IMG/VR virus record: IMGVR_UViG_2734482777_000019
Length of the DNA stretch: 40,224 nt
Direction: 5' to 3' (one strand)
Source of the DNA: a virus
Lineage: Duplodnaviria > Heunggongvirae > Uroviricota > Caudoviricetes
Positions 1 to 40,224 of the stretch are shown piece by piece. The position numbers were made by a program, and so were the translations under genes. Within the stretch, counting starts at the first letter, position 1. The number at the start of each line of letters is the position of its first letter. The notes beneath the pieces were generated by a model, which did not search any database, was not told where the DNA came from, and was given only the letters and a program-made list of their open reading frames with translations.

Positions 1-1158
1 ATGCTCACCGTTAAGCAGATTGAAGCAGCAAAGCCGAAAGAAAAACCATACCGCCTTCTCGATGGTAATGGCCTGTACCTTTATGTTCCTGTATCCGGGA
101 AAAAGGTATGGCAGCTTCGCTACAAGATTGACGGTAAGGAGAAAATCCTGACCGTCGGAAAATATCCGCTTATGACTTTGCAGGAAGCAAGGGATAAGGC
201 ATGGACTGCGAGGAAAGACATCTCGGTTGGCATCGATCCGGTAAAGGCGAAAAAGGCTTCGTCTAACAACAATTCATTTAGTGCGATTTACAAGGAATGG
301 TACGAGCACAAGAAGCAAGTCTGGTCAGTAGGCTATGCAACTGAACTTGCCAAAATGTTTGATGACGACATTTTACCCATCATCGGCGGTCTTGAGATTC
401 AGGATATTGAGCCGATGCAACTGCTGGAAGTAATCCGCAGATTTGAAGATCGCGGTGCAATGGAGCGAGCCAACAAAGCCCGCAGAAGATGCGGCGAGGT
501 TTTTCGTTACGCTATTGTCACCGGAAGGGCTAAATATAACCCGGCACCTGACCTTGCAGACGCCATGAAAGGATACCGCAAGAAGAACTTCCCGTTCCTT
601 CCAGCAGACCAGATGCCTGCATTCAACAAAGCACTGGCAACATTTTCAGGAAGTATCGTATCGCTCATTGCGACAAAAGTTTTACGTTATACAGCCCTAA
701 GAACGAAAGAGCTTCGTTCCATGCTATGGAAGAACGTCGATTTTGAAAACAGGATTATCACCATCGACGCCAGTGTGATGAAGGGACGCAAAATTCATGT
801 GGTCCCGATGTCAGACCAGGTGGTTGAACTTCTCACTAAGCTAAGCTCAATCACCAAACCAGTCTCAGAGTTTGTTTTTGCCGGGCGCAACGATAAGAAG
901 AAGCCAATCTGCGAGAACGCGGTATTGCTTGTGATCAAACAAATCGGCTATGAAGGTCTGGAAAGCGGTCACGGATTCAGGCATGAATTCAGCACGATTA
1001 TGAACGAGCACGAATGGCCCGCTGATGCTATTGAAGTGCAACTGGCACATGCCAACGGCGGATCTGTGCGCGGGATTTACAACCATGCTCAGTATCTCGA
1101 TAAGCGCAGAGAAATGATGCAGTGGTGGGCGGACTGGCTTGATGAAAAGGTAGAGTGA
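1..1158 (+). CDS. int: Tyrosine integrase, P4-type with N-terminal arm-binding domain
   Basis: 385-aa ORF with integrase-like N-terminal arm domain and C-terminal catalytic region (HxxR-like, terminal Tyr); sits directly after the AlpA-like xis across the circular junction. Confidence 0.88.
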   Translation: MLTVKQIEAAKPKEKPYRLLDGNGLYLYVPVSGKKVWQLRYKIDGKEKILTVGKYPLMTLQEARDKAWTARKDISVGIDPVKAKKASSNNNSFSAIYKEWYEHKKQVWSVGYATELAKMFDDDILPIIGGLEIQDIEPMQLLEVIRRFEDRGAMERANKARRRCGEVFRYAIVTGRAKYNPAPDLADAMKGYRKKNFPFLPADQMPAFNKALATFSGSIVSLIATKVLRYTALRTKELRSMLWKNVDFENRIITIDASVMKGRKIHVVPMSDQVVELLTKLSSITKPVSEFVFAGRNDKKKPICENAVLLVIKQIGYEGLESGHGFRHEFSTIMNEHEWPADAIEVQLAHANGGSVRGIYNHAQYLDKRREMMQWWADWLDEKVE

Positions 1159-1474
1159 GCGACCTTAACAACTATCGAATAGCACAAAGCCTTGCAATCC
1201 AGTGCAAAGCTTTGTGTGTCTCAGTTTGTCCCGTGTCACTAAGATTTCCAACACAAGACGTATCACCGTCTTTATGCCTAGAGATATAATTTTTTGCTAA
1301 TTATTTGAACAATCCATACATTCCATTTATGACTATCCTCAGGAAAGTGCCATGATTAGCACATTTGTCATAATCGTTACTGTCGATCGAGTTACTGCGT
1401 AGTGATACACTTCAACTCATTGTTTTGCAGTGATCATTACGGCTAAGGTATAGTCATTAAATTTAGGATTATAA

Positions 1475-3316
1475 ATGACAGTTACAACAAAGTTCAGAAA
1501 TGACATTAATGGCCTAAGAGCTATAGCTGTTATAAGTGTTGTTTTGTTTCATTTTTCATCTTCTATAATTCCAGGCGGATTTATTGGTGTAGACGTGTTT
1601 TTCGTCATATCTGGATACTTGATGACATCAATTATATTCAGAGGGATAGAATCTAATTCTTTTTCGGTTATTGACTTCCTGAAAGCAAGGGCGAGACGTA
1701 TAGTTCCTGCTCTCGTTGCAGTTGTATTCCTTACACTGATTATTGGTTATATGTTCTTTGAGCCTATGACATTACAGATCATAGGAAAACATTCTGCGGC
1801 AAGTCTAACATTTATTTCCAATATTATTTATCAGTCTGAATCAGGTTATTTTGATGATACATCAAAGCAAAAATTTTTACTGCATACATGGTCGCTATCA
1901 GTTGAATGGCAATTCTATATAATTTACCCGATAGTGTTACTTGCACTGTCAAAGATATTTTCAATAAAAAATCTTAAAATATTTGTTGTTGCGATTGCTG
2001 TTGTTTCTTTTGCATGGTGCATTTACATAACCAGAACTGATCCCGTGTCATCATACTTCAGCATCGCATCAAGAGGTTGGGAAATGATGCTGGGAGGCAT
2101 TGCTTTTCTGTTCCCGTTTAAAGGTAGCGATAAATCAAGACGAGTTTTGGAATCAGCAGGGCTAATATTGATCGCGCTGTCTCTCGCGTTCATGAGCGAA
2201 AGCTTGGCGTGGCCTGGCTACATTGCGTTTATTCCAGTATTCGGGGCCTATATCTGCATTCTTGCTGACAATAAAAGAACCATTCTTTCTGGTAAGATCA
2301 TTGAAAAGCTTGGGCTCTGGTCCTATTCAATATACTTGATCCACTGGCCGGTAATCGTCTTTTGCGAGAAGACGGGAATTGAGTTAAATATTTTCTGGTA
2401 TCTGGCTGGTGTAGTGTCAGCCTCAGCACTACTTTATAGCCTTGTAGAGAAGCGTCGTGGTTATGGATGGGGATTGCTTTTCTGTTATTGTGTATGTCTC
2501 GCAGCCGCTTTGTATGTCAATGTCGACGGGGTAAGTAGTCGCATTAAGAATCCTGATTACCATCTTAATAAAGACCTGTTCCGCCGGGCTTACGAAGGAC
2601 ATTTATGGATGCAGCCTGGAGAGAATGTAGACTACTTCAACGCTACAGAAAAAGACTTTGACTACATCATACTTGGTGACAGCCATGCAAGACACTATTT
2701 CGCTTTCTTCAAACAAAGCGGTCTTAAAGTAGCATCGCTAGCTGCGGATGGTTGTAAAGTTACAAAGCATTTTATGGGGCCGCTAAACTATTCTGAAAAA
2801 CTCAGAAAGATTTGCGAAGGAAGATATAAGAAGGCCGTTGAATTCATTAATGCCCATCCTGGCAAGAAAGTCGTATGGTTGCAAGCGTGGTATACTGGAA
2901 AGGTTGGAAACCCGCTAACGACTGACAATTCTTATAAAAATGATTTCATCAGTGAAATGAAATATTTTCTTGATGATATTAAAGGCTCTAACAGCCAGAT
3001 ATATATTGTTGGTGATACCCAGGGAAGCAAGGAAATCATGTATCAATGCCTGGCATCACAAGACCTTCCTATTAATAAATTATTCAGAAAATGCAATGAG
3101 TTTCAGGATTATATAGAGCCTGCAATGAATAGCAGATTTAAAATATTTGCTGAGCAATATCAAAAAGTTCATTTCGTTGACCCTAGCCCAGCAATATGCA
3201 GTGATGGCAAATGTAGAGTGGTTGATGGAGATATGCCTGTTTACACGGATAACTCTCATCTTACAAAGGTATGGTCAGTTAAGGTTGGTGAATATATCTT
3301 TAGCAAGATAAAGTAG
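1475..3316 (+). CDS. Membrane acyltransferase (acyltransferase-3 family with C-terminal SGNH-like domain), O-antigen acetyltransferase-like moron
   Basis: 613-aa ORF with hydrophobic multi-TM N-terminal two-thirds and soluble C-terminal domain; AT-rich relative to flanks; preceded by AT-rich intergenic region; lies between int and tailspike where P22-like phages carry serotype-conversion genes. Confidence 0.8.
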   Translation: MTVTTKFRNDINGLRAIAVISVVLFHFSSSIIPGGFIGVDVFFVISGYLMTSIIFRGIESNSFSVIDFLKARARRIVPALVAVVFLTLIIGYMFFEPMTLQIIGKHSAASLTFISNIIYQSESGYFDDTSKQKFLLHTWSLSVEWQFYIIYPIVLLALSKIFSIKNLKIFVVAIAVVSFAWCIYITRTDPVSSYFSIASRGWEMMLGGIAFLFPFKGSDKSRRVLESAGLILIALSLAFMSESLAWPGYIAFIPVFGAYICILADNKRTILSGKIIEKLGLWSYSIYLIHWPVIVFCEKTGIELNIFWYLAGVVSASALLYSLVEKRRGYGWGLLFCYCVCLAAALYVNVDGVSSRIKNPDYHLNKDLFRRAYEGHLWMQPGENVDYFNATEKDFDYIILGDSHARHYFAFFKQSGLKVASLAADGCKVTKHFMGPLNYSEKLRKICEGRYKKAVEFINAHPGKKVVWLQAWYTGKVGNPLTTDNSYKNDFISEMKYFLDDIKGSNSQIYIVGDTQGSKEIMYQCLASQDLPINKLFRKCNEFQDYIEPAMNSRFKIFAEQYQKVHFVDPSPAICSDGKCRVVDGDMPVYTDNSHLTKVWSVKVGEYIFSKIK

Positions 3317-3318
3317 TT

Positions 3319-3348
3319 AAAAAGCCTCTACTCAGAGGCTTTTTCTTT
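3319..3348. terminator. Bidirectional intrinsic terminator between convergent acyltransferase and tailspike genes
   Basis: Hairpin agcctct-actc-agaggct flanked by A-run upstream and T-run downstream, so a U-tract follows on either strand. Confidence 0.55.
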
Positions 3349-5149
3349 ATATCACCATATATCTGAAGCTTGCTCCGCCTGCAGCTGGAGAACCTGACTG
3401 CGTAGCAAGGACAAGACTTCCGTTTGATTGACTTAAAACATATGCATTTGCTGCTGCAGCTGAAGCATTTGCTGGGTGAATCACAACTTGTGAATAAGGT
3501 GTTATATTTTCATCAACCAGTGTTGCTGAAGCTACACCACTCAATCCATTGAATGCCTTCATCACCATCTTTTCAGTTGCAGAAAGAAGGACGTTTCTTA
3601 TTGTAAATGTACCTCCTCCAGTTGGGTTTAGCTTTGGAATGAGTGCACTTGTTACGGTTGTAAGATTGCAATTTGTCAAGACAAGATTATTTTGATAACT
3701 GGTAACCTGTGCAATACCTGAATTAACAACAGTGGCATTATTCACGGTGTTATCTGTAGCACCATCCGATTGGTTAACACCACTTTTTCCTGCAGCATTA
3801 ATATAAGCTGAAAGAACTCTGGTATTTGCCGATCCTGCCGCAAAGTTAATACCGTTTTGCTCGCAAGTATTAACATAAACACTCTCAATTGTGGATCCTG
3901 TTGTTGGCAGTCCAGCATGTCCAAAGTTAATACCGTGGAAAAATTGCGTGTTGGTAGATATCAACTTTCCTGCCATGCTCCAGCGGCAATCAAAACCAAT
4001 GCCTGATGCTGATGCAAGATCCACAGATGCATAAAGCAAACGGTTATAATCACCACTAAATTGAATACCAGAATAAGCGTCATCACCAGAAGCGCCTTGT
4101 GCATGCCCTAGTGCCGCAATACTTCTATTAGTTTTGTAAATATAAAACGCTTCATGCCCCCACGATTCAATCCGATCAACGATAAACTTTGAGTAATGGC
4201 ACTGATAGAAAAACAGACAACCAGAGCCGTCATTGCGGATTCCATCTGGTGATGGTGCACTTATAAAAGTGCGAGGGTAGTAATGGTCATGGACATAATG
4301 AGCGTAAAAATCTACGTTCTGACACTCTGTCAGATAGACAAGATGGGTTCCAATCTGTCCTGATTGTCCTGCTTTATTACCATCAATCTCATTAATGTGA
4401 ATTATTAGACCAGAGTTATTACCTGCTGCGTAAAGTAATCTGTCAAAGTCGACACATCCAGACGGTAATTTGAGCTTCCCCTTTACAATCACTTTTTTTG
4501 CTGAAGAAAGGTTGAGATTTTTTGCAACGAGAGTAAACCCTTCGGGAACAATCAGCATACCTATATCGTCAATCATCTTCTGAGCTGAGATTGATGATTC
4601 AACTTCGCTCACAGCTCCCCAATCTGCAACTGTAAGATTCTCTGCATTTTTTTCATGCTGAGTCCTTTTTACTGCTCCGGTATAAGGTTGAATAACAGGT
4701 ATCATTGCATCTCCGTCGCTGATACCTGCACCAATCAAATCTGCAACAGTGTGACCAGGACAAAGACCTATTAATGAGGCTCCATCATCACCAGACAACT
4801 CCTGTCTTAGCTGATCTGGATCATACTTCAACACGTTTGGATAGTTGAACTGCTGTGTACCATAAGCATCGTACACAGCCATAGAATGGCCTTGCACGGT
4901 AACGAATTTGGCAATCTGTCCGTTATATACAGGATAACCAGCAGCGTTAATGATGATTGGTTGCGAAACAGGAACGTGAGAGCCGTCTTCGTTCTCCACA
5001 TAAACCTGAATCTGGTTTTCAGGATTTACCGGATCAGTGTCAATTTTACCGATATAAATTTTGCCATTGGCTACGGCTTTAAAAGAACGCGCCATAGTGA
5101 AGAGTTGCGAAGGCATCGATACGATCACATTGGCTGTAATGTCTGTCAT
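3347..5149 (-). CDS. Tailspike protein with P22-type N-terminal head-binding domain and divergent receptor-binding domain
   Basis: N-terminal ~110 aa ([11 protein letters not shown]...VLKYDPDQ) closely match the P22 gp9 head-binding domain; the remainder is Gly/Ser/Asn-rich, beta-helix-like and not P22-like. Confidence 0.9.
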
Positions 5150-5285
5150 TTAATTTGCTCCAGATACAAGGAATCGCCGCAGCATGGCTACGGTTGGTAT
5201 TTGTTTGGTTTTTGAACTACGAAAATTTCGTAGTGCTATCCATCAAGGCCATCGCCGCTTAGTTGCTGCGGTGAATTTTGGGCAT

Positions 5286-5308
5286 AAAAAAACCCAGCCG
5301 AAGCTGGG
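5286..5308 (-). terminator. Intrinsic terminator downstream of ant
   Basis: On the minus strand cccagc-ttcg-gctggg hairpin followed by a 7-nt T-run, immediately after the ant stop. Confidence 0.55.
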
Positions 5309-5327
5309 TCGTTGCGTTGGTTATCTG

Positions 5328-6206
5328 TCAGTAGTTATGTACTGAAGGAGGCAATTCTTTATTCTTAAGTCTCATCCATGCGGAAAGATTCGTTGGTCCG
5401 TCTGGCTCATTAATATCAACATCTCGTGTGTGGTTTATTAAAACGTCTCTCGCCATTCCGATAACATACGAGAATTCATGACCGTAGTCGTAGCATCTGC
5501 CGGAATAGTTCGATTGAATTTGTTTTAGCGCCGGATACAGTTCGCGGAATAATGCCTGTGAGCGGTTGGCATAATCCCATAACCATACAAAGCTGTTTGC
5601 TTCTTTTGCAGAAAGCTCGTTGGTTTTCTTCTCTTGTTTGCCAATGAACTCACCTTCAAGCACTACCCTGTGGATGTACTCTACGGCCAGCGGGATTTGT
5701 TCAATTGAAAGTTCATCAATGCTGTCAATACCAAAACGCTGATGAACCATATTGTATGCATCGTCATAGCGAAGTCCTTTCTTTCCTACCAGCATGTTTA
5801 CTGCATCGCGTAGCGGTGTTCTTTCCTCAACAGTGGTTTTCTTTCCTTTTACATACTCGCCATGTTTGCGAATTGAAGGCAGAACTTCTGCTGTTACCCA
5901 CTTGCGGAATTTGTGCGGGACTGAACCTTTATTGACTGCATCGCGGCAGCGCAGAACCAATGTATACATACCTGATTCGCTCACAATGCTTAGATTCTGC
6001 TCACCACCAAGGGTGTAACTTAAAGTTACTCCCTTTTCATCGTCATCAAGTGCAGTAAGCGCCTTGCGTGAGTTAGTCAAATCTAAAGCATCACAAACAT
6101 CTTTAGCTACAAACCACGGCTCACCGCACTTGTTGATGACGCGGATTTCACTGTCGCCGAATTTGAAGATGGTGAAATCGTTTTGTGCCTTTGCTATACT
6201 TTTCAT
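5328..6206 (-). CDS. ant: Antirepressor (Bro-N domain family) of the immI region
   Basis: 292-aa ORF with Bro-N-like N-terminus ([16 protein letters not shown]); located directly downstream of arc as in P22 immI. Confidence 0.8.
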
Positions 6207-6274
6207 GTCAATATTTCCTAATCCGATTTGTTGATGCCGAAGCCCTGACTGTTACAGCAGTTGGGGCTTCAACT

Positions 6275-6436
6275 TTACGCACCAATGCGCCCTTCCTTCT
6301 TAAAGCTTTCCATTACTCGCTGATAAATCTCAGAATTAACAGACCGACCATTTTCTTCCGCCACCTTGCGTACCAAATCCAATACTTCTTTAGGCCACCG
6401 CAAATTGAACTGTGGCATTTTGCTCATTCCTTTCAT
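6275..6436 (-). CDS. arc: Arc repressor (ribbon-helix-helix)
   Basis: Internal Met gives 53 aa MKGMSKMPQFNLRWPKEVLDLVRKVAEENGRSVNSEIYQRVMESFKKEGRIGA, near-identical to P22 Arc; the longer track ORF would start inside the Arc operator. Confidence 0.95.
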   Translation of the reverse strand: MKGMSKMPQFNLRWPKEVLDLVRKVAEENGRSVNSEIYQRVMESFKKEGRIGA

Positions 6437-6452
6437 GTTCACCTCACAATAT

Positions 6453-6469
6453 AGGTCCACGGTGGACCT
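6453..6469. promoter_or_regulatory. Mnt operator (perfect 17-bp palindrome aggtccacggtggacct) within Pant
   Basis: Perfectly symmetric sequence matching the P22 Mnt operator, located between arc and mnt. Confidence 0.8.
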
Positions 6470-6478
6470 ATTGAGAAT

Positions 6479-6499
6479 ATAGTAGAGTGCTTCTATCAT
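6479..6499. promoter_or_regulatory. Arc operator (atagtagagtgcttctatcat)
   Basis: Matches the P22 Arc operator sequence on the opposite strand; immediately upstream of the arc start on the minus strand. Confidence 0.8.
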
Positions 6500-6526
6500 G
6501 TCAATACACTAACTTGGAGTGATGGC

Positions 6527-6781
6527 ATGGCTAGAGATGATCCGCACTTTAACTTCCGTATGCCTTTGGAAGTAAGAGAAAAATTGAAATTAAGAGCCGA
6601 GGCTAACGGAAGGTCAATGAACTCTGAGTTATTACAAATCGTTCAGGATGCACTATCAAAACCATCACCGATTACAGGATATCGCGACGAAGCTGAACGC
6701 TTGGCTGATCAGCAGGCTGAGCAGTTCAAGGCTATAGTGTTTGAGACACTTAAAAAGATTTATGAAAAGGATTTGAAATGA
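6527..6781 (+). CDS. mnt: Mnt repressor (maintenance of lysogeny, RHH family)
   Basis: 84-aa ORF MARDDPHFNFRMPLEVREKLKLRAEANGRSMNSELLQIVQDALSKPSP..., near-identical to the P22 Mnt N-terminal domain. Confidence 0.95.
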   Translation: MARDDPHFNFRMPLEVREKLKLRAEANGRSMNSELLQIVQDALSKPSPITGYRDEAERLADQQAEQFKAIVFETLKKIYEKDLK

Positions 6782-7113
6782 GATTTCTATCACTGTTCTT
6801 GTTAGCAGTTGTCTCTTCTTCCAGTGCTGAGCTGCGCGAGCTTCAAACGGGTAATGACCTTCTTTACAACATTCAACAAGGTAAAAAGGGTGATGATTTT
6901 TCATCGCTTTACATTACTGGATATTTGCGCGGAGTAACTGACTCATTGATACTAATTGGTTCTCTATGTCCTCCTGATGGCGTTGACATGTATCAATACA
7001 CCGATATCGTTGAGAAATATCTAAACAAAAACCCAGAATCAAGAAATGAGAGTGCAGTTATACTAACCGCCCTAGCAGTAGGAAAAACATTTCCGTGCAA
7101 AAAGAATCAATAA
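6778..7113 (+). CDS. Hypothetical secreted protein (cleavable signal peptide), translationally coupled to mnt
   Basis: 111-aa ORF; start overlaps the mnt stop (ATGA); N-terminus MRFLSLFLLAVVSSSSA is a typical signal peptide. Confidence 0.6.
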   Translation: MRFLSLFLLAVVSSSSAELRELQTGNDLLYNIQQGKKGDDFSSLYITGYLRGVTDSLILIGSLCPPDGVDMYQYTDIVEKYLNKNPESRNESAVILTALAVGKTFPCKKNQ

Positions 7114-7128
7114 CAATAAGGGCTTAAA

Positions 7129-7518
7129 ATGAAATTGATTATAGCAATGGCTTTCCTTGTCTTCTCGTTTTCTGTCTCAGCAGAGTGCTGGGTCGTTGGA
7201 GATATGCACGGAATAAGCTATTCAGAACGAAATAATTTTCAACCGGAAGAAGATGGTTTTAGTGGAACATTCATCATTAAGACAAACGGTGAAGATGCCA
7301 GTATCACATATTCTGGGACGGATGCGGGCGGCATGGCTTACAAAGCATTGTCTAAAAACTCCATCATTGGAATCGGCGCGAATGGCGAAACTCAACGAGT
7401 TATCGACTCATGGGTAATACATCCTAATGGAACAGTTTTAATGTCGAAAACCATTTCTGGTTATGGGAATATGGATTCAACCAAAGCTTTTGTTGGAAAA
7501 GTAAAAAGAAAATGTTAA
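7129..7518 (+). CDS. Hypothetical secreted/periplasmic protein
   Basis: 129-aa ORF with signal peptide MKLIIAMAFLVFSFSVSA followed by ECW; 15-nt spacing after the previous gene, same operon as mnt. Confidence 0.6.
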   Translation: MKLIIAMAFLVFSFSVSAECWVVGDMHGISYSERNNFQPEEDGFSGTFIIKTNGEDASITYSGTDAGGMAYKALSKNSIIGIGANGETQRVIDSWVIHPNGTVLMSKTISGYGNMDSTKAFVGKVKRKC

Positions 7519-7542
7519 CGATTGAATCCAATTCCCCATACG

Positions 7543-9384
7543 TTACTGCTGTGTTGCCTCAGTAGCAAGCAGCGGCCTGATGGCATTTGCAGCGTTACTC
7601 AACGCTCTTTCATAGGCTGGCGTTCCAGCTTTAGTGTTTGCCAGACGTAAGAGAGCATTCCTTGCTGCTTTGGACTCATACAAACGCATCATTGCACCAA
7701 AGCCAGCCTCAAGCCCCATTGATACACCAAGAGTCGCAGTTGCGCCAATCGTCCTTATCCTGTTGGCTTGTGATTGCCCCGTCTGAGTTACTACATTTGC
7801 GGTGTCTGACCTTGCTGTTTGCTGTAGAACTTCATGAAGAGCATCAAGCTCTTTCATGTGCTTTCCAGAAAAAATAGTGTTGTAAATTTCACCGCCTGAC
7901 TGAGATTTCAGCTTATTAACTTCAGTGATGAACTTGGCTGGAGAGTCACCGGCCTTTTCCGCTATTTTGCTGACGTAAGCTGCACGCATAGCATCTTTCC
8001 CTTTATCATCCAGGGCGCTCCATATTCGTTTCACGTCAGATGGTTTTCTGCTTAATACAACGGTATTTATAAGTTCAGGACTGGCTTCACTGCTTGCCTT
8101 GTTGAGCTTGTTAGCAATGTTTTTATTAAGCACCTTATTATAAACGTTTGCATAATCGGAATTTGCTTTAAGGTATTTTGCTGCGTCTGATGCACCGAGG
8201 TTTTTAGCAACTGCGTTACGAAGGTCTTTTGACATTGCATTCTCTACCATATTGGTAGCTGCTTTTGCCTGGTTGGGGAAGACCATAGCATCTCCCTGAA
8301 CATTAGATCTAAATGCTGTTCTGTGCTGACGCAAGAGATCAAACGTAACATCCAAATCAGTTGCAGGGTTTGCTAATTCTTCACGTAGGTTACGCAAGGA
8401 TGTAAGCAGGCTTTGATTGGCAGACGTCCCAAGCCGTTCCTGTCTTGCGATCGCTGTATTCAGAGCATTCATGGTATTTGTGGTATCAACTGCGGCATTA
8501 CCCATTTTATTGGTGACGTCATTGATAACAGCGCCAGCGGCATCCTTCCGCCCCCTTAACGTGGTGGTAAGAGATTTCACCACATCATCAGGGTTGTACT
8601 CACCAAAACGGTCAAAATAATTACTTACCAGCTTACTACGCGTTGCATATTGCTCCGCTCGCTTTGAGCCTGTCCCGAGCAAAGCCCCCTCGGCATCCTG
8701 AGTTAGGCCGCGAGTGAAAGCATTTTTCGGCGGGATAACATCAGATGTCATTGGTGTCACGCCCATCGATTCTGATGTGGCAATTTTCTTCGCCACTTCT
8801 GGCGCAATATCACCTTTTATAGCCGTTATTCCACGCCCTATTCCCTTTGCTGCTGCGGAAAGAACACCCTGAGTGGCAAGGTTAACTCCGGCATTTTTAG
8901 CTGCATTTTGTGCGAAATCGCCTTTCTGATTTGCGGCCTCTGCCAGTGATCCAATAGCCATGCTTCCTGCCGTTCCAACTCCTGGAACTAAATACCCACC
9001 AATTGTTTCACCGGCTTGCGCGTAGGGGTCTGTCGGTCTGTCTACTGGACGATAAACATCATCCAAAACCTTGGGTCCACCAAGCCCCTGACTGATTGCA
9101 TTAATCAGACTTGCGCCGCCCTGCAATACGTCAAATGGTATGTTTACCAGACCACGACCAGCCTGTTCTGCAATTTGCCCTGCACTTTGACCACCAGTGA
9201 GCCAATCGCCAGCTTGTTGGATCAATGATGGTTCTTCCCGTGTTGGTGCATTATTGGCCTGATTAACTGTTTGTTGCTGAACAGCCTGACCAGCAAAATA
9301 CTCATCAATGGCGGTGCCAATATCTTCGGTGCTCGTACCATCAGGAAAGGTAAATGTCTTACCGTTTGCAGTTACTTTCATCAT
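7543..9384 (-). CDS. Ejection (internal/injection) protein, P22 gp16-like
   Basis: 613 aa (P22 gp16 is about 609 aa), last gene of the gp7-gp20-gp16 ejection cluster; Ala/Gly-rich. Confidence 0.85.
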
Positions 9385-10796
9385 TCCACCGTAAATTGAA
9401 TGCCTGATTTTGAGGTATATGATCCAACCTGATTCCGTGGTTCTCCTGAAGGTGTCGAATCTTGTGCTGGCGCTGCGTCAGTATTCATTGACATATACCG
9501 CTTAACGGCACTCCCCAATGATTCACCTTTTTTAACATCCAACCCCAATATCTGACCGCCATTACGCGATTGTCCAGGGTTGCCATTCGCGCTCATCCAC
9601 TCGGCTTTAAACTCATTAAACTGCGCGTTTCGTCGCTCAAGGTTTGCCATTGCATCAAGCCATCTTGCGACCGTCTCAGGGTTATCCATGTCAGTTGGCG
9701 CACCCTGTCGAACGATCTCAACGTCTTTATCCGTTGCTGGGCCGGGAGGTAGGAATTTAAGAACCTGACTGTTAACAAGGGCATTTTGGCGAATGCGCAA
9801 ATCACGCAATGTTGTATCGCTTCCGGTAAGTTTTGCGAACATGTTCTGTGCGTTACCGAACAAACCTGTCGTTGGTTTTTCTGCTCTGAACTGTTGAGCA
9901 AGCGCACTCATAGAATTGGCTGAGTTTGATGATGCTGTAGCATTGTTTACAGCCGTCTCGATGCCTTTTTCCATGTTTACTGACAGCTTAGGTGCTTCGC
10001 TAATCAACTGCTGAGCCTTTTCCTGCGCTTGCTGCATCTTAAACCCGAACTCTTGCTGATCCAGAGCCAAGCGTTGTGCTGCGATATTGTGCCCAGTCAT
10101 TGCTGACTGATAGGAAAGGTTTTGCCCTCTCGCCTGAAGTGCTTCACCAGCCTGATTGCTGCGGATTGTCTCTGCCAGCCTGCCTCGGTCAATCTCACGA
10201 CCAGCCATCTTGTCCTGAACAGCAAACGCCTTTTCTGGCCCAAGTGCACCGAGAGACATAGTAGTCAGCATGTGTGATAGCTGCTCTGGATTCTGGATAC
10301 CTGTCTGAATCATCCAGTCAGCATTCGCACCCACGCGATTTAACCTGTCCTTGTTGTCAGTAATGAATTTACTGTAGGCTTCCGGTCCCTGGGAAAGAGC
10401 GACGTTAGCCCTCATGGCTAAATCGCCCATATCGTTGCGTTGCTGCTCATTAAGACCGGAAAACGCCTGTTGTGCCTGTGCAACAAACGCTGGATTTTCC
10501 TGGGCAAACTTAAATAGTCCAGATGGATCACCAGAAGCCCATGCATCAGCGTGAACCTTATTGAACGCACTAATAGCTTTCTGTTGCTGTTCCTGATTGT
10601 AAATATCAGCAACTCCAGCCAGACCACGTAACGCGGTCAGACCAATGTTATTTGCACCTGAGCGAGCCAGTTCATTGTTTTCGCGGATCAGACCAAACGT
10701 TGCGTTAATGTCGCTTTCCTTTGGCGCATTCTCATTTTGCGTACCGATGCCAGCCAGAAAACCACCAGAATTAATACCCTGTTGCCACGTAGCCAT
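9381..10796 (-). CDS. Ejection protein, P22 gp20-like
   Basis: 471 aa, same length as P22 gp20; positioned between gp7 and gp16 with overlapping stop/start. Confidence 0.85.
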
Positions 10797-10806
10797 TGAT
10801 TACCCC

Positions 10807-11499
10807 TTAAAACAACGAGCCAAGCAGACCAAGACCGCCGCCGATCGCAGCCCCCCACGGAGTTGATGAACCAATTAATTTCGCAAGTCCGGCCCCAGCA
10901 ATAGCACCAGACGCACCTCCGCCAATAGCAGATTGCATTGCTGATGGTCTGTTGGCATTTGCCGCTGCAAGAGCCGCACTTTGCTGCGAAATCTGACTCA
11001 TATTGTTGGCATATGTTTGCCCGGCGTTTGCCTGACCTTGCAGTGCGCCAAGACCAATATTTGCCAGATTCTGGTAGTTGTTCATCTGACCAGATAGCCA
11101 TTGCTGACCAAGCGTTGGAGCGATTGTTGCTAACTGATTACCGGTTGCAGTGGAACCCAATCCACCTGTTGCTTCCGCTGCCGCCAGACTCTGATAGCGA
11201 GCCTGACCAGCAAGATCTTTGTACTGCTGAGAGTTGTAATACTGGTTAAGTGCCTGACCTTGCCCTTCCAGAGACGATAAGTTCTCGAGGCTGCCGACAT
11301 ACTTATCAGCCAGAGGAGTAAACGGCTTCAGGTTGTTCATGATGGTGTTGAACTGCTGATTTTGCAGGTCTGCGGCATACTTCTGGGCTTCTGCGGCATA
11401 CTTTGCGCTTTTATCAGAACTGCCACCTTTCCCGCCTTTTTCATGGCAATAAGGTTCCTCGCCGCGCAGTTTTCTGCCCAGCTTAAATGCATATAACAT
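10807..11499 (-). CDS. Ejection protein, P22 gp7-like
   Basis: 230 aa; N-terminus MLYAFKLGRKLRGEEP...KGGKGGSSDKSAKYAAEAQKYAADLQNQQFN and Gly-rich C-terminus match P22 gp7. Confidence 0.9.
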   Translation of the reverse strand: MLYAFKLGRKLRGEEPYCHEKGGKGGSSDKSAKYAAEAQKYAADLQNQQFNTIMNNLKPFTPLADKYVGSLENLSSLEGQGQALNQYYNSQQYKDLAGQARYQSLAAAEATGGLGSTATGNQLATIAPTLGQQWLSGQMNNYQNLANIGLGALQGQANAGQTYANNMSQISQQSAALAAANANRPSAMQSAIGGGASGAIAGAGLAKLIGSSTPWGAAIGGGLGLLGSLF

Positions 11500-11501
11500 G
11501 G

Positions 11502-11957
11502 CTATCTCCCGTGATTCAGGAAGTCGATTAGTTCTTCGCGTGTGGCGCTGTAAAAAGTCACGTCATCAACGCCTTTGAAGTATTTCTTGATGGTTCCGAC
11601 ACGCTTAAGGCCAATCATTGCGCAGTACATCTGACCGTGGCGGAATTTGCGTGCGGCGAACGATGTGACGCACTGAACGGTGGTGTTAGTCAGAATGTAT
11701 CGCCAGAACGCCAGCCCAATTTCCTTGCTGAATCCACGAACCTCTGGCAGGTACATGGCGTGGCAATCGAATGTCTGCGGCTGAATCTCCTGATAGTAAA
11801 CAATGCCGCCAAACTGACCGTGCACGTTCACCTCAAAGTAACGGCATTCAGGTTTGTAGTCGTATCCATCACCGTTGTTGCTCCCGGCGATGATGTCAGG
11901 GTGATTTCCTACTGCTTCGATCAGGTCGATGTTTCGCGTTGGTTTGAATGTAATCAT
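11502..11957 (-). CDS. Putative P22 gp14-like virion protein
   Basis: 151-aa ORF in the syntenic position between tail needle and gp7; assignment by position and size only. Confidence 0.65.
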   Translation of the reverse strand: MITFKPTRNIDLIEAVGNHPDIIAGSNNGDGYDYKPECRYFEVNVHGQFGGIVYYQEIQPQTFDCHAMYLPEVRGFSKEIGLAFWRYILTNTTVQCVTSFAARKFRHGQMYCAMIGLKRVGTIKKYFKGVDDVTFYSATREELIDFLNHGR

Positions 11958-12658
11958 CAGTCAATCAGCCCATGTAATCTAAGTGCTGTTTCAAGCGCCA
12001 GAGTACGCTGCCGCGCCTGCTGCAAACCTGTAGCGAGAGCTGCGACTTCGGATTGTGTGTACGTAGTGCCGACCGTGTATGACTGGTTAGCGTTGAATGA
12101 GCCAAGAAGTGGCGTACCTGTGGCTGCAGTCCATCCGGTATTTCTTGCTCCAACAACCTGAATTCCATCAACTGAATATGATGTTTTTACATCCAGCGGT
12201 GACGCAAGAGACTGCAATTCGGTTACGGTTTTCGATACGTAATCACTCTTAATGCCAGAGACATCGTTTTCTACGTCATCCAGTCTTTGGTCAACAGTGA
12301 CCAGATGCGCCTGAATATCGATAACCTCATCCAGCAAGTAATCAACATCGCTACGCAGTACGACTATCTTCCCTTCGGCAGTTGTTAACCTGACCTCAAG
12401 GAGATTTATCGCTTTTGTGTTTGCGGTGATTCTTGCGTCGTGATCAGCCAGTTCGACATCCTGTTCATCGTTTTTCACCTGAGCATCGTAAGCGCCCTGA
12501 CCAGCCTGATTTGCCTTCCCGGCAATTGCGCCGACATCAGCCCCCTGATTAATGACATACAGCAGGTAAGACTGGCTGAATATATTGCGTGGAAGGATTG
12601 ATGTGTCGAGCCGTGTAGCCTGAATGATTACCGGCTCATTGAGATTCGAATCCGCCAT
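11957..12658 (-). CDS. Tail needle protein (P22 gp26-like trimeric coiled-coil plug)
   Basis: 233 aa; N-terminus [73 protein letters not shown] and C-terminus ...RLHGLID match P22 gp26. Confidence 0.9.
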
Positions 12659-14076
12659 TACTCAATCCTTATCTGGCAGCCAGACAGAGTGACAGGTGAC
12701 TTCGTGATAACGCGCAATTTGAAGCCAACATTTTTCCTGATGCGCCCGACTCGCTTCCACAAAACGCGTTTGTCGTAAACGAACGGTTCATTCTGCTCAA
12801 TCATCTGCTCACGCCCGTAATTGATGCCGTCAGTGGTTGCAGAGAGGAACAGGCGGTCGGCGTACTGCGCAACACCAGTTGAAGATTCAACCTCAAGGTC
12901 GAACACTCTTGCGTTATCCGCTTTGAACAGCGGAGTAAACAGCAGATGTTCCTGTTGCTTGTCGTACTGGCTGCTGATATCGAATTGCAATTTCCCGGTA
13001 ACAGATTCCAGCTTATCGCCACACGTTATCTGATTGCCTTCGTAAATGAAGTCGATAGCGCGGTACACATCGTCATACAAGCCAGTTTTCAACACACACC
13101 ATTGCGGACCATTGGCGCTTGAAGATGCGTCGTACACGAGGACGTGGCGCGGAAGGTGGATAATCAGCAACTCATGAGCATCAAACCGCAGCGATTCCAT
13201 CACACCATCAGCCAGTTCATCAGCAGTGTAGGAGCGGAGAATTTTCTCAATGCTCGCGCTGGCGATTGGTGACACCTGACCGGAGCCGATGATATATACA
13301 GACGGCGCACCTGTTGCCGGATTGCTGATGAAAGCATAGGAATCAGCGAATGGCGTTTTGCAGTAAGTCCCGGCGATACCTTTTTGCACCATCAGTGATG
13401 GCTGTGCGACATACAAAGCAGCACCAACGGTGGTTGCGCCAGTCAGGGAGAAATATTCAATCGTCGATGAACCAAAGCAGACGATGAAGTCTCGCCATGT
13501 TCCGATGCCGATGATGCCGTCAGGCTGCGATTCTGCGCGATATTGTGCGCTGTATCGGTCAGGATGTGATTCGTCTTCAAGGTCAGTGATAAACCATGAA
13601 TCAGTACCGTCTTTTGACCACGCATAACGCCCACGTAAGCGCGTAATGTCGCGAACTGAACCTAACTCATACTGCGTGAATCCGCTGTCCGTAGGCCAGT
13701 TTGAGACGGTTTTAACCGTGCCATCATAGCGATACTCGACCAGTTGACCATTAACGCCTACCGCCTGTGATGTCCGACCATGCGCCATTGATACGCGACC
13801 ACTTCCGGCAACATCACCGACCTCGCTTTCGCCCTTATACAACTTGCCACCGCAAACGCGATAAACAGCATTCTGCGCCATGTTGTACTCGACACCGCGC
13901 GATACACCATTCACATCAGAACGTTTGGCAATGCCCGGGAATGAGCGAAGATATCCGCTGCTGTTGAGTATTTCTTTGGGTGTAGCCAACATATTCGCTG
14001 GCAGATAGTCGATATAGTCGGCGTTTCTGAAATCTTTGCCGACACCTTTCATAAGCGGAAGTTGCTGAATAGGCAT
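12658..14076 (-). CDS. Tail hub / head-completion protein (P22 gp10-like)
   Basis: 472 aa, same length as P22 gp10, syntenic between gp4 and gp26. Confidence 0.85.
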
Positions 14077-14085
14077 TTATTCACC

Positions 14086-14547
14086 TCACGTACTCGGATC
14101 ATCTTTCTCGATGTAAAACCGATTCCACGTAAACGCGCTTTTTAACCCCGCCCCGCGAGGCATGTCATTTCGTCGCTCAAGTGGTGGTATTTTGGTTAAA
14201 GCGATACAGATTGTCTGATATGCACTGTCAGCAGCGGTAAGGAGAGCGTCTGACGGCTGAATGACGTTATCCATGCACACTTGCACAGCGAGTTTCAAAG
14301 CGACGCCATCATTTGCCCATGCAGGGATACCTGAATCATCGTCAGGTAACGGCATGATGCCGTTTTCTGTATCAGCAAACTGATATCCAAGCTCGATACC
14401 TTTTGCCTGCCATGCTGCCATCATGTCTTCGAGGTCATTAATGGCATCTTCAATTGCCTGAGGGTCAGCATCTGTCAACGTAGCATTGGAATACAGCCCG
14501 GCTTTTCGTAAAGCCTTAAGAACGAGATCACCCTTCGTTTTCGCCAT
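14086..14547 (-). CDS. Tail adaptor / head-completion protein (P22 gp4-like)
   Basis: 153-aa ORF immediately downstream of the coat region, syntenic with P22 gene 4. Confidence 0.8.
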   Translation of the reverse strand: MAKTKGDLVLKALRKAGLYSNATLTDADPQAIEDAINDLEDMMAAWQAKGIELGYQFADTENGIMPLPDDDSGIPAWANDGVALKLAVQVCMDNVIQPSDALLTAADSAYQTICIALTKIPPLERRNDMPRGAGLKSAFTWNRFYIEKDDPST

Positions 14548-14716
14548 CTTCTTCCGCCTTAGCCACTTTTTGCTTCGTTGCGGTTTCTTCAGGAGTTTTT
14601 ACCCAGCCTTTTTTCAGGTGAGATTTAACTTCTTCGTCATCAACAATGATGTAATCGACAGCAAACTGACCACAGGTGATCATGTTGCCCGGCTTATAGA
14701 GCATTGTTCGTGCCAT
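14528..14716 (-). CDS. Small hypothetical protein between coat and gp4
   Basis: Track ORF 14528..14752 trimmed to the internal Met (MARTMLYKPGN...) preceded by a GGAGAAG Shine-Dalgarno; P22-like phages carry a small ORF here. Confidence 0.5.
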   Translation of the reverse strand: MARTMLYKPGNMITCGQFAVDYIIVDDEEVKSHLKKGWVKTPEETATKQKVAKAEEDGENEG

Positions 14717-14757
14717 TGTCTTCTCCCAATAAAAATGGGGCCGAAGCCCCACCTAAA

Positions 14758-16011
14758 TTACTGCCCGGCAATAACGATGCCCGTATATTCAGGAACCAGT
14801 ACAGAGCAACCGTACAGAGTGGTGAAACGCGCAGTGGTTACGCCTTTGATGTGGTCGAAGGCGTAAGACATGATCAGCGTAGCGCCCTGCTCGGTGGTTG
14901 CTGTCATTACCTGTGGACCCTGACCAGTCGGGAACGCCAGTTTGCCGTACATCAGTTCAACAGAACCATCAGCCCAGAACAGGTTAGCCGGTGCGGAATT
15001 TTTGTTGAGAATGGTGATTGCTGCGCTACTTGCCGCATTAGCATCAACGTTTGCATATGGACGGCTGGCGACATCCGCGTTGTCAGGCGGCAGAATTTTC
15101 GGGGAGATAGTTACTGTCGTTCCGCTTACTGCCAGAACGCGGAATACCTGCGGCTGCCCGGTGGTATCTTTGGTGATCTGGTGTACAGAATTCACCCCTG
15201 CAATGGTAAACGCATCGCCAACCTGCAAACCTTCAGTAGATACCGTAATGGTCCCCTGTCGGTTATCAACTGGCATATCGTTAGCATCTTTCGCTTCAAC
15301 TTTGTGCGCAGGTGCTGCTGCCAGCGTAATGGAAGTTGCTGTCCCTTTCGGAACACGACCAGAAATATCGGTCTTGTAGCTATCGAAGGACGCAACCGGA
15401 GGGATTTGCGCTTTTTCGTATGCTGTCAGGGTTGCGCCCTGAGCATAGGCACGGTGACCAAGCTCGCCAGCAAGGTCTTTGTAGTTGAAGGGGTTCCAGA
15501 AAGAGCGACGGTTGATACCCTGAGGTACACCAATCGCCGTCATGGTGGCATCAATACCTGCCGCACAGTTCCACAAATCACGGCCCTGTGAACCTGTGGT
15601 TGAGTCAGCCATCGTGATCACGTTAGTAGCACGCTGCGTGACCATGGAAATCAGGTCAGAGTCAATCTGTGCAGCAAGGCGCATACCTGCAGCGCGACCA
15701 GCTTCAGTTTTATGTTCCGGGTCACGCATTTCACGCGCATCCAGAGTGTACAGAATGTTTTTCGGCTCCTTGAACACAGAAGGAACAAGGCGCTGAACCA
15801 GTGCTGTTGGTGTTTTGCTGCTGAGGTCGAGGCCTTCCTCAATGTTCATGTGGTAATGCTGCGGACGATACAGAACATCACCTGCTCTCTGCATTGCTGT
15901 ATCACCGGGACGGAATTTTTTAGCGTTACGGGAAACTACGCAGGCGGCCTCAAAGCCTTCAACGTAGTTTTCGAACATGATTTCAAGGTCTTTTGCTAAT
16001 TGGTTAGCCAT
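14758..16011 (-). CDS. Major capsid (coat) protein, P22 gp5-like
   Basis: 417 aa, follows scaffold gene; size and position as in P22/Sf6 coat. Confidence 0.9.
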   Translation of the reverse strand: MANQLAKDLEIMFENYVEGFEAACVVSRNAKKFRPGDTAMQRAGDVLYRPQHYHMNIEEGLDLSSKTPTALVQRLVPSVFKEPKNILYTLDAREMRDPEHKTEAGRAAGMRLAAQIDSDLISMVTQRATNVITMADSTTGSQGRDLWNCAAGIDATMTAIGVPQGINRRSFWNPFNYKDLAGELGHRAYAQGATLTAYEKAQIPPVASFDSYKTDISGRVPKGTATSITLAAAPAHKVEAKDANDMPVDNRQGTITVSTEGLQVGDAFTIAGVNSVHQITKDTTGQPQVFRVLAVSGTTVTISPKILPPDNADVASRPYANVDANAASSAAITILNKNSAPANLFWADGSVELMYGKLAFPTGQGPQVMTATTEQGATLIMSYAFDHIKGVTTARFTTLYGCSVLVPEYTGIVIAGQ

Positions 16012-16029
16012 GATTAATGCTCCGATAGG

Positions 16030-16923
16030 TTATTTTTTTGCCTTTTTAGCGGCGAAATACGGCGTCCAGTCACCAGTTTCCAGCGCCTTGGCTTTCAATT
16101 TGTCGATGTTGTTGATTACTGCGCCGTTGCTCCCCTTAACTGTCGGGGTTGTGGCTGCCGTGGTTTTTGCTTTTGGCATGATTCTGGCCTTCGATTCGAT
16201 ACGTTCCAGCAGACGACCAATTGCTACGGGGTTGGTAGCTTCTGCCAGTTGCTTGCGCAGTTCAGCGTTGCGACCGAGTGCCAGAACAACGATTTCCGGC
16301 TTCTCTGACTCAAACAGGATCGCGTTTTGTGTCTCGATGGGGATTTCCTCGAGTACGGCCTGCTCAGCTTCCTGATAGCCAGGAACTTTGAGAGCCTTAA
16401 CACGTTGCTGATATTTGGATAATCGCTCTTGATAGGCAGCCTGAAGCTCCTGCTCCTTCTGCTTGCGAGCCATCTCCTGTTGCTGGTACTTGCCGTTATC
16501 CTCTGCCCACTTAGCCATGCGTTGCTGGTAGATTTCTTCATCGAAACCGATGTCCTCATCGTCCAGTTTTGGCATTCGCGGTGGTTGAGTAATTACCGGC
16601 TGCTGCTCGACGGGTTTCTGAGACTGACGCATCAGCTCTTTCAGCTCGCGGTCTTTCTCTTTAATCGTCTTGCGCAGGTGTTTTACCAGTCCATGCTCTG
16701 CGCCATCTTCGCTGGTTGGCGAATCCAGCTTTTCGTCACCAAAGTAGAATTCCTGTTCTGATTCGTCGTCATCAGTTTCAGTAGCTTCCTCTGCATCATT
16801 GCCGGAGGACTCACTGCCATCTTCTGTTTCGACTTCTTCAGCCAGTTCGACATCATCAGGAATCTGCTCTGACGCGTCGGTTTCGATTTCAACTTCTGGT
16901 GTGTTTTCTGCCATCTGGTCCAT
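16030..16923 (-). CDS. Scaffolding protein (P22 gp8-like)
   Basis: 297 aa, highly acidic N-terminus and charged coiled-coil-like body, between portal and coat. Confidence 0.85.
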   Translation of the reverse strand: MDQMAENTPEVEIETDASEQIPDDVELAEEVETEDGSESSGNDAEEATETDDDESEQEFYFGDEKLDSPTSEDGAEHGLVKHLRKTIKEKDRELKELMRQSQKPVEQQPVITQPPRMPKLDDEDIGFDEEIYQQRMAKWAEDNGKYQQQEMARKQKEQELQAAYQERLSKYQQRVKALKVPGYQEAEQAVLEEIPIETQNAILFESEKPEIVVLALGRNAELRKQLAEATNPVAIGRLLERIESKARIMPKAKTTAATTPTVKGSNGAVINNIDKLKAKALETGDWTPYFAAKKAKK

Positions 16924-17013
16924 TTGTTACCCCTGTTTACTCGATGTTCAGCCCATCGGAAGGCAATAGGTTGCCAGGCCTCATAAAGACAGCCATTGCA
17001 CGTTATGGGTTAA

Positions 17014-19212
17014 TTACTGCTGTGGTTGTTTCTGAGTTGATTTTTGCAGGATGCTGCTGATGTCCATGCGCTGCGCATGGCCCTGTGCCTGACTTTTCAG
17101 GACAAGCTCTGCATCAGCACGGGCATTGTCTCCTTGCTGTTGCTGGAACTGTCCGAGCAGTTTCAGAGCCTCGCGGATATCAGATTTCTGCTGGCTATCA
17201 GCAGATGCGAGGATTTTCACAACGTTTGCCGCTGCAACCTGAGCATCAGTCTGTGCCTGGAATGCTTTAACCTGAATGGCTGCCTGCTCGTTCTGCGCTT
17301 TCTGCAATTCAGCCTGACCAGCAAGAAGCTGACCTTGCGCAGCAACCATAGCCGGATCTGGCTGACTGGCCTGTTGTTGTTTCGCCTGCTCAACCATCTG
17401 CTGTTCTTCTGGCGTTCTCGGCTTGATAACTCCAGACAGAAGCAACTGATTGCGGTTGTATTCTTTAAGGTCGTCCATCCCTTCGCCGTCCATATTGTCG
17501 AGGATCATCGACGATACAAGGTCGTGTTTCGGCGTTCCTGGCGGGATAAGTGCCAGCATGGAAAGTAACGACTTAACCGTTGCGTCACGGCGAGTAGCGA
17601 ACGACTGACCGACATCGACAGTCACTTCATAGTTACCCTGAGAAAAGTCGTTAAGCGCGATAACCTGCCCTGTCTGACGGTCAACCACTTCACCAGTCAT
17701 CAGCGCCACGTCATCGCTGCCGTCCTCATTAACGATACGCATCGGCGTATCACTACCATAGACCTCACGTGCCATAGAAAGCCACACGACGCCAGCGCGA
17801 CGCATGGATTTAGCCATGTTGTCCATGTAGATATAGGACTGCGTATCCATCCGGTTAAAAATGCTATCAACGGTATCGGTGGCGACGTTGCTCGGCATGT
17901 TCTCAAGCTGCGACGCACCTGTAATTTGCTGAATAGCAGTTCCGGTGTACTGCAATAGCCCGGCAAGAGCTGGAGGCATTTGTGTCGGAGGCGTATAACT
18001 GCTGACCTGAGCCTGCGCAGTAATATCTCCGTTTTTGTTTTTCAGACTGACCATCGGCAGGAACGCCGGGCGCTTTTTGTTGCGCTCCGCCCAATGAGTG
18101 GTGAGAGGACCAGGAATCATGTCAACATCAACTACAGGAATGCCATCACCGCCAGCCTGAGTAGCGTTATCTGCAATCATGGAAACCATCAGGTTCTCAA
18201 GACGCTGTGCATCCATCGCTTTTGCTGCGTGACCTTCGATTCGCTCCTGATTATCAACAAATGATCGACGCCCATATACCGGGATGAGAGGAATATGTTC
18301 GCCCGGAATACGCTTCGGTTCTTCCAGCCATTCAGCGCCAGACAGAAGACCGCAATAAACGCGGCGCTTCTTCACCGTTCGCTCGCCAATCAGTTCGAAT
18401 GCACCATCGGTCAGCTCGTCGACAATATCTTTGATTTGCTCTTCATCATAAATTGCCGTTTCTCCGCTAACAGGGTTGCGCCACGCCGTGAGCTTCACCT
18501 TCTCTATGCGAACTTCGTAGTAGCGTCCAACATAGATGGCATCGGGCGTTGACCAGTCATACTGAGTACCAGTGTCATCACGAGAAAGGCTTGCTGCGAT
18601 GGAATCAGGGTATTCAGCCTCGAACGCTTTGGGCGTCATGGAGAACATTTCCATAGCCCACATAGCATCAGAGCGGTCATATTGCTTGCTGTCCTGATCG
18701 AAGAAGACGCATGTCGCTGGGTCGTAAACAGGAAGAAGGCTGATGCGTCGCTGCTCGTTACTCGGATCCATTTCATCTTCGTAATCGGCACACATGCGGA
18801 AACAACCGAATCCGCCCGTTACAGCATCATCAAATGCGTTATCACACGCTTCGCCACCGGATGTTTCCTGATAGTCAGCGCGGAATTTGCCGTTCATCTT
18901 TTCGGCTAACGCTTCCGATGCCTTGTCATCCTTCGGCCTGAATTTAACGCTGATGCGATTCTGTCGATACTCGCCAATGATGCGATCACATTCACGGGCA
19001 ATCTTATTCAGTTCAAAGCGCGGGTAATGCTCAAACCTGCCTTCATCAAATGAGTAACCAGCGTTTGTGCTGCCTTCCCACTGTGCGCCGGACACACGTA
19101 CGAAACGTTGAGCCTCAATAATCTGCTCACGCATATCCTGCGTTGCTGACCAGGCATTATCAAAGTTGCACAGCACCTTGCGATGCCAGTCAGTCATCTT
19201 TTTTTCTGCCAT
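17014..19212 (-). CDS. Portal protein (P22 gp1-like)
   Basis: 732 aa (P22 portal is 725 aa), Gln-rich C-terminal barrel-like tail, directly downstream of TerL. Confidence 0.9.
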   Translation of the reverse strand: MAEKKMTDWHRKVLCNFDNAWSATQDMREQIIEAQRFVRVSGAQWEGSTNAGYSFDEGRFEHYPRFELNKIARECDRIIGEYRQNRISVKFRPKDDKASEALAEKMNGKFRADYQETSGGEACDNAFDDAVTGGFGCFRMCADYEDEMDPSNEQRRISLLPVYDPATCVFFDQDSKQYDRSDAMWAMEMFSMTPKAFEAEYPDSIAASLSRDDTGTQYDWSTPDAIYVGRYYEVRIEKVKLTAWRNPVSGETAIYDEEQIKDIVDELTDGAFELIGERTVKKRRVYCGLLSGAEWLEEPKRIPGEHIPLIPVYGRRSFVDNQERIEGHAAKAMDAQRLENLMVSMIADNATQAGGDGIPVVDVDMIPGPLTTHWAERNKKRPAFLPMVSLKNKNGDITAQAQVSSYTPPTQMPPALAGLLQYTGTAIQQITGASQLENMPSNVATDTVDSIFNRMDTQSYIYMDNMAKSMRRAGVVWLSMAREVYGSDTPMRIVNEDGSDDVALMTGEVVDRQTGQVIALNDFSQGNYEVTVDVGQSFATRRDATVKSLLSMLALIPPGTPKHDLVSSMILDNMDGEGMDDLKEYNRNQLLLSGVIKPRTPEEQQMVEQAKQQQASQPDPAMVAAQGQLLAGQAELQKAQNEQAAIQVKAFQAQTDAQVAAANVVKILASADSQQKSDIREALKLLGQFQQQQGDNARADAELVLKSQAQGHAQRMDISSILQKSTQKQPQQ

Positions 19213-19213
19213 A

Positions 19214-20692
19214 TCAACCTACACCACAAGGAATTGAGTAACTGGAATAGTCGGGTTGCGCAGCCGACTCCGGGCAATGCATACACATCATCAGCGCATC
19301 AGCCAGGTTAGGAGATGGAATACCGAGCTTTTGCTTCATCTCGACTTTGGTCATCAGCTCAAGCTTTCCGTTACCGTTGAATTTGCGTTGGATCTGCGTG
19401 AGCTCTGCGAATAGCTTGTTGAGGATATTCTCTCCAATAGCCTCTTTGTCAAAGCTAAGCATTTCATCAGGGTCGGCGTATTCGCCATGCTCTACCGCCC
19501 GGTATGTTCGATAAAGCCTGTCAGCCAGCGTGTAATAGAACTGCGCTCGCTTGTTTCGGAATACATCTCCAATAGTGCGGACGTTATCACCCTGCACAAC
19601 TTCATCAGTCCATGCCCCAGCCTGATATGGAGCATCTTCGTCGAATGGCGATTCACTACCTTTAAACATTGTTACGGTGACTTTCTTTCCACTGAAATAG
19701 TCTGTTATCTGTCGACGAAGCCCTGCTCCAAGTCCATCTCCATCAAACAGGAAATGATCAACATCATCGATTACCGCCAATGAAGATGCCCAATCAGCAC
19801 CCTCGTTTATATCCATGAGCAGCCCTTCACATACGCGCTTAACAACTGATCCATGTCGCACTGCATATCCTTTGGCATCTGGGCCGGTGTCTGACGGGTC
19901 ATGCGCTGCAATCACTGCACCTTTAGCTTTCCATCCGAGCTTAATGTGGGCGTCTGTTGCAGCCTCTAACCATGCAAACTTGATAATAGCCATTTCTGAT
20001 GCCCCCACCGGTTCACCAAGATACACATGCCGATAAAGCTCGTGATTAGCCTTCTTCATAATCTCCATATCCCTGCGGAGAGTTTCCGGGAACCATGGAT
20101 TAGCTGTGTAGTTGATCTGCTTGACGATGCAGTAGCGATTACCGTTTTCGTCATAGTCGGGGTATATGCGATTCGTAACAAAGCGCTGATGTGTATCGCT
20201 GAGTCTGTTCTTCGGGTTGTATGCAACCCATATTTCCGACTCAACTACTCGACCATACTCAGCGCTGTAGAACTCTTTACGTACCGTTGGGATAAGCGTT
20301 TCCCATGAGTCCTTTGATACGTTTTCTGCTTCCTCTACAAGGGCGGCATCGAAGTTTGCGTAACCTTTGATATTTTCCACGTTAAGGCGCAGAAAGTCGA
20401 AACTGATACGTCCGCCGCTATTGGCAAATATCTCTGTCTTATTGATGGTCACCAGTGAGTGGAGGTTTCGGCGGTTAATCTCTTCAACAATTTCCGCATA
20501 GCATGATTCCTTGATGGACTTCATGTACTCACGAAAACAGATAAGCTTCCATCCGTGATAGATGACGTTATTGAGGAGGATTGTTATGAACGTTCGCGTC
20601 TTGGCGGAACCTCGCCCGCCATAAGCTACCTTGAATCTGGCTGGCTGCAGGTATTCCTCAAACGCTTCAGGAATGCTGCATTGCTCTGTCAT
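19214..20692 (-). CDS. Terminase large subunit
   Basis: 492 aa with N-terminal Walker A-like GGRGSAKT motif; followed by portal. Confidence 0.9.
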   Translation of the reverse strand: MTEQCSIPEAFEEYLQPARFKVAYGGRGSAKTRTFITILLNNVIYHGWKLICFREYMKSIKESCYAEIVEEINRRNLHSLVTINKTEIFANSGGRISFDFLRLNVENIKGYANFDAALVEEAENVSKDSWETLIPTVRKEFYSAEYGRVVESEIWVAYNPKNRLSDTHQRFVTNRIYPDYDENGNRYCIVKQINYTANPWFPETLRRDMEIMKKANHELYRHVYLGEPVGASEMAIIKFAWLEAATDAHIKLGWKAKGAVIAAHDPSDTGPDAKGYAVRHGSVVKRVCEGLLMDINEGADWASSLAVIDDVDHFLFDGDGLGAGLRRQITDYFSGKKVTVTMFKGSESPFDEDAPYQAGAWTDEVVQGDNVRTIGDVFRNKRAQFYYTLADRLYRTYRAVEHGEYADPDEMLSFDKEAIGENILNKLFAELTQIQRKFNGNGKLELMTKVEMKQKLGIPSPNLADALMMCMHCPESAAQPDYSSYSIPCGVG

Positions 20693-21132
20693 TGCGTCTC
20701 GCTTTTTACAATGTTATACACTGGAGCTTTTGGAGTCATGGAGCCGTCATCAGATGTATGGTTGACGTCCTGCTTCTCTCGCCATTTATCTTTCTGTCTG
20801 TTCTTGAGCCAGAAGATGGCGGCAGTTGTATCAGGCGGGTAATACTTCTTAAGCGGAGTTTCGACAATTCTGTTTTCAATAACACGAATATCGATGTCTG
20901 GAGCCACGAAGCCCATAGCGCGTTGATAAAGACGGTCACTAACTTCTGCATCAGCAACGGCCTTACCCTTTTTTATGGACTCCGAAAACTTAGGATAATC
21001 AAGCTTCCACTTGTTAATAGTTGACTCACTGACTTCGAAGAAATCAGCAAGCTCTGCATCGGTGTAGCCCAGCAAGCACAGTTTGCGTGCCTGTTCGGCG
21101 TACGCCTCTTGATACTTTGTTGGGCGCGCCAT
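20689..21132 (-). CDS. Terminase small subunit (HTH-containing)
   Basis: 147-aa ORF overlapping the TerL start; N-terminal helix-turn-helix-like segment. Confidence 0.75.
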   Translation of the reverse strand: MARPTKYQEAYAEQARKLCLLGYTDAELADFFEVSESTINKWKLDYPKFSESIKKGKAVADAEVSDRLYQRAMGFVAPDIDIRVIENRIVETPLKKYYPPDTTAAIFWLKNRQKDKWREKQDVNHTSDDGSMTPKAPVYNIVKSETQ

Positions 21133-21134
21133 GT

Positions 21135-21377
21135 TTATGCTCCGGTAGTGAACAGGTCTAACGATTCCTTCGATTTACGCACCGCTTCGATAGTGCGAGA
21201 TGTGAAGTCTGGATTTGCACCGCCATCGTTGTAGTGCAACTTGAACAATTCCAGTTTCAGTTGGTCAGCACCAATGAATGCAAAAGCTTCCTCTGCCGCT
21301 GAATTGTTCTTAGATAGCAGTCGGTAAATTTCTAACTTGAATTTCTGTTCTTCAGTCATGGGAATAATCTCTGCCAT
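21135..21377 (-). CDS. Hypothetical protein upstream of terS
   Basis: 80-aa ORF tightly coupled (2-nt gap) to terS. Confidence 0.5.
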   Translation of the reverse strand: MAEIIPMTEEQKFKLEIYRLLSKNNSAAEEAFAFIGADQLKLELFKLHYNDGGANPDFTSRTIEAVRKSKESLDLFTTGA

Positions 21378-21672
21378 TGTTGGCTCCGTTTATCCGTTAA
21401 AAGGGATATCAGTTAAGTTATCCCGTGTAGGGTATAAGCCATTGTCGAGACCACTCATTGAATGGTCTCTGCAATAACCGATGTCTTTCCATCAGTCCGC
21501 CACCACAAAGAATCTTTTTTGCCATAAGGCAGGAGGTTCATCTTTCAGTGGCTGCCAGTGTTATTTCCCCACTTACTGGCTTGGGTTGTTTCGCTGTACT
21601 GCCGTAACTGGTTGCCCAGAATAAATTCCGGTTTCATTATCAAGCCCACCCGTAGATAGGCTTTGTAATGAC

Positions 21673-21861
21673 TTACCCCAGCTTTGCTCGCACCAGCGCA
21701 TCTTTAGCTTCGAGCAGCTTGCGGAGACCTGCTGACTTTTCAGCACTGTCCGGCAGTGATTCATCCATCAGTGTCGCAAGGTCACCGATTGGCTTACTTA
21801 TTTCCTGCAGATGCGCAGGGAGGTGTTGATAAGCGAAATACTTCATGATTGGAGATGACAT
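21673..21861 (-). CDS. Hypothetical small protein downstream of the lysis cassette
   Basis: 62-aa ORF with GAGG Shine-Dalgarno 7 nt upstream of the ATG. Confidence 0.5.
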   Translation of the reverse strand: MSSPIMKYFAYQHLPAHLQEISKPIGDLATLMDESLPDSAEKSAGLRKLLEAKDALVRAKLG

Positions 21862-21878
21862 TATTTACCCTCGGTTAG

Positions 21879-21903
21879 TAAAAAGCCTCGCTATTACGAG
21901 GCT
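21879..21903 (-). terminator. Intrinsic terminator after Rz
   Basis: Minus-strand hairpin agcctcg-taatag-cgaggct followed by a TTTTT run, immediately after the Rz stop. Confidence 0.5.
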
Positions 21904-21911
21904 ATGATTGT

Positions 21912-22379
21912 TCATTTCAGGCACTGCGTGTTGATGTATTCCTGCAGCGCTCTCAGTGATGTTTGGTCGCTGATGATTCCGGATCTGATACTGAGAACGT
22001 TTCGTCCAGCAACTGGAGAGAGTTCGACGGTGGCATCATTGCCCATGCCGGAGGTGCGGGAGGTTTCGGTTGAGGCTGGCACTTGACACTTTCCTTTGAC
22101 GAGCACCCTGCCACCATTATCAAGCTTGCGCCGAAGAGCATCATTTTCAGCTTTCGCATCAGCTAACTCCTTCGTGTATTTTGCATCGAGCGCAGCAACA
22201 TCACGCTGACGCTGCTGCATGTCAGAGATGGTGGCGGTCGCCTGCTTCAGCTCACTGACTTTTTTATCGCGCTGCTCTTTGTAGGCGATTGCGTTATCAC
22301 GGTAATGATTAACAGCCCATGACAGACAGACGATGATGCAGATAACCAGAGCGGAGATAATCGCGGTTACTCTGCTCAT
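21912..22379 (-). CDS. Rz: Rz inner-membrane spanin (i-spanin)
   Basis: 155 aa, N-terminus [31 protein letters not shown]... is near-identical to lambda Rz. Confidence 0.95.
21953..22159 (-). CDS. Rz1: Rz1 outer-membrane lipoprotein spanin (o-spanin), embedded in Rz in the +1 frame
   Basis: [19 protein letters not shown] lipobox and Pro-rich body as in lambda Rz1; fully nested in Rz. Confidence 0.85.
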
Positions 22380-22852
22380 ACCTCAATCTCTCTGACCGTT
22401 CCGCCAGCTTCTTTGAATTTTGCAATCAGGTTGTCAGCCTTATGCTCGAACTGACCATAACCAGCGCCCGGCAGTGAAGCCCAGATATTGCTGCAACGGT
22501 CGATTGCCTGACGAATATCACCGCGATCAATCATCGGTAAAGCGCCACGCTCTTTAATCTGCTGCAATGCCACAGCGTCCTGGCTTTTCGGAGAGAAATC
22601 TTTCAGGCCAAGCTGCTTACGGTAGGCATCCCACCAACGGGAAAGAAGCTGGTAACGTCCGGCTGCTGTTGATTTGAGTTTGGGGTTTAGCATGACAAGT
22701 TTGCGAGGGTGATCGGAGTAATCAGTGAATAGCTCTCCGCCTACAATGACGTCATAACCATGATTTCTGGTTTTCTGTCGTCCGTTATCAGTTCCCTCTG
22801 ACCACGCCAGCATATCGAGGAACGCCTTACGTTGATTATTGATTTCCACCAT
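22376..22852 (-). CDS. R: Endolysin R (lytic transglycosylase)
   Basis: 158 aa, essentially identical to lambda R ([51 protein letters not shown]...). Confidence 0.97.
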
Positions 22853-23159
22853 CTTCTACTCCGGCTTTTTTAGCAGCGAAGCGTTTGATAAGCGAACCAA
22901 TCGAGTCAGTACCGATGTAGCCGATAAACACGCTCGTTATATAAGCGAGATTGCTACTTAGTCCGGCGAAGTCGAGAAGGTCACGAATGAACCAGGCGAT
23001 AATGGCGCACATCGTTGCGTCGATTACTGTTTTTGTAAACGCACCGCCATTATATCTGCCGCGAAGGTACGCCATTGCAAACGCAAGGATTGCCCCGATG
23101 CCTTGTTCCTTTGCCGCGAGAATGGCGGCTAACAGGTCATGTTTTTCTGGCATCTTCAT
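22836..23159 (-). CDS. S: Holin S (dual-start holin/antiholin)
   Basis: 107 aa, essentially identical to lambda S107 including the MKM dual start. Confidence 0.97.
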
Positions 23160-23275
23160 GTCTTACCCCCAATAAGGGGATTTGCTCTATTTAATTAGGA
23201 ATAAGGTCGATTACTGATAGAACAAATCCAGGCTACTGTGTTTAGTAATCAGATTTGTTCGTGACCGATATGCAC

Positions 23276-23315
23276 GGGCAAAACGGCAGGAGGTTGTTAG
23301 CGCAACCTCTTGCCG
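23276..23315 (-). terminator. Late terminator tR' (lambda-type), target of Q antitermination
   Basis: Minus-strand sequence ...ggcggcaagaggttg-cgctaa-caacctcctgccgttttgccc matches the 3' end of lambda 6S RNA/tR'. Confidence 0.75.
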
Positions 23316-23401
23316 CCCGCTTTCACGAAAGTCATGTGTAGAAGGCCGCAGCGTAACTATCACTGATGAATTCAGGATAGCCAGTGGCTACGGCTCAGTT
23401 A

Positions 23402-23477
23402 TGGTGCTGGTTAACGGACTTGAACCGCTACCCATTCGCTTACAAGGCGACTGCTCTACCATTGGAGCTAAACCAGC
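23402..23477 (-). tRNA. tRNA-Thr (anticodon UGU)
   Basis: 76-nt cloverleaf GCTGGTT..GCTC/GAGC D-arm, anticodon loop CTTGTAA, T-arm GGTTCAAGTCC, acceptor AACCAGC, discriminator A, encoded CCA; one mismatch at the base of the anticodon stem. Confidence 0.7.
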
Positions 23478-23482
23478 ATATT

Positions 23483-23557
23483 TGGCGGGACAGCGTGGAC
23501 TCGAACCACGATAAGAAGGTTAACAGCCTTCCGTAATGACCTTTATACGACTGACCC
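23483..23557 (-). tRNA. tRNA-Asn (anticodon GUU)
   Basis: 75-nt cloverleaf: acceptor GGGTCAG/CTGTCCC (1 mismatch), anticodon stem GAAGG/CCTTC, loop CTGTTAA, T-arm CGTGG-TTCGAGT-CCACG, encoded CCA; loop and T-arm match E. coli tRNA-Asn. Confidence 0.75.
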
Positions 23558-23620
23558 AAATAAAAAAAGCCACCGTTGCAACTTAAGAGTCACTAACGGC
23601 AGCTTACCCTCTAATTATGG

Positions 23621-24139
23621 CTAAATGGCTAATTGCATGTCAAGGTTTTTAACAGCAACATGCTTAACTTTCTCAACACGTTTACGCATTTTGAAAGCAT
23701 TTTGCATTGGTTGGTACAAAACAAATAATGACGCTTTCAGGATGTCGTCAATTTCGTTTCTACAGGTTGCCAGTGAAGGTTTTCTCCATCCCTCGCCACC
23801 ACGTCCACACATCTTGCGTGGCTTTGCAGTCGCGTGATAGTAGGATGCAATTGCTCGCTTAGATGAACCATGAGCGTAGTAGCTGAGGAGGATGCCAAAG
23901 GCTTTTTTGTCAATGTACATGACGGAATCGACGACCTGAGAAATCAACATTCCATCATCATCATTGCACATTGGCCTTGTCATAACTCTTCCCGGCTCTA
24001 CGCTCTCCATGAACTTCGCTATTACGCTGCTCATGCGCTTTTCCAGACGACCTGAATAAACCCATGCGCCCCACAGTTCAAGCCAGCCATTCAGCCACTC
24101 GTGCTGCTCTTTGGTGAGGTTTAGTTCTCTTATGCCCAC
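23621..24139 (-). CDS. Q: Late-gene antiterminator Q (non-lambda type)
   Basis: 172-aa ORF at the canonical position between ninI and the pR'/tR'/lysis region; Cys-containing; assignment mainly by synteny. Confidence 0.75.
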
Positions 24140-24801
24140 GCGCCTTCTCCCTGTACCTGAATCAATGTGAGGTTTCCGCAGAACACTGCGCCGGTATCGA
24201 TATACATCTGGTTGGCAAACTTGAGTGGTTTCACTGCTGGCGTATGACCAAAGATGAACGTGTCAGCTCCTTTGATTTCTTTCACGATCCCGTCTTGTGA
24301 GTTGCTGATTCGTTCGCGGTTCCAGATTACCTGCTGATGATCAACTGGCTTTCCAAATTCGTATTCGTCACAAGGATAATCGGCGTGGCAGATGACATAT
24401 TTTTTACCTTCGCTCACCAGTTCGATGATTAACGGAAGTTCATCTGCTTTATGGGCAAGAGCTTTAGCCAGAATTTCTTTGTCGTAATCGAGATTAAAGA
24501 ACCAGCCACCGCCATTAAACAGCCAGTGATTGACGTTTCCACGCTCTGATAAGCCATCAATCATCATTTGCTCATGGTTTCCACGTACAGCTCGGAACCA
24601 GGGGAATGTGATTAATTCCAGACATTCGACGTTCTCTGTACCGCGATCGACCAAATCGCCAACCGAGATAAGCAGGTCTTTTTTGGTGTCGAATCCCATC
24701 GTCTCCAGTTTTTTCATCAGGTTCGTGTAGCATCCGTGCAGATCGCCAACTACCCAAATATTTCGGTATTTGCTGCCATCAATTTTTTCGTAATAGCGCA
24801 T
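24130..24801 (-). CDS. ninI: Ser/Thr protein phosphatase (lambda NinI-like)
   Basis: [25 protein letters not shown]...GNHE metallophosphatase motifs, near-identical to lambda PPase; start set to the internal Met of the longer track ORF. Confidence 0.9.
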
Positions 24802-24985
24802 CTCTTTCACTCCATCCGCGGTGAACCATAAGAACACCGTTGACGATAGCGTGTCTTTTCCCTTCTTTATCGCCAGTGTATTTTCTGACCGTGTTGCGAC
24901 TACAGTTCAGTATTCTGGCTACCTCGGTCTGATTTTCATATGCCTCAACGAGCATGTCAGGAATGGTTTTTACTGTGAACGTCAT
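24779..24985 (-). CDS. ninH: NinH
   Basis: 68 aa [36 protein letters not shown]..., near-identical to lambda NinH. Confidence 0.9.
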
Positions 24986-25587
24986 GCGGCCTCACTTCTG
25001 CTGTTTCGCAGGTCTTTAAGTTTCTGCTGATACTTCGCCTTGATCGCCCTGCATTCTTCGACAGTCCAGCGATGGCGGTTATGGTTCGATTCGATTTCGT
25101 CTACTGCTTCCTGCCCGATGCGGTTAATCAGTTCGACGCGATACGGAACGAGATTTCCGCTTTTGTGCTGGTTGCACACCACGCATTGCTTGTGAATATT
25201 GCGTTCATCAAATCGGAGTTGAGGTGTCGCAGCAGTTGTCCGGTAATGTCCGGCATCCCACTGAGCAGACGTGAGCGTTCCGCACGAGATACATGGTAAG
25301 TCGCGGTCTCTTTCTCTGATGAAGGCGTTTACGGCTTGTTGGGCTTGTTTAATCCAGTAACTGCGGGGCTTTAAGGCGAGTTTTCGAATCTTAAGTTTAT
25401 CTTTCTGTTTCTGCTCCTCTCGTCGTCGTTTCTTCTCTGCTGCCTTTTCCGCTTTTTCGCGTTCTTTGCTTCGTCGTTCGAGTGCTAATTGAGTTCCGTG
25501 TTCCGGGCTGCACCACCACTGATTTGAGAATGCCGGGTGAAACCATTCCTTACAGATTTTGCATTTCCTTCGCGCTGGTTTAGCCAT
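24982..25587 (-). CDS. ninG: NinG (Rap recombination endonuclease family)
   Basis: 201 aa, N-terminal Cys-rich region and Lys/Arg-rich segment, closely resembles lambda NinG. Confidence 0.9.
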
Positions 25588-25943
25588 TAAGCAGCCTCCC
25601 CTGTTACTTTCAGCATTCCGTTATCGAGCAGCTTTCTGGTCAGCCACTGTTGACCACGCCCGGTGATTTTTGTGGTGAACGATATCTGTATTCCGTGATT
25701 TGTATTGACCGCTGTTTCTTTCACTGTGAAATAGCCGCGCTCCATATATTCCTGCATTGGCACATTTCGCCGGGAACCTGAAGCAATAAGGATTTTGTGA
25801 TCGCGCATCCACGCAAACAGTTTGTTTGGACCAATACCAACAACCTTTGCAAAGTTTCCAATCAAAATTCCGCTGGCCTCGCCAACGCGATCGGCAAACT
25901 CAACTTTAGGTGCGGCAATTGCGAGCTGGTTTTCCAGTTGCAT
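25587..25943 (-). CDS. KilAC-domain antirepressor-like protein (C-terminal part of a Rha/Roi-type protein)
   Basis: 118-aa ORF; starts 1 codon after an in-frame TAG that ends the upstream Rha-domain ORF. Confidence 0.6.
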
Positions 25944-25946
25944 TTT

Positions 25947-26309
25947 CTACTCAGCAAGATCAGCAGCAAGGCGCAACGCTTCTGGTAGCGTTTTGGGGAT
26001 ATTAACCGAAGTTTCTTCAAGCTCTCGCCAACGGTCAACAAGACGAGCGGTGAATTCCGGCGACAACTGGGCTACAACGACAATACTGTCTCGCTTACCT
26101 TGTTCGCCCTCAAAAACGTAAGCCTCTACGCCACGAAGTAATCCTAAGTTATTGATTTTTTCGAAAACCACCATTGGGGGATTTCGGATCACACCTCGAG
26201 CCGCCAGTCGTTCAATAGATTGTTTCACCTTGTCATGACGACTTCCCACCAACTCAGCGATTTCAATGCTTGTCATTTTGATGGCATTGCCATTCATTAA
26301 CTCATTCAT
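25947..26309 (-). CDS. Rha-family regulatory protein (N-terminal domain)
   Basis: 120-aa ORF, Rha-like N-terminal domain; same reading frame as the downstream KilAC ORF, separated by a single amber codon. Confidence 0.6.
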   Translation of the reverse strand: MNELMNGNAIKMTSIEIAELVGSRHDKVKQSIERLAARGVIRNPPMVVFEKINNLGLLRGVEAYVFEGEQGKRDSIVVVAQLSPEFTARLVDRWRELEETSVNIPKTLPEALRLAADLAE

Positions 26310-26478
26310 CGTCTTCTTCCTCGTACATTGAGCTATTCGGATCGCTCATCAGTTCTGCGCAGCAGTGCTCACACACGTGAACTTCCAGCACATGCAGCTT
26401 CTGACCGCAGTTAGCGCACGTTAAAGCTCGCTCGACGCTTTCTTTCTGGTATTGAAGGGATTGGGATGGGCTAAGCAT
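26302..26478 (-). CDS. ninF: NinF
   Basis: Not in ORF track (58 aa): [58 protein letters not shown], near-identical to lambda NinF; start overlaps upstream stop (TAATG). Confidence 0.8.
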   Translation of the reverse strand: MLSPSQSLQYQKESVERALTCANCGQKLHVLEVHVCEHCCAELMSDPNSSMYEEEDDE

Positions 26479-26843
26479 TATTGGATTCTCTGCATCATGA
26501 GAAAGACAATCATGGCGGCGCGGAGGGGATTTTCATGTATAGCTCGCTTAGATTTACAGTAGGCCACACCGCGTGCACCCCACTCGTCTTCATCGAGATT
26601 GATAATGCTAATCCTGTATTTTTCAATAATCGGCCATGCGTCTGCTGGGTTTGCGCATGGGTTAAAGGAACCGCGCTCAACTTCTACTTCAACTGCGTCT
26701 CCGTTTACAATGTCTCCCTCAAATGAGACAAACACCATATCGCCATTCTCACCTTCTTTGTAATCCGGTGATCCGTTATGAATGGCTTCGAATACCGCCA
26801 CGTTAATTTCAAAATCACTTAACTGTGAATAATCCATTGTCAT
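26478..26843 (-). CDS. Hypothetical nin-region protein (NinX-like)
   Basis: Track ORF trimmed to the Met whose ATG overlaps the ninE stop (ATGA). Confidence 0.55.
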
Positions 26844-27016
26844 TTCCTCGCACGATGTCTTAGCCACCGGATATCCCACAGGTGAGCCGTGTAGTTGAAG
26901 GTTTTTACGTCAGTTTCTTTTGGGATTGGCTTGGGTTTATTTCTGGAGCGTTTCGTTGGAAGGTATTTGCAGTTTTCGCAGATTATGTCGGTGATACTTC
27001 GTCGCTGTCTCGCCAC
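26840..27016 (-). CDS. ninE: NinE
   Basis: Not in ORF track: GTG start preceded by AAAGGAGGA; (M)[57 protein letters not shown] closely matches lambda NinE. Confidence 0.75.
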
Positions 27017-27152
27017 ACGTCCTCCTTTTCCTGCGGTAGTGGTAACACCCCTGTTGGTGTTCTTTCACACCGGAGACACCATCGATTCCAGTAAGGCTGT
27101 CATGGTCGAAAGCGATCGTCCTCCTTTCGCTCTCCACATCGATAACAGTGCT

Positions 27153-27743
27153 TCATGCGATCACCATTTTGCATGGTTTAATCGCCATGCCGGGAGCCAG
27201 TTCAAAATCGGAGTCGCACTGATTTCCCCACATATCCCACCCGGTCACTTTGTCGCGGCTAAATAACTCACAGCGCGGCACGTCGCCAAGCAACTTAGCT
27301 AACATGTCTCTTACGATCGGTGGTTTTGCACTGTGCTCCATTCTCGGTGCGGTAAAGTGCTGGCATATTGAAGCGTCCATTCTCTCAGGTAACCGCCCTC
27401 GAACGGCAAACAAGCAATCCTCGCTATTTGCCCGGGTCATATGCCCCATTCCGATCGCACTGTTGCCTTTGTGCTTATTGGTTTTGTGCCAAGTAAAGCC
27501 TTTCATAGTCATCAACCTGAATCCCCACGCCTCAACTACCTTTAGCGCTTCGGCTGGCTGTGTCGGCACCCACCACATCGCTAACAAGCAAGATTCTGGA
27601 TCCGCTAAATCCCATACTGGCAGTCGGCAAATGTCCTGAACATTCATAACATCGTATTTATGTCCAGCACCGCGATTGCCATCGTTGGCTTTGTCGCGAT
27701 ATTGCCAAGGCGGATCTGCGTAAATAAGTCGGTATTTGTTCAT
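27153..27743 (-). CDS. DNA N6-adenine methyltransferase, MT-A70 family
   Basis: 196 aa with the DPPW catalytic motif (YADPPWQY) near the N-terminus. Confidence 0.85.
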   Translation of the reverse strand: MNKYRLIYADPPWQYRDKANDGNRGAGHKYDVMNVQDICRLPVWDLADPESCLLAMWWVPTQPAEALKVVEAWGFRLMTMKGFTWHKTNKHKGNSAIGMGHMTRANSEDCLFAVRGRLPERMDASICQHFTAPRMEHSAKPPIVRDMLAKLLGDVPRCELFSRDKVTGWDMWGNQCDSDFELAPGMAIKPCKMVIA

Positions 27744-28183
27744 GCAGCTTTATCTCCCCATCTCGCTTTCCACTCCATAGCCAGTCGCGCTTCGTCTGAC
27801 CACTTAACGCCACGCTCTGTACCGAATGCCTGTATAAGCTCTAATAGCTCCGCAAATTCGCTTACACGCATCCTGCTGGTTGACTGGCCTATTACCACAA
27901 AGCCATTCCCGGCAAGGTTAGGAACAACGTCCTGCTGCTTTAATGCTGCGGTAAACACACACTTCCAGCTTTCTGCATCCAGCCAGCGCCCATGCCATTC
28001 AACCTGACGCGAAACGTCACCAAGGCAAGCCCAAAGCTTCCGATTTTGGTCTAAGCTGCGGTTGCGTTCCTGAATGGTTACTACGATTGGTTTGGTTGGG
28101 TCTGGAAGGATTTGCTGGATAGCTTGAATGGCGTTCTGCTGATGGATGGGGCTTCTTAGTTCAAACGTTAGTTTCCTCACCAT
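27740..28183 (-). CDS. ninB: NinB (Orf recombination mediator)
   Basis: 147 aa, near-identical to lambda NinB (…PIHQQNAIQAIQQILPDPTKPIVVTIQERNRSLDQNRKLWACLGDVSRQVEWHGRWLDAESWKCVF…). Confidence 0.95.
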   Translation of the reverse strand: MVRKLTFELRSPIHQQNAIQAIQQILPDPTKPIVVTIQERNRSLDQNRKLWACLGDVSRQVEWHGRWLDAESWKCVFTAALKQQDVVPNLAGNGFVVIGQSTSRMRVSEFAELLELIQAFGTERGVKWSDEARLAMEWKARWGDKAA

Positions 28184-28325
28184 TTACGCTCCTGTAATCG
28201 TCAAGTGCAGCTGCAATAGTCTCTATCGGGTCATGGTCTTGCCCGATAATCTCATTTACGTTTTCATCTTCTTCCACACCGAAAAAGAATCGCAGGGCTA
28301 ACATGATTTCTTCGTATGCGCTCAT
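28161..28325 (-). CDS. Small hypothetical protein (54 aa)
   Basis: Not in ORF track; ATG 2 nt after the upstream stop, preceded by GGAGTGAG; ends overlapping the ninB start. Confidence 0.35.
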   Translation of the reverse strand: MSAYEEIMLALRFFFGVEEDENVNEIIGQDHDPIETIAAALDDYRSVNGEETNV

Positions 28326-28327
28326 AC

Positions 28328-28567
28328 TCACTCCTTCACTTTGATTCCGGCGGCGCGGATGGCGCTCTGCACCTCGCTTACATACAGATATTGGGTTCGC
28401 CCACTATGCATGGTAAAGCTTTCAGGAAGCTCAATCTCGATAGCTGCGCGAGACTTTCTCCAAAACTCCCAGCAAGTGTCTGCATAATCCTGATTGGGAT
28501 ATTCTTCCAATTCCCAGCCAGTTAATTCTTCAAAAGCTTCGGCAAACTGCTTTCTTGATTCGTCCAT
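28328..28567 (-). CDS. Hypothetical acidic protein
   Basis: 79-aa ORF in tight early-operon array. Confidence 0.55.
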   Translation of the reverse strand: MDESRKQFAEAFEELTGWELEEYPNQDYADTCWEFWRKSRAAIEIELPESFTMHSGRTQYLYVSEVQSAIRAAGIKVKE

Positions 28568-28578
28568 ATCAATCCCCG

Positions 28579-28779
28579 TTATGACAGGTTAATTTTCAAC
28601 CAACCCTTCCCACGCACATTTGCAACAAGCCCTTTCTTTCTCAGGTATTGCATTCGGCGATCGATGGTTTCGATATACATTCCATTGCTCCGCCATTTAA
28701 GCCAGATATCAAAAACAGGTGTTGGTCTTTCACTCAGCATTGAAAGAATGTTTTGATCTAATTTTTCGTACTTGCTCAC
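28579..28779 (-). CDS. Hypothetical protein (possible winged-helix)
   Basis: 66-aa ORF, start overlaps stop of upstream gene. Confidence 0.55.
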   Translation of the reverse strand: MSKYEKLDQNILSMLSERPTPVFDIWLKWRSNGMYIETIDRRMQYLRKKGLVANVRGKGWLKINLS

Positions 28780-29102
28780 AAATACCCTCTCTCACTTAAT
28801 CGCGCCCATGCTTCGTTAAACTCTTCTCGGGTTGCGCCGAATTTTCTTTCTTCAAACATCATGCATTCGCTGATGTCTCCCCATGACTTTGGTCGCTTTT
28901 CAGCGAACAGATCATCCCATTCGAATACCCAGCGGCCTGATTTTCGGTAGTGGTAAATGGTCAGCCATGTTGTGCTGTTCGCTGGATACCCATAGAGAAC
29001 TTCGACTTTTTGATCACGGTCTTTATGCTTTTTCAGAAGGATAAAGCCAGCAACCAGCGAAGCTCCGGCAAGAATGATTATTGGAATTTGCCAGTCAGCC
29101 AC
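28776..29102 (-). CDS. Hypothetical membrane-anchored protein
   Basis: 108-aa ORF with single N-terminal TM segment (IPIIILAGASLVAGFILL). Confidence 0.55.
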   Translation of the reverse strand: MADWQIPIIILAGASLVAGFILLKKHKDRDQKVEVLYGYPANSTTWLTIYHYRKSGRWVFEWDDLFAEKRPKSWGDISECMMFEERKFGATREEFNEAWARLSERGYL

Positions 29103-29120
29103 ACTTCCCTCTCCCCCAAA

Positions 29121-29149
29121 TAAAAAGGCCTGCGATTACCAGCAGGCCT
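29121..29149 (-). terminator. Intrinsic terminator (or attenuator) downstream of the helicase gene
   Basis: Minus-strand hairpin ggcctgc-tggtaatc-gcaggcc followed by TTTTTATTT. Confidence 0.45.
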
Positions 29150-29174
29150 GTTATTAGCTCAGTGATGTAGATGG

Positions 29175-30551
29175 TCATACGTCAGCCCCTTGTGCATATC
29201 GTCTGCCACGCGCAGCAGGTGCATTTGATGCTGTGCAAATCTGTCTGGCTTCATCCTGGTCACATGCAACAAAGTGTCCGTTACAGAACCGCTGGTAAAC
29301 CGTACCAAGTGAGCCAAAACGGTTTTTCGTCACGATGATTTCAGCAAATGGCGCGGCGCTACTGTTCTCGTCATATACCGCTTCCCGATAGAGCATGATG
29401 ATTGAGTCTGCGTCCTGCTCAATGCTTCCTGAATCACGCAAATCTGCGTTTGTCGGGCGTTTGTTTGGTCGCTTCTCAACATCGCGAGAAAGCTGACTTA
29501 GGGAGATAACAGGCGTTTTCAGGTCTTTCGCCATCGCCTTCAGGCTTCCTGAGATGTGAGCAATTGCGAGGTCGTTGCGATCTGCTTTCGGCTTCTCAAT
29601 CAGGCCAAGATAATCCGCCATGATGAGTGACAGGTTTGGATTTTCCTGTTTGTGCCGTTCTGCGATTGAGCGTATTTCTTCGACCGATAACCGCGAGGCA
29701 TCGACTACCCATACATCCAAATCTGCAAGCTGACTCATACCGTTAGCAACACGCGCCCAGCCTTCGTCATCCATCGATGCAGGATTTCGCAGTACGCTAA
29801 CCGACATCCTCCCGGCGTTGGCAATGCTTCGCTCTGCAATCTGCAATGCGCTCATTTCCATTGAGAAAATCAATACCCCGCGCCGGACGTCAGAACCAGG
29901 AATAACGCGGCTTGCAACGCCTTCGGCAATCTTCAGCGCCAGTTCGGTTTTCCCCATGCCAGGACGAGCAGCGATTATCACTAGGTCTTCCGCGTTCATC
30001 CCTCCGGTGATGACATCAAGTTCTTCGATTCCGGTCTTCAGGGTATCTGACTCTTCTCCGTTCCTCAGACGCCTGTCAAGCGTGTCAGTGTAGTCAGTGA
30101 TGATTTCCCCTAACCGTACAGGTTTAACCTCGTCACGGGGCTTTCTGATGGCTGAAAGACGCTTTACAAGCTCGTCCATCGCCTGACTCGATGTATCGAT
30201 GGTTCCGCTCTGAATTGGTTCACGCATTTCATCCATGATTTCCAGCACCAGACGGCGGTGATAGTTATCCGCGACCATTCCGGCATATCCCTTCAGGTTT
30301 GCGGCACTCGGGCAGTTTTTGCTGGTCATCAGGATTGACGTGAAATGCTCCTCTCCGCACGCCTCGGCAACCATCAGCGCGTCGATTAGGTTTCTGTTTC
30401 TCGCCTGCTTGCGGATAACTTCGAAGGCTTTCCGGTAGAGCGGAATTGAAAACGCTTCCGGCTCCAGCGTTGCCAGAACGTCGCTGGCGGTTGGTGTTAA
30501 TCCACCAATCAGCAGGCCACCGATAACGCTCGCTTCGATATCCTGTCTCAT
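29175..30551 (-). CDS. Replicative DNA helicase (DnaB family; P22 gene 12-like)
   Basis: 458 aa with Walker A ([12 protein letters not shown]) and DnaB-like C-terminal RecA fold motifs. Confidence 0.9.
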
Positions 30552-31495
30552 GCAATCCCCCTGTCTGCAAACTTCCCTTCCCGTACTCCCGTTAACGAAT
30601 CTTCCCTCAGCAGGTAATCAAAATCTGCCGTCCAGCCCGTGTCGTTGTCTCCGAAGTAAAACGGCTTGGCCTGATGCACAAACGCCCTGACATACGCTCT
30701 GAAACCGTCCACGTTTGGCGTTTTCAGTTGCGGGATGATTTTCTTCAGGCGGCGTTTGCGTTTCTCGTTGACCGCAACAGCGTGTGGCAGTCTGTCACCG
30801 ACTTCGGTGTTGTAGGCGTTCAGGAAGGATTCGTAGTCGATTCGTTCTGCCTTGCGACGTTCAGGTTTAACCTGCCCATCGCCTCCCCCATTGGGGGGTA
30901 GGGGGGTATTATTTATATTCTTGTTAATACCTTCTTGTTCATGATGTGCGGTTGTTTGTGCGGCTTCATGTGCGCTTTCATGTGCGGTATGTACGCTGAA
31001 AGCCGCGCCATTACTGGCTTCGTCATGTGCGGAATCATGTGCGGTTGTTTGTGCGGCTTCATGTGCGGGTGAATTGTCCATTTTTCGAGCGTATTCATGG
31101 TAATTTGTGATGGTGATCACACGACCTTTTTGCTTCTCTCCATCAATGTAGATCATCCCCTCTTTCACAAAAACCTGAAGCATCCGCTCAACCTGATCAC
31201 GGCTTGCCGGCTTGCCATGCCTGTCGCATAACTGAAGACCTAAATCAGCTGCTGTCACAACCAGTTGACCGGGTTGCAGATGCCATTCATGACCTTTGAA
31301 ATTCGCTTTGTATGGCTTTCTGGCGGCATTCAGGAGAAGGTTTTCCCACAGGGTGCGAAGATAAACATCTTTCGCCCATGACTGTTTCAGAATGCTCCGG
31401 TACAACGGAATGTAACCAGTTTTCTGGTTCTCCATCCTGTTGCTCCTGCGCTCGTGTGCGGCGCTGAAATCGTAGATTTTTGCTGTATTGCTCAT
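30548..31495 (-). CDS. Replication initiator (lambda O / P22 gene 18-like) containing the origin iterons
   Basis: 315-aa ORF upstream of and overlapping the helicase gene; central repetitive segment ([11 protein letters not shown] repeats) encoded by DNA iterons. Confidence 0.8.
30900..31070. repeat. Putative replication origin: about 8 direct iterons of a ~12-bp unit (ttcatgtgcgg / ttgtttgtgcgg) plus adjacent AT-rich segment
   Basis: Tandem and interspersed repeats of catgtgcgg-type units at ~30940-31068, including two near-identical 33-bp blocks, followed at ~30900-30940 by AT-rich DNA; same iteron-then-AT-rich order as lambda ori inside gene O. Confidence 0.6.
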
Positions 31496-31497
31496 AA

Positions 31498-31770
31498 CTA
31501 CCTGCCTTGACGAAAGACCTTAAGAACATCGTTAAACTGACTTACGGATATGTCTTCTTTGAGAAGCTTTTCCAGAAATGCGTTTGGAATGAACGTATAT
31601 CCCTCCTCTTTTGGTAGAGACGGGAGCAACGCCCTCGCCTCAGCCTTAAGAAGCTCAGTTCTGGCAACTTTCACAAAAGAGATTTGAGTTCTTTCATCAA
31701 TGGAACGAAGGAAGCGCAAACGCTTAGCTTCTTTGTGTGTATCAGGTGGATTAAAGCCTTTGTTTCGCAT
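31498..31770 (-). CDS. Hypothetical protein between cII and the initiator gene
   Basis: 90-aa product from internal Met (MRNKGFNPPD...) preceded by GAGG Shine-Dalgarno; the longer track ORF overlaps cII out of frame. Confidence 0.5.
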   Translation of the reverse strand: MRNKGFNPPDTHKEAKRLRFLRSIDERTQISFVKVARTELLKAEARALLPSLPKEEGYTFIPNAFLEKLLKEDISVSQFNDVLKVFRQGR

Positions 31771-31792
31771 ATAATTACCTCGTTGGATGTTG

Positions 31793-32086
31793 TTAAAATT
31801 CCATTTGTATTTGATCAGAACGCTCGGTTGCCGCCGGGCGTTTTTTATTGGTGAGAATCGAAGCAACTTGTCGTGCCAATCGAGCCATGTCGTCGTCGAC
31901 AACACCCCATTCAAGAACAGCAAGCAGCATTGAGAACTTTGGAATCCAGTCCCTCTTCCACCTGCTGATCTGCGACTTATCAACTCCCACAGCTTCCGCT
32001 GTCTTCTCAGTTCCAAGCATTGCGATTTTGTTAAGCAACGCACTCTCGATTCGTAGAGCCTCGTTGCGTTTGTTTGCACGAACCAT
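31793..32086 (-). CDS. cII: Transcriptional activator CII
   Basis: MVRANKRNEALRIESALLNKIAMLGTEKTAEAVGVDKSQISRWKRDWIPKFSMLLAVLEWGVVDDDMARLARQVA...QIQMEF, essentially identical to lambda CII. Confidence 0.95.
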   Translation of the reverse strand: MVRANKRNEALRIESALLNKIAMLGTEKTAEAVGVDKSQISRWKRDWIPKFSMLLAVLEWGVVDDDMARLARQVASILTNKKRPAATERSDQIQMEF

Positions 32087-32145
32087 ATGTAAGTATTTCC
32101 TTAACAAATAAGAAGTTATGCGCATCAACTTATGCGCGTTGTATT

Positions 32146-32188
32146 CCCGCATTTCGGCAGGAATGAGGACCATGACTGTTAAAGAGCG
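32146..32188 (-). promoter_or_regulatory. nutR candidate (boxA cgctctttaaca; boxB hairpin cctgccgaaatgcggg)
   Basis: rrn-like boxA followed by a hairpin whose core gccgaaatgcggga is repeated in the nutL position. Confidence 0.55.
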
Positions 32189-32195
32189 GTGTTAC

Positions 32196-32405
<210 letters not shown>

Positions 32406-32422
32406 TTAGTACATGCAATCAT

Positions 32423-32486
32423 TATCACCGCTAGAGGTAAAATAGTCAACACGCACGGTGTTAGATATTTATCCCTTGCGGTGATA
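32423..32486. promoter_or_regulatory. Right operator OR1-OR2-OR3 with divergent PR/PRM promoters (lambda type)
   Basis: OR1 tatcaccgctagaggta (32423-32439), OR2 caacacgcacggtgtta (32447-32463), OR3 tatcccttgcggtgata (32470-32486). Confidence 0.9.
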
Positions 32487-32493
32487 GATTTAA

Positions 32494-33210
<717 letters not shown>

Positions 33211-33241
33211 TTCAACGCAGCAAAAAAGGGTAATTCAATTA

Positions 33242-34114
33242 ATGGAACATGATGATTTACAGCAATTACCATCCCCATTCGCAAAATGGAAGGGGAAGAT
33301 CGACTTAGGTGGTGAAAGTATTGATTGCTATGTGCTTGACACTGGACATCGTGTTATAGCTTTGCGAGCAACTGTAAAAGCAATTGCCAATGCGGAGTCA
33401 GGAGACCTGGCTAAATTTATTGGCGTTAGCTCACTTAATGGCTTTATAGACAAAGACTTAGTCCTGGCCGAACTCATAGAGTTTTCCATACCAGGAACCC
33501 AATTTAAAAGCCAAGGACTTAAGACTGAGCAATTTGAATTGATTTGTCGCGGCTATGTACAGGCGCTATACAAAGGCGCGCCATTGACAGATAGACAGCG
33601 AGAAATAGCAATTAAATGTGCTGTATTAACAGCAGGTTTAACCAGGACTGGGTTAGATGCTCTAATTGATGAGGCTACTGGGTATCAGTATGAGCGCGCA
33701 GAGGATGCTCTCCAAGTAAAACTCAGGGCGTTCATCGCTGAGGAACTAAGAGCATGGGAAAAAACATTTCCTGATGAGTTATGGGAAGAATTTGGTAGAT
33801 TGACAGGATGGAGTACCCCATTGCAATCAAGGCCCAAATGGTGGGGGAAATTAGTTATAGAGTTAATTTATGACACTCTTGACGAAGATGTGGCTAAATA
33901 TCTTAAAGAAAACAAGCCTGCGGCAGGAGTTCACTGGCATAGACAGTTAACCGAGAACCTAGGTGTAAGGCAGCTTGTATCAAGGTGCTGGGAGGTTATT
34001 GGGGTCGCAAAAACATGCGACACCATGCATGAGCTAAGAAGTCGAGTTGCTCAACACTATGGAAAGAAACCTGTTCAAATGACAATGTATTTACCGGAAA
34101 AAGAAATTAAATAA
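33242..34114 (+). CDS. Hypothetical protein in the rexAB-equivalent position downstream of cI (candidate lysogen-expressed exclusion/defence gene)
   Basis: 290-aa product from Met 31 nt after the cI stop; no resemblance to RexA/RexB; AT-rich relative to cI; followed by an intrinsic terminator before OL/PL. Confidence 0.65.
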   Translation: MEHDDLQQLPSPFAKWKGKIDLGGESIDCYVLDTGHRVIALRATVKAIANAESGDLAKFIGVSSLNGFIDKDLVLAELIEFSIPGTQFKSQGLKTEQFELICRGYVQALYKGAPLTDRQREIAIKCAVLTAGLTRTGLDALIDEATGYQYERAEDALQVKLRAFIAEELRAWEKTFPDELWEEFGRLTGWSTPLQSRPKWWGKLVIELIYDTLDEDVAKYLKENKPAAGVHWHRQLTENLGVRQLVSRCWEVIGVAKTCDTMHELRSRVAQHYGKKPVQMTMYLPEKEIK

Positions 34115-34121
34115 TATACAA

Positions 34122-34147
34122 CCCGGCCTCAGCGCCGGGTTTTCTTT
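34122..34147 (+). terminator. Intrinsic terminator closing the cI operon (timm-equivalent)
   Basis: cccggc-ctcagc-gccggg hairpin followed by TTTTCTTT. Confidence 0.65.
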
Positions 34148-34302
34148 GCCTCACGATCGCCCCACCTAAAAACACATAACCAATTGTATTTATTTTAAAA
34201 TTAATAGATACAACTCACTAAACATCGCAATTCAGTTCTCTCGATCACCTTCCCAATCCACACAACCCTGCAAAAAATAAATCTATATAAAAAACATACA
34301 GA

Positions 34303-34366
34303 TAACCATCTGCGGTGATAAATTATCTCTGGCGGTGTTGACACGCATACCACTAGCGGTGATACT
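34303..34366. promoter_or_regulatory. Left operator OL1-OL3 and promoter PL (lambda type)
   Basis: tatctctggcggtgTTGACA...taccactagcggtGATACTaaacacatcagcaggacgc matches lambda PL/OL. Confidence 0.88.
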
Positions 34367-34412
34367 AAACACATCAGCAGGACGCTGGTAGCCAAACGGA
34401 ACAGATTGGCAG

Positions 34413-34452
34413 GCTCTTTAACATTGATGGGATTGTCCCGCCGAAATGCGGG
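34413..34452 (+). promoter_or_regulatory. nutL candidate (boxA gctctttaaca; boxB hairpin cccgccgaaatgcggg)
   Basis: boxA-like element ~40 nt downstream of the PL start followed by a 5-bp stem hairpin sharing gccgaaatgcggga with the nutR candidate. Confidence 0.55.
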
Positions 34453-34766
34453 AACCAAAGAGTAGTTGGCTTTGGGGTGACGTGAAGTGCAGCTGCACGA
34501 CGGCAACCGGAAGATAAGCACCCGGCGCGTCACCGCCAAAGTCAATTCCATAGGCGTTATGCAGCCGCCACCATATTCAAGAAAGCTGCACAAGAGGTAG
34601 GAGGATTTATGTGAATACTTACATTCAATTGAGAGATTAATTAAATAGAACTGATCGAGCAGAGTCCATAAAGGCTCATAAATGCTCTTCCATCCCCGTC
34701 TAATTGGCGGGGAAGGAAACCACTTTGTAATAAAAAAATTCCAAAGTTGTTTCATCGGAGGTCAAC

Positions 34767-35072
34767 ATGACAGTAGTCATTACATATCTGGCTGACGATA
34801 ACGCCAGAAATCGCCGCAGAGCACGCAGACAGGCTCAACGTGAACAGGCAATGCAAGAACAGCGACTGGCGCGAAAGATTGCGCTAAAGCTCTCTGGTTG
34901 CGTCAGAGCAGACAAAGCAGCATCACTCGGAAGCCTTCGCTGCAAGAAGGTAGTAGAAGTCGAGCGTAAACAGAACCGTATTTACTACCGGAAGCCACGG
35001 AGTGAAATGGGTGTGACTTGCTCAGGCCGCCAGAAGCAACGCGGAAAATCAATTCCAGCTTATTACGATTGA
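34767..35072 (+). CDS. N: Antiterminator N (phage 21-like body with divergent N-terminal arginine-rich motif)
   Basis: 101 aa; N-terminal ARM DNARNRRRARRQAQREQ; central and C-terminal segments (ARKIALKLSGCVRADKAASLGSLRCKK...KQNRIYYRKPRSEMGVTCSGRQKQRGKSIP) resemble phage 21 N and the lambda N C-terminus. Confidence 0.88.
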   Translation: MTVVITYLADDNARNRRRARRQAQREQAMQEQRLARKIALKLSGCVRADKAASLGSLRCKKVVEVERKQNRIYYRKPRSEMGVTCSGRQKQRGKSIPAYYD

Positions 35073-35274
35073 GGTGAGCCATGCTCAAGAAAGTCAAACG
35101 CCGACTTTACAAAGAAGGTAGATATTCATGCCAATTGCCAAAATGCGACACAACAAAATGGAGTGTCGATGATTGGTGTAACTGGATAGATAGATACGGA
35201 ACTTGGTGGGATAAATAACAGGTAACTTAAGCGGATTTATTTTCGCAGCAAACCACTTATTTGAGGACTGATAC

Positions 35275-35517
35275 ATGAGAGTAAAAACTATGGGCGCAAG
35301 CCCATTAAGTGGTCGTATTTTTCAAGGAACATTAAACACTGAAAAAGGAATGTGGGTGGGAGAGAAAGAAGATGTAACCGAACAGGCAGTTAAGGCAGTA
35401 GCTGAACACCTGATGATAAAAGACCAGAAATACGCATACGAAACGAAGGATGGCAAATGGCTGATAATAAGCCATCAACTGGTTGATAAATTACCAGAAG
35501 ATTTTATTGCTGATTAA
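35275..35517 (+). CDS. Hypothetical early protein
   Basis: 80-aa ORF in the PL operon. Confidence 0.5.
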   Translation: MRVKTMGASPLSGRIFQGTLNTEKGMWVGEKEDVTEQAVKAVAEHLMIKDQKYAYETKDGKWLIISHQLVDKLPEDFIAD

Positions 35518-35589
35518 ATTCACTTTGGAAATAACAACAGAATAAACACTGCACTGTGTATTCATTCCAACGAGTGAATACACGGAGCA

Positions 35590-35823
35590 ATGTCGCTCGT
35601 AACTAAACAGGAGCCGACTTGTTCTGATTATTGGAAATCATTCCTTGATAGTCTTGCCGCTCTATATGGGCGGCATTCTTTTGGTCTGGAGAAAAATATG
35701 GAATACGAATTAATGAGAGTAATTGATTTTATCAGCGCGAAATGGGCTGAATTCGAAGCATTTTGTGAAGACAACGGAGACAACCCGGACGACATCATTG
35801 ATGTTCTTGAAAAGAATCAATAG
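35590..35823 (+). CDS. Hypothetical early protein (acidic)
   Basis: 77-aa ORF in the PL operon. Confidence 0.5.
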   Translation: MSLVTKQEPTCSDYWKSFLDSLAALYGRHSFGLEKNMEYELMRVIDFISAKWAEFEAFCEDNGDNPDDIIDVLEKNQ

Positions 35824-35913
35824 CAAATAGCCGCCTGTTGGCGGCTTTACCGCATACCAATAACGCTTTACTCAAGGCGTTTTTGTTATGCAATCAAATA
35901 TAAGGAGTTACCC

Positions 35914-36048
35914 ATGATGCACTTTCAGCTCGCGGGTAGCGGCGTCATGTCCGCTTTCTACCCGCACGAATCTGAATTATCACGCCGAGTTAAACAATTA
36001 ATCAGAGCAGCAAAGAAACAACTGGAGGCGTTATGCGCAATGAAATAG
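35914..36048 (+). CDS. Small hypothetical protein (44 aa)
   Basis: Not in ORF track; ATG 7 nt after TAAGGAG; stop overlaps next start. Confidence 0.35.
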   Translation: MMHFQLAGSGVMSAFYPHESELSRRVKQLIRAAKKQLEALCAMK

Positions 36049-36185
36049 CCATCAATCACCAGATGCTTCGTGCTGCACAAAACAAAGCAGTAATAGCCAG
36101 ATTTATTGGTGATTCCAAAATGTGGTTTGAAGCAAATAAAGCGATGAAATCAGCTATCAACCTTCCGTGGTATCGCAGGAAATGA
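36033..36185 (+). CDS. Small protein, possibly Kil-like (50 aa)
   Basis: Not in ORF track; GGAGG Shine-Dalgarno; contains an ...ARFIGDSKMWFEANKAM... segment reminiscent of lambda Kil; uncertain. Confidence 0.4.
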   Translation: MRNEIAINHQMLRAAQNKAVIARFIGDSKMWFEANKAMKSAINLPWYRRK

Positions 36186-36260
36186 GTTTTACAGATAACT
36201 GGTCAGACGAAGAATTCATTCGTCAGATGAAAGATTTAATCGGTAACGAAGGAGATATTC

Positions 36261-36431
36261 ATGTCACTTGCAACCACAGTGAAGGAGAGCAAGTTACAGA
36301 GACGCATGTACACGCAGCAGGCGTTAATGTATCGCCAGAAGGGAGATCGTGAAGGTGTTCGCGTATTTTTAAATGCGGCAAAGACTGAAGTATTAAATCA
36401 GCGTTATTTACTTGGGCCATGTCCATTCTGA
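36261..36431 (+). CDS. Small hypothetical protein (56 aa)
   Basis: Not in ORF track; AAGGAG 7 nt upstream of ATG; ends 10 nt before the erf start. Confidence 0.35.
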   Translation: MSLATTVKESKLQRRMYTQQALMYRQKGDREGVRVFLNAAKTEVLNQRYLLGPCPF

Positions 36432-36441
36432 GAACAAACAT

Positions 36442-37047
36442 ATGAGCAAAGAATTTTACGCAAGACTGGCAGCTATTCAGGAGAATCTGAACGCGCCAAA
36501 AAATCAGTACAACTCATTCGGTAAATATAAATACAGAAGCTGCGAAGATATTCTTGAAGGTGTTAAACCGTTACTGAATGGCCTGTTTTTATCAATCAGC
36601 GATGAAGTTGTGTTGATTGGTGATCGGTATTACGTGAAAGCCACGGCAACTATTACCGATGGCGAAAACAGTCATACGGCAACCGCTCTTGCACGAGAGG
36701 AAGAAAGCAAGAAAGGAATGGATTCTGCACAAGTTACGGGAGCTACAAGCTCTTATGCACGCAAGTATTGCCTCAATGGTTTATTCGGCATTGATGATGC
36801 GAAAGATGCAGATACAGACGAGCATAAACATCAGCAGAACGCAGCAGCAAAGCAATCAAAACCATCACCTACACCTGAACAGGTTCTAAAAGCATTCACT
36901 GACGCAGCAATGCAGAAAAACAACGTGGAAGAGCTTAAACAGGCGTTCGCCAAAGCGTGGAAGATGCTCGAAGGCACACCGGAGCAGCACAAAGCGCAGG
37001 ACGTTTACAACATCAGACGAGATGAATTAGAAGGAGCGGCTGCTTAA
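36442..37047 (+). CDS. erf: Erf single-strand annealing recombinase
   Basis: From internal Met: MSKEFYARLAAIQENLNAPKNQYNSFGKYKYRSCEDILEGVKPLL...DRYYVKATATITDGENSH..., closely matching P22 Erf. Confidence 0.9.
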   Translation: MSKEFYARLAAIQENLNAPKNQYNSFGKYKYRSCEDILEGVKPLLNGLFLSISDEVVLIGDRYYVKATATITDGENSHTATALAREEESKKGMDSAQVTGATSSYARKYCLNGLFGIDDAKDADTDEHKHQQNAAAKQSKPSPTPEQVLKAFTDAAMQKNNVEELKQAFAKAWKMLEGTPEQHKAQDVYNIRRDELEGAAA

Positions 37048-37430
37048 TGGCACATTCGATTACTGTAAGACTAAACAAGCCCGCAAGAGAGTTTCAGGCC
37101 GGGGAAAATATCGGATTCAACATCCGTGCTGGCGTTCAGTATTACGATCGCCAGACAAAAAAGAAAGAATGGACAAACTACAGCGCCGTTGTATTTGCCA
37201 AGCCGGGAGCGCAAGCGGATTACTACCGTAGTGTTCTTGTTGAAGGTGGAATTGTAGAAATTACCGGAGAAAACATCAGGGTTGATGTTTATCAGGGGCA
37301 AAATGGTCAATCAATCACTCTTGAATTACTGAATGCAAAGATTGGATTTGCAACTTCAGGAAACAGCCAACAGCAACAAAGTAGCAATCATCAAAATCAT
37401 CCTGAATACGACGATTCAATTCCCTTCTAA
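37047..37430 (+). CDS. ssb: Single-stranded DNA-binding protein (SSB-like)
   Basis: 127 aa, OB-fold-like body, Gln-rich linker and acidic C-terminal tail ending DDSIPF as in SSB proteins. Confidence 0.75.
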   Translation: MAHSITVRLNKPAREFQAGENIGFNIRAGVQYYDRQTKKKEWTNYSAVVFAKPGAQADYYRSVLVEGGIVEITGENIRVDVYQGQNGQSITLELLNAKIGFATSGNSQQQQSSNHQNHPEYDDSIPF

Positions 37431-37453
37431 ATTAGCAAAATAAGGATTCCATT

Positions 37454-37750
37454 ATGCCAGCGCCTCTGTATGGTGCGGATGACCCGCGCAATTGCTCCGG
37501 TAGCTCCAAGGCGGAGGTGCTGGAAAATATCAAAAACAATTTCGACGCGTTTCTTGCTCTGACACCAGAAACAAAAGCAGAACGGATGTACCGACGCGAT
37601 ATACAACTCGCGCTAAAACAGGAGAAGGACCGAACAAACGAAACAGCAATGAGACCGTTGCGAAAAGCGACAATAGACAAATTCCCTGAATATATCGACC
37701 CGCGCCTGCGTAATTACCGCTCACGCTATGGCGCTATCAGTAATGACTGA
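37454..37750 (+). CDS. Hypothetical early protein
   Basis: 98-aa ORF. Confidence 0.5.
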
Positions 37751-37760
37751 GGAATTTACC

Positions 37761-37925
37761 ATGAGAGGACTTGCATACAATCCCGGCATTCTTCCGGCAG
37801 AAATGATTATTCGCCAACGCGTAAAGCCAATGCCATCGAGAGAGGAATTGCTTAAGAGAAATTCTTTTCCATCAGTGAATCAAAACAAATATCTGAATGC
37901 GATGTTACGGAGTGGGAAGAAATGA
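37761..37925 (+). CDS. Small hypothetical protein
   Basis: Track ORF 37728..37925 trimmed to Met preceded by GAGG; stop overlaps next start. Confidence 0.4.
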
Positions 37926-38407
37926 AACTAATGTCACTAATTGAGATGGATGGTTTTCTGAAAGGTAAATGCATCCCAAGTGATTTAAAGGTTAACGAAA
38001 CAAACGCTGAATATCTGGTGCGTAAATTTGCTGAAGCGGAGGCCAAGTGCGCGGCGCTGGCGGCGGAGAATGCGGGGCTGAAGTCTGGCGCTATGGACGA
38101 AATCAAGGTTATCAACCGTGGAGGTCAGGCATATTGCGTAAAAGATGGAGTGCGAGTTAATCCCATGTATGCAAGAGGGTGGAATGACTATCGCGCAAAG
38201 TCTCTGCAATCAGACACCCCAGCCACCGATGCTTTCCTGGCTGAAGTCCGGGCGCAGGGGGTTGAGATGCTGGCAAAAAATCATCAGAGTATCGTCAATG
38301 CACTTAAGGGAGATTCTTTATTTTCTGATGGTGAATGCCGACATGCAGCTATTGTTTCCGCAGCTGTATATTTCGCTGCAGAGCTTCGCAAAGGAGGCTG
38401 TAAGTGA
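37922..38407 (+). CDS. Hypothetical early protein
   Basis: 161-aa ORF, translationally coupled to neighbours. Confidence 0.55.
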
Positions 38408-39102
38408 GCGAAATTAATTATCAGGCACTGCGTGAGATAGCAAAACAGGCAACACCGGGCGAATGGGTCGCATTTATTTCGTCTGGTACTGGTACGTATG
38501 CGGTGCATACGCCCGGTGATAAACGATGTGAAGACGTTATCAAATGGACCGGCTTTGATGGACAGAAAAACGCAGAGAACAACGCTCGTTATATCGCAGC
38601 TTTCAACCCTGAAGTAGTGCAGGCGCTACTGGATGAACGGGAAAGAAACCAGCAATACATCAAACGCCGCGACCAGGAGAACGAGGAGATTGCGTTAACG
38701 GTAGGGAAGTTGCGCGTTGAGCTGGAAGCCGCAGAGAACAACCTTATTGATAGTGAGTGCCATGTTGCTGAACTGGAAGAAGCGCTACGCGATAAGCAGG
38801 CGTTACTTGAAGCATCAGAGAAGCGCATAGCAAAACTGGAAGCGCGGGAAATAAAACCAGCCAAAGGCGAAGTTCTTGTCGTTGTTTCTGGTTTTACTGG
38901 TTGCGGAAAAAGCGCCATTGCCGGGGAAATAGAAATCGCGATGAAGGCTATTGGTGTACCGGTTCAGTGGACTAATGGCGATGCGGAAAAGCGCATGGCA
39001 GGAGCTGACTGGCTGACAGCGATTGAGATGTACAAACCAACAGTGCGCATCGTGGAAGTTAATGTGCCACGCGCCGCTGGCATTCGCATCAAAGGAGAGT
39101 GA
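38404..39102 (+). CDS. Ead/Ea22-like protein
   Basis: 232 aa with coiled-coil middle; resembles the Ead/Ea22 family common in lambdoid early-left operons. Confidence 0.65.
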   Translation: MSEINYQALREIAKQATPGEWVAFISSGTGTYAVHTPGDKRCEDVIKWTGFDGQKNAENNARYIAAFNPEVVQALLDERERNQQYIKRRDQENEEIALTVGKLRVELEAAENNLIDSECHVAELEEALRDKQALLEASEKRIAKLEAREIKPAKGEVLVVVSGFTGCGKSAIAGEIEIAMKAIGVPVQWTNGDAEKRMAGADWLTAIEMYKPTVRIVEVNVPRAAGIRIKGE

Positions 39103-39103
39103 T

Positions 39104-39697
39104 ATGAGCACTATCACTAAAGAACGTATCGAATTGTTCATTAAATCCCCGCTTGAAAACGGGCTTACCCGTGGCGAACAAATGGAACTGGCACGAATTG
39201 CACTGGCATCGCTTGAGGCAAAACCAATAGGTGCATTCCACATTGCAGAACAGCAAGTTGACGGCACAAGTGACTACCTCAAGGATGGAGAATGGCCTAT
39301 TGATAATGGAATTATTGAGGTCTACGCCGCCCCACCCATTCCAGTAGTACCTGAAGAAAAACCAATGCCTAACCCTCTTAAAATGTACGCGGTCGATGCT
39401 GTTGCCGCTATTGCAGAGGTGAGAGGCTGGAACGCCTGTCGTGCCGCCATGCTTCAGAGTCAAGATAGTGGCATTAAGGATAGCTGGATAAGCTGTAGTG
39501 AGCGAATGCCAGAAATTAGACAAACAGTTATTGGATGGAATGGATATGCAGTTAGACAATGCGTATATACAAGGAATGAATATGCCAAGACACAGAAAGG
39601 CAGAGAGCCAAGGTTTGAAACCTCAACTGGTATATGGCATGGAGTAACCCACTGGATGCCGCTACCAGAACCGCCTCAGGAGGTAAACCGTGGCTAA
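39104..39697 (+). CDS. Hypothetical early protein
   Basis: 197-aa product from Met preceded by AAAGGAGAG directly after the upstream stop. Confidence 0.55.
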   Translation: MSTITKERIELFIKSPLENGLTRGEQMELARIALASLEAKPIGAFHIAEQQVDGTSDYLKDGEWPIDNGIIEVYAAPPIPVVPEEKPMPNPLKMYAVDAVAAIAEVRGWNACRAAMLQSQDSGIKDSWISCSERMPEIRQTVIGWNGYAVRQCVYTRNEYAKTQKGREPRFETSTGIWHGVTHWMPLPEPPQEVNRG

Positions 39698-39797
39698 CCT
39701 GCAACTTGCCGTCAAAGGTGAATAACAATCCTCGCACTCGCGGGGATTTCTTTTATCTGAACTCGCTACGGCGAGTTTTGTTTTATGGAGATGATAA

Positions 39798-39965
39798 ATG
39801 CACTTCCGAGTCACAGGTGAATGGAATGGAGAGCCATTCGACAGGGTTATCGAAGCAGAGGACATCAACGACTGCTATAACCACTGGATGATATGGGCGC
39901 AGATAGCGCATGCAGACGTAACAAATATTCGAATTGAAGAACTGAAAGAACACCAAGCCGCCTGA
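39798..39965 (+). CDS. Small hypothetical protein (55 aa)
   Basis: Not in ORF track; GGAG upstream; stop lies inside the downstream terminator. Confidence 0.4.
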   Translation: MHFRVTGEWNGEPFDRVIEAEDINDCYNHWMIWAQIAHADVTNIRIEELKEHQAA

Positions 39966-39978
39966 TGGCGGTTTTTTT
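39957..39978 (+). terminator. Intrinsic terminator upstream of xis
   Basis: gccgcc-tgat-ggcggt hairpin followed by a 7-nt T-run. Confidence 0.6.
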
Positions 39979-40023
39979 ATTGCCTGATTTGCAGGTTCGA
40001 TTCCCTATTCGGAGATAGCACTC

Positions 40024-40224
40024 ATGCAACACGAACTACAACCTGATTCACTGGTTGATTTGAAATTCATCATGGCCGATACTGGCTTTGGTAAAACCTT
40101 CATCTATGACCGGATTAAGTCCGGCGACCTGCCAAAAGCCAAAGTTATCCACGGGCGAGCAAGATGGTTATATCGTGACCATTGTGAATTCAAAAATAAG
40201 CTCTTAAGCCGCGCCAATGGGTAA
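40024..40224 (+). CDS. xis: Excisionase / AlpA-family HTH regulator
   Basis: 66-aa ORF with AlpA-like HTH; its stop abuts the int ATG at position 1 when the window is circularised. Confidence 0.7.
   Translation: MQHELQPDSLVDLKFIMADTGFGKTFIYDRIKSGDLPKAKVIHGRARWLYRDHCEFKNKLLSRANG

Follow-up and report, generated by a model that had tools for sequence, protein, structure and literature searches.

A convergent acyltransferase-tailspike cassette in an Sf6/HK620-like prophage of Escherichia coli and its probable role in receptor modification

At the left end of the window (the whole 40,224-nt stretch of viral DNA analyzed here), the gene of a membrane acyltransferase converges with that of a tailspike. 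This arrangement raises the question of whether the prophage modifies the receptor that its own tailspike uses. With moderate confidence, we favor the explanation that positions 1-5149 form the lysogenic-conversion end of a P22/Sf6-like prophage, on which a moron acetylase would alter the O-antigen receptor used by the cognate tailspike. The three reading frames lie where a preliminary description of the sequence had put them, and the following features were delineated:

1-1158, + strand: int, tyrosine integrase of the IntS/Sf6/HK620 type, left prophage end
1183-1216, + strand: hairpin directly 3' of int, inverted repeat with 14-nt arms, 93% complementary
1231-1474, + strand: AT-rich upstream region of the acyltransferase gene (GC 0.352), without attP
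1475-3316, + strand: membrane O-acyltransferase of 613 aa, an AT3-SGNH fusion built like OafA/OafB (AT3, aa 9-319; SGNH, aa 394-601)
3319-3344, both strands: shared bidirectional intrinsic terminator found by a terminator scan, AAAAAGCCTCT-ACTC-AGAGGCTTTTT
3347-5149, - strand: tailspike gene (600 aa), convergent with the acyltransferase gene

Sequence comparison identifies the window as an Sf6/HK620-like (Lederbergvirus-type) prophage, integrated at E. coli argW. It is 100% identical to an E. coli contig across the 15,149 bases compared, and int, the acyltransferase gene and the tailspike gene are contiguous in this host contig. The Int protein matches the Pfam families Phage_integrase, Phage_int_M and Arm-DNA-bind_3, and shares 98.4% identity with Sf6 Int. 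The attP site had been expected in the spacer between int and the acyltransferase gene (1159-1474), which proved to be wrong: the att core is located upstream of int, at argW and outside the window. The HK620 and Sf6 records place the attP core between xis and int, and in the host contig the argW tRNA-Arg(CCT) gene ends ~160 bp ahead of the int ATG. With up to three mismatches allowed, the argW core sequence was found nowhere in the window. In the spacer (1159-1474), tRNA and Rfam searches gave zero matches.

The hairpin behind int occupies the position corresponding to the annotated terminator downstream of int in HK620, and the segment 1159-1235 folds with -20.6 kcal/mol (z -2.9). Homology to HK620, HK633 and Sf6 stops at ~1206-1230, and the hairpin, judging from these alignments, is the final piece of phage backbone ahead of the moron. 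The AT-richness described earlier was confirmed, with GC contents of 0.352 (1231-1474) and 0.388 (acyltransferase gene), versus 0.478 (int) and 0.468 (entire window). A blastn search of the phage collection gave no match to region 1231-1474, which lacks ORFs of more than 44 aa and is 90-100% identical in the related loci L001, L006 and L007. A promoter scan pointed to a promoter-like site at 1347-1374 (GTGCCA, 16 nt with TG, CATAAT), matching only 9 of 12 consensus positions, a level at which eight matches were found and 12.8 are expected in shuffled sequence. An AGGA ribosome-binding site can be read at 1465-1468.

The homology search of the 613-aa protein, as had been recommended, returned an AT3 and SGNH acyltransferase. 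Acyl_transf_3 (PF01757) covers aa 9-319 with an E-value of 3.8e-30 (105.5 bits; cut-off 31), and the AT3-fused SGNH domain (PF19040) covers aa 394-601 with an E-value of 2.8e-26 (93.2 bits; cut-off 27). Both domains are part of one polypeptide, encoded by a single ORF without a stop codon. The best phage-family match is phrog_6705, “O-antigen acetylase” (E-value 2.8e-147). In the AlphaFold model (pLDDT 92), about 11-12 long helices precede aa 352, and the hydropathy peaks would agree with ten AT3 transmembrane helices (TMHs) followed by an 11th linking helix. In a Foldseek search of the PDB, the periplasmic domain of OafB (6SE1) was the best match and the only one with an E-value below 1e-3, with a target-normalized TM-score of 0.61 over 239 columns and 15% identity to this S. 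Paratyphi A domain. A sequence search against the OafB PDB chain detected no similarity.

The motifs of the enzyme comprise R15-X10-H26, GGFIGVD (34-40), FFVISG (42-47), R72xxR75, GDS (401-403) and D592xxH595. The SGNH triad is made of the Ser of block I (GDS) and the Asp and His of block V (DxxH). Among 38 homologues, R15, H26, R72, R75, S403 and H595 never vary, and at least 90% keep D592. This set, consisting of R/K-X10-H, GG-F/Y-XGV-D, FFXISG, RXXR and the Ser/Asp/His triad, is common to the Salmonella enzymes OafA and OafB, as are the overall architecture and the paired cysteines of the periplasmic domain (Pearson 2020, PMC7448272). R/K-X10-H (in TMH1) and RXXR are essential in both OafA and OafB, and the GG-F/Y-XGV-D/P/V motif is specific to fused AT3-SGNH proteins (PMC7448272). 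Block III (G.ND) is absent here; OafA and OafB are likewise atypical in this block. The dN/dS value of 0.089 against L005 indicates purifying selection on the gene. Pseudogenization, which would have contradicted the preliminary description, was checked: the gene is intact with all motifs present and, with its AT-rich upstream region, promoter-like site and terminator, it has the makeup of an intact moron.

The two convergent genes are separated by a gap of 30 bp. As described before, it holds a shared bidirectional terminator: a perfect 11-bp hairpin, flanked by runs of A and T on opposite sides, with folding energies of -14.7 kcal/mol (z -4.2) for the + strand and -14.3 kcal/mol (z -3.8) for the - strand. 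The hairpin is kept in L001, L006 and L007, and L005 has a variant hairpin. Beyond it, the tailspike gene can be divided as follows:

3347-3364, - strand: last five codons (RYMVI) and stop, downstream recombination junction, kept with the terminator across body variants
3365-4654, - strand: aa ~166-595, exchangeable parallel beta-helix receptor-binding body (from the identity drop and the model)
4655-4810, - strand: aa 114-165, neck/linker retained by the N-terminal module when bodies are swapped (from the alignment with L007)
4811-5149, - strand: aa 1-113, P22-type head-binding (virion adaptor) domain, PF09008

The P22-type head-binding N-terminus recognized at first reading is borne out by PF09008 (P22 Head_binding), matched over the full length of the profile (aa 1-113, E-value 1.1e-65, 219 bits). 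The first 115 residues are 88.7% identical to Sf6, and the PDB matches of this part are the N-termini of the Sf6 and P22 tailspikes. The tailspike is indeed chimeric, and the junctions of the swap can be mapped. In the protein alignment with L007, about six substitutions are scattered until ~aa 165, followed by divergence; at the DNA level, the identity to L006 and L007 falls from 99-100% to about 50-60% exactly at the body. At the downstream junction, identity is perfect through TTATATCACCATATATC and is lost beyond. The model has a low pLDDT at aa 109-152 and repeated short strands at aa 198-600, with a pLDDT mostly above 90.

The body had also been called unrelated. Relative to known tailspikes, this holds for its sequence and fails for its fold. 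Among 50,697 phage records, only Klebsiella phage tail proteins match it, over 80 residues (39-40% identity, residues 23-102 of the body query, 16% of the query). Weak sequence similarity to Sf6 extends to about aa 211, and the identity to the Sf6 body is only ~24%. The predicted fold is nevertheless the same right-handed beta-helix, with the tailspikes of Sf6 (best), P22 and HK620 as top PDB matches. Outside the phage records, 32 body homologues were found, carried on three kinds of N-terminal adaptors (PF09008, PF18668 and PF03906). D256, E333, D387 and D462 are invariant acidic residues of the body, which is presumably a depolymerase. A conserved N-terminal anchor with a horizontally exchanged C-terminal receptor-binding domain is also described for modular E. 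coli tailspikes of Lederbergvirus and Uetakevirus, in which these domains are shared across phage genera and specificity tracks the host O-serogroup (Virol J 2023;20:174, PMC10408124). Unlike in those tailspikes, the swap junction of the window does not coincide with the head-binding domain boundary and lies at ~aa 165.

Which known cassette does this locus resemble? It is not a gtrABC glucosylation operon, since no ORFs for the flippase GtrA, the bactoprenol glucosyltransferase GtrB or a serotype-specific GtrC and no remnants of gtrA or gtrB lie between int and the tailspike gene. The complete order of the Sf6 type is present: xis, attP, int, O-antigen modifier, terminator and convergent tailspike gene, with integration at argW. 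In Sf6 (int, oac and tailspike gene 14), gene order and orientation are identical, oac has its own promoter and is followed by a terminator, and the phage type and integration system are shared, with the attP core upstream of int at argW. The modifiers themselves differ, as Sf6 Oac is an AT3-only protein of 333 aa and the enzyme of the window a 613-aa AT3-SGNH fusion. Orthology to Sf6 Oac was considered and rejected: the DNA identity of ~31-52% equals background, the architectures differ, and tblastn aligned only a stretch of 137 aa at 36% identity, nothing meaningful beyond family motifs.

The closest characterized phage relative is GtrC of the Salmonella phage BTP1 (family 2 GtrC, alias OafB). 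It is an AT3-SGNH O-antigen rhamnose acetyltransferase encoded beside the tailspike gene of a P22-like prophage, as in the window, although host and O-antigen differ. The AT3 domains are 45% identical, and only this half was aligned by tblastn (52% of the query). Protection against BTP1 requires GtrC, which also suffices for it, and the enzyme counters the tailspike-dependent shortening of the O-antigen (Kintz 2015, PMC4413052). Its RXXR motif and C-terminal domain are needed for activity (PMC4413052). The cassette of the window joins this known type of receptor-modifying cassette, exemplified by Sf6 Oac and BTP1 GtrC, as a new example of a well-known arrangement, and the current understanding of such cassettes is unchanged.

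By analogy, the prophage probably alters the receptor that it uses itself. In line with its family (PMC7448272), the AT3 domain would take acetyl groups from acetyl-CoA in the cytoplasm and move them through the inner membrane, depending on R15/H26 and R72/R75, and the periplasmic SGNH domain (Ser403, Asp592 and His595) would pass them to an O-antigen sugar. The gene context, together with Sf6 Oac and BTP1 GtrC, suggests that the enzyme is expressed from the repressed prophage and that the acetylated O-antigen escapes binding or cleavage by the tailspike of the same phage. The lysogen would therefore resist superinfection by phages of the same specificity, and its O-antigen would be safe from tailspikes released on induction. 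If so, the prophage would O-acetylate the O-antigen of its host and change the serotype, the sensitivity to O-antigen phages and possibly the recognition by antibodies. The serotype conversion with receptor masking proposed earlier is supported in part: the precedents (PMC4413052) and the neighbors of related tailspike genes argue for masking, and the specificity of the pairing did not hold up.

Related loci indicate how tightly enzyme and tailspike are paired. P22-like prophages at argW with the acyltransferase behind the tailspike were found in L001, L005, L006, L007 and L019-L022. The same acyltransferase (97-100% identical) occurs behind bodies that are 99%, 85% and 51% identical, including a 99.7% identical enzyme behind a body of only ~51%, with sharp exchange junctions at the terminator and at ~aa 165 of the tailspike. 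Other modifiers accompany related bodies: in a siphovirus-type phage (L010, body 88% identical), the neighbors are GtrC-like and GtrB-like genes and an int fragment, and in Enterobacter prophages (body 71-72% identical), an AT3-only acyltransferase and int. Altogether, six related temperate loci, belonging to three kinds, have an O-antigen-modifying gene convergent with the tailspike gene, as does the prophage of the window. No such gene adjoins the tailspike gene in the two lytic-type contexts examined (L014 and L015) or in a Providencia prophage whose body shares 51% identity. A Morganella homologue of the acyltransferase (62%) is also convergent with a tailspike gene. The coupling is one of position and function class, with no fixed gene pair: the site behind the tailspike takes different receptor-modifying genes, and the body is replaced independently. 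One acetylase with divergent bodies, and one body with different modifiers, make receptor-binding and receptor-masking modules loosely coupled, which bears on the prediction of host range and phage resistance from prophage content. A single acyltransferase linked to 51% identical bodies implies either a common glycan recognized by the two bodies or an enzyme that is not matched to the tailspike.

In a purely positional explanation, the gap between the tailspike gene, as the last late gene, and int is permissive for morons, and the acyltransferase serves the host, changing the O-serotype so that the host, e.g., evades immunity or resists other phages, and leaving recognition by the phage's own tailspike unaffected. 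The independent recombination of enzyme and body described above speaks in its favor, as do the bodies found with gtr genes or the AT3-only gene, and the acyltransferase still intact in a decayed 12-kb prophage remnant of strain Tig228. We nevertheless consider it rather unlikely. In experiments, BTP1 GtrC and P22 Gtr, with the same synteny, block the cognate tailspike. Sf6 Oac is a further experimentally studied precedent with this synteny, and its modification blocks the cognate Sf6 tailspike. Moreover, the integrase-bearing temperate contexts of the tailspike family all have a modifier at exactly this position and the lytic contexts have none, and bodies sharing 51% identity still count as one “RBP subtype”, for which a threshold of at least 30% identity tracked the serogroup (PMC10408124).

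The enzyme could also act on another glycan, such as enterobacterial common antigen, colanic acid, capsule or, like OatA, peptidoglycan, and be unrelated to the tailspike receptor. AT3-SGNH proteins do include peptidoglycan O-acetyltransferases, e.g., OatA (PMC7448272), no NCBIfam equivalog attains its cut-off, and the sequence itself does not reveal the substrate. This explanation is quite improbable given the “O-antigen acetylase” family match, a lipopolysaccharide acetyltransferase (OafB) as the only significant structural match, BTP1 GtrC as the nearest characterized phage relative, and a lineage consistently found beside tailspike genes. In Gram-negative bacteria, peptidoglycan is normally O-acetylated by another route, PatA/PatB (cf. 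PMC12148441). Finally, the relation might be the other way round: the tailspike, or the variant body of 51% identity that accompanies the same enzyme, would recognize the acetylated O-antigen, and the enzyme would make or keep the receptor; alternatively, the variant would be an escape allele able to overcome masking. Two deeply divergent bodies linked to one identical acyltransferase would fit, and either body could prefer either form of the O-antigen. Such a relation has very little chance of being right: it has no known precedent among P22-like serotype converters, and a receptor left exposed would bring no exclusion benefit, with released virions lost by adsorption to lysogens.

Under the favored explanation of receptor modification, a candidate receptor can be named. 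Roughly 50 assemblies carry the cassette; among 5426 complete E. coli genomes it occurs in one, which carries O136-family wzx and wzy together with pse genes. As only four of the 5426 have an O136-family wzy, the presence of the sole complete cassette genome in this rare serogroup makes the O136 O-antigen a candidate; the link consists of one lysogen, in which a 12-kb remnant is left of the prophage. The phage may use this O136 O-antigen, which contains pseudaminic acid, as its receptor. A bolder reading, which we regard as improbable, makes the body family O136-type-specific, with one body masked by three chemistries in different temperate phages (AT3-SGNH acetylase, AT3-only acetylase and Gtr glucosylation) and one acetylase linked to two 51% identical bodies, one of them maybe an escape allele tolerant of the acetylated receptor; the loci would then amount to a natural experiment. 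No phage depolymerase for an O136-type O-antigen was found in the sources consulted; PMC10408124 does not mention O136, and the body subtype is absent from the collection of 50,697 phages. The body, a sequence type that deposited phage genomes lack, could become a serogroup-specific binding or depolymerase reagent.

Among deposited phages, the closest full-length homologues of the acyltransferase belong to the Uetakeviruses Escherichia phage vB_EcoP_PAS61 (57%) and Enterobacter phage Tyrion (46%). Both adjoin a tailspike gene, as in the window, although the phage genus is different and the tailspikes are unrelated. In PAS61, the acyltransferase gene directly follows the tailspike gene in the same direction, whereas the two genes are convergent in Tyrion and in the window.

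The analysis establishes an argW prophage that carries an intact AT3-SGNH gene (Acyl_transf_3 fused to an SGNH domain), which has an upstream region and a terminator of its own and is convergent with a modular tailspike gene. The ORF listing and Pfam place the three genes where the preliminary description had them:

1-1158, plus strand: int, a tyrosine integrase (Pfam)
1183-1216, plus strand: hairpin downstream of int, at the position of the terminator annotated downstream of int in HK620
1347-1374: candidate promoter-like site with an extended -10 TG, upstream of the acyltransferase gene
1475-3316, plus strand: 613-aa acyltransferase (Pfam Acyl_transf_3 and SGNH)
3347-5149, minus strand: 600-aa tailspike, convergent with the acyltransferase (Pfam P22 head-binding)

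This layout, the base composition and the two-way hairpin between the convergent genes are confirmed and far exceed chance. The acyltransferase unit (about 1231-3346) is indeed an AT-rich moron with an AT-rich upstream region, as GC content is 0.388 in the gene and 0.352 at 1231-1474, versus 0.478 in int and 0.468 in the whole window; the tailspike body has 0.411. The convergent genes are separated by 30 bp containing AAAAAGCCTCT-ACTC-AGAGGCTTTTT, a hairpin with a perfect stem, an A-run flanking one side and a T-run the other. Its fold energy is similar on either strand (-14.7 and -14.3 kcal/mol; z -4.2 and -3.8), which bears out the proposed shared bidirectional terminator.

Phage-backbone homology downstream of int stops at about 1206-1230. 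The rest of the spacer 1159-1474, 244 bp long and AT-rich, matches no deposited phage at the DNA level, and the spacer was found to contain neither small genes or ORFs nor gtrA remnants. The sequence AGGA is located six bases 5' of the acyltransferase ATG. The promoter assignment at 1347-1374 is weak, because similar matches are not commoner there than in shuffled sequence. Two GATC sites, at 1385 and 1432, lie 47 bp apart upstream of the acyltransferase gene. Many gtr operons are phase-variable via Dam and OxyR, which is not the case for BTP1 gtrC (PMC4413052).

The acyltransferase has an Acyl_transf_3 domain at aa 9-319 (E 3.8e-30) and, at aa 394-601, an SGNH domain of the kind fused to AT3 (E 2.8e-26). 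It matches phrog_6705, an "O-antigen acetylase" of the moron category, over its full length (E 2.8e-147). Mutagenesis of OafA and OafB, which serve as model enzymes, has established the essential residues (PMC7448272), and every one of them is present here. The motifs include R15-X10-H26, GGFIGVD (34-40), FFVISG (42-47) and R72xxR75 in the AT3 part, and GDS (401-403), D592xxH595 and paired cysteines of the periplasmic domain in the SGNH part; these positions are invariant or nearly so across 38 aligned homologues with 39-61% identity to the enzyme. In the AlphaFold model (mean pLDDT 92), an alpha/beta domain comes after a helical membrane domain. A fold search with this model gave a single PDB match with E < 1e-3: 6SE1, which represents the periplasmic part of OafB, the LPS acetyltransferase of Salmonella Paratyphi A. 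A PDB sequence search gave only spurious repeat-protein matches, and an NCBIfam search yielded no equivalog for either the acyltransferase or the tailspike. Compared with the 97% identical copy of a related locus (L005), 54 synonymous and 19 non-synonymous differences were counted (dN/dS 0.089). This is an intact gene that evolves under purifying selection, and pseudogenisation does not apply.

The closest deposited phage homologues are those of E. coli phage PAS61 (57%), Enterobacter phage Tyrion (46%) and BTP1 GtrC (45% over the AT3 half), all annotated as O-antigen acetylase or acyltransferase. The PAS61 gene directly follows the tailspike, and the Tyrion gene is convergent with a tail fibre gene. 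In Morganella, the closest relative that is not identical (62%) lies at the end of a prophage, convergent with another kind of tailspike. This acyltransferase lineage thus travels with tailspikes.

The tailspike starts with a full-length P22 head-binding domain (aa 1-113, E 1.1e-65), and its similarity to the Sf6 gene 14 protein is strong over aa 1-113 and weak on to about aa 211. In a collection of 50,697 phages, the remainder has no relative, except that tail proteins of Klebsiella phages match it over 80 residues (39-40% identity). A large protein database contains only 32 relatives of the body, with PF09008, PF18668 (Tail_spike_N) or PF18668 together with PF03906 as N-terminal adaptors. 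The modelled body is a right-handed beta-helix, with pLDDT mostly above 90, for which the tailspikes of Sf6, P22 and HK620 are the top PDB matches. The body described as unrelated behind a P22-type N-terminus is therefore unrelated in sequence, but not in fold. Throughout the body family, four acidic residues (D256, E333, D387 and D462) never vary; they would fit a glycosidase site.

Genes found behind related tailspike bodies (loci are given by their handles; percentages refer to the body)
L001 (E. coli Tig228): 99%; decayed P22-like prophage at argW; same 613-aa acyltransferase
L005: 85%; P22-like; same 613-aa acyltransferase
L006, L007: about 51%; P22-like prophages at argW; same 613-aa acyltransferase
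L010: 88%; siphovirus-type; a GtrC-like and a GtrB-like gene followed by an int fragment
L011, L013: 71-72%; Enterobacter prophages; AT3-only acyltransferase; int in L011, while L013 ends at the contig edge
L014, L015: 51%; lytic-type; no gene of this kind
L016: 51%; Providencia prophage; none adjoining
L023-L032 (IMG/VR): 40-46%; viral contigs from metagenomes; none of the tested modifiers has a homologue

All the P22-like loci encode an acyltransferase with 97.2-99.7% identity to that of the window. The DNA identity of L006 and L007 to the window is 99-100% over int, spacer, acyltransferase, terminator and the final five codons of the tailspike gene, then drops abruptly to about 50-60% up to about 4650, and returns to 88-100%; in the protein alignment, the conserved N-terminal block extends to about aa 165. 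These sharp junctions make the body a cleanly exchangeable module. The IMG/VR search gave only one close relative, and in the ten distant ones (40-46%) the modifier-gene queries had no homologue within 4 kb. The modifiers behind other related bodies are a GtrC-like and GtrB-like pair at 7874-10203 of L010 (88% body) and a 335-aa AT3-only protein at 7875-8882 of L011 (71-72% body).

What is linked is the position and the class of function: in temperate phages, a receptor modifier lies beside a receptor-binding protein. At this level the linkage is real, and the acyltransferase and tailspike are not a fixed gene pair. The varied modifiers behind one body suggest alternative chemistries at one receptor. 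Synteny is identical to that of the int-oac-tailspike cassette of Sf6, and the cassette probably works in a similar way; the enzyme differs in that it is not an orthologue of Sf6 Oac and has the architecture of OafA, OafB and BTP1 GtrC. From what is known of this enzyme family, the AT3 domain would move acetyl from cytoplasmic acetyl-CoA to the periplasmic SGNH domain, which would then pass it onto the O-antigen (PMC7448272). By analogy with BTP1 GtrC, P22 Gtr and Sf6 Oac, the acyltransferase would be expressed in the lysogen and the modified O-antigen would block the phage's own tailspike, resulting in exclusion of superinfecting phages and a protected O-antigen of the lysogen (PMC4413052).

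Three rival explanations are less likely. The acyltransferase might be a purely positional moron, a reading favoured by the partners that differ between loci. Its substrate might be other than O-antigen, a reading disfavoured by the OafB fold match, the O-antigen acetylase family match and a lineage found repeatedly next to tailspike or tail fibre genes. The relation might also be reversed, the tailspike preferring the acetylated form.

Modular tailspikes of Lederberg- and Uetakeviruses, and O-antigen modification genes behind their receptor-binding protein, have already been described (PMC10408124). Minor new points are a body subtype without deposited counterpart, a clear case of masking and binding modules exchanging independently, and a possible O136 specificity. 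Among 5426 complete E. coli genomes, the cassette is found only in Tig228 (99% coverage, 98.8% identity), where the annotated O-antigen cluster has a wzx and a wzy of the O136 family together with pseBCFGI, the genes for pseudaminic acid; the O136 antigen contains Pse5Ac7Ac (PMC7685785). The Tig228 wzy is found in 4/5426 of these genomes, so that the coincidence, if both were independent, has a chance of about 7e-4. Coming from one lysogen with a decayed prophage, O136 as the receptor is a lead and not a finding. The L006/L007 body is absent from complete E. coli genomes, and the host serogroup is thus unreadable there; no literature giving a serotype was found for the source assembly and run accessions. 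The Tig228 copy (NZ_CM196107.1 1522049-1542109), the only one in a complete genome, is a prophage remnant of ~12 kb at argW that has lost its head genes and keeps intact int, acyltransferase and tailspike, plus xis (torI).

The first bases of the window are exactly the int ATG and its last ones exactly the stop codon of an excisionase gene of the TorI/HkaC type, and it is therefore a prophage with the order int ... xis. Sf6, HK620 and other related P22-like phages of E. coli match its first 1.2 kb and the N-terminal part of the tailspike with 94-97% identity. Contig JUBW01000022.1 (E. coli assembly GCA_000797715.1) encodes the same tailspike and is identical to the window at 15,149/15,149 compared bases; there, ~160 bp separate the end of tRNA-Arg(CCT) (argW) from the int ATG downstream of it, and yfdC and mlaA adjoin. 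The Tig228 annotation has the same argW-int arrangement. The prophage thus sits at argW. The proposed attP in the spacer 1159-1474 is refuted: the HK620 and Sf6 records annotate the core upstream of int, in the interval that separates it from xis, and the host contig also places it upstream of int; tRNA, tmRNA and Rfam scans of the spacer gave no match, and no argW/attP core was found across the window with up to 3 mismatches. A 15-nt exact match to the argW T-arm (TGCAGGTTCGATTCC) at 39990-40004 (plus strand), ~20 bp before xis begins, arises by chance in about 11% of shuffles. It was rejected as an att core, being a conserved stretch upstream of xis that recurs in HK620, whose record assigns the integration promoter and a cII-binding site to this region.

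Elsewhere, the prophage contains a P22-type immI region (5328-6781), a second low-GC moron (6778-7518, plus strand) between this region and gene 16, and a pair of tRNA genes:

5328-6206, minus strand: Ant-like antirepressor (Bro-N and P22_AR_C)
6208-6274, plus strand: sar antisense RNA (RF00262, 65.6 bits)
6275-6499, minus strand: Arc-like gene
6527-6781, plus strand: Mnt-like gene
within 6778-7518, plus strand: 111-aa signal-peptide protein, Pfam Rap1a (type VI secretion effector immunity family), phrog_3870
within 6778-7518, plus strand: 129-aa signal-peptide protein with no function assigned, phrog_2651
23402-23557, minus strand: adjacent tRNA-Thr(TGT) and tRNA-Asn(GTT), from tRNA and Rfam scans

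Follow-up and report, generated by a model that had tools for sequence, protein, structure and literature searches.

Does a P22-type antirepressor act on the repressor of its own phage when that repressor is of the lambda type? The question is raised by a 40,224-nucleotide stretch of viral DNA (hereafter "the window"), which the initial annotation described as carrying two immunity systems in one genome, a lambda CI/Cro switch and a complete P22-type immI cassette, and in which the antirepressor was said to be obliged to act on lambda-type CI. We examined both immunity regions, compared them with those of related phages and prophages, and asked which repressors accompany the same antirepressor elsewhere.

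The window has the appearance of a complete genome of a temperate, P22-like (Lederbergvirus-type) coliphage. An ORF of integrase length (385 aa) begins at base 1, a short ORF in the excisionase position terminates at base 40224, and the virion genes are syntenic with those of P22. The nearest phage records are CUS-3, phiv205-1 and Kapi1, each approximately 95% identical to the window over just 50-60% of either half. None of the phage records covers at least 80% of either half (the top record, CUS-3, reaches 61% and 51%), and no complete E. coli genome covers at least 80% of positions 1-25000. The window phage therefore represents a mosaic of familiar modules that had not been recorded before. 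Among its other genes is a 613-aa fusion of an AT3 acyltransferase and an SGNH domain (1475-3316, + strand), located between the integrase and tailspike genes, which probably serves serotype conversion as an O-antigen acetyltransferase. Between the Q antiterminator and holin genes, the minus strand carries two tRNA genes, Thr(tgt) and Asn(gtt), at 23402-23557, and the same placement of two tRNAs is found in Kapi1 and in the WCHEC050613 prophage.

The lambda CI/Cro switch of the initial annotation is indeed present. The cI gene (32497-33210, + strand) encodes an S24 autocleaving repressor with HTH_3 and Peptidase_S24 domains that is 98.3% identical to lambda CI, and the divergent minus-strand cro (32196-32396) matches the Pfam Cro family (PF09048, E 2.5e-34). 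The Cro protein appears to differ from lambda Cro by a single residue, V55I. All six lambda-type operators accompany these genes, with no more than one mismatch each in OR1 and OL1. Pattern searches for OR1, OR3, OL1 and OL2 returned four matches where 0.09 were expected. OR1-OR2-OR3 occupy 32423..32486; OR3 is identical to lambda OR3 and surfaces as a three-mismatch match to the OR1 pattern, and OR2, identical to its lambda counterpart, was found at 32447-32463 by direct reading of the sequence. In the OL3-OL2-OL1 array at 34304..34364, OL2 and OL1 were located by pattern and OL3 by direct reading. CI is still closer, at 99.2% identity, to the repressors of the wild lambda-immunity phages HK97, mEp234 and HK106; the operators of the window are likewise of the lambda type, with single-base variants in OR1 and OL1. 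These three phages are siphoviruses that are not known to carry a P22-type immI region. The records used for the wild lambda-immunity phages are those of Degnan et al. 2007 (EF1204xx).

Other genes adjoin the lambda-type switch. Directly downstream of cI, in the position of lambda rexA/rexB, lies a gene for a P63C-domain protein (33245-34114, + strand; PF10546, E 2e-22; PHROG 2384). Because it follows cI on the same strand, this gene is probably expressed in the prophage; PADLOC returned no defense-system match for its product. The N antiterminator (34767-35072, + strand) does not look lambda-like: its C-terminal two-thirds probably resemble phage 21 N, with a different arginine-rich N-terminus. 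If so, the module boundary would fall between OL and N. In the nin region, we also noted a second antirepressor-like gene (25587-26309, - strand) with a Rha-like N-terminus and a KilAC/ANT domain. It is colinear with the 240-aa Kapi1_032 product, and an in-frame TAG at 25947-25949 replaces the CAG codon for Gln121 and splits it into ORFs of 120 and 118 aa. This interrupted gene could be a pseudogene, a sequencing error or a gene with a suppressible stop codon.

The second immunity region lies between the tailspike gene (3347-5149, with a Head_binding domain) and a 613-aa ORF in the gene 16 position (7543-9384), which aligns with regions annotated as DNA transfer/ejection proteins in related phages. 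This is the slot within the P22-like virion module that holds immI in P22, and it is known as the fast-changing "ant moron", a site of high gene turnover (Villafane et al. 2008, PMC2629481). Reading rightward from the tailspike gene, the cassette comprises ant (5328-6206, - strand; 292 aa), arc (6275-6436, - strand; 53 aa) and mnt (6527-6781, + strand; 84 aa). arc lies directly upstream of ant on the same strand and mnt is divergent from both. Arc, the ribbon-helix-helix repressor of Pant, matches PF03869 (E 1e-30) and is 98% identical to P22 Arc, with R16K as the single change. Mnt, the maintenance repressor of ant, contains a PF03869 Arc-like domain and the PF11423 Repressor_Mnt domain and is 80% identical to P22 Mnt, its N-terminal ribbon-helix-helix DNA-binding part being almost unchanged.

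The control sites between arc and mnt are preserved as well. This intergenic DNA aligns with P22 without gaps, and operator positions were transferred through the alignment from the annotated P22 record (NC_002371). The Mnt operator is the palindrome ATAGGTCCACGGTGGACCTAT at 6451-6471, aligned with the annotated P22 mnt operator; it overlaps Pant and differs from its P22 counterpart only at the central base and at one flank base. The central base is the complement of that in P22 and is thus equivalent by symmetry. The Arc operator, ATAGTAGAGTGCTTCTATCAT (6479-6499; 21 bp), is identical to that of P22 and lies within Pant, between the divergent promoters. A promoter scan recovered both promoters independently of the P22 annotation: Pant at 6504..6476 on the minus strand (TTGACA-17-TATATT; 11/12 matches) and Pmnt at 6471..6499 on the plus strand (10/12 matches), the two overlapping within 6471..6504. 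Downstream of ant and upstream of the tailspike gene, a terminator scan identified an intrinsic terminator (5291..5310, - strand) with an 8-bp stem containing five GC pairs followed by a T-run, at the position of the annotated ant terminator of P22. Homology to P22 DNA covers two stretches, one of 563 bp (88% identity) and one of 717 bp (80%), and we rejected a chance resemblance because the homology spans hundreds of base pairs.

We also found a component that was absent from the earlier reading of the window. The antisense RNA sar, complementary to the ribosome-binding region of ant, is encoded on the plus strand at 6207..6276, across the arc-ant intercistronic region; the Rfam family RF00262, whose gathering score is 43, matches 6208-6274 at 65.6 bits. 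The predicted fold has two hairpins like P22 sar (-29.8 kcal/mol, z -5.96), and the 5' hairpin keeps its shape while differing in sequence. A candidate Psar within the first ant codons (6172..6200, + strand; GTGAAA-17-TATACT with a TG, by promoter scan) shares its position, spacer and -10 element with the annotated P22 promoter (GTGTTA-17-TATACT).

The gene order and orientation, the gene 16-tailspike slot and the positions of Pant, Pmnt and Psar are therefore common to the window and P22. The P22 immI region is reportedly arranged as mnt-arc-sar-ant (Sauer et al. 1983). The two phages differ in several respects: the partner immC of P22 is c2 and that of the window is of the lambda type, the P22 ant leader and sar 5' hairpin have other sequences, and P22 has sieA and orf59a where the window has a Rap1a-like gene and a gene for a 129-aa secreted protein. 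Ant itself differs as well. Residues 192-264 match the P22 antirepressor C-terminal domain P22_AR_C (PF10548, E 1.4e-29), and the protein matches PHROG 245 ("anti-repressor Ant", phrog_245) as a full-length hit over residues 1-277 (E 8e-112). However, P22 Ant has P22_AR_N (PF10547) at its N-terminus, whereas residues 1-120 of the window Ant (5847..6206, - strand) form a Bro-N domain (PF02498, E 2.8e-20); P22_AR_N is the only sequence-level feature of the P22 immI region that we did not find. Over residues 121-292 (5328..5846, - strand), which make up a helical middle module and P22_AR_C, identity is 85% with P22 Ant, 89% with epsilon34 Ant and 99% with Kapi1 Ant. Neither P22 Ant nor epsilon34 Ant is significantly similar to residues 1-120. 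DNA homology to P22 ends at 5843 and returns at 6191, within Psar, with none over 5844-6190. The swapped segment also includes the ant leader, which is why the sar 5' hairpin differs from that of P22.

The initial annotation is accordingly correct in much of its description: three intact ORFs lie exactly where it had placed ant, arc and mnt, and the operators that it called intact are identical to P22 (Arc) or altered at two bases (Mnt). Its "complete P22-type cassette" stands for mnt, arc, sar and the operators but not for the N-terminal 120 residues of Ant, and the comparison with P22 Ant that it proposed yields the same division, with close agreement only beyond residue 120. It had also named inactivating changes in ant as a reason for doubt. 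We rejected an inactivated ant, because the ORF is intact and its product is 99% identical to widespread alleles. Judged by its sequence, the most fitting description of the region is a Bro-N/P22_AR_C antirepressor set within a control circuit of the P22 type (mnt, arc and sar).

This chimeric antirepressor is common. Proteins 99% identical to the window Ant occur in Kapi1, EC.P3 and the WCHEC050613 prophage, as well as in many E. coli and Salmonella prophages, and one protein cluster, P0010, brings together 1319 sequences from 740 contigs; its identity is 95% with the C-terminal query and 97% over the full length. At least 80% of the immI cassette is present in 43 of the 5426 complete E. coli genomes. 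The C-terminal ~170 residues are 85-99% conserved in Ant proteins with three different N-terminal domains (P22_AR_N, Bro-N and KilA-N), and Stx phages share just the last 104-140 residues. In a library-wide search, some proteins shared only residues 1-195 with the window Ant, others only 120-292 and still others only 188-292. An AlphaFold2 (AF2) model (mean pLDDT 78.6, pTM 0.40) contains three folded modules, at residues 9-113, 130-184 and 200-259, of which the latter two are helical, with low-confidence linkers at the same junctions. We therefore regard Ant as a three-module protein whose modules recombine. Among solved structures, we found no significant match to Ant by sequence and none by fold with the AF2 model at E <= 0.001; the Bro-N part of the model weakly resembles the Ski/Dachshund and Mbp1 DNA-binding domains (Foldseek probability 0.9-0.98, but E > 0.1).

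Two named relatives illustrate how the parts of the cassette are exchanged. Phage vB_EcoP_Kapi1 (MT813197) encodes a 99% identical Bro-N chimera, shares the ant leader and sar region and is 97% identical in DNA to the window over 5251-6276. In contrast, its arc and mnt homologues are just ~40% identical to those of the window, and the P22 operators are missing. As annotated, the Kapi1 ant (MT813197 2564-3508) is 22 codons longer at its N-terminal end, where it runs into arc and the sar region; alignment with the window, P22 and epsilon34 suggests that the true start is an internal ATG (MKSIAKAQ...). The paper on Kapi1 does not discuss its antirepressor. The Ant protein of Stx phage phi24B (Fogg et al. 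2011, PMC3064807) has only its C-terminal part in common with P22 Ant, at 82% identity over the last 104 residues, and differs from the window Ant in its N-terminal region and genomic position. The C-terminal module thus travels with different N-termini.

The genes downstream of mnt are a separate matter. The first (6778-7113, + strand) encodes a 111-aa Rap1a/Tai-family protein (PF18602, E 1e-14) with a signal-peptide-like N-terminus and weak similarity to Tai4 (PDB 6IJF, E 0.08). Members of this family are immunity proteins against type VI secretion amidase effectors. Because its ATG overlaps the mnt stop codon (ATGA), the gene probably shares a transcript with mnt, started at Pmnt, and is probably active in the lysogen; it may be a lysogenic-conversion gene that guards the host against type VI secretion attack. 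In a literature search, we found no paper describing a phage-borne Rap1a gene. The adjoining gene (7129-7518, + strand), in the slot of P22 sieA, encodes a 129-aa protein with a signal-peptide-like N-terminus (PHROG 2651) that has neither a Pfam nor a PADLOC match, and PADLOC returned no defense-system match for the moron genes.

To examine how closely Ant is tied to a given immunity type, we compared the repressors that accompany the 99% identical Bro-N Ant allele in other genomes with the window CI. The allele occurs with at least four repressor classes. It is paired with lambda CI in the window phage and, in Kapi1, with a P22-type C2 that is 94% identical to P22 C2 and 36% identical to the window CI. 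The WCHEC050613 and APEC20/16 prophages have a repressor in which an unrelated DNA-binding N-domain is fused to a lambda-type C-terminal domain (98% identical), and the ETEC1747, SJC33, 631 and OkiPb01694 prophages share a repressor that is just 45% identical to the window CI. Conversely, P22-type C2 accompanies both Ant N-terminal types, that of P22 and that of Kapi1. Ant type thus does not appear to co-vary with repressor type in the sampled genomes, a pattern that fits a generalist antirepressor but would also fit free reassortment of the two immunity regions. The pairing of lambda immunity with this Ant was not seen in the other phage records inspected: none of the 36 phage records with a CI at least 95% identical to that of the window is among the Ant matches listed, and the 933W-like, lambda-immunity phage PhiR5_2 has no homologue of the window Ant in its first 50 kb.

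The cassette is also found with no repressor at all. A prophage remnant adjoining sbcB in three pig isolates (CUVM3, F719 and 2-1) has kept it, with 99.9% identity to the window over 5100-7600; in E. coli CUVM3, the remnant occupies 27986-42018 of NZ_CP116970. These remnants retain the ejection-protein genes, the two moron genes, mnt-arc-ant, the tailspike gene and gtr genes, but lack the head, lysis, replication and immC genes. Their presence in several pig isolates indicates that immI is maintained without any cognate repressor.

Taken together, the two regions are the classical bipartite immunity (immC plus immI) of P22-like phages, in a mosaic combination that is new although the kind of system is not. 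Both regions named in the initial annotation are therefore present and intact, and it is the framing as two immunity systems united in one genome that needs amending. Exchange of immC modules among lambdoid phages is already documented, and a lambda-specificity immC recombined into a P22-like genome that retains immI is a further example of lambdoid mosaicism.

For P22 Ant, an effect on lambda CI has been on record since 1975: the protein is reported to inactivate the repressor of lambda as well as those of P22, L and 21 (Susskind and Botstein 1975, as cited by Lemire et al. 2011, PMC3121763; Fogg et al. 2011, PMC3064807). This breadth and the co-occurrence of one allele with several repressor classes largely answer the question of target specificity posed by the initial annotation. 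It does not follow that Ant "must" act on lambda CI, because P22 Ant is dispensable for P22 induction, lysis and lysogeny (Lemire et al. 2011, PMC3121763), because the allele is found with four repressor classes and because the cassette is kept without immC.

We therefore favor, with a probability of roughly 0.65, a working P22-style secondary immunity (immI: mnt, arc, sar and ant) in the ant moron slot, whose Ant would be a broad-spectrum inactivator of CI/C2 repressors, its own lambda-type CI included. By analogy with P22, the regulatory logic of immI would hold as follows. In the lysogen, Mnt made from Pmnt would bind the operator over Pant and keep ant silent, with CI occupying OR and OL. 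Upon infection, Pant would fire briefly to produce Arc and Ant, and Arc would subsequently shut off Pant. Once convergent transcription from Pant ceased, sar RNA from Psar would pair with the ribosome-binding region of ant and block synthesis of Ant. Ant itself would combine an exchangeable N-terminal domain (here Bro-N) with the helical middle module and the conserved P22_AR_C, and would act non-covalently on repressors of the CI/C2 family without being tuned to one immC type, so that its targets would include its own lambda-type CI and the repressors of co-resident lambdoid prophages. This reading is supported by the completeness of immI, whose four components and control sites all occur in the same arrangement as in P22. 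Action on lambda-type CI in particular would rest on the conservation of the C-terminal modules and on the wide repressor range published for P22 Ant, and it is weakened because P22 Ant, the source of that activity, has a different N-terminal domain. The phi24B protein offers some support here, since it shares only the last 104 residues with P22 Ant and still accelerates derepression during induction; its authors were, however, unable to show their Ant acting on CI (Fogg et al. 2011, PMC3064807). The remnants without immC count against the favored reading, as the cassette persists there lacking a cognate repressor.

The main rival holds that Ant is not aimed at its own lambda-type CI, that its useful targets are the repressors of other resident prophages, which it would induce in trans, and that the pairing with lambda immC is accidental and functionally unlinked. 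The same sbcB remnants and the four repressor classes speak for this crosstalk, as does the dispensability of Ant for the P22 cycle; it has also been suggested that Ant links the induction of prophages residing in the same host (PMC3121763). Yet a broad specificity is compatible with action on the phage's own CI, and P22 Ant does inactivate its own C2 (PMC3121763). Moreover, the elaborate control by Mnt, Arc and sar is sensible only if unscheduled Ant harms the phage's own lysogeny. We consider this rival unlikely on balance.

Less likely again is a change of function brought about by the Bro-N swap, such that Ant has lost the ability to inactivate CI-type repressors, or lambda CI at any rate, and serves as a DNA-binding regulator or in another role. 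The dissimilarity of residues 1-120 to P22 Ant and the faint likeness of the Bro-N model to DNA-binding domains could be read in this way, and Bro-N is found fused to many unrelated C-terminal domains. Many Bro-N proteins themselves carry an antirepressor annotation, however, and both the strong conservation of the C-terminal modules across all N-terminal types and the retention of the whole P22 control circuit around ant argue against a loss of the original activity. We give very little credence to the proposal that what remains of the ant moron is an inert, decaying cassette, or one that acts mainly in cis to modulate late-operon read-through into the tailspike gene. HK620 and Scho1 do carry degraded ant and arc genes, and an influence on tailspike expression has been suggested for the P22 ant moron (PMC2629481), but all ORFs, promoters, operators and the sar RNA are intact in the window, and the presence of at least 80% of the cassette in 43 complete E. 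coli genomes speaks against the proposal as well.

The favored reading, a broad-spectrum Ant under P22-style control, can be extended in a more specific and quite tentative form. Residues ~120-292 might bind S24-type lambdoid repressors universally, irrespective of operator specificity, with the swappable N-terminal domain (P22_AR_N, Bro-N or KilA-N) adding a second activity. Because a natural phage pairs a Bro-N Ant with authentic lambda CI, the CI mutants, structures and reporters available for lambda could be used directly to map the contact surface. As a discovery, the combination is of small significance, and it is an expected product of mosaic recombination. We found no solved structure related to this P22-family antirepressor, and the phage is a natural test bed for mapping contacts between Ant and its repressor, in which the target would be lambda CI, the best-characterized repressor of all. 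The occurrence of one Ant allele with four repressor classes, or with none, supports the view that these antirepressors are generalists in the crosstalk between prophages.

Follow-up and report, generated by a model that had tools for sequence, protein, structure and literature searches.

Two genes behind mnt in an Escherichia coli P22-like prophage: predicted exported proteins related to Rap1a/Tai4a immunity proteins and to Hex of phage 434

In phage P22, the neighbourhood of the repressor gene mnt has the gene order 16, sieA, orf59a, mnt; an earlier note on the DNA analyzed here had correctly placed sieA in this neighbourhood. SieA, a polytopic protein of the inner membrane, blocks the gp16/gp20 conduit (PMC10883804). 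In phage 434, the hex gene is ATGA-coupled to cI and is transcribed from PRM in lysogens (PMC3564112). According to a citation in that paper, exclusion of P22 by Salmonella lysogens of lambda imm434 is lost when hex is mutated (PMC3564112). Deletion of hex increased spontaneous induction 30-fold in a recA-dependent manner, and in vitro a fragment of the protein, sHex, prevented the repressors of 434 and P22 from being cleaved (PMC3564112). This sole biochemical study of Hex describes a cytoplasmic protein that blocks RecA-stimulated repressor cleavage; full-length Hex was toxic when overexpressed, and export was not considered (PMC3564112). Nothing on Hex beyond this paper was found in the literature.

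The Rap1a/Tai4a family comprises periplasmic proteins that make cells immune to Tae4-class peptidoglycan amidases secreted by type VI systems, and immunity proteins of this kind are effector-specific. Rap1a itself is a compact bundle of five alpha-helices with a Cys78-Cys122 disulfide (PMC3852654). The literature search found neither prophage- or mnt-linked Rap1a/Tai4 proteins nor a description of an arrangement of the mnt-ORF1-ORF2 type considered below.

Gene order and control region around mnt

The analyzed stretch of 40,224 nt (hereinafter, the window; IMG/VR record IMGVR_UViG_2734482777_000019) is an E. coli P22-like prophage. Features of the locus are given in Table 1.

Table 1. Features of the mnt locus and related elements in the window
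Feature	Positions	Strand	Details
ant, antirepressor	5328-6206	-	Mnt repression target; Pfam Bro-N and P22_AR_C; phrog_245, E 8e-112
sar, antisense RNA of immI	6208-6274	+	Rfam RF00262, 65.6 bits vs gathering score 43
arc	6275-6436	-	Pfam Arc, E 3e-30; divergent from mnt
immI control region	6437-6526	none	Overlapping, divergent Pant and Pmnt; Arc and Mnt operators
Pmnt	6471-6499	+	TTGAGA-17-TATCAT (promoter scan)
Pant	6504-6476	-	TTGACA-17-TATATT (promoter scan)
mnt, ribbon-helix-helix repressor	6527-6781	+	Maintains lysogeny, represses ant
Shine-Dalgarno-like AAAGGA	6766-6771		6 nt before ORF1 start
mnt/ORF1 overlap, ATGA	6778-6781		ORF1 ATG 6778-6780; mnt TGA 6779-6781
ORF1, 111 aa	6778-7113	+	Rap1a/Tai4a-family; signal peptide codons 1-17 (6778-6828)
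Promoter-like site within ORF1	6983-7010
Shine-Dalgarno-like TAAGGG	7117-7122		6 nt before ORF2 start
ORF2, 129 aa	7129-7518	+	Hex-family; signal peptide codons 1-18 (7129-7182)
Recombination joint	7178	+	Inside ORF2 signal-peptide codons
Gene 16 homologue, DNA ejection protein	7543-9384	-	Convergent with ORF2; end of cargo slot
HTH_3 + Peptidase_S24 repressor	32497-33210

The identity of mnt was confirmed by matches to the Pfam families Arc (E 4e-28) and Repressor_Mnt (E 1e-11), and its first 227 nt are 82% identical to P22 mnt. The control region containing Oarc, Omnt, Pant and Pmnt aligns nearly base for base with the annotated P22 region. The 53-aa Arc protein starts at an internal ATG of a listed 74-aa ORF. 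The gene 16 homologue has the RefSeq label "DNA transfer protein / P22-gp16 family", and the Pfam family Phage_P22_gp16 is found at the gene 16 position in homologous loci.

As had been noticed earlier, the stop codon of mnt overlaps the start codon of ORF1, and ORF2 begins 15 nt downstream of the end of ORF1. An identical copy is present in E. coli C (NZ_CP029371). Shine-Dalgarno-like sequences precede each of the two starts. A comparison with related prophages, which the earlier note had suggested, indicated that the coupled arrangement is kept: the mnt stop is overlapped by 16 of the 18 downstream Rap1a genes, including genes with 65-79% identity from Serratia and a second E. coli lineage, so that the stop-start coupling is no chance feature of a single sequence. 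Prophages with the mnt-coupled Rap1a gene were found in Serratia fonticola, Serratia sp. and the second E. coli lineage. The S. fonticola prophage contains two tandem Rap1a genes after mnt, and a decayed prophage of Silvania retains the ORF1-ORF2 pair with mnt mostly gone.

No terminator-like site was found between mnt, ORF1 and ORF2. Because of this and of the tight packing of the genes behind Pmnt, expression of ORF1 and ORF2 from Pmnt in the lysogen can reasonably be inferred from the regulation of P22 immI. After ORF2, no convincing terminator was detected; the sole plus-strand candidate falls within gene 16, and the sequence after ORF2 folds no better than shuffled sequences (z -0.97). 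The promoter-like site within ORF1 could provide separate transcription of ORF2.

Predicted export and family membership of ORF1 and ORF2

The signal peptides attributed to both proteins in the earlier note were recovered using a crude heuristic rule for Sec/SPI leaders (K/R in the n-region, an apolar h-region and small residues at positions -3 and -1), which places cleavage after SSA17 in ORF1 and VSA18 in ORF2. Among the 68 ORFs of the window that start with ATG and encode 80 aa or more, just 4 pass the rule: ORF1, ORF2, the Rz spanin and a probable false positive. A cleavage site according to this rule is present in all eight analyzed sequences of the Rap1a family (SSA17/E in ORF1). Hydrophobic segments past the signal peptide were found in neither protein. 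The lipobox (L-x-x-C, with Cys at +1) is absent from the leader ends SSSSA/E of ORF1 and SVSA/EC of ORF2, in contrast to lipoprotein exclusion factors of the Cor/Llp type. Thus, ORF1 and ORF2 are predicted to be soluble periplasmic proteins rather than lipoproteins, in agreement with the envelope location proposed earlier. Neither resembles a virion protein; a structural role would have contradicted the earlier proposal.

Both ORFs are genuine genes under purifying selection. They match phrog_3870 (E 1e-44) and phrog_2651 (the ORF2/Hex family; E 2e-60), and between lineages pN is 0.14-0.36 versus a largely saturated pS of 0.65-0.91; in unsaturated pairs, dN/dS is 0.10-0.36.

According to the Pfam analysis, ORF1 matches PF18602 (Rap1a) with an E-value of 9.7e-15 (55.3 bits vs a cut-off of 27.7), and its residues 24-107 span positions 1-90 of the 90 profile positions. 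The RefSeq label on a gene identical to ORF1 is "Rap1a/Tai family immunity protein". A profile comparison with the PDB returned weak matches (E 0.012 to 1.5) to Tai4 (6ijf) and Rap1a (3zfi), in which the FPC(K) cysteine of ORF1 is aligned with Rap1a and Tai4. The AlphaFold2 model of ORF1 is all-alpha (pLDDT 80.8), with mature helices at residues 25-36, 40-59, 71-84 and 93-104 and a short turn, as read directly from the model. In this model C64 is located in the alpha2-alpha3 loop and C107 in the C-terminal tail, like Cys78 and Cys122 of Rap1a; both cysteines align with those of Rap1a and Tai4 and are invariant in the family alignment, and their spacing is 43 residues compared with 44 in Rap1a. 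By these sequence comparisons, ORF1 belongs to the Rap1a/Tai4a family and is predicted to neutralize an amidase.

ORF1 is surrounded by mnt, ORF2 and gene 16, with no cognate effector gene of the Tae4 family beside it, and this is also true of all related loci; ORF1 would therefore be an orphan immunity gene on a prophage. Orphan immunity genes are known, and a missing effector does not exclude family membership. A locus search with the ORF1 alignment, which returned a single genome locus, found no close relative linked to type VI secretion genes. Rap1a-like relatives occur in phages with no evident type VI link, including one annotated as infecting Bacillus. Membership in this family suggests protection from attack by other bacteria, not by phages, and does not fit the suggestion that ORF1 excludes superinfecting phages or blocks entry of their DNA.

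As for ORF2, that suggestion retains support. A tblastn search with ORF2 detected full-length relatives with 29% identity in 434 (Hex), Sf6 (gene 38), HK633, HK446 and Sf101; the 434 Hex match covers 100% of the protein (29% identity, E 3e-7). With a profile built from five close relatives of ORF2, the score of Hex was 70.3 bits, and with the family profile of 78 sequences it was 129.6 bits. Common motifs of ORF2 and Hex include an invariant N-terminal CW, an ETW-type motif and a C-terminal GxC. No match to ORF2 was found in Pfam, NCBIfam, PADLOC or the PDB. Weak matches of the ORF2 profile to large multi-domain proteins (P0131, P0158 and others) represent proteins with PKD/Big-type repeats and were ignored. 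ORF2 is clearly a relative of 434 Hex according to these alignments, and a function in phage exclusion is suggested by Hex and by the sieA position that the family occupies in many P22-like prophages.

The ORF2 family includes 140 representatives among 1.84 billion proteins, and of 5426 complete E. coli genomes 147 (about 3%) encode the protein. Many members occupy moron positions in the tail or lysis region, or lie beside gene 16, with repressor genes distant; others are found directly behind CI-type repressors or adjoin rexAB. At least one distant member is chromosomal, located among housekeeping genes and not linked to a phage.

An apolar leader is present in all 78 aligned family members, a K/R n-region in 77, and an AXA-type site one residue ahead of the invariant Cys in 67; the mature part of every aligned sequence contains two or four cysteines. 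The AlphaFold2 model of ORF2 is a confident all-beta barrel (pLDDT 94), and C20 and C129 of ORF2 are conserved. Since signal peptides and even cysteine numbers are found family-wide and the barrel model is confident, the evidence points to a periplasmic location of ORF2 and Hex, at odds with the published cytoplasmic anti-RecA mechanism. In addition, the reported N-terminus of sHex, E43 of the 158-aa ORF, is the first residue past the predicted cleavage site ANS/E, and sHex corresponds to approximately the first half of the predicted barrel.

The interval between mnt and gene 16 and the possible role of the gene pair

In the survey of 84 mnt loci, the gene adjoining gene 16 belongs to the ORF2 family in 40 loci and is sieA in 9. 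In half of these ORF2-family loci (20/40), the leader of P22 sieA recurs directly ahead of the start codon, with 94-100% identity over 30-47 nt; this sharing was counted by DNA comparison, as the in-frame motif "KTKEVG" undercounts it. In the analyzed prophage, ORF2 matches phage Emek (95.9% identity) and 122 prophage copies of E. coli only from nt 50-52 onward, and upstream of this joint the mnt-Rap1a module replaces the sieA-type leader. All-against-all BLASTP comparison placed both ORF1 and ORF2 apart from P22 SieA, and identity with SieA was rejected. The surveyed defence-type cargo of the interval includes SieA, Hex-like, Rap1a, toxin-antitoxin-like and PIN genes. The mnt-gene 16 stretch is an exchange site in which such cargo is swapped at fixed junctions. 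A different cargo protein, from locus L005, carries the lipobox LSGC.

The best explanation, which is considered somewhat more probable than all others together, is an Mnt operon carrying an orphan type VI immunity gene (ORF1) and a gene for a Hex-family exclusion protein (ORF2). According to this model, mnt would have gained two cargo genes, and Pmnt would drive their transcription in the lysogen. ORF1 would be translationally coupled to mnt via ATGA and exported by Sec as a disulfide-stabilized helical protein of the Rap1a/Tai4a type, which most likely binds and sterically blocks a Tae4-class peptidoglycan amidase in the periplasm. A competitor would deliver the amidase through its type VI secretion system, and the lysogen could survive the attack without owning the weapon. 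ORF2 would also be exported and would form a small beta-barrel with a disulfide joining the first and last strands, most likely acting in the periplasm in the exclusion of heterologous phages. In P22, the slot filled by this family, and the 5' leader found in some of its relatives, serve the injection blocker SieA.

If ORF1 acts like its family, a common type of temperate phage would give its host immunity to a type VI secreted toxin that attacks the cell wall, directly tying lysogeny to survival in conflicts between bacteria, for example, in the gut, where Tae4-class effectors are employed by Salmonella, Enterobacter and Serratia. The link with Hex places ORF2 in a named, experimentally tractable family that includes proteins of the classical phages 434 and Sf6. 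A broader proposal is put forward tentatively, as a possibility with the odds against it: Hex-family proteins, including 434 Hex, may be Sec-exported, disulfide-closed periplasmic barrels that block the entry of P22-like and possibly other phages, serving as soluble alternatives to SieA swapped into the same slot and joined here with an orphan type VI immunity gene in the Mnt operon, where a single lysogeny promoter would protect the envelope from phages and bacterial attackers alike. The anti-RecA activity would then be indirect or an artefact of the half-barrel fragment. A periplasmic Hex is predicted from the family-wide signal peptide and cysteine pairs and, if true, would overturn the sole published mechanism.

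Several other explanations were considered. Both ORFs may encode immunity to interbacterial toxins, with ORF2 directed against a second periplasmic effector and the pair forming a two-gene orphan islet; this seems unlikely. Two lineages whose identity has fallen to 49-66%, as well as a decayed prophage, keep ORF2 tightly linked with Rap1a, the second position in S. fonticola is occupied by another Rap1a gene, and among distant ORF2 relatives there are one located behind a Sel1-repeat gene within a series of small ORFs on the same strand and a chromosomal gene with no phage link. However, no examined member of the ORF2 family adjoins a toxin or type VI gene, and the sole characterized member, Hex, has phage-related phenotypes.

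It is improbable that ORF2 acts as published for Hex, that is, in the cytoplasm, by binding an S24-type repressor, blocking its RecA-stimulated autocleavage and lowering spontaneous induction. The window does encode a repressor with HTH_3 and Peptidase_S24 domains, and in favour of this reading are the recA-dependent 30-fold rise in induction upon hex deletion and the in vitro block of 434 and P22 repressor cleavage by sHex (PMC3564112). The family-wide signal peptide, AXA-type site and paired cysteines argue against it, and sHex is about half of a barrel that starts exactly at the predicted signal-peptidase site. Moreover, overexpression of full-length Hex was toxic and export was not taken into account in that study (PMC3564112), many relatives are encoded far from any repressor gene, and the hex deletion reaches up to the 3' end of cI, where a cis effect on the repressor level may be supposed.

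Superinfection exclusion by both proteins, with the Rap1a fold of ORF1 recruited against a cell-wall hydrolase or ejection protein of the incoming phage, is very improbable. All characterized members of the Rap1a/Tai4a family neutralize Tae4-type amidases of type VI secretion systems, no phage enzyme is known as a Rap1a target, and ORF1 shows no similarity to SieA or any PADLOC defence model; these observations outweigh the position of the cassette in the sieA neighbourhood, its probable co-expression with a lysogeny gene, and the presence of Rap1a-like genes in other phages, including the phage annotated with Bacillus as its host, in which type VI secretion would not be expected. Finally, the idea that ORF1 and ORF2 are chance or decaying functionless frames, which has only their small size and the lack of a curated family for ORF2 in its favour, is already refuted by purifying selection, strong PHROG matches, the 140 representatives of the ORF2 family in 1.84 billion proteins, confident structure models, and an operon arrangement conserved across several genera.

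Comparison with known systems

ORF1 shares the profile match, a predicted signal peptide, a predicted all-helical fold and the cysteine positions with the immunity proteins of the Ssp1-Rap1a pair of Serratia marcescens and the Tae4-Tai4 pair of Agrobacterium. Unlike them, it is encoded by a temperate phage with no effector alongside, is coupled to mnt and is probably driven by the promoter of a phage repressor. Its sequence similarity to the characterized Rap1a/Tai4a proteins is low. Orphan type VI immunity genes are also carried on mobile elements by the acquired interbacterial defence islands of Bacteroides. A similar case is the prophage-like element Aux3 of Vibrio cholerae, a mobile element with orphan type VI immunity (PMC7721734). 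As in both these systems, a mobile element carries and disseminates the immunity gene, which can protect a host without the weapon, but here it is a single gene in the immunity-I operon of a functional-looking P22-like phage.

Hex of 434, annotated as a "repressor protection protein", and the product of Sf6 gene 38 are full-length homologues of ORF2. Like hex, ORF2 belongs to an operon headed by a maintenance repressor gene and probably expressed in the lysogen. In 434 the ATGA overlap joins cI and hex, whereas here the same overlap joins mnt and ORF1; the upstream repressor is Mnt of immI and not CI, and ORF2 is the third gene while hex is the second. The published mechanism of Hex is cytoplasmic, whereas the sequence features of ORF2 argue for the periplasm. 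The cI-rexA-rexB operon of lambda likewise places accessory defence genes on the transcript that maintains lysogeny; RexAB differs in acting by abortive infection at the inner membrane, and no sequence relationship with ORF1 or ORF2 would be expected.

P22 SieA occupies the same position between mnt and gene 16, its leader is common to 20 loci of the ORF2 family, and both proteins are made by the prophage, as is presumed for ORF2. In contrast to SieA, ORF2 is a predicted soluble exported barrel with no sequence similarity to it. A precedent for a Sec-exported soluble exclusion factor is the Sim protein of phage P1, which is a processed periplasmic exclusion protein.

Organization of the immI operon

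The window represents a P22-like E. coli prophage, and its region 6200-7600 occurs with 100% identity in the chromosomes of E. coli C and several further strains. Since the Pant/Pmnt control region matches the annotated P22 Arc and Mnt operators and both promoters almost base for base, the P22 regulatory logic, in which Mnt of the lysogen is made from Pmnt and represses Pant, very probably holds in the window. As claimed in the earlier note, the start codon of ORF1 (111 aa) overlaps the mnt stop codon (ATGA), and ORF2 (129 aa) follows after a 15-nt gap; the sequence and the ORF list bear out both. A Shine-Dalgarno-like motif lies 6 nt before each of the two starts, and a sequence scan of the operon revealed no terminator-like site between mnt, ORF1 and ORF2. 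The signal peptides seen in the earlier note were also predicted by a simple Sec/SPI rule, with cleavage after SSA17 (ORF1) and VSA18 (ORF2) and no lipobox in either leader. The rule was passed by only 4 of the 68 window ORFs of at least 80 aa, namely ORF1, ORF2, the Rz spanin and one likely false positive, and both proteins are predicted to be exported.

Positions of the features discussed (in the window unless another locus is named)
Feature	Position	Strand
Integrase gene	1-1158	
Acyltransferase-3 and SGNH fusion, 613 aa	1475-3316	+
Tailspike	3347-5149	-
ant	5328-6206	-
sar antisense RNA	6208-6274	+
arc	6275-6436	-
Pant/Pmnt control region	between arc and mnt	
mnt	6527-6781	+
Shine-Dalgarno in mnt 3' end	6762-6781; L002 9990-10004; L097 4985-5003	
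ORF1	6778-7113	+
Promoter-like site inside ORF1	6983-7010	+
ORF2	7129-7518	+
Gene 16 homologue	7543-9384	-
Two adjacent phage tRNA genes (Rfam)	23405-23477; 23486-23557	-
HTH_3 and Peptidase_S24 repressor gene	32497-33210	
P63C-domain ORF, 322 aa	33146-34114	+
Silvania confinis remnant	L097 4900-6570	
Serratia tail-cluster moron site	L102 6001-7822	
Rap1a/Tai4-like gene, phage DSL-LC04	L096 2932-3258	
Rap1a/Tai4-like gene, Bacillus phage Dartukuta	L104 1836-2198	

The promoter-like site (TTGACA-16-TATCGT, 10/12 matches), about 120 nt upstream of ORF2, could drive this gene independently of Pmnt. Where cargo is coupled to mnt, the final codons of Mnt (…K-D…, AAGGAT) double as the Shine-Dalgarno sequence of the next gene; P22 Mnt, without a coupled gene, has a different end (…KKTT). 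Elsewhere in the window, the P63C-domain ORF overlaps the repressor gene and lies directly 3' of it, a position that holds defence genes in other P22-like phages, and may be further lysogen-operon cargo. The acyltransferase-3 and SGNH fusion, located between the integrase and tailspike genes, resembles an O-antigen acetyltransferase conversion gene.

ORF1 and the cargo joined to mnt

According to the Pfam search, ORF1 covers the whole PF18602 profile (Rap1a immunity proteins) and scores 55.3 bits, well above the cut-off of 27.7, and the identical RefSeq gene is named "Rap1a/Tai family immunity protein". A profile of ORF1 relatives matched the solved structures of Agrobacterium Tai4 (6ijf) and Serratia Rap1a (3zfi, 4bi8) with weak E-values, and in these matches both ORF1 cysteines align with the structural cysteines. 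Rap1a forms a dimer in the periplasm; each of its five-helix subunits is held by a disulfide that links the alpha2-alpha3 loop to a C-terminal cysteine, and the dimer obstructs the active site of Ssp1, a type VI effector (PMC3852654). The predicted ORF1 model is all-helical; C64 falls in the loop that joins alpha2 and alpha3, and C107 lies in the C-terminal tail. Both residues are invariant in the family alignment. ORF1 very likely belongs to the Rap1a/Tai4a family. Since no effector gene adjoins ORF1 in the window or in any relative examined, ORF1 is best read as a putative orphan immunity gene; its similarity to the characterised Rap1a/Tai4 proteins is too low to point to a particular effector. 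Rap1a/Tai4-like genes also occur in two unrelated phages, DSL-LC04 and Dartukuta; one lies within a block of small early-type genes, and the other belongs to a phage annotated to infect Bacillus, a host in which one would not expect type VI secretion.

The mnt-coupled arrangement proved to be conserved in related prophages: a Rap1a gene directly follows mnt in 18 surveyed loci and overlaps its stop codon in 16 of them. A 193-aa protein of unknown function does so in all 11 of its loci. Other cargo joined there encodes a ClpP-like protein, a secreted protein of 105 aa and a lipoprotein of 150 aa with an LSGC lipobox. Near-identical copies are frequent among the surveyed loci, so that these counts are not independent. 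The mnt stop codon is thus a site of cargo exchange. YafO-toxin-like and PIN-domain genes are also present in the mnt-gene 16 slot. A second E. coli lineage carries an mnt-Rap1a-Hex-like operon (protein identity 65% for ORF1 and 49% for ORF2), whereas Serratia fonticola has two Rap1a genes in place of the pair and a further Serratia prophage a single one. A prophage remnant of Silvania confinis has an intact pair, although its mnt is reduced to the final 31 codons. This remnant, located beside an integrase, also holds a 268-aa piece of gene 16, and the pair seems to have been retained during prophage decay. Among 5426 complete E. coli genomes, ORF1 was found in 26 and ORF2 in 147.

ORF2, the Hex family and the mnt-gene 16 slot

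ORF2 has no match in Pfam, NCBIfam, PADLOC or PDB. An exhaustive profile search yielded 140 cluster representatives, nearly all of 120-140 aa. In the confident AF2 model (pLDDT 94), eight to nine strands form an all-beta barrel, and fold searches with it returned generic small barrels only. TBLASTN against phage genomes gave full-length alignments of ORF2 to Sf6 gene 38 and to the gene that immediately follows cI in phages 434, HK633, HK446 and Sf101. The 434 gene is Hex, annotated in a recent record as "repressor protection protein". Because Hex reaches 70 bits against a profile made only of five close ORF2 relatives, the relationship is solid, and ORF2 very likely belongs to the Hex family. 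An apolar leader is present in all 78 aligned members and a basic n-region in 77, and 67 carry an AXA-type site one residue upstream of an invariant cysteine; the mature part always contains two or four cysteines. Such features are typical of periplasmic, disulfide-bonded proteins, as these are predicted to be.

The slot was surveyed in 80 IMG/VR loci with Mnt relatives and in additional loci. The space between mnt and gene 16 is mosaic and ranges from 13 to 2298 bp (L013-L092, L001, L005); it is an exchange hotspot in P22-like prophages. In the 84 loci with a definable slot, many of them near-identical copies and hence not independent counts, the gene-16-adjacent position holds a Hex-family gene in 40 and SieA in 9, and most of the others hold different small membrane proteins. 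For 20 of these 40 loci, a stretch of 30-47 nt immediately upstream of the start codon shows 94-100% identity to the P22 sieA 5' leader, and longer matches include part of the annotated promoter. The Hex family is therefore a positional alternative to sieA, which was found in only 22 of 66 P22-like phages in a 2024 study of SieA that does not mention Hex (PMC10883804). Since the identity between the window ORF2 and the sieA-leader type of this gene sets in no earlier than about nt 50, recombination within the signal-peptide codons linked the mnt-Rap1a module with the body of ORF2.

Hex-family genes also lie directly 3' of CI-type repressors, between lysis and terminase genes, and beside another gp16 gene; a distant four-cysteine member is chromosomal, amid housekeeping genes. 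In a Serratia siphophage-type prophage, a tail-cluster moron site holds a Hex-family gene beside rexA and rexB homologues, so that two exclusion-type cargoes share one insertion site.

Possible role of the cassette

The best-supported reading, which we consider moderately likely, is that of an envelope defence cassette expressed in the lysogen. ORF1 would provide orphan Rap1a/Tai4a immunity to a type VI secreted peptidoglycan amidase, and ORF2 would be a periplasmic Hex-family protein excluding other phages. Taken separately, type VI immunity is the probable function of ORF1, and phage exclusion by ORF2 is rated slightly below even. That ORF1 and ORF2 are both toxin immunity proteins is unlikely; no toxin gene was found beside any Hex-family member in the loci examined.

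The published Hex mechanism would make ORF2 a cytoplasmic repressor protector. In lysogens, hex is cotranscribed with cI from PRM, and its deletion raises spontaneous induction 30-fold in a recA-dependent manner; overexpressed full-length Hex is lethal, and "sHex" (E43-N103 of a 158-aa ORF) blocks cleavage of both the 434 and the P22 repressor in the RecA-stimulated reaction in vitro (PMC3564112). The same paper, citing Susskind and Botstein 1980, states that Salmonella lambda imm434 lysogens exclude P22 unless hex is mutated; it does not discuss export. The 158-aa ORF is the annotated 134-aa ORF with 24 additional upstream codons, and therefore E43 is the first residue past the predicted signal-peptidase site ANS|E. 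Because of the leader, this cleavage site, the paired cysteines and the rough correspondence of sHex to the first half of the modelled barrel, we think that the Hex family acts in the periplasm, and a cytoplasmic protector is doubtful.

Still less probable is the proposal of the earlier note that both proteins are phage-exclusion factors, given the family assignment of ORF1. Lack of function can practically be dismissed: each ORF hits a functionally uncharacterised phage protein family at a very low E-value, non-synonymous differences between diverged lineages are 0.14-0.36 with synonymous sites largely saturated, and dN/dS is 0.10-0.36 in unsaturated pairs.

Compared with known systems, four points of the defence cassette reading and its setting seem novel: a type VI immunity gene coupled to mnt within the immI operon of P22-like phages, the recognition of a widespread "hypothetical protein" as a Hex relative, the alternation of the Hex family and sieA at one slot, and family-wide evidence for export of Hex proteins. 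A literature search found none of them, which is weak evidence of absence as its coverage of subscription journals was thin. Both protein families are already known, as is the carriage of cargo on repressor transcripts, exemplified by lambda rexAB and 434 hex.

Follow-up and report, generated by a model that had tools for sequence, protein, structure and literature searches.

Two tRNA genes separate the late antiterminator gene Q from the lysis genes in the phage genome analysed here, and their position raises two linked questions: whether they are working genes, and whether they are transcribed in the lysogen or only once the late operon is read. The genome is IMG/VR record IMGVR_UViG_2734482777_000019, a stretch of 40,224 nucleotides from a member of the Caudoviricetes (hereafter the window, numbered from its first letter). 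Its source is a P22-like phage, as shown by a sar RNA, a gene for an antirepressor and a coat gene of the P22 type; the virion genes of this phage are approximately 95% identical to those of CUS-3 over the matching 59% of positions 1-25000. The late strand is the minus strand, which carries Q, S, R and Rz and then the terminase, portal and P22-type coat genes. The elements of the locus, listed in the direction of late transcription, are the following.

23621-24139, minus strand: Q antiterminator gene of the phage 21 type, 172 amino acids (Pfam Phage_antitermQ, PF06530, 1e-25)
23614-23643, minus strand: late promoter pR' (promoter scan; aligns with the annotated pR' of Sf6, HK75 and phage 21)
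23600-23607, minus strand: probable transcription start (~23607) and sigma-dependent pause element TAAGCTG (23606-23600), placed by alignment to the phage 21 annotation
23562-23605, minus strand: intrinsic terminator tR' of the phage 21 type (17-bp interrupted stem and a U7 tract at 23568-23562)
23483-23557, minus strand: tRNA-Asn, anticodon GUU, 75 nt (ARAGORN; Rfam 55.3 bits)
23402-23477, minus strand: tRNA-Thr, anticodon UGU, 76 nt (ARAGORN; Rfam 61.5 bits)
22132-23400, minus strand: lambda-like block that takes in the sequence upstream of S, the S and R genes and the 5' portion of Rz together with Rz1 (alignment to lambda)
23345-23394, minus strand: long conserved hairpin, the first element of the lambda-like block (RNA fold of -27.7 kcal/mol, z -4.9)
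23280-23314, minus strand: terminator-like hairpin (12-bp stem at 23314-23285 with one A.C mismatch, then GUUUU)
22836-23159, minus strand: S gene (Pfam holin S)
22376-22852, minus strand: R gene
21912-22379, minus strand: Rz gene (Pfam Rz)

A first-pass annotation of this DNA had recognized the tRNA-Asn and tRNA-Thr genes, arranged head-to-tail on the late strand between Q and S, and ARAGORN agrees: it accepts both genes, 5 nt apart, and finds exactly these two in the whole 40-kb window, both on the minus strand. Their Rfam scores against RF00005 also exceed the gathering score of 29, with E-values over the whole window of 2e-9 for tRNA-Asn and 4e-11 for tRNA-Thr. Both are genuine, canonical bacterial-type tRNA genes. 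The cloverleaf is the minimum free-energy fold of each, with a single U4.U69 mismatch in tRNA-Asn; the anticodons start at position 34 (ARAGORN) within loops of 7 nt (CUGUUAA in tRNA-Asn and CUUGUAA in tRNA-Thr), the T-loops read UUCGAGU and UUCAAGU, respectively, and the 3' CCA is encoded in the two genes alike. Identity elements for the E. coli enzymes are G34, U35, U36 and G73 for AsnRS and G1-C72, C2-G71, G35 and U36 for ThrRS. All of these are found in the respective phage sequence, including G73 of tRNA-Asn and both acceptor-stem pairs of tRNA-Thr, and it is on account of these known elements that charging by the host AsnRS and ThrRS is proposed. Recent capture of the genes from the host was considered and rejected, as only 48 of 78 aligned columns are identical between the phage tRNA-Asn and E. 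coli asnT and 55 of 78 between the phage tRNA-Thr and thrU.

The timing of expression turns on the order of promoter, terminator and tRNAs. The Q protein of the window is 86% identical to that of phage 21 over 162 residues and matches the Q21 structures (PDB codes 6JNX/6P18) with an E-value of 1e-92. The stop codon of Q is overlapped by pR', in which 11 of the 12 consensus positions are matched (-35 TTGACA at 23643-23638, an 18-nt spacer and -10 CATAAT at 23619-23614). The spacer contains direct repeats resembling a Q-binding element (QBE), ATTAGCCA (23633-23626) and TTTAGCCA (23625-23618), which differ from the ATTGAGCA/AATGAGCA of phage 21 and to which the window Q would be expected to bind. 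Downstream, tR' folds with an energy of -20.2 kcal/mol (z -5.4; none of 200 shuffled sequences was as stable). It is 100% identical to the phage 21 terminator, which its record credits to Guo, Kainz and Roberts 1991 (PMID 1704887), and is annotated likewise in the Sf6 and HK75 records. In the phage 21 record (OL657228) the -35, QBE, -10, transcription start, sigma-dependent pause element (SDPE) and terminator are all annotated from experiments (PMIDs 1704887, 31455742 and 31663818), and from the pause element through tR' to the start of the tRNAs the window is the same base for base. The pR'-tR' leader thus extends from approximately 23607 to approximately 23562, a length of only ~45 nt, and the tRNAs lie outside it, with tRNA-Asn (23557) beginning 5 nt past the end of the U-tract (23562).

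This order is not the one proposed in the first-pass annotation, in which the tRNAs occupied a constitutively transcribed pR'-tR' leader and would be made in lysogens without Q, serving prophage genes such as an acyltransferase moron. Some features would suit such an arrangement: pR' is near-consensus and late promoters of its type stay permanently on in the lysogenic state (PMC7547250), and two terminator-like hairpins lie past the tRNAs, such that leakage through tR' could yield the tRNAs and stop before S. Nevertheless, pR', the pause element and an experimentally defined 21-type tR', with the same sequence as in phage 21, all precede tRNA-Asn, which runs counter both to the placement in the leader and to constitutive expression in the absence of Q. 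A promoter scan of the late strand between Q and S returned no second promoter besides pR', and the 5 nt between the U-tract and tRNA-Asn leave no room for a promoter belonging to the tRNAs, so that terminator leak is the only route by which they could be expressed without Q. As the first genes after tR', the tRNAs should depend on Q, and this layout suggests that they do so in vivo; we consider expression from a constitutive leader improbable.

The first-pass annotation had also assigned a lambda-identical tR' to positions 23276-23325, on the far side of the tRNAs. The feature present there is the hairpin at 23314-23280, which corresponds to lambda ~45031-45065, approximately 120 nt upstream of S, and differs from lambda by three mismatches in 41 nt (from GGCGGC to TTTTGCC, as counted in the alignment). 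In lambda itself, pR' is at ~44552-44580 and the 6S terminator at ~44725-44781 (CCCGAAAC...GTTTCGGGATTTTTTAT, also given as CCCGAAAC...GTTTCGGGATTTTTT); a search of the window for the latter, with up to three mismatches allowed, gave no match, and the label of lambda tR' was accordingly rejected for the 23314-23280 hairpin. This absence of the 6S terminator, together with the true identity of the hairpin, is a further argument against a leader that encloses the tRNAs.

The mosaic junction claimed in the same annotation is, in contrast, real. Window positions 23400-22132 align with lambda 44945-46213 without gaps and with 95.9% identity, whereas Q and the tRNAs have no counterpart in lambda; since the likeness begins 2 nt past tRNA-Thr, the junction is located at the tRNA 3' end. 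The first element of the block, the hairpin at 23394-23345, begins 8 nt past tRNA-Thr and is found in lambda, HK75, CUS-3, HK446 and phage 21, in the last of which it is followed by a T7 run. The hairpin at 23314-23280 folds with an energy of -28.8 kcal/mol (z -3.2), and was passed over by the terminator scan because only four U residues follow its stem. The two hairpins are common to lambda, HK75, CUS-3, HK446 and Sf6 and might serve as reserve terminators, stopping polymerase that lacks the Q modification. The lambda names t'R2/t'R3 may apply to them, an assignment that we do not assert here.

The close packing of these elements invites another interpretation, namely that the tRNA folds serve mainly as cleavage signals for RNase P and RNase E, with decoding secondary, so that the short pR' leader is detached and the 5' end of the late mRNA is set just before the 23394-23345 hairpin. 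The 5-nt distance from the U-tract to tRNA-Asn and the very stable, conserved hairpin 8 nt past tRNA-Thr would fit this arrangement, and in Stx phages a short pR' leader can work as an sRNA (PMC7547250). However, the same lysis cassette occurs without intact tRNAs in lambda, HK75 and CUS-3, and the retention of anticodons, identity elements and CCA exceeds what a cleavage signal needs. We therefore regard a role confined to RNA punctuation as very improbable.

The two genes behave as an exchangeable unit, bounded by the T-run of the terminator on one side and AACTGAGCCGTAGCC on the other. Both flanks of the 1.4-kb region of the window are shared by 17 phage records, five of which are full-length matches with the cassette while the rest carry other inserts, and 47 phage records have the cassette with a 21-type left flank. 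Among complete E. coli genomes the cassette is present in 369 of 5426 (259 records at at least 99% identity), and the E. coli genome matches listed bear tRNA-Thr and tRNA-Asn annotations. In HK75 and CUS-3, Q, pR', tR' and the S-upstream block are the same as in the window, with some 200-290 nt of other sequence and no tRNA between tR' and that block. ARAGORN reports no tRNA in the equivalent slot of lambda, HK75 or CUS-3, and an Rfam search at permissive E-values yields no tRNA-like match within the spacer of lambda. At the same permissive E-values the HK75 slot gives a borderline tRNA match of 29.3 bits in which a 74-nt insertion replaces the anticodon arm; a weak tmRNA match in this slot was set aside, being explained by the same remnant of a T-arm and acceptor stem. 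Since CUS-3, HK75 and lambda have no tRNA in the slot, the cassette is dispensable, and its absence from close relatives implies that any benefit is accessory.

The closest known arrangements are those of Shigella phage Sf6 and phage 21. Sf6 (AF547987/NC_005344) is 98.6% identical to the window across the Q-tRNA-S region, with only point differences, and its record shows the same layout of promoter, qut site, tR', tRNA-Asn, tRNA-Thr and lambda-like S/R/Rz; it also shares a P22-like virion module, although the virion genes of the window are closer to those of CUS-3. Phage 21 has the same order of Q21, pR', QBE, SDPE, tR', tRNA-Asn and tRNA-Thr, and the segment from the SDPE through tR' and both tRNAs is identical save for one base in the 5-nt spacer between the tRNAs. 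Phage 21 differs in its QBE repeats and -10 region and in the diverged C-terminal half of Q, from which it follows that the Q specificity of the window is probably other than that of phage 21; a like argument has been made for phage L (PMC8022706). Beyond the tRNAs, the S21 pinholin and SAR endolysin genes follow in phage 21, and S, R and Rz of the lambda type in the window. Judged by its sequence, the cassette of the window is the already known late-operon cassette of phage 21 and Sf6, which is mentioned in several reports (PMC8022706, PMC2629481, PMC3636060 and PMC9119081), and neither its sequence nor its placement departs from AF547987 and OL657228.

In coliphage HK446 (JQ086372) an identical Asn-Thr cassette, unannotated in the record, follows the T-run of tR' and precedes the same S-upstream block, but Q, pR', the 6S leader and tR' are of the lambda type. 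With HK446 included, a position of the cassette directly behind tR' is the rule for two Q systems that are unrelated to each other. Stx phages such as 933W carry other isoacceptors, Ile and Arg, for rare codons. Their tRNA genes are found in this same position, between tR' and stx2AB and ahead of the lysis genes, but appear to be driven by a separate promoter between tR' and stx (PMC7547250). In SfI and phage L/ST64T, too, the late operon opens downstream of Q with a tRNA-Asn(GUU), which may or may not be accompanied by a second tRNA. In phage L the second gene differs, being annotated as tRNA-Leu(UAA), and ARAGORN makes no call for it; the phage L report leaves the mode of expression between excision from the late mRNA and transcription from a promoter of its own (PMC8022706). 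A tandem tRNA-Asn(GUU)-tRNA-Thr(UGU) pair in the same order, 2 nt apart, is found in phage P1, where the context is unrelated (the ban operon region). The P1 tRNA-Thr is identical to that of the window at 63 of 78 positions and the tRNA-Asn at only 45 of 78, the latter indicating a different lineage.

The variability of the slot could also mean that the tRNAs are neutral passengers or decaying relics, carried by recombination at a mosaic hotspot and with no current function. The interrupted tRNA-like element of HK75, the second gene of phage L that ARAGORN misses and the U4.U69 mismatch of tRNA-Asn are all of a kind expected from decay. The sequences themselves point the other way. tRNA-Asn is 100% identical in phage 21, Sf6 and phage L, and tRNA-Thr in phage 21 and Sf6; both are kept at 100% in the window, phage 21, Sf6 and HK446 despite diverged pR'/QBE sequences and differing flanks. 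The tRNA-Asn homologue of Klebsiella phage 2b (65 of 75 positions identical, with the U4.U69 mismatch kept) shows three compensatory stem changes, in which pair 6:67 passes from A-U to G-C, pair 7:66 from G-C to A-U and one anticodon-stem pair from A-U to C-G, and no stem-breaking change, a count that comes from a single divergent homologue. The abundance of well conserved copies in E. coli genomes adds to the case against decay, and of the explanations weighed here a functionless relic seems to us the least credible. Both it and a pure RNA-processing role are unlikely because the features needed for decoding have been conserved.

If the tRNAs do decode, their use should be visible in the codons of the phage. 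In E. coli K-12, ACA is read by the product of thrU, the only tRNA-Thr(UGU) gene known in that strain. In a comparison of 49 phage ORFs with 42 E. coli K-12 CDS from one 50-kb region, ACA accounts for 31% of Thr codons in the phage (16.3 per 1000 codons) versus 10% in the host sample (5.4 per 1000; Fisher p 9e-22), an approximately threefold over-use. ACA is the third most enriched codon of the late genes, and its frequency in the non-late genes is 15.1 per 1000, so that the bias is genome-wide and not specific to late genes; its cause may be no more than the lower GC content of the phage (46.8% versus 52%). Asn residues are about 1.3-fold more frequent (48-51 versus 38 per 1000), but AAC makes up 52% of Asn codons in the phage compared with 63% in the host sample, and a preference for this codon is unsupported overall. 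Locally, AAC is used for 16 of 19 Asn codons in the coat gene and eight of nine in the scaffold gene. The suggestion in the first-pass annotation that the tRNAs supply favoured codons is hence borne out for ACA and not for AAC. This codon-supply argument has already been published for tRNAs of the SfI and phage L type (PMC3636060, PMC8022706): the ACA result matches the SfI analysis, in which the values were 17.3 and 7.1 and the role of tRNA-Asn was left unclear (PMC3636060), and the use of AAC in the coat gene has been remarked on for phage L (PMC8022706).

The same codon counts bear on the acyltransferase moron. In its AT3-SGNH ORF, ACA makes up 12 of the 21 Thr codons, as might be expected if the tRNAs served it, but the density of 19.6 per 1000 only slightly exceeds the 16.3 per 1000 found in the phage otherwise. 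Moreover, the moron lies on the opposite strand and would be active in the lysogen, a state in which the tRNAs should hardly be made, and the proposal that they serve it is not upheld.

A further explanation looks to host defences rather than codons and holds that the cassette replaces host tRNA-Asn and tRNA-Thr that have been depleted or cleaved by toxins or defence systems late in infection. There are precedents in phage tRNAs that rescue from retron Eco7 PtuAB (tRNA-Tyr) and from PrrC (tRNA-Lys), and strong expression of an ordinary tRNA can suffice (PMC11555353). The presence or absence of the cassette is polymorphic among otherwise near-identical phages, as expected of accessory anti-defence cargo, and the pairing of Asn with Thr(UGU) recurs in the unrelated phage P1. 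Were this explanation correct, the position behind tR' would bring a surge of replacement tRNAs at the very moment that Q acts, late translation would be rescued in hosts that lose tRNA-Asn or tRNA-Thr to toxins or defence systems, and the patchy presence of the cassette and its recurrence in P1 would mirror the defence repertoire of the hosts. However, the reports consulted on this point name no defence system that targets tRNA-Asn or tRNA-Thr(UGU); the anticodon loops of phage and host are the same for Asn and for Thr, with none of the escape mutations seen in anti-defence tRNAs; and the ACA bias offers a simpler explanation. A counter-defence role thus has, in our estimation, a small chance of being correct.

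Taken together, the evidence makes it likely that the cassette consists of two functional phage tRNAs that form the first unit of the late operon after tR' and add decoding capacity late in infection. According to this preferred reading, pR' would fire constitutively and, with Q absent, polymerase would halt at the U7 tract (23568-23562), 5 nt short of tRNA-Asn, releasing only the ~45-nt leader. A Q21-type protein loading at the QBE and pause site would allow polymerase to pass tR', and a single read-through transcript would then span tRNA-Asn, tRNA-Thr, the lambda-like hairpins ahead of S, and both the lysis and the virion genes. The tRNAs could be excised by host RNase P and 3' processing enzymes, with the CCA already encoded, and charged by the host AsnRS and ThrRS. 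Capacity for decoding ACA (and ACG) and AAY would thereby be raised during late protein synthesis; the chief benefit would presumably concern ACA, which is rare in E. coli, while extra capacity for Asn appears less clearly needed.

The NCBI pipeline calls this cassette routinely in hundreds of E. coli prophages, and the present analysis has little significance beyond correct annotation; the expression mode and contribution of the cassette tRNAs constitute a modest question. The useful correction is a regulatory one. Located past tR', the tRNAs are late genes that presumably require Q and not products of a constitutive leader, and for this reason a service to lysogenic-conversion genes should not be assumed.

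Further features of the window are an immunity module, a probable moron and two elements ahead of the lysis genes, located as follows.

1475-3316, plus strand: AT3 acyltransferase-SGNH fusion of 613 residues
5328-6206, minus strand: P22-type antirepressor gene, with Bro-N and P22_AR_C domains
6208-6274, plus strand: sar antisense RNA (Rfam, 65.6 bits)
23345-23394, minus strand: very stable hairpin, beginning 8 nt past tRNA-Thr
23618-23633, minus strand: direct repeats ATTAGCCA/TTTAGCCA, resembling a Q-binding element (QBE)

The sar RNA gene adjoins the antirepressor gene, so that the immI region of this phage is P22-like. The AT3-SGNH gene, which has a GC content of 38.8% compared with 46.8% across the window and lies on the strand opposite to the late genes, is probably an O-antigen acetyltransferase gene, the acyltransferase moron named in the first-pass annotation.

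The QBE-like repeats differ from their phage 21 counterparts (ATTGAGCA/AATGAGCA), and the divergence between the Q proteins of the two phages is concentrated after residue 94. Both features would fit a Q protein whose specificity is not that of Q21, as has likewise been proposed for phage L.

A tRNA-Asn(GUU)-tRNA-Thr(UGU) cassette identical to that of the window is found in HK446 (JQ086372; positions 1211-1366 of our extract) and in HF4s (MT833387), unannotated in both GenBank records. The related elements in other phages, with positions referring to the extracts compared, are as follows.

P1 (AF234173), 1425-1578: tandem tRNA-Asn-GUU and tRNA-Thr-UGU, 2 nt apart
HK75 (HM173637), 2168-2294: tRNA-like element matching the Rfam tRNA model, in the same slot as the window tRNAs
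Phage L (MW013502), 1423-1494: annotated tRNA-Leu(TAA), beside tRNA-Asn
Lambda, 1060-1145 (genome 44859-44944): tRNA-sized bracketed stretch of 86 nt in the tR'-S spacer

P1 shares the isoacceptors and their order, Asn-GUU then Thr-UGU, with the window; its tRNA-Thr is identical at 63/78 positions, whereas its tRNA-Asn (45/78) belongs to another lineage. The pairing is recurrent among unrelated temperate coliphages. The acceptor stem of the window tRNA-Asn (23483-23557, minus strand) contains a U4.U69 mismatch, which is kept in the Klebsiella phage 2b homologue despite an identity of only 65/75; since the stem differences between the two are solely compensatory, the mismatch may be a selected feature.

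The hairpin downstream of tRNA-Thr (-27.7 kcal/mol, z -4.9) is conserved in lambda, HK75, CUS-3, HK446 and phage 21, in the last of which (extract positions ~1800-1870) a T7 run follows and gives it the appearance of a second intrinsic terminator.

The phage L tRNA-Leu(TAA) is not called by ARAGORN and can be aligned to the window tRNA-Thr with 4 nt missing and an anticodon arm that differs throughout; it may be a pseudo-tRNA. The HK75 element has good acceptor stem, D-arm and T-arm, with a 74-nt insertion replacing the anticodon arm; it scores 29.3 bits against a gathering score of 29, and ARAGORN makes no tRNA call. CUS-3 shares the acceptor-like bracket (TGTGGTG...CGCCACA ACCCA), with a longer insert inside it. 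The lambda stretch lies between the strands of a 7-bp helix without mismatches (TGTGCTG...CAGCACA), after which comes ACCCA, and this helix covaries with that of HK75 and CUS-3 (C-G to G-C). Neither Rfam nor ARAGORN gives a tRNA match for it, and its middle strand could alternatively pair with GCACAACAGG, directly 3' of tR'; the stretch is perhaps the fossil of a tRNA, or else an element that adopts alternative structures. The elements in HK75 and CUS-3 suggest that tRNA genes have long been resident in this slot and that some have since decayed or been interrupted.

Follow-up and report, generated by a model that had tools for sequence, protein, structure and literature searches.

An interrupted gene in the nin region

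On the minus strand of the window, by which we mean the whole 40,224-nucleotide stretch of viral DNA that was analysed, positions 25587 to 26309 hold two open reading frames that share one frame and together comprise 241 codons with a single internal stop. The upstream frame, ORF-N (25947 to 26309), consists of 120 codons followed by an amber TAG (25947 to 25949) and encodes a Rha-type HTH domain (residues 12 to 99) and the first part of a linker. A lone AAA codon (25944 to 25946) then precedes an ATG (25941 to 25943), which lies 3 nt past the stop and is the sole possible restart codon. From this ATG the downstream frame, ORF-C (25587 to 25943), runs for 118 codons to a TAA stop and encodes a KilAC/ANT domain. 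The minus-strand reading thus bears out the first-pass annotation of this DNA, which had described a Rha frame and a KilAC frame divided only by TAG-AAA and a following ATG. Immediately downstream lies ninG (24982 to 25587, minus strand), taken from the list of open reading frames and matched to PF05766 (NinG) on an identical contig, L007.

Both domain assignments were examined against Pfam. ORF-N aligned over residues 12 to 99 with the full length of PF09669 (Phage_pRha; profile positions 1 to 91), with a score of 29.6 bits (E=1.1e-6) that falls 0.3 bits under the curated gathering threshold of 29.9 bits; other N-terminal alleles of the same gene are recorded as matches to this family. ORF-C matched PF03374 (ANT, KilAC) over residues 4 to 106 and profile positions 1 to 106 of 108, and its score of 115.5 bits (E=1.9e-33) lies above the gathering threshold of 25.3 bits. 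When the two frames are numbered as one protein, the matches span residues 12 to 99 and 126 to 228, which places the stop in the inter-domain linker. The two products also fall into consecutive parts of one PHROG family, phrog_63, with ORF-N occupying columns 122 to 242 and ORF-C columns 250 to 368, and ORF-C additionally covers the entire 121-column profile of phrog_9438. Searches for a sequence relative in the PDB and for an NCBIfam model found none, and an AlphaFold single-sequence model of the intact relative P0030 was unusable (mean pLDDT 37.3).

Judged by its similarity and its position, the split gene is roi, the nin-region DNA-binding gene known from HK022, HK620 and Stx phages. The closest intact relative is the roi gene of E. 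coli ST131 MB1159 (98.9% identity, 8 of 723 nt differing), and the roi genes of HK629 and HK620 align over 723 of 723 nt without gaps at about 93% identity. Since ORF-N and ORF-C are gaplessly collinear over 723 nt with an intact gene of 240 codons, a chance juxtaposition of two unrelated frames is excluded. On the contig identical to the window the nin-region genes are ordered NinB, MT-A70, NinX, NinF, roi, NinG, NinH, phosphatase and Q, and the same order is found in HK620 and HK629. HK022 Roi and its homologues in HK620, HK629, CUS-3 and the Stx phages thus share with the window allele the slot between ninF and ninG, the length of 723 nt, 92 to 99% nucleotide identity, and the combination of a Rha-type HTH N-domain with a KilAC C-domain. 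They differ from it at codon 121, which reads CAG in the homologues and TAG in the window, hence the two annotated fragments. With the collinear similarity and the nin-region slot of the family, and without its uninterrupted frame of about 240 aa, the locus is best classed as a mutant or pseudogene allele of roi.

The intact gene is common. At least 80% of roi is covered in 214 phage records, including HK620, HK629, HK633, HK75, CUS-3 and many Stx phages, and in about 971 E. coli records from 968 complete genomes. In all records inspected it forms a single 240-aa frame between ninF and ninG/ybcO, variously named 'DNA-binding protein Roi', 'anti-repressor Ant' or 'phage antirepressor KilAC domain-containing protein'. 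These phage and E. coli records uphold the earlier statement that Rha and KilAC domains are usually fused, as does published work in which Rha and KilA-C fusions are widespread (PMC6145125). Intact roi shares this multi-domain architecture with regulators in which Bro-N, KilA-N or Rha is fused to KilA-C. The term 'antirepressor', under which the locus was first described, is retained only in part: the Rha and KilAC domain content stands, while the functional term is a domain label and the gene itself is roi.

We also scanned species-representative genomes, where 12 loci were found, too few to give a base rate of roi disruption. The N-domain of Roi always lay within a single frame, being fused to KilAC in four loci (L016, L017, L019, L025), and one Symbiopectobacterium (L026) carried a decayed roi copy. 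In Pantoea, Yersinia, Buttiauxella and Serratia (L021, L022, L024, L027) the N-domain was fused to an unrelated C-domain in a frame of 235 to 276 aa (about positions 1001 to 1710 in each locus), and these non-KilAC fusions all switch right after …DRWRELEE. The end of this motif marks a natural boundary between modules, which falls near residue 100 and some 20 codons before the amber codon. No two-gene homologue with the boundary seen in the window was present among the phage, E. coli and species-representative records inspected; a search for homologues of ORF-C yielded for the most part pseudogene fragments or frames cut off at contig ends and is uninformative about architecture. Two loci have a full-length gene with a second, truncated Rha-type N-domain directly upstream of it, namely those in Yersinia vastinensis (L022, 926 to 1327 with 1240 to 2034) and in E. 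coli XH992 (L004, 1501 to 1596 with 2000 to 2725), which suggests allele replacement by insertion, with a remnant of the old 5' end left behind.

Ancestral codon, rarity and spread of the amber allele

The first-pass annotation had proposed an alignment to intact homologues as the way to see whether the TAG replaces a sense codon. In this alignment the TAG stands opposite CAG (Gln121) in MB1159, HK620 and HK629 and in 7 of 7 further CAG-bearing loci examined. The difference is a single base at gene position 361 (window position 25949), which is C in MB1159 and T in the window, so that CAG has become TAG. A recent nonsense mutation, one of the three possibilities originally raised, is therefore what the alignment recovers: a sense codon replaced in an otherwise intact and collinear roi. 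The codons that follow belong to the same gene. The context of the ATG, …AEQKMQLENQ…, is native, and QKMQLENQ is also found in two intact alleles (L001, L003). The ATG after the stop is the pre-existing Met123 of Roi and not a new start. Met123 is not conserved among roi alleles, as the residue is Ala in L002 and P0030, and both HK629 and P0030 read …DQKAELEKQ….

The amber allele is rare. The TAG probe, 55 nt long with the T as base 28 so that every 28-mer megablast seed spans it, had no match in either 5,426 complete E. coli genomes or 50,697 phage records, while the same probe carrying C found 652 places in 608 complete E. coli genomes. Given these 652 CAG places against no TAG place, together with the single 240-aa frames described above, homologues are not encoded as two genes split at this point, the condition that the first-pass annotation had named as its refutation. 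In addition, an exact scan for a 25-nt pattern of the TAG allele (CTTGCTGAGTAGAAAATGCAACTGG) yielded no match in GTDB species representatives, IMG/VR or JGI metagenomes. The allele was detected only through exact-protein look-ups in Logan and in NCBI draft assemblies. These look-ups produced contigs from other samples with the identical TAG (L007/L015, L010, L012, L013): one of them, assembled by Logan from SRR23828509, matches window positions 22587 to 29309 with 100% identity, and the same Glu-TAG-Lys-Met junction is present in three other contigs, from NCBI GCA_045755715.1, SRR27724265 and ERR6099714. Because four further assemblies, each independent, carry this TAG too, it is a real, inherited base and not a sequencing error in one assembly.

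Comparison of the amber copies indicated that the allele has moved between phages. Two of the contigs (L010, L012) match the window without a single difference between 26008 and about 23500, a minus-strand block of about 2.5 kb that comprises the 3' two-thirds of roi with the TAG, ninG, ninH, the phosphatase gene and Q. Upstream of 26009, in the first 300 nt of roi, the same contigs carry 50 mismatches and an N-terminal allele of the HK620 type, and the genes upstream of roi also differ from those of the window. The four other amber assemblies have this block in common with the window at 100% identity, and in three of them the N-terminal allele of roi is a different one. All amber copies have the private synonymous markers 543A and 606T in common, and one further contig (L014) carries the same C-terminal haplotype with CAG, differing by one base across a 422-nt block. 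The simplest history compatible with these patterns is a single recent C>T event on this known haplotype. Recombination, with its crossover no more than about 60 nt ahead of the stop, then joined the amber block to a different N-terminal allele, and homologous recombination within roi carried the allele into at least two phage backgrounds.

Having survived at least one recombination event and being found in several samples, the amber allele is not strongly counter-selected. A mildly advantageous change would account for its persistence equally well; with 100% identity throughout the shared block, the allele is too recent to reveal selection. The amber mutation is also not the only lesion in this gene. 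Independent roi lesions included frameshifts in three contigs (L005, L006, L009), nonsense mutations in two (E50* in L008 and R73* in L011) and the replacement of the N-terminus in L014, and all six retain an identical 118-aa C-terminal reading frame. This set was ascertained through the exact 118-aa product; it thus shows recurrent breakage of roi, not selection to keep the KilAC half.

Search for restart and read-through signals at the junction

Signals that might direct translation across or beyond the stop were sought at the junction and throughout the window. Pairing of the 17 nt upstream of Met123 with the 16S anti-Shine-Dalgarno (anti-SD) sequence amounts to -2.2 kcal/mol, compared with medians in the window of -2.1 kcal/mol for 223 internal in-frame ATGs and -6.0 kcal/mol for 34 gene starts. 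The start of ninG, which overlaps the roi stop (TAATG), is preceded by the SD sequence GGGGAGG with a pairing energy of -11.2 kcal/mol; since ninG has its own strong SD, expression downstream should not need ribosomes that cross roi. Reinitiation in prokaryotes is strongly SD-dependent, and ribosomes can scan locally after termination and restart (PMC5972666). In having a nonsense codon closely trailed by an in-frame AUG, the locus shares the layout of the classical amber restarts of lacI and T4 rIIB. It differs from these in that the SD of Met123 does not rise above background, so that an inefficient restart is to be expected.

No suppressor tRNA is encoded in the window, whose only tRNAs are tRNA-Thr(tgt) and tRNA-Asn(gtt), and no Rfam recoding element was found there, the Rfam matches being confined to a sar RNA and the two tRNAs. 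The RNA at the junction shows no unusual structure (fold z=+0.61 against shuffled controls), and no promoter-like site for ORF-C was detected between 25400 and 26600. The window contains no other coding-strand gene pair that is split by an in-frame TAG. We accordingly rejected a phage-borne suppressor tRNA and an internal promoter for ORF-C as explanations, and likewise a genome-wide reassignment of TAG, given the absence of a second TAG-split pair and the ordinary stop codon usage (18 TGA, 13 TAA, 4 TAG). The features that define programmed read-through (a conserved stop with a stimulatory context, structure or tRNA) and those that define translationally coupled cistrons (a conserved stop-start junction with an SD-like element) were both looked for and are lacking here, so the roi allele belongs to neither class. 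With neither a suppressor tRNA nor a read-through signal in the window, the earlier suggestion of a suppressor-dependent read-through product finds no support, and the alternative of two deliberately separate cistrons fares no better, the ATG being a native Met123 without an evolved SD.

We therefore favour, with a probability of about 0.88, the explanation that the dispensable roi gene of a P22-like lambdoid E. coli prophage has recently undergone a single C>T nonsense mutation, and that the mutation has been spread by recombination. The allele is a mutant of a known gene and of an ordinary kind, not a designed two-gene arrangement or a recoding signal.

A different reading, which we regard as unlikely, is that the gene is functionally split, a DNA binder with the HTH alone and a separate KilAC protein being produced by stop-restart at UAG-AAA-AUG and this state being maintained or favoured, for example because it relieves the inhibition of lytic growth that Roi exerts under limiting IHF. 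With the stop placed in the linker that joins the two Pfam domains, and an ATG just beyond it, the two products could conceivably fold independently. Several samples and at least two or three mosaic backgrounds carry the amber allele, and other genera join the N-domain to a different C-domain near residue 100, where the modules meet and the gene has a natural point of exchange. In Phi11 Gp07 the KilA-C domain has activity on its own (PMC5944126), and more distant phages have a stand-alone KilAC family of about 120 aa, phrog_9438, to which ORF-C is a full-length profile match; in contrast to that family, the stand-alone form in the window arose when a point mutation interrupted a fused gene, and it is without translation signals of its own. 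The AUG itself is a pre-existing internal Met with background SD pairing, whereas reinitiation needs an SD, and Met123 varies among roi alleles. Furthermore, complete E. coli genomes hold no TAG against 652 CAG places, the records surveyed include no two-gene homologue with this boundary, and the complete identity of the shared block marks the allele as too young for visible selection. A related idea, to which we give a slim chance, is adaptive uncoupling, whereby the HTH fragment would keep the Roi/IHF site, a little KilAC would be made by stop-restart and IHF dependence would be altered; if true, this would explain the recombinational spread of the allele into several phage backgrounds.

Two further explanations concern the decoding of the stop and the base itself. 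Conditional synthesis of full-length Roi, with UAG decoded as Gln by a host supE-type tRNA or through a favourable context, would suit the nature of the change, as CAG>TAG is the class of amber mutation that a Gln-inserting suppressor returns to wild type. The base after the stop is A, and an A in this position is a context favourable to suppression. Yet the only tRNAs of the window are those for Thr and Asn, the junction has neither an Rfam recoding element nor a noteworthy fold, no other gene in the window contains an in-frame TAG, and TAG is absent from the roi genes covered by the complete-genome, phage, GTDB, IMG/VR and JGI surveys, which makes read-through of this kind highly improbable. 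That the T could be a base-calling error in the source record is suggested only by its being a single-base difference from the CAG haplotype. This reading is effectively refuted by the recurrence of the same base in three Logan assemblies and one from NCBI, and by the different 5' roi allele that accompanies the TAG in some of them.

Predicted products and phage context

If the allele is, as we favour, a recent nonsense mutation, its consequences for Roi can be outlined. The C>T change converts CAG (Gln121), in the linker between the Rha-type HTH and KilAC domains, into TAG, and in a non-suppressor host translation would end after residue 120 and release an HTH-only fragment. The KilAC half would be made only at a low level, by termination and reinitiation at the pre-existing Met123, which should be inefficient because this codon has no proper SD, and full-length Roi would arise only by rare background read-through. 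In a supE host, insertion of Gln at the UAG would restore exact wild-type Roi. The allele would accordingly be either neutral or a loss of function, and it is probably tolerated because roi is dispensable for phage growth. Clerget and Boccard reportedly found in 1996 that HK022 phages mutated in roi are viable and become able to grow on hosts deficient in IHF, and are said to have placed an IHF site inside HK022 roi. A match to the IHF core consensus, AATCAATAACTTA, is present at 26145 to 26157 (minus strand) inside the N-terminal half of the window roi; it is a pattern match only, the consensus occurring twice in the 40-kb window where 2.3 matches are expected by chance. This candidate site would fit the one reported for HK022 roi.

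For annotation, the result means that the two frames are best recorded as one roi pseudogene or amber allele instead of a separate 'Rha family regulator' and 'KilAC antirepressor'. The locus also provides a small, clean case in which a point mutation can be traced to its ancestral haplotype and then followed as it moved between P22-like and lambdoid phages. Since Gln-inserting suppressors would restore the exact wild type, studies of Roi, whose function remains poorly understood, could use the allele as a naturally occurring conditional mutant.

The window as a whole is a complete-looking P22-like prophage. It encodes an integrase, an AT3-SGNH acyltransferase, a tailspike with a P22 head-binding domain, immI Ant with sar RNA, P22 coat, portal and terminase proteins, lysis genes, Q, the nin region, a DnaB-type helicase and a cI-like repressor, and, as a mosaic, it is related to CUS-3 and phiv205-1, with about 95% identity over about 60% of its first 24 kb. 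The sar antisense RNA (6208 to 6274, plus strand; RF00262, 65.6 bits) adjoins the Ant gene (5328 to 6206, minus strand; phrog_245, E=8e-112). The presence of sar RNA together with a P22-type Ant indicates a genuine immI antirepressor module, separate from roi.

The integrase gene (1 to 1158, plus strand) is followed by a gene for a 613-aa fusion of AT3 acyltransferase and SGNH domains (1475 to 3316, plus strand), which looks like O-antigen-modifying, putatively serotype-converting cargo beside the attachment end. The genes for tRNA-Thr(tgt) and tRNA-Asn(gtt) stand in tandem at 23402 to 23477 and 23483 to 23557 (minus strand), between the Q and holin genes, and occupy the position where Stx phages carry tRNAs. 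Finally, the nin region contains a gene for an MT-A70-family adenine methyltransferase (27153 to 27743, minus strand) in the slot that is filled by a DNA cytosine methyltransferase gene in MB1159, a difference that exemplifies the exchange of nin-region cargo.

Follow-up and report, generated by a model that had tools for sequence, protein, structure and literature searches.

The placing of the replication origin inside the initiator gene is an ordinary arrangement, as in lambda and P22. Lambda O binds as dimers to dyad-symmetric sites, four of which, each of ~18-19 bp, stand 20-24 bp apart in lambda; they are followed by an A-rich AT stretch and a GC-richer right arm, and the partner of O is the loader P. 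Among Stx phages, the replication unit named 'Eru2' corresponds to HK97 O (gp54) and P (gp55) (PMC8044961). Iterons have been described within the initiator gene itself in lambda (O), P22 (gene 18) and phage L (gene 18); those of phage L are six imprecise 11-bp repeats (TGTCCAACGGA), a proposed origin (PMC8022706). The replication machinery of Stx phages with non-lambda replication units is said to be uncharacterised (PMC8951638).

The window analysed here, a stretch of 40,224 nucleotides, belongs to a P22-like (Lederbergvirus-type) phage or prophage, for which the E. coli K1 phage CUS-3 is the nearest entry in the phage collection. Its O-like or gene-18-like initiator gene (30548-31495, on the minus strand, as are the other features of this region given below unless another strand is named; 315 aa) was recognised from the ORF list, Pfam and PHROG. 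It contains a repeat array, an AT-rich stretch and a right arm, which together very probably constitute the replication origin of the phage, built on the lambdoid plan.

The initiator gene and its neighbours

At full length the initiator matches PHROG 345, 'replication initiation O-like' (1.4e-99), and its residues 20-132 match Pfam Phage_rep_O (PF04492; E 5.7e-15, 56.1 bits with a cut-off of 28.7), the match spanning 113 residues against a profile of 95 positions. Lambda O, P22 gp18 and HK97 gp54 score 114-130 bits with the same profile (lambda O itself 123, as against 56 for the N-terminal domain of the window). At the nucleotide level the gene is ~98% identical to the annotated O gene of CUS-3 and to copies in ~48 Stx2a phages.

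The surrounding early-right region holds cI (32497-33210, plus strand) and, in the early-right operon, cro (32196-32396) and cII (31793-32173). Directly downstream of the initiator, and overlapping its stop codon, is the gene for a DnaB-type replicative helicase of 458 aa, similar to the product of P22 gene 12 (29175-30551; Pfam DnaB_C 1.9e-77, DnaB 4.6e-13; PHROG 19, 6.4e-135). A 90-aa ORF of PHROG 2519 (unknown function, 1.9e-57) lies between cII and the initiator at 31498-31770, in place of P22 orf48; its stop is 3 nt ahead of the initiator ATG, and it is unannotated in the CUS-3 record.

The repeat array and its conservation

The array occupies nucleotides 428-552 of the 948 in the gene; the Pfam domain ends at residue 132 and the P22-like C-terminal domain begins at about residue 185. 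On the coding strand there are eight 12-bp units with the core CCGCACAT, divided into two clusters of four, and within each cluster the cores are spaced by exactly 12 bp. Cluster 1 (31021-31068) is made of four head-to-tail units, in gene-sense order CCGCACATGAAG, CCGCACAAACAA, CCGCACATGATT and CCGCACATGACG, with the 8-bp cores CCGCACAT, CCGCACAA, CCGCACAT and CCGCACAT at 31061-31068, 31049-31056, 31037-31044 and 31025-31032. Cluster 2 (30944-30987) consists of CCGCACATGAAA, GCGCACATGAAG, CCGCACAAACAA and CCGCACATCATG, with the cores CCGCACAT, GCGCACAT, CCGCACAA and CCGCACAT at 30980-30987, 30968-30975, 30956-30963 and 30944-30951. Between them is a spacer of 33 bp (30988-31020; 37 nt core to core), whose length is invariant in the family. 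A ninth, degenerate core, GCGTACAT, is present in it at 30989-30996. The left half of the spacer, CCAGTAATGGCGCGGCT, shows conservation, third codon positions being as informative as first and second ones in the window and its relatives. The spacer may be a second binding site, or it may set the geometry between two rows. The original prediction of about eight copies of a ~12-bp unit in an O-like gene thus resolves into eight phased units, which Tandem Repeats Finder picks up as arrays of period 12 at 30957-30987 and 31023-31068. In the two near-identical 33-bp blocks of that prediction 31 bases are identical (CGCACATGAAGCCGCACAAACAACCGCACAT, at 31037-31067 and 30944-30974), and the repetitive peptide that it described in the initiator is found as repeats of the xxAH type.

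The 40-kb window has eight exact matches to CCGCACAW on its two strands together. Seven of them fall within the 125 bp of the array, all on one strand; the remaining one is at 5911-5918. Given the density derived from shuffled sequences, the chance of seven such clustered matches is ~1e-20 per stretch, or ~1e-17 when corrected for all positions. The signal is carried by the exact core and its spacing, not by the mismatch-tolerant 10-mer, which with two mismatches gives 40 matches in the whole window against 41 expected and is uninformative. A search for inverted repeats within the array gave none; the 8-bp core does not match its own reverse complement, and the units recur every 12 bp. Folded as a single strand, the array is no more stable than its shuffles (z about -1.3), and an Rfam scan of the array region matched no RNA family. 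Two small ORFs in other frames, 30913-31098 and 30935-31072 (the latter on the plus strand), were taken as by-products of the repeats.

Conservation was scored in relatives of the N-terminal domain (59-85% amino acid identity) from 53 loci of different Enterobacterales species, 48 of which were complete enough; together with two Klebsiella and Yersinia phages and the window itself they form a set of 51 loci, which are not phylogenetically independent. In all 51 the 8-bp cores stand at fixed offsets from a conserved anchor, CATGAACAA, either in a 3+3 layout (offsets 8/20/32 and 77/89/101) or in a 4+4 layout (8/20/32/44 and 89/101/113/125), and the period of 12 bp and the inter-cluster gap of 37 nt are constant. 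The family consensus of the core is (C/G)CG(C/A)(A/G)CAT. The same geometry was observed in about 140 near relatives, so that the repeats, whose absence from functional homologues would have spoken against the original prediction, are present throughout. The layout is unchanged in all of 78 near-identical viral contigs, where only 12 of the 64 core positions are variable, compared with 34 of the 63 positions outside the cores (p = 4e-5). A second scan of viral contigs with a Morganella-type query yielded three loci. Among 5,426 complete E. coli genomes the module occurs in 281 (about 5%), with the same number and spacing of units in about 277 of them.

The phase of the repeats relative to the reading frame allows constraint on the DNA to be separated from constraint on the peptide. 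In each core, two bases that close one codon precede an Ala or Glu codon and a His or Gln codon. At the four-fold-degenerate third base of the first of these codons, C is present in 328 of 330 units, compared with 860 of 3220 (27%) in the N-terminal domains (p = 4e-167), whereas the amino acid encoded by that codon varies among Pro, Ala, Ser, Thr and Gly. Since the silent base is kept and the residue is not, selection acts on the DNA and not on the peptide. This is difficult to reconcile with the suggestion that the repeats serve the protein only, as a flexible His/Ala-rich linker of xxAH repeats between two domains with no role at the DNA level. Such a linker would account for the Ala-His dipeptide kept in every unit, and the region does connect two independently folding domains, whose linkers are often repetitive. 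However, the codons follow a different logic: His is nearly always CAT (272:9, against 74:20 in the background), and the third base of the Ala codon is near-uniform within a locus and different between loci (GCA in 19, GCG in 32, with isolated single-unit exceptions in about five). In addition, HK97 and P22 have unrelated peptides at the same place, each with DNA repeats of its own. A purely protein role is therefore very unlikely, and the repetitive peptide is a by-product of the constraint on the DNA.

A prophage of E. coli N54 (NZ_CM165885.1, 1528463-1529257) has an initiator array collapsed to three units. Recombination between the identical 31-nt blocks has taken out 93 nt in frame, the deletion fitting exactly between them, and no second case is listed for the 281 E. 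coli genomes that carry the module. Many database copies of the initiator are 'partial' proteins of ~150-210 aa on contigs that end in the array or just past it, which suggests that short-read assemblies often break at the repeats, or else at a mosaic joint common to co-resident prophages. Both the deletion and the many truncated proteins, as well as the mosaic joint that adjoins the array (see below), would be expected if the array were an unstable slippage or recombination tract, of the contingency type or as a by-product of mosaicism, with no selected function. The constancy of unit number and spacing in the 78 near relatives and in nearly all E. coli carriers is at odds with this explanation, as is the occurrence of only 3+3 or 4+4 layouts across distant genera, and we consider it extremely improbable.

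Layout of the probable origin and exchange of modules

Next in the direction of transcription after cluster 2 is an AT-rich stretch, CATGAACAAGAAGGTATTAACAAGAATATAAATAATA (30907-30943), with 70% purine on the sense strand, a predicted DNA-unwinding element. Its part at 30907-30939 has 82% A+T, which makes it the most AT-rich 33-nt segment of the gene and places it in the top 0.2% across the whole window. The stretch is invariant among 53 distinct close variants, and the equivalent place in the 51 loci of the family has on average 75% A+T. It is followed by the right arm, CCCCCCTACCCCCCAATGGGGG (30885-30906), with C runs and a short inverted repeat, which is common to P22 and HK97; in P22 the same element, CCCCCTTACCCCCTAAAGGGGG, lies within the rep_origin feature at 32840-32984 of record BK000583, an annotation that was itself assigned 'by similarity to lambda'. 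Taken by itself, the hairpin of the right arm lacks significant stability (z = -1.27), and as the folds of the right arm and of the array are close to those of shuffled sequences (z about -1.3), no hairpin-based mechanism is claimed. Two of the 78 near-identical viral contigs carry a frameshift that starts at the first C run of the right arm (C6, 30901-30906), which reflects either homopolymer sequencing errors or inactivated copies. A DnaA-dependent origin was considered and rejected: DnaA boxes (TTWTNCACA) number two in the window, below chance, and none is near the array.

The layout agrees with that of the lambda origin in several respects. The site is in the middle of the initiator gene, between a Phage_rep_O N-terminal domain and a partner-binding C-terminal domain; repeats, A-rich AT stretch and GC-richer right arm come in the same order; and most relatives of the N-terminal domain of the window have lambda's own right arm and a lambda-P partner. 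In these lambda-type relatives the array replaces the four annotated iterons of lambda directly before the lambda AT-rich stretch and right arm, TTCGTCAGAGAATTCTGGCGAATCCTCTGAC, and the AT-rich stretch runs into TTCGTC(A/C)GAGAATTCTGGCGAATCCTCTGAC, as after lambda's own AT-rich region. The form of the repeats, in contrast, is not that of lambda: the window has eight asymmetric 12-bp units, head to tail in two clusters, and a DnaB-type helicase as the partner. The ~19-bp iterons with an internal dyad, seen in the sites of lambda and HK97, are the one classical feature that the window lacks. The general plan nevertheless does not demand dyad symmetry, a trait of the classical cases, as the ~11-bp repeats of phage L illustrate. 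Phage L is also a likeness in that its short repeats, of about one helical turn, lie in a P22-like gene 18 and its origin was predicted from sequence alone; it differs in repeat sequence and in initiator, and a two-cluster layout is not part of its description (PMC8022706).

With P22 the window shares the AT-rich stretch, the CCCCC-TA-CCCCC...GGGGG right arm, the C-terminal domain (58% amino acid identity) and the downstream DnaB-type helicase (gene 12); P22 differs in its four ~20-bp repeats of unrelated sequence (…TCGGTAAAA… motif) and in an N-terminal domain without BLAST similarity to that of the window. Since the N-terminal halves are dissimilar and the repeats unrelated, the origin specificity is predicted to differ from that of P22. 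HK97 has the same helicase type and 96% DNA identity from the AT-rich stretch to the end of the gene, and it differs in a lambda-like N-terminal domain and four dyad-symmetric ~19-bp repeats, ATTAGCCAAGTCGGCTAAT, at the same position. More generally, homologues with a different N-terminal domain (HK97, ST104, P22) have different repeats in the same position, and the 12-bp array occupies the iteron slot of two known origin types. With respect to the original prediction, the AT-rich segment next to the repeats was confirmed, and the comparison with lambda O and P22 gene 18 that it recommended places the array in the same slot, with a right arm common to the P22 rep_origin. Its likening of the locus to the lambda origin holds for the layout of repeats, AT-rich stretch and GC-rich right arm and fails for the form of the repeats; the span that it proposed, 30900-31070, covers the array and the AT-rich stretch but stops short of the end of the conserved right arm at 30885.

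The same neighbourhood bears on another possible role of the array, namely that it binds the initiator mainly for control, by autoregulation of O at the level of translation or transcription, by titration or 'handcuffing' of the initiator, or in replicon incompatibility, with unwinding and initiation taking place elsewhere. Iterons have control roles in plasmids, and extra iterons of ori-lambda inhibit lambda replication (PMC3349717); two separated clusters would suit looping or pairing, and there is an isolated iteron-like copy, CCGCACACGA, with one mismatch near the 5' end of the gene (31452-31461, codons 12-15). This copy is, however, not conserved in the Klebsiella and Yersinia homologues and may be a chance occurrence. 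Moreover, the array always stands directly before an AT-rich stretch and a right arm of the lambda or P22 origin, and the window holds no comparable repeat cluster elsewhere, the single further exact core at 5911-5918 aside. A role mainly in control is thus unlikely.

The two halves of the gene have different relatives. Matches to the Klebsiella and Yersinia phages cover gene nucleotides 48-584 and then end, and matches to HK97, Nil2, 2851, ST104 and BTP1 cover nucleotides 574-948 at ~96% identity. These ends define a mosaic joint at 30912-30922 (a feature of neither strand), inside the AT-rich stretch, between the N-terminal domain with its iterons and the right arm with the C-terminal domain and helicase partner. 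The region encoding the C-terminal domain (30548-30906) is of the P22-gp18/HK97-gp54 type and predicted to recruit the helicase; the domain is 58% identical to the C-terminus of P22 gp18 over 126 residues (E 5e-51), and at the nucleotide level the region is 96% identical to HK97 O. The window gene is thus a recombinant, in which a P22/HK97 ('Eru2') right arm, C-terminal domain and helicase have been joined to a different N-terminal domain and its iterons, a family usually found with lambda-type partners.

This pattern extends over the 51 loci. In 48 of them the N-terminal domain and array are joined to a lambda-O-type C-terminal domain, followed by a lambda-P homologue of ~230 aa (Pfam Phage_lambda_P, 5e-60); two, the window and a Scandinavium genome, have a C-terminal domain of the P22/HK97 type followed by a DnaB-type helicase of ~455 aa; and one has a C-terminal domain of a third type. 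The type of the C-terminal domain always tracks the next gene, P22/HK97 with DnaB-like and lambda with P-like, and in all cases compared the array is co-inherited with the N-terminal domain. From this joining pattern the array goes with the DNA-binding domain and the C-terminal domain with the helicase partner, a pairing that, as read from these gene structures, is what the lambda model predicts.

The candidate recognition domain and the proposed mechanism

The N-terminal domain (aa 1-141; 31073-31495) is a predicted winged helix and the predicted reader of the iterons. Its AlphaFold2 model has a moderate mean pLDDT of 73.9, with 80-92 over most of the core, and shows helices at 82-88 and 99-111 and a beta wing at 115-129, as in a winged helix. 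The best Foldseek matches in PDB are all winged-helix DNA binders (CRP, MarR, RosR); they are weak (best E about 4e-3) and are used as support for the fold class only. A PDB sequence search with the domain gave a chance-level match only, to pArc (E 0.65).

A candidate specificity residue is Asp100 (codon at 31196-31198), second in the predicted recognition helix. All 19 loci with the A-type core CCGCACAT have Asp at this position and all 32 loci with the G-type core CCG(C/A)GCAT have His, which makes it the one alignment column that tells the two core dialects apart without exception in the 51 loci. Residue 82 is nearly as good: the A-type loci have Ala (18) or Pro (1), and the G-type ones Ser, Thr or Leu. 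The same correlation was observed in 64 further distinct viral loci, where His (58) or Asn (3) goes with G and Asp (3) with A, and a neighbour-joining tree with the dialect columns masked requires at least five dialect switches. This covariation is good circumstantial evidence that the N-terminal domain reads the core, to which linkage could contribute, as codon 100 is only ~130 nt from the array and the loci are related.

On the lambda and P22 paradigm, from which the steps are taken (see also PMC8022706 and PMC7466680), copies of the N-terminal domain would bind the eight cores, with residue 100 reading core position 5. The resulting nucleoprotein complex, like the O-some of lambda, would strain and open the adjoining AT-rich stretch; the C-terminal domain, of the P22 gp18/HK97 gp54 type, would bring in the phage's own DnaB-type helicase, encoded directly downstream, and host primase and polymerase would then begin bidirectional replication. 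The asymmetry of the units and their close spacing of 12 bp make it probable that the proteins bind one way round in a close-packed row; as the units have neither the dyad symmetry nor the ~20-bp spacing of characterised O-binding sites, this binding mode is a guess. A more specific version may be put forward tentatively, though we hold it to be rather doubtful: that this divergent Phage_rep_O domain binds asymmetric 12-bp sites as one-directional close-packed rows, two rows of three or four with a fixed spacer between them, that residue 100 (Asp or His/Asn) sets core position 5 (A or G), and that these loci form a distinct sub-class of lambdoid origins. Binding of this kind, if true, would be nearer to that of plasmid Rep monomers on iterons than to that of lambda O dimers on dyads. 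There would then be two mutually orthogonal origin 'dialects', switched several times, and related prophages may coexist without cross-talk.

The 12-bp repeat type appears to be undescribed, although the kind of origin is known from ori-lambda and P22. We found no description of it in the literature searched (CUS-3, P22, Stx phages, iterons), a literature search by core sequence returned unrelated primer-type matches only, and origins are not a topic of the papers in which related replication units of Stx phages are classified. The findings leave the established view of lambdoid replication as it is. What the analysis adds is the location of the probable origin of a module carried by CUS-3-like phages, by about 5% of complete E. 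coli genomes and by about 48 sequenced Stx2a-converting phages, where the rate of phage replication bears on toxin output. It also provides a clean natural case of an initiator gene and origin assembled from exchangeable parts, with the swap point in the unwinding stretch. Finally, the predicted Asp100-A/His100-G switch could be used in the design of orthogonal phage or plasmid origins.

Several other features of the window were observed in passing. A strong intrinsic-terminator-like hairpin with a T run (31817-31844, plus strand) is antisense to the 3' end of cII, at the site equivalent to the oop RNA terminator of lambda and P22. The sar antisense RNA (Rfam RF00262, 65.6 bits; 6208-6274, plus strand) marks a P22-type immI (ant/arc/mnt) region. 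Adjacent phage-borne genes for tRNA-Thr (TGT) and tRNA-Asn (GTT) at 23402-23557 (minus strand) are flanked by a 172-aa ORF (23621-24139) and three small ORFs (21912-23159); judged by position alone, the tRNA pair looks to be where Stx phages have their tRNAs and toxin genes, with the late antiterminator on one side and the lysis genes on the other.
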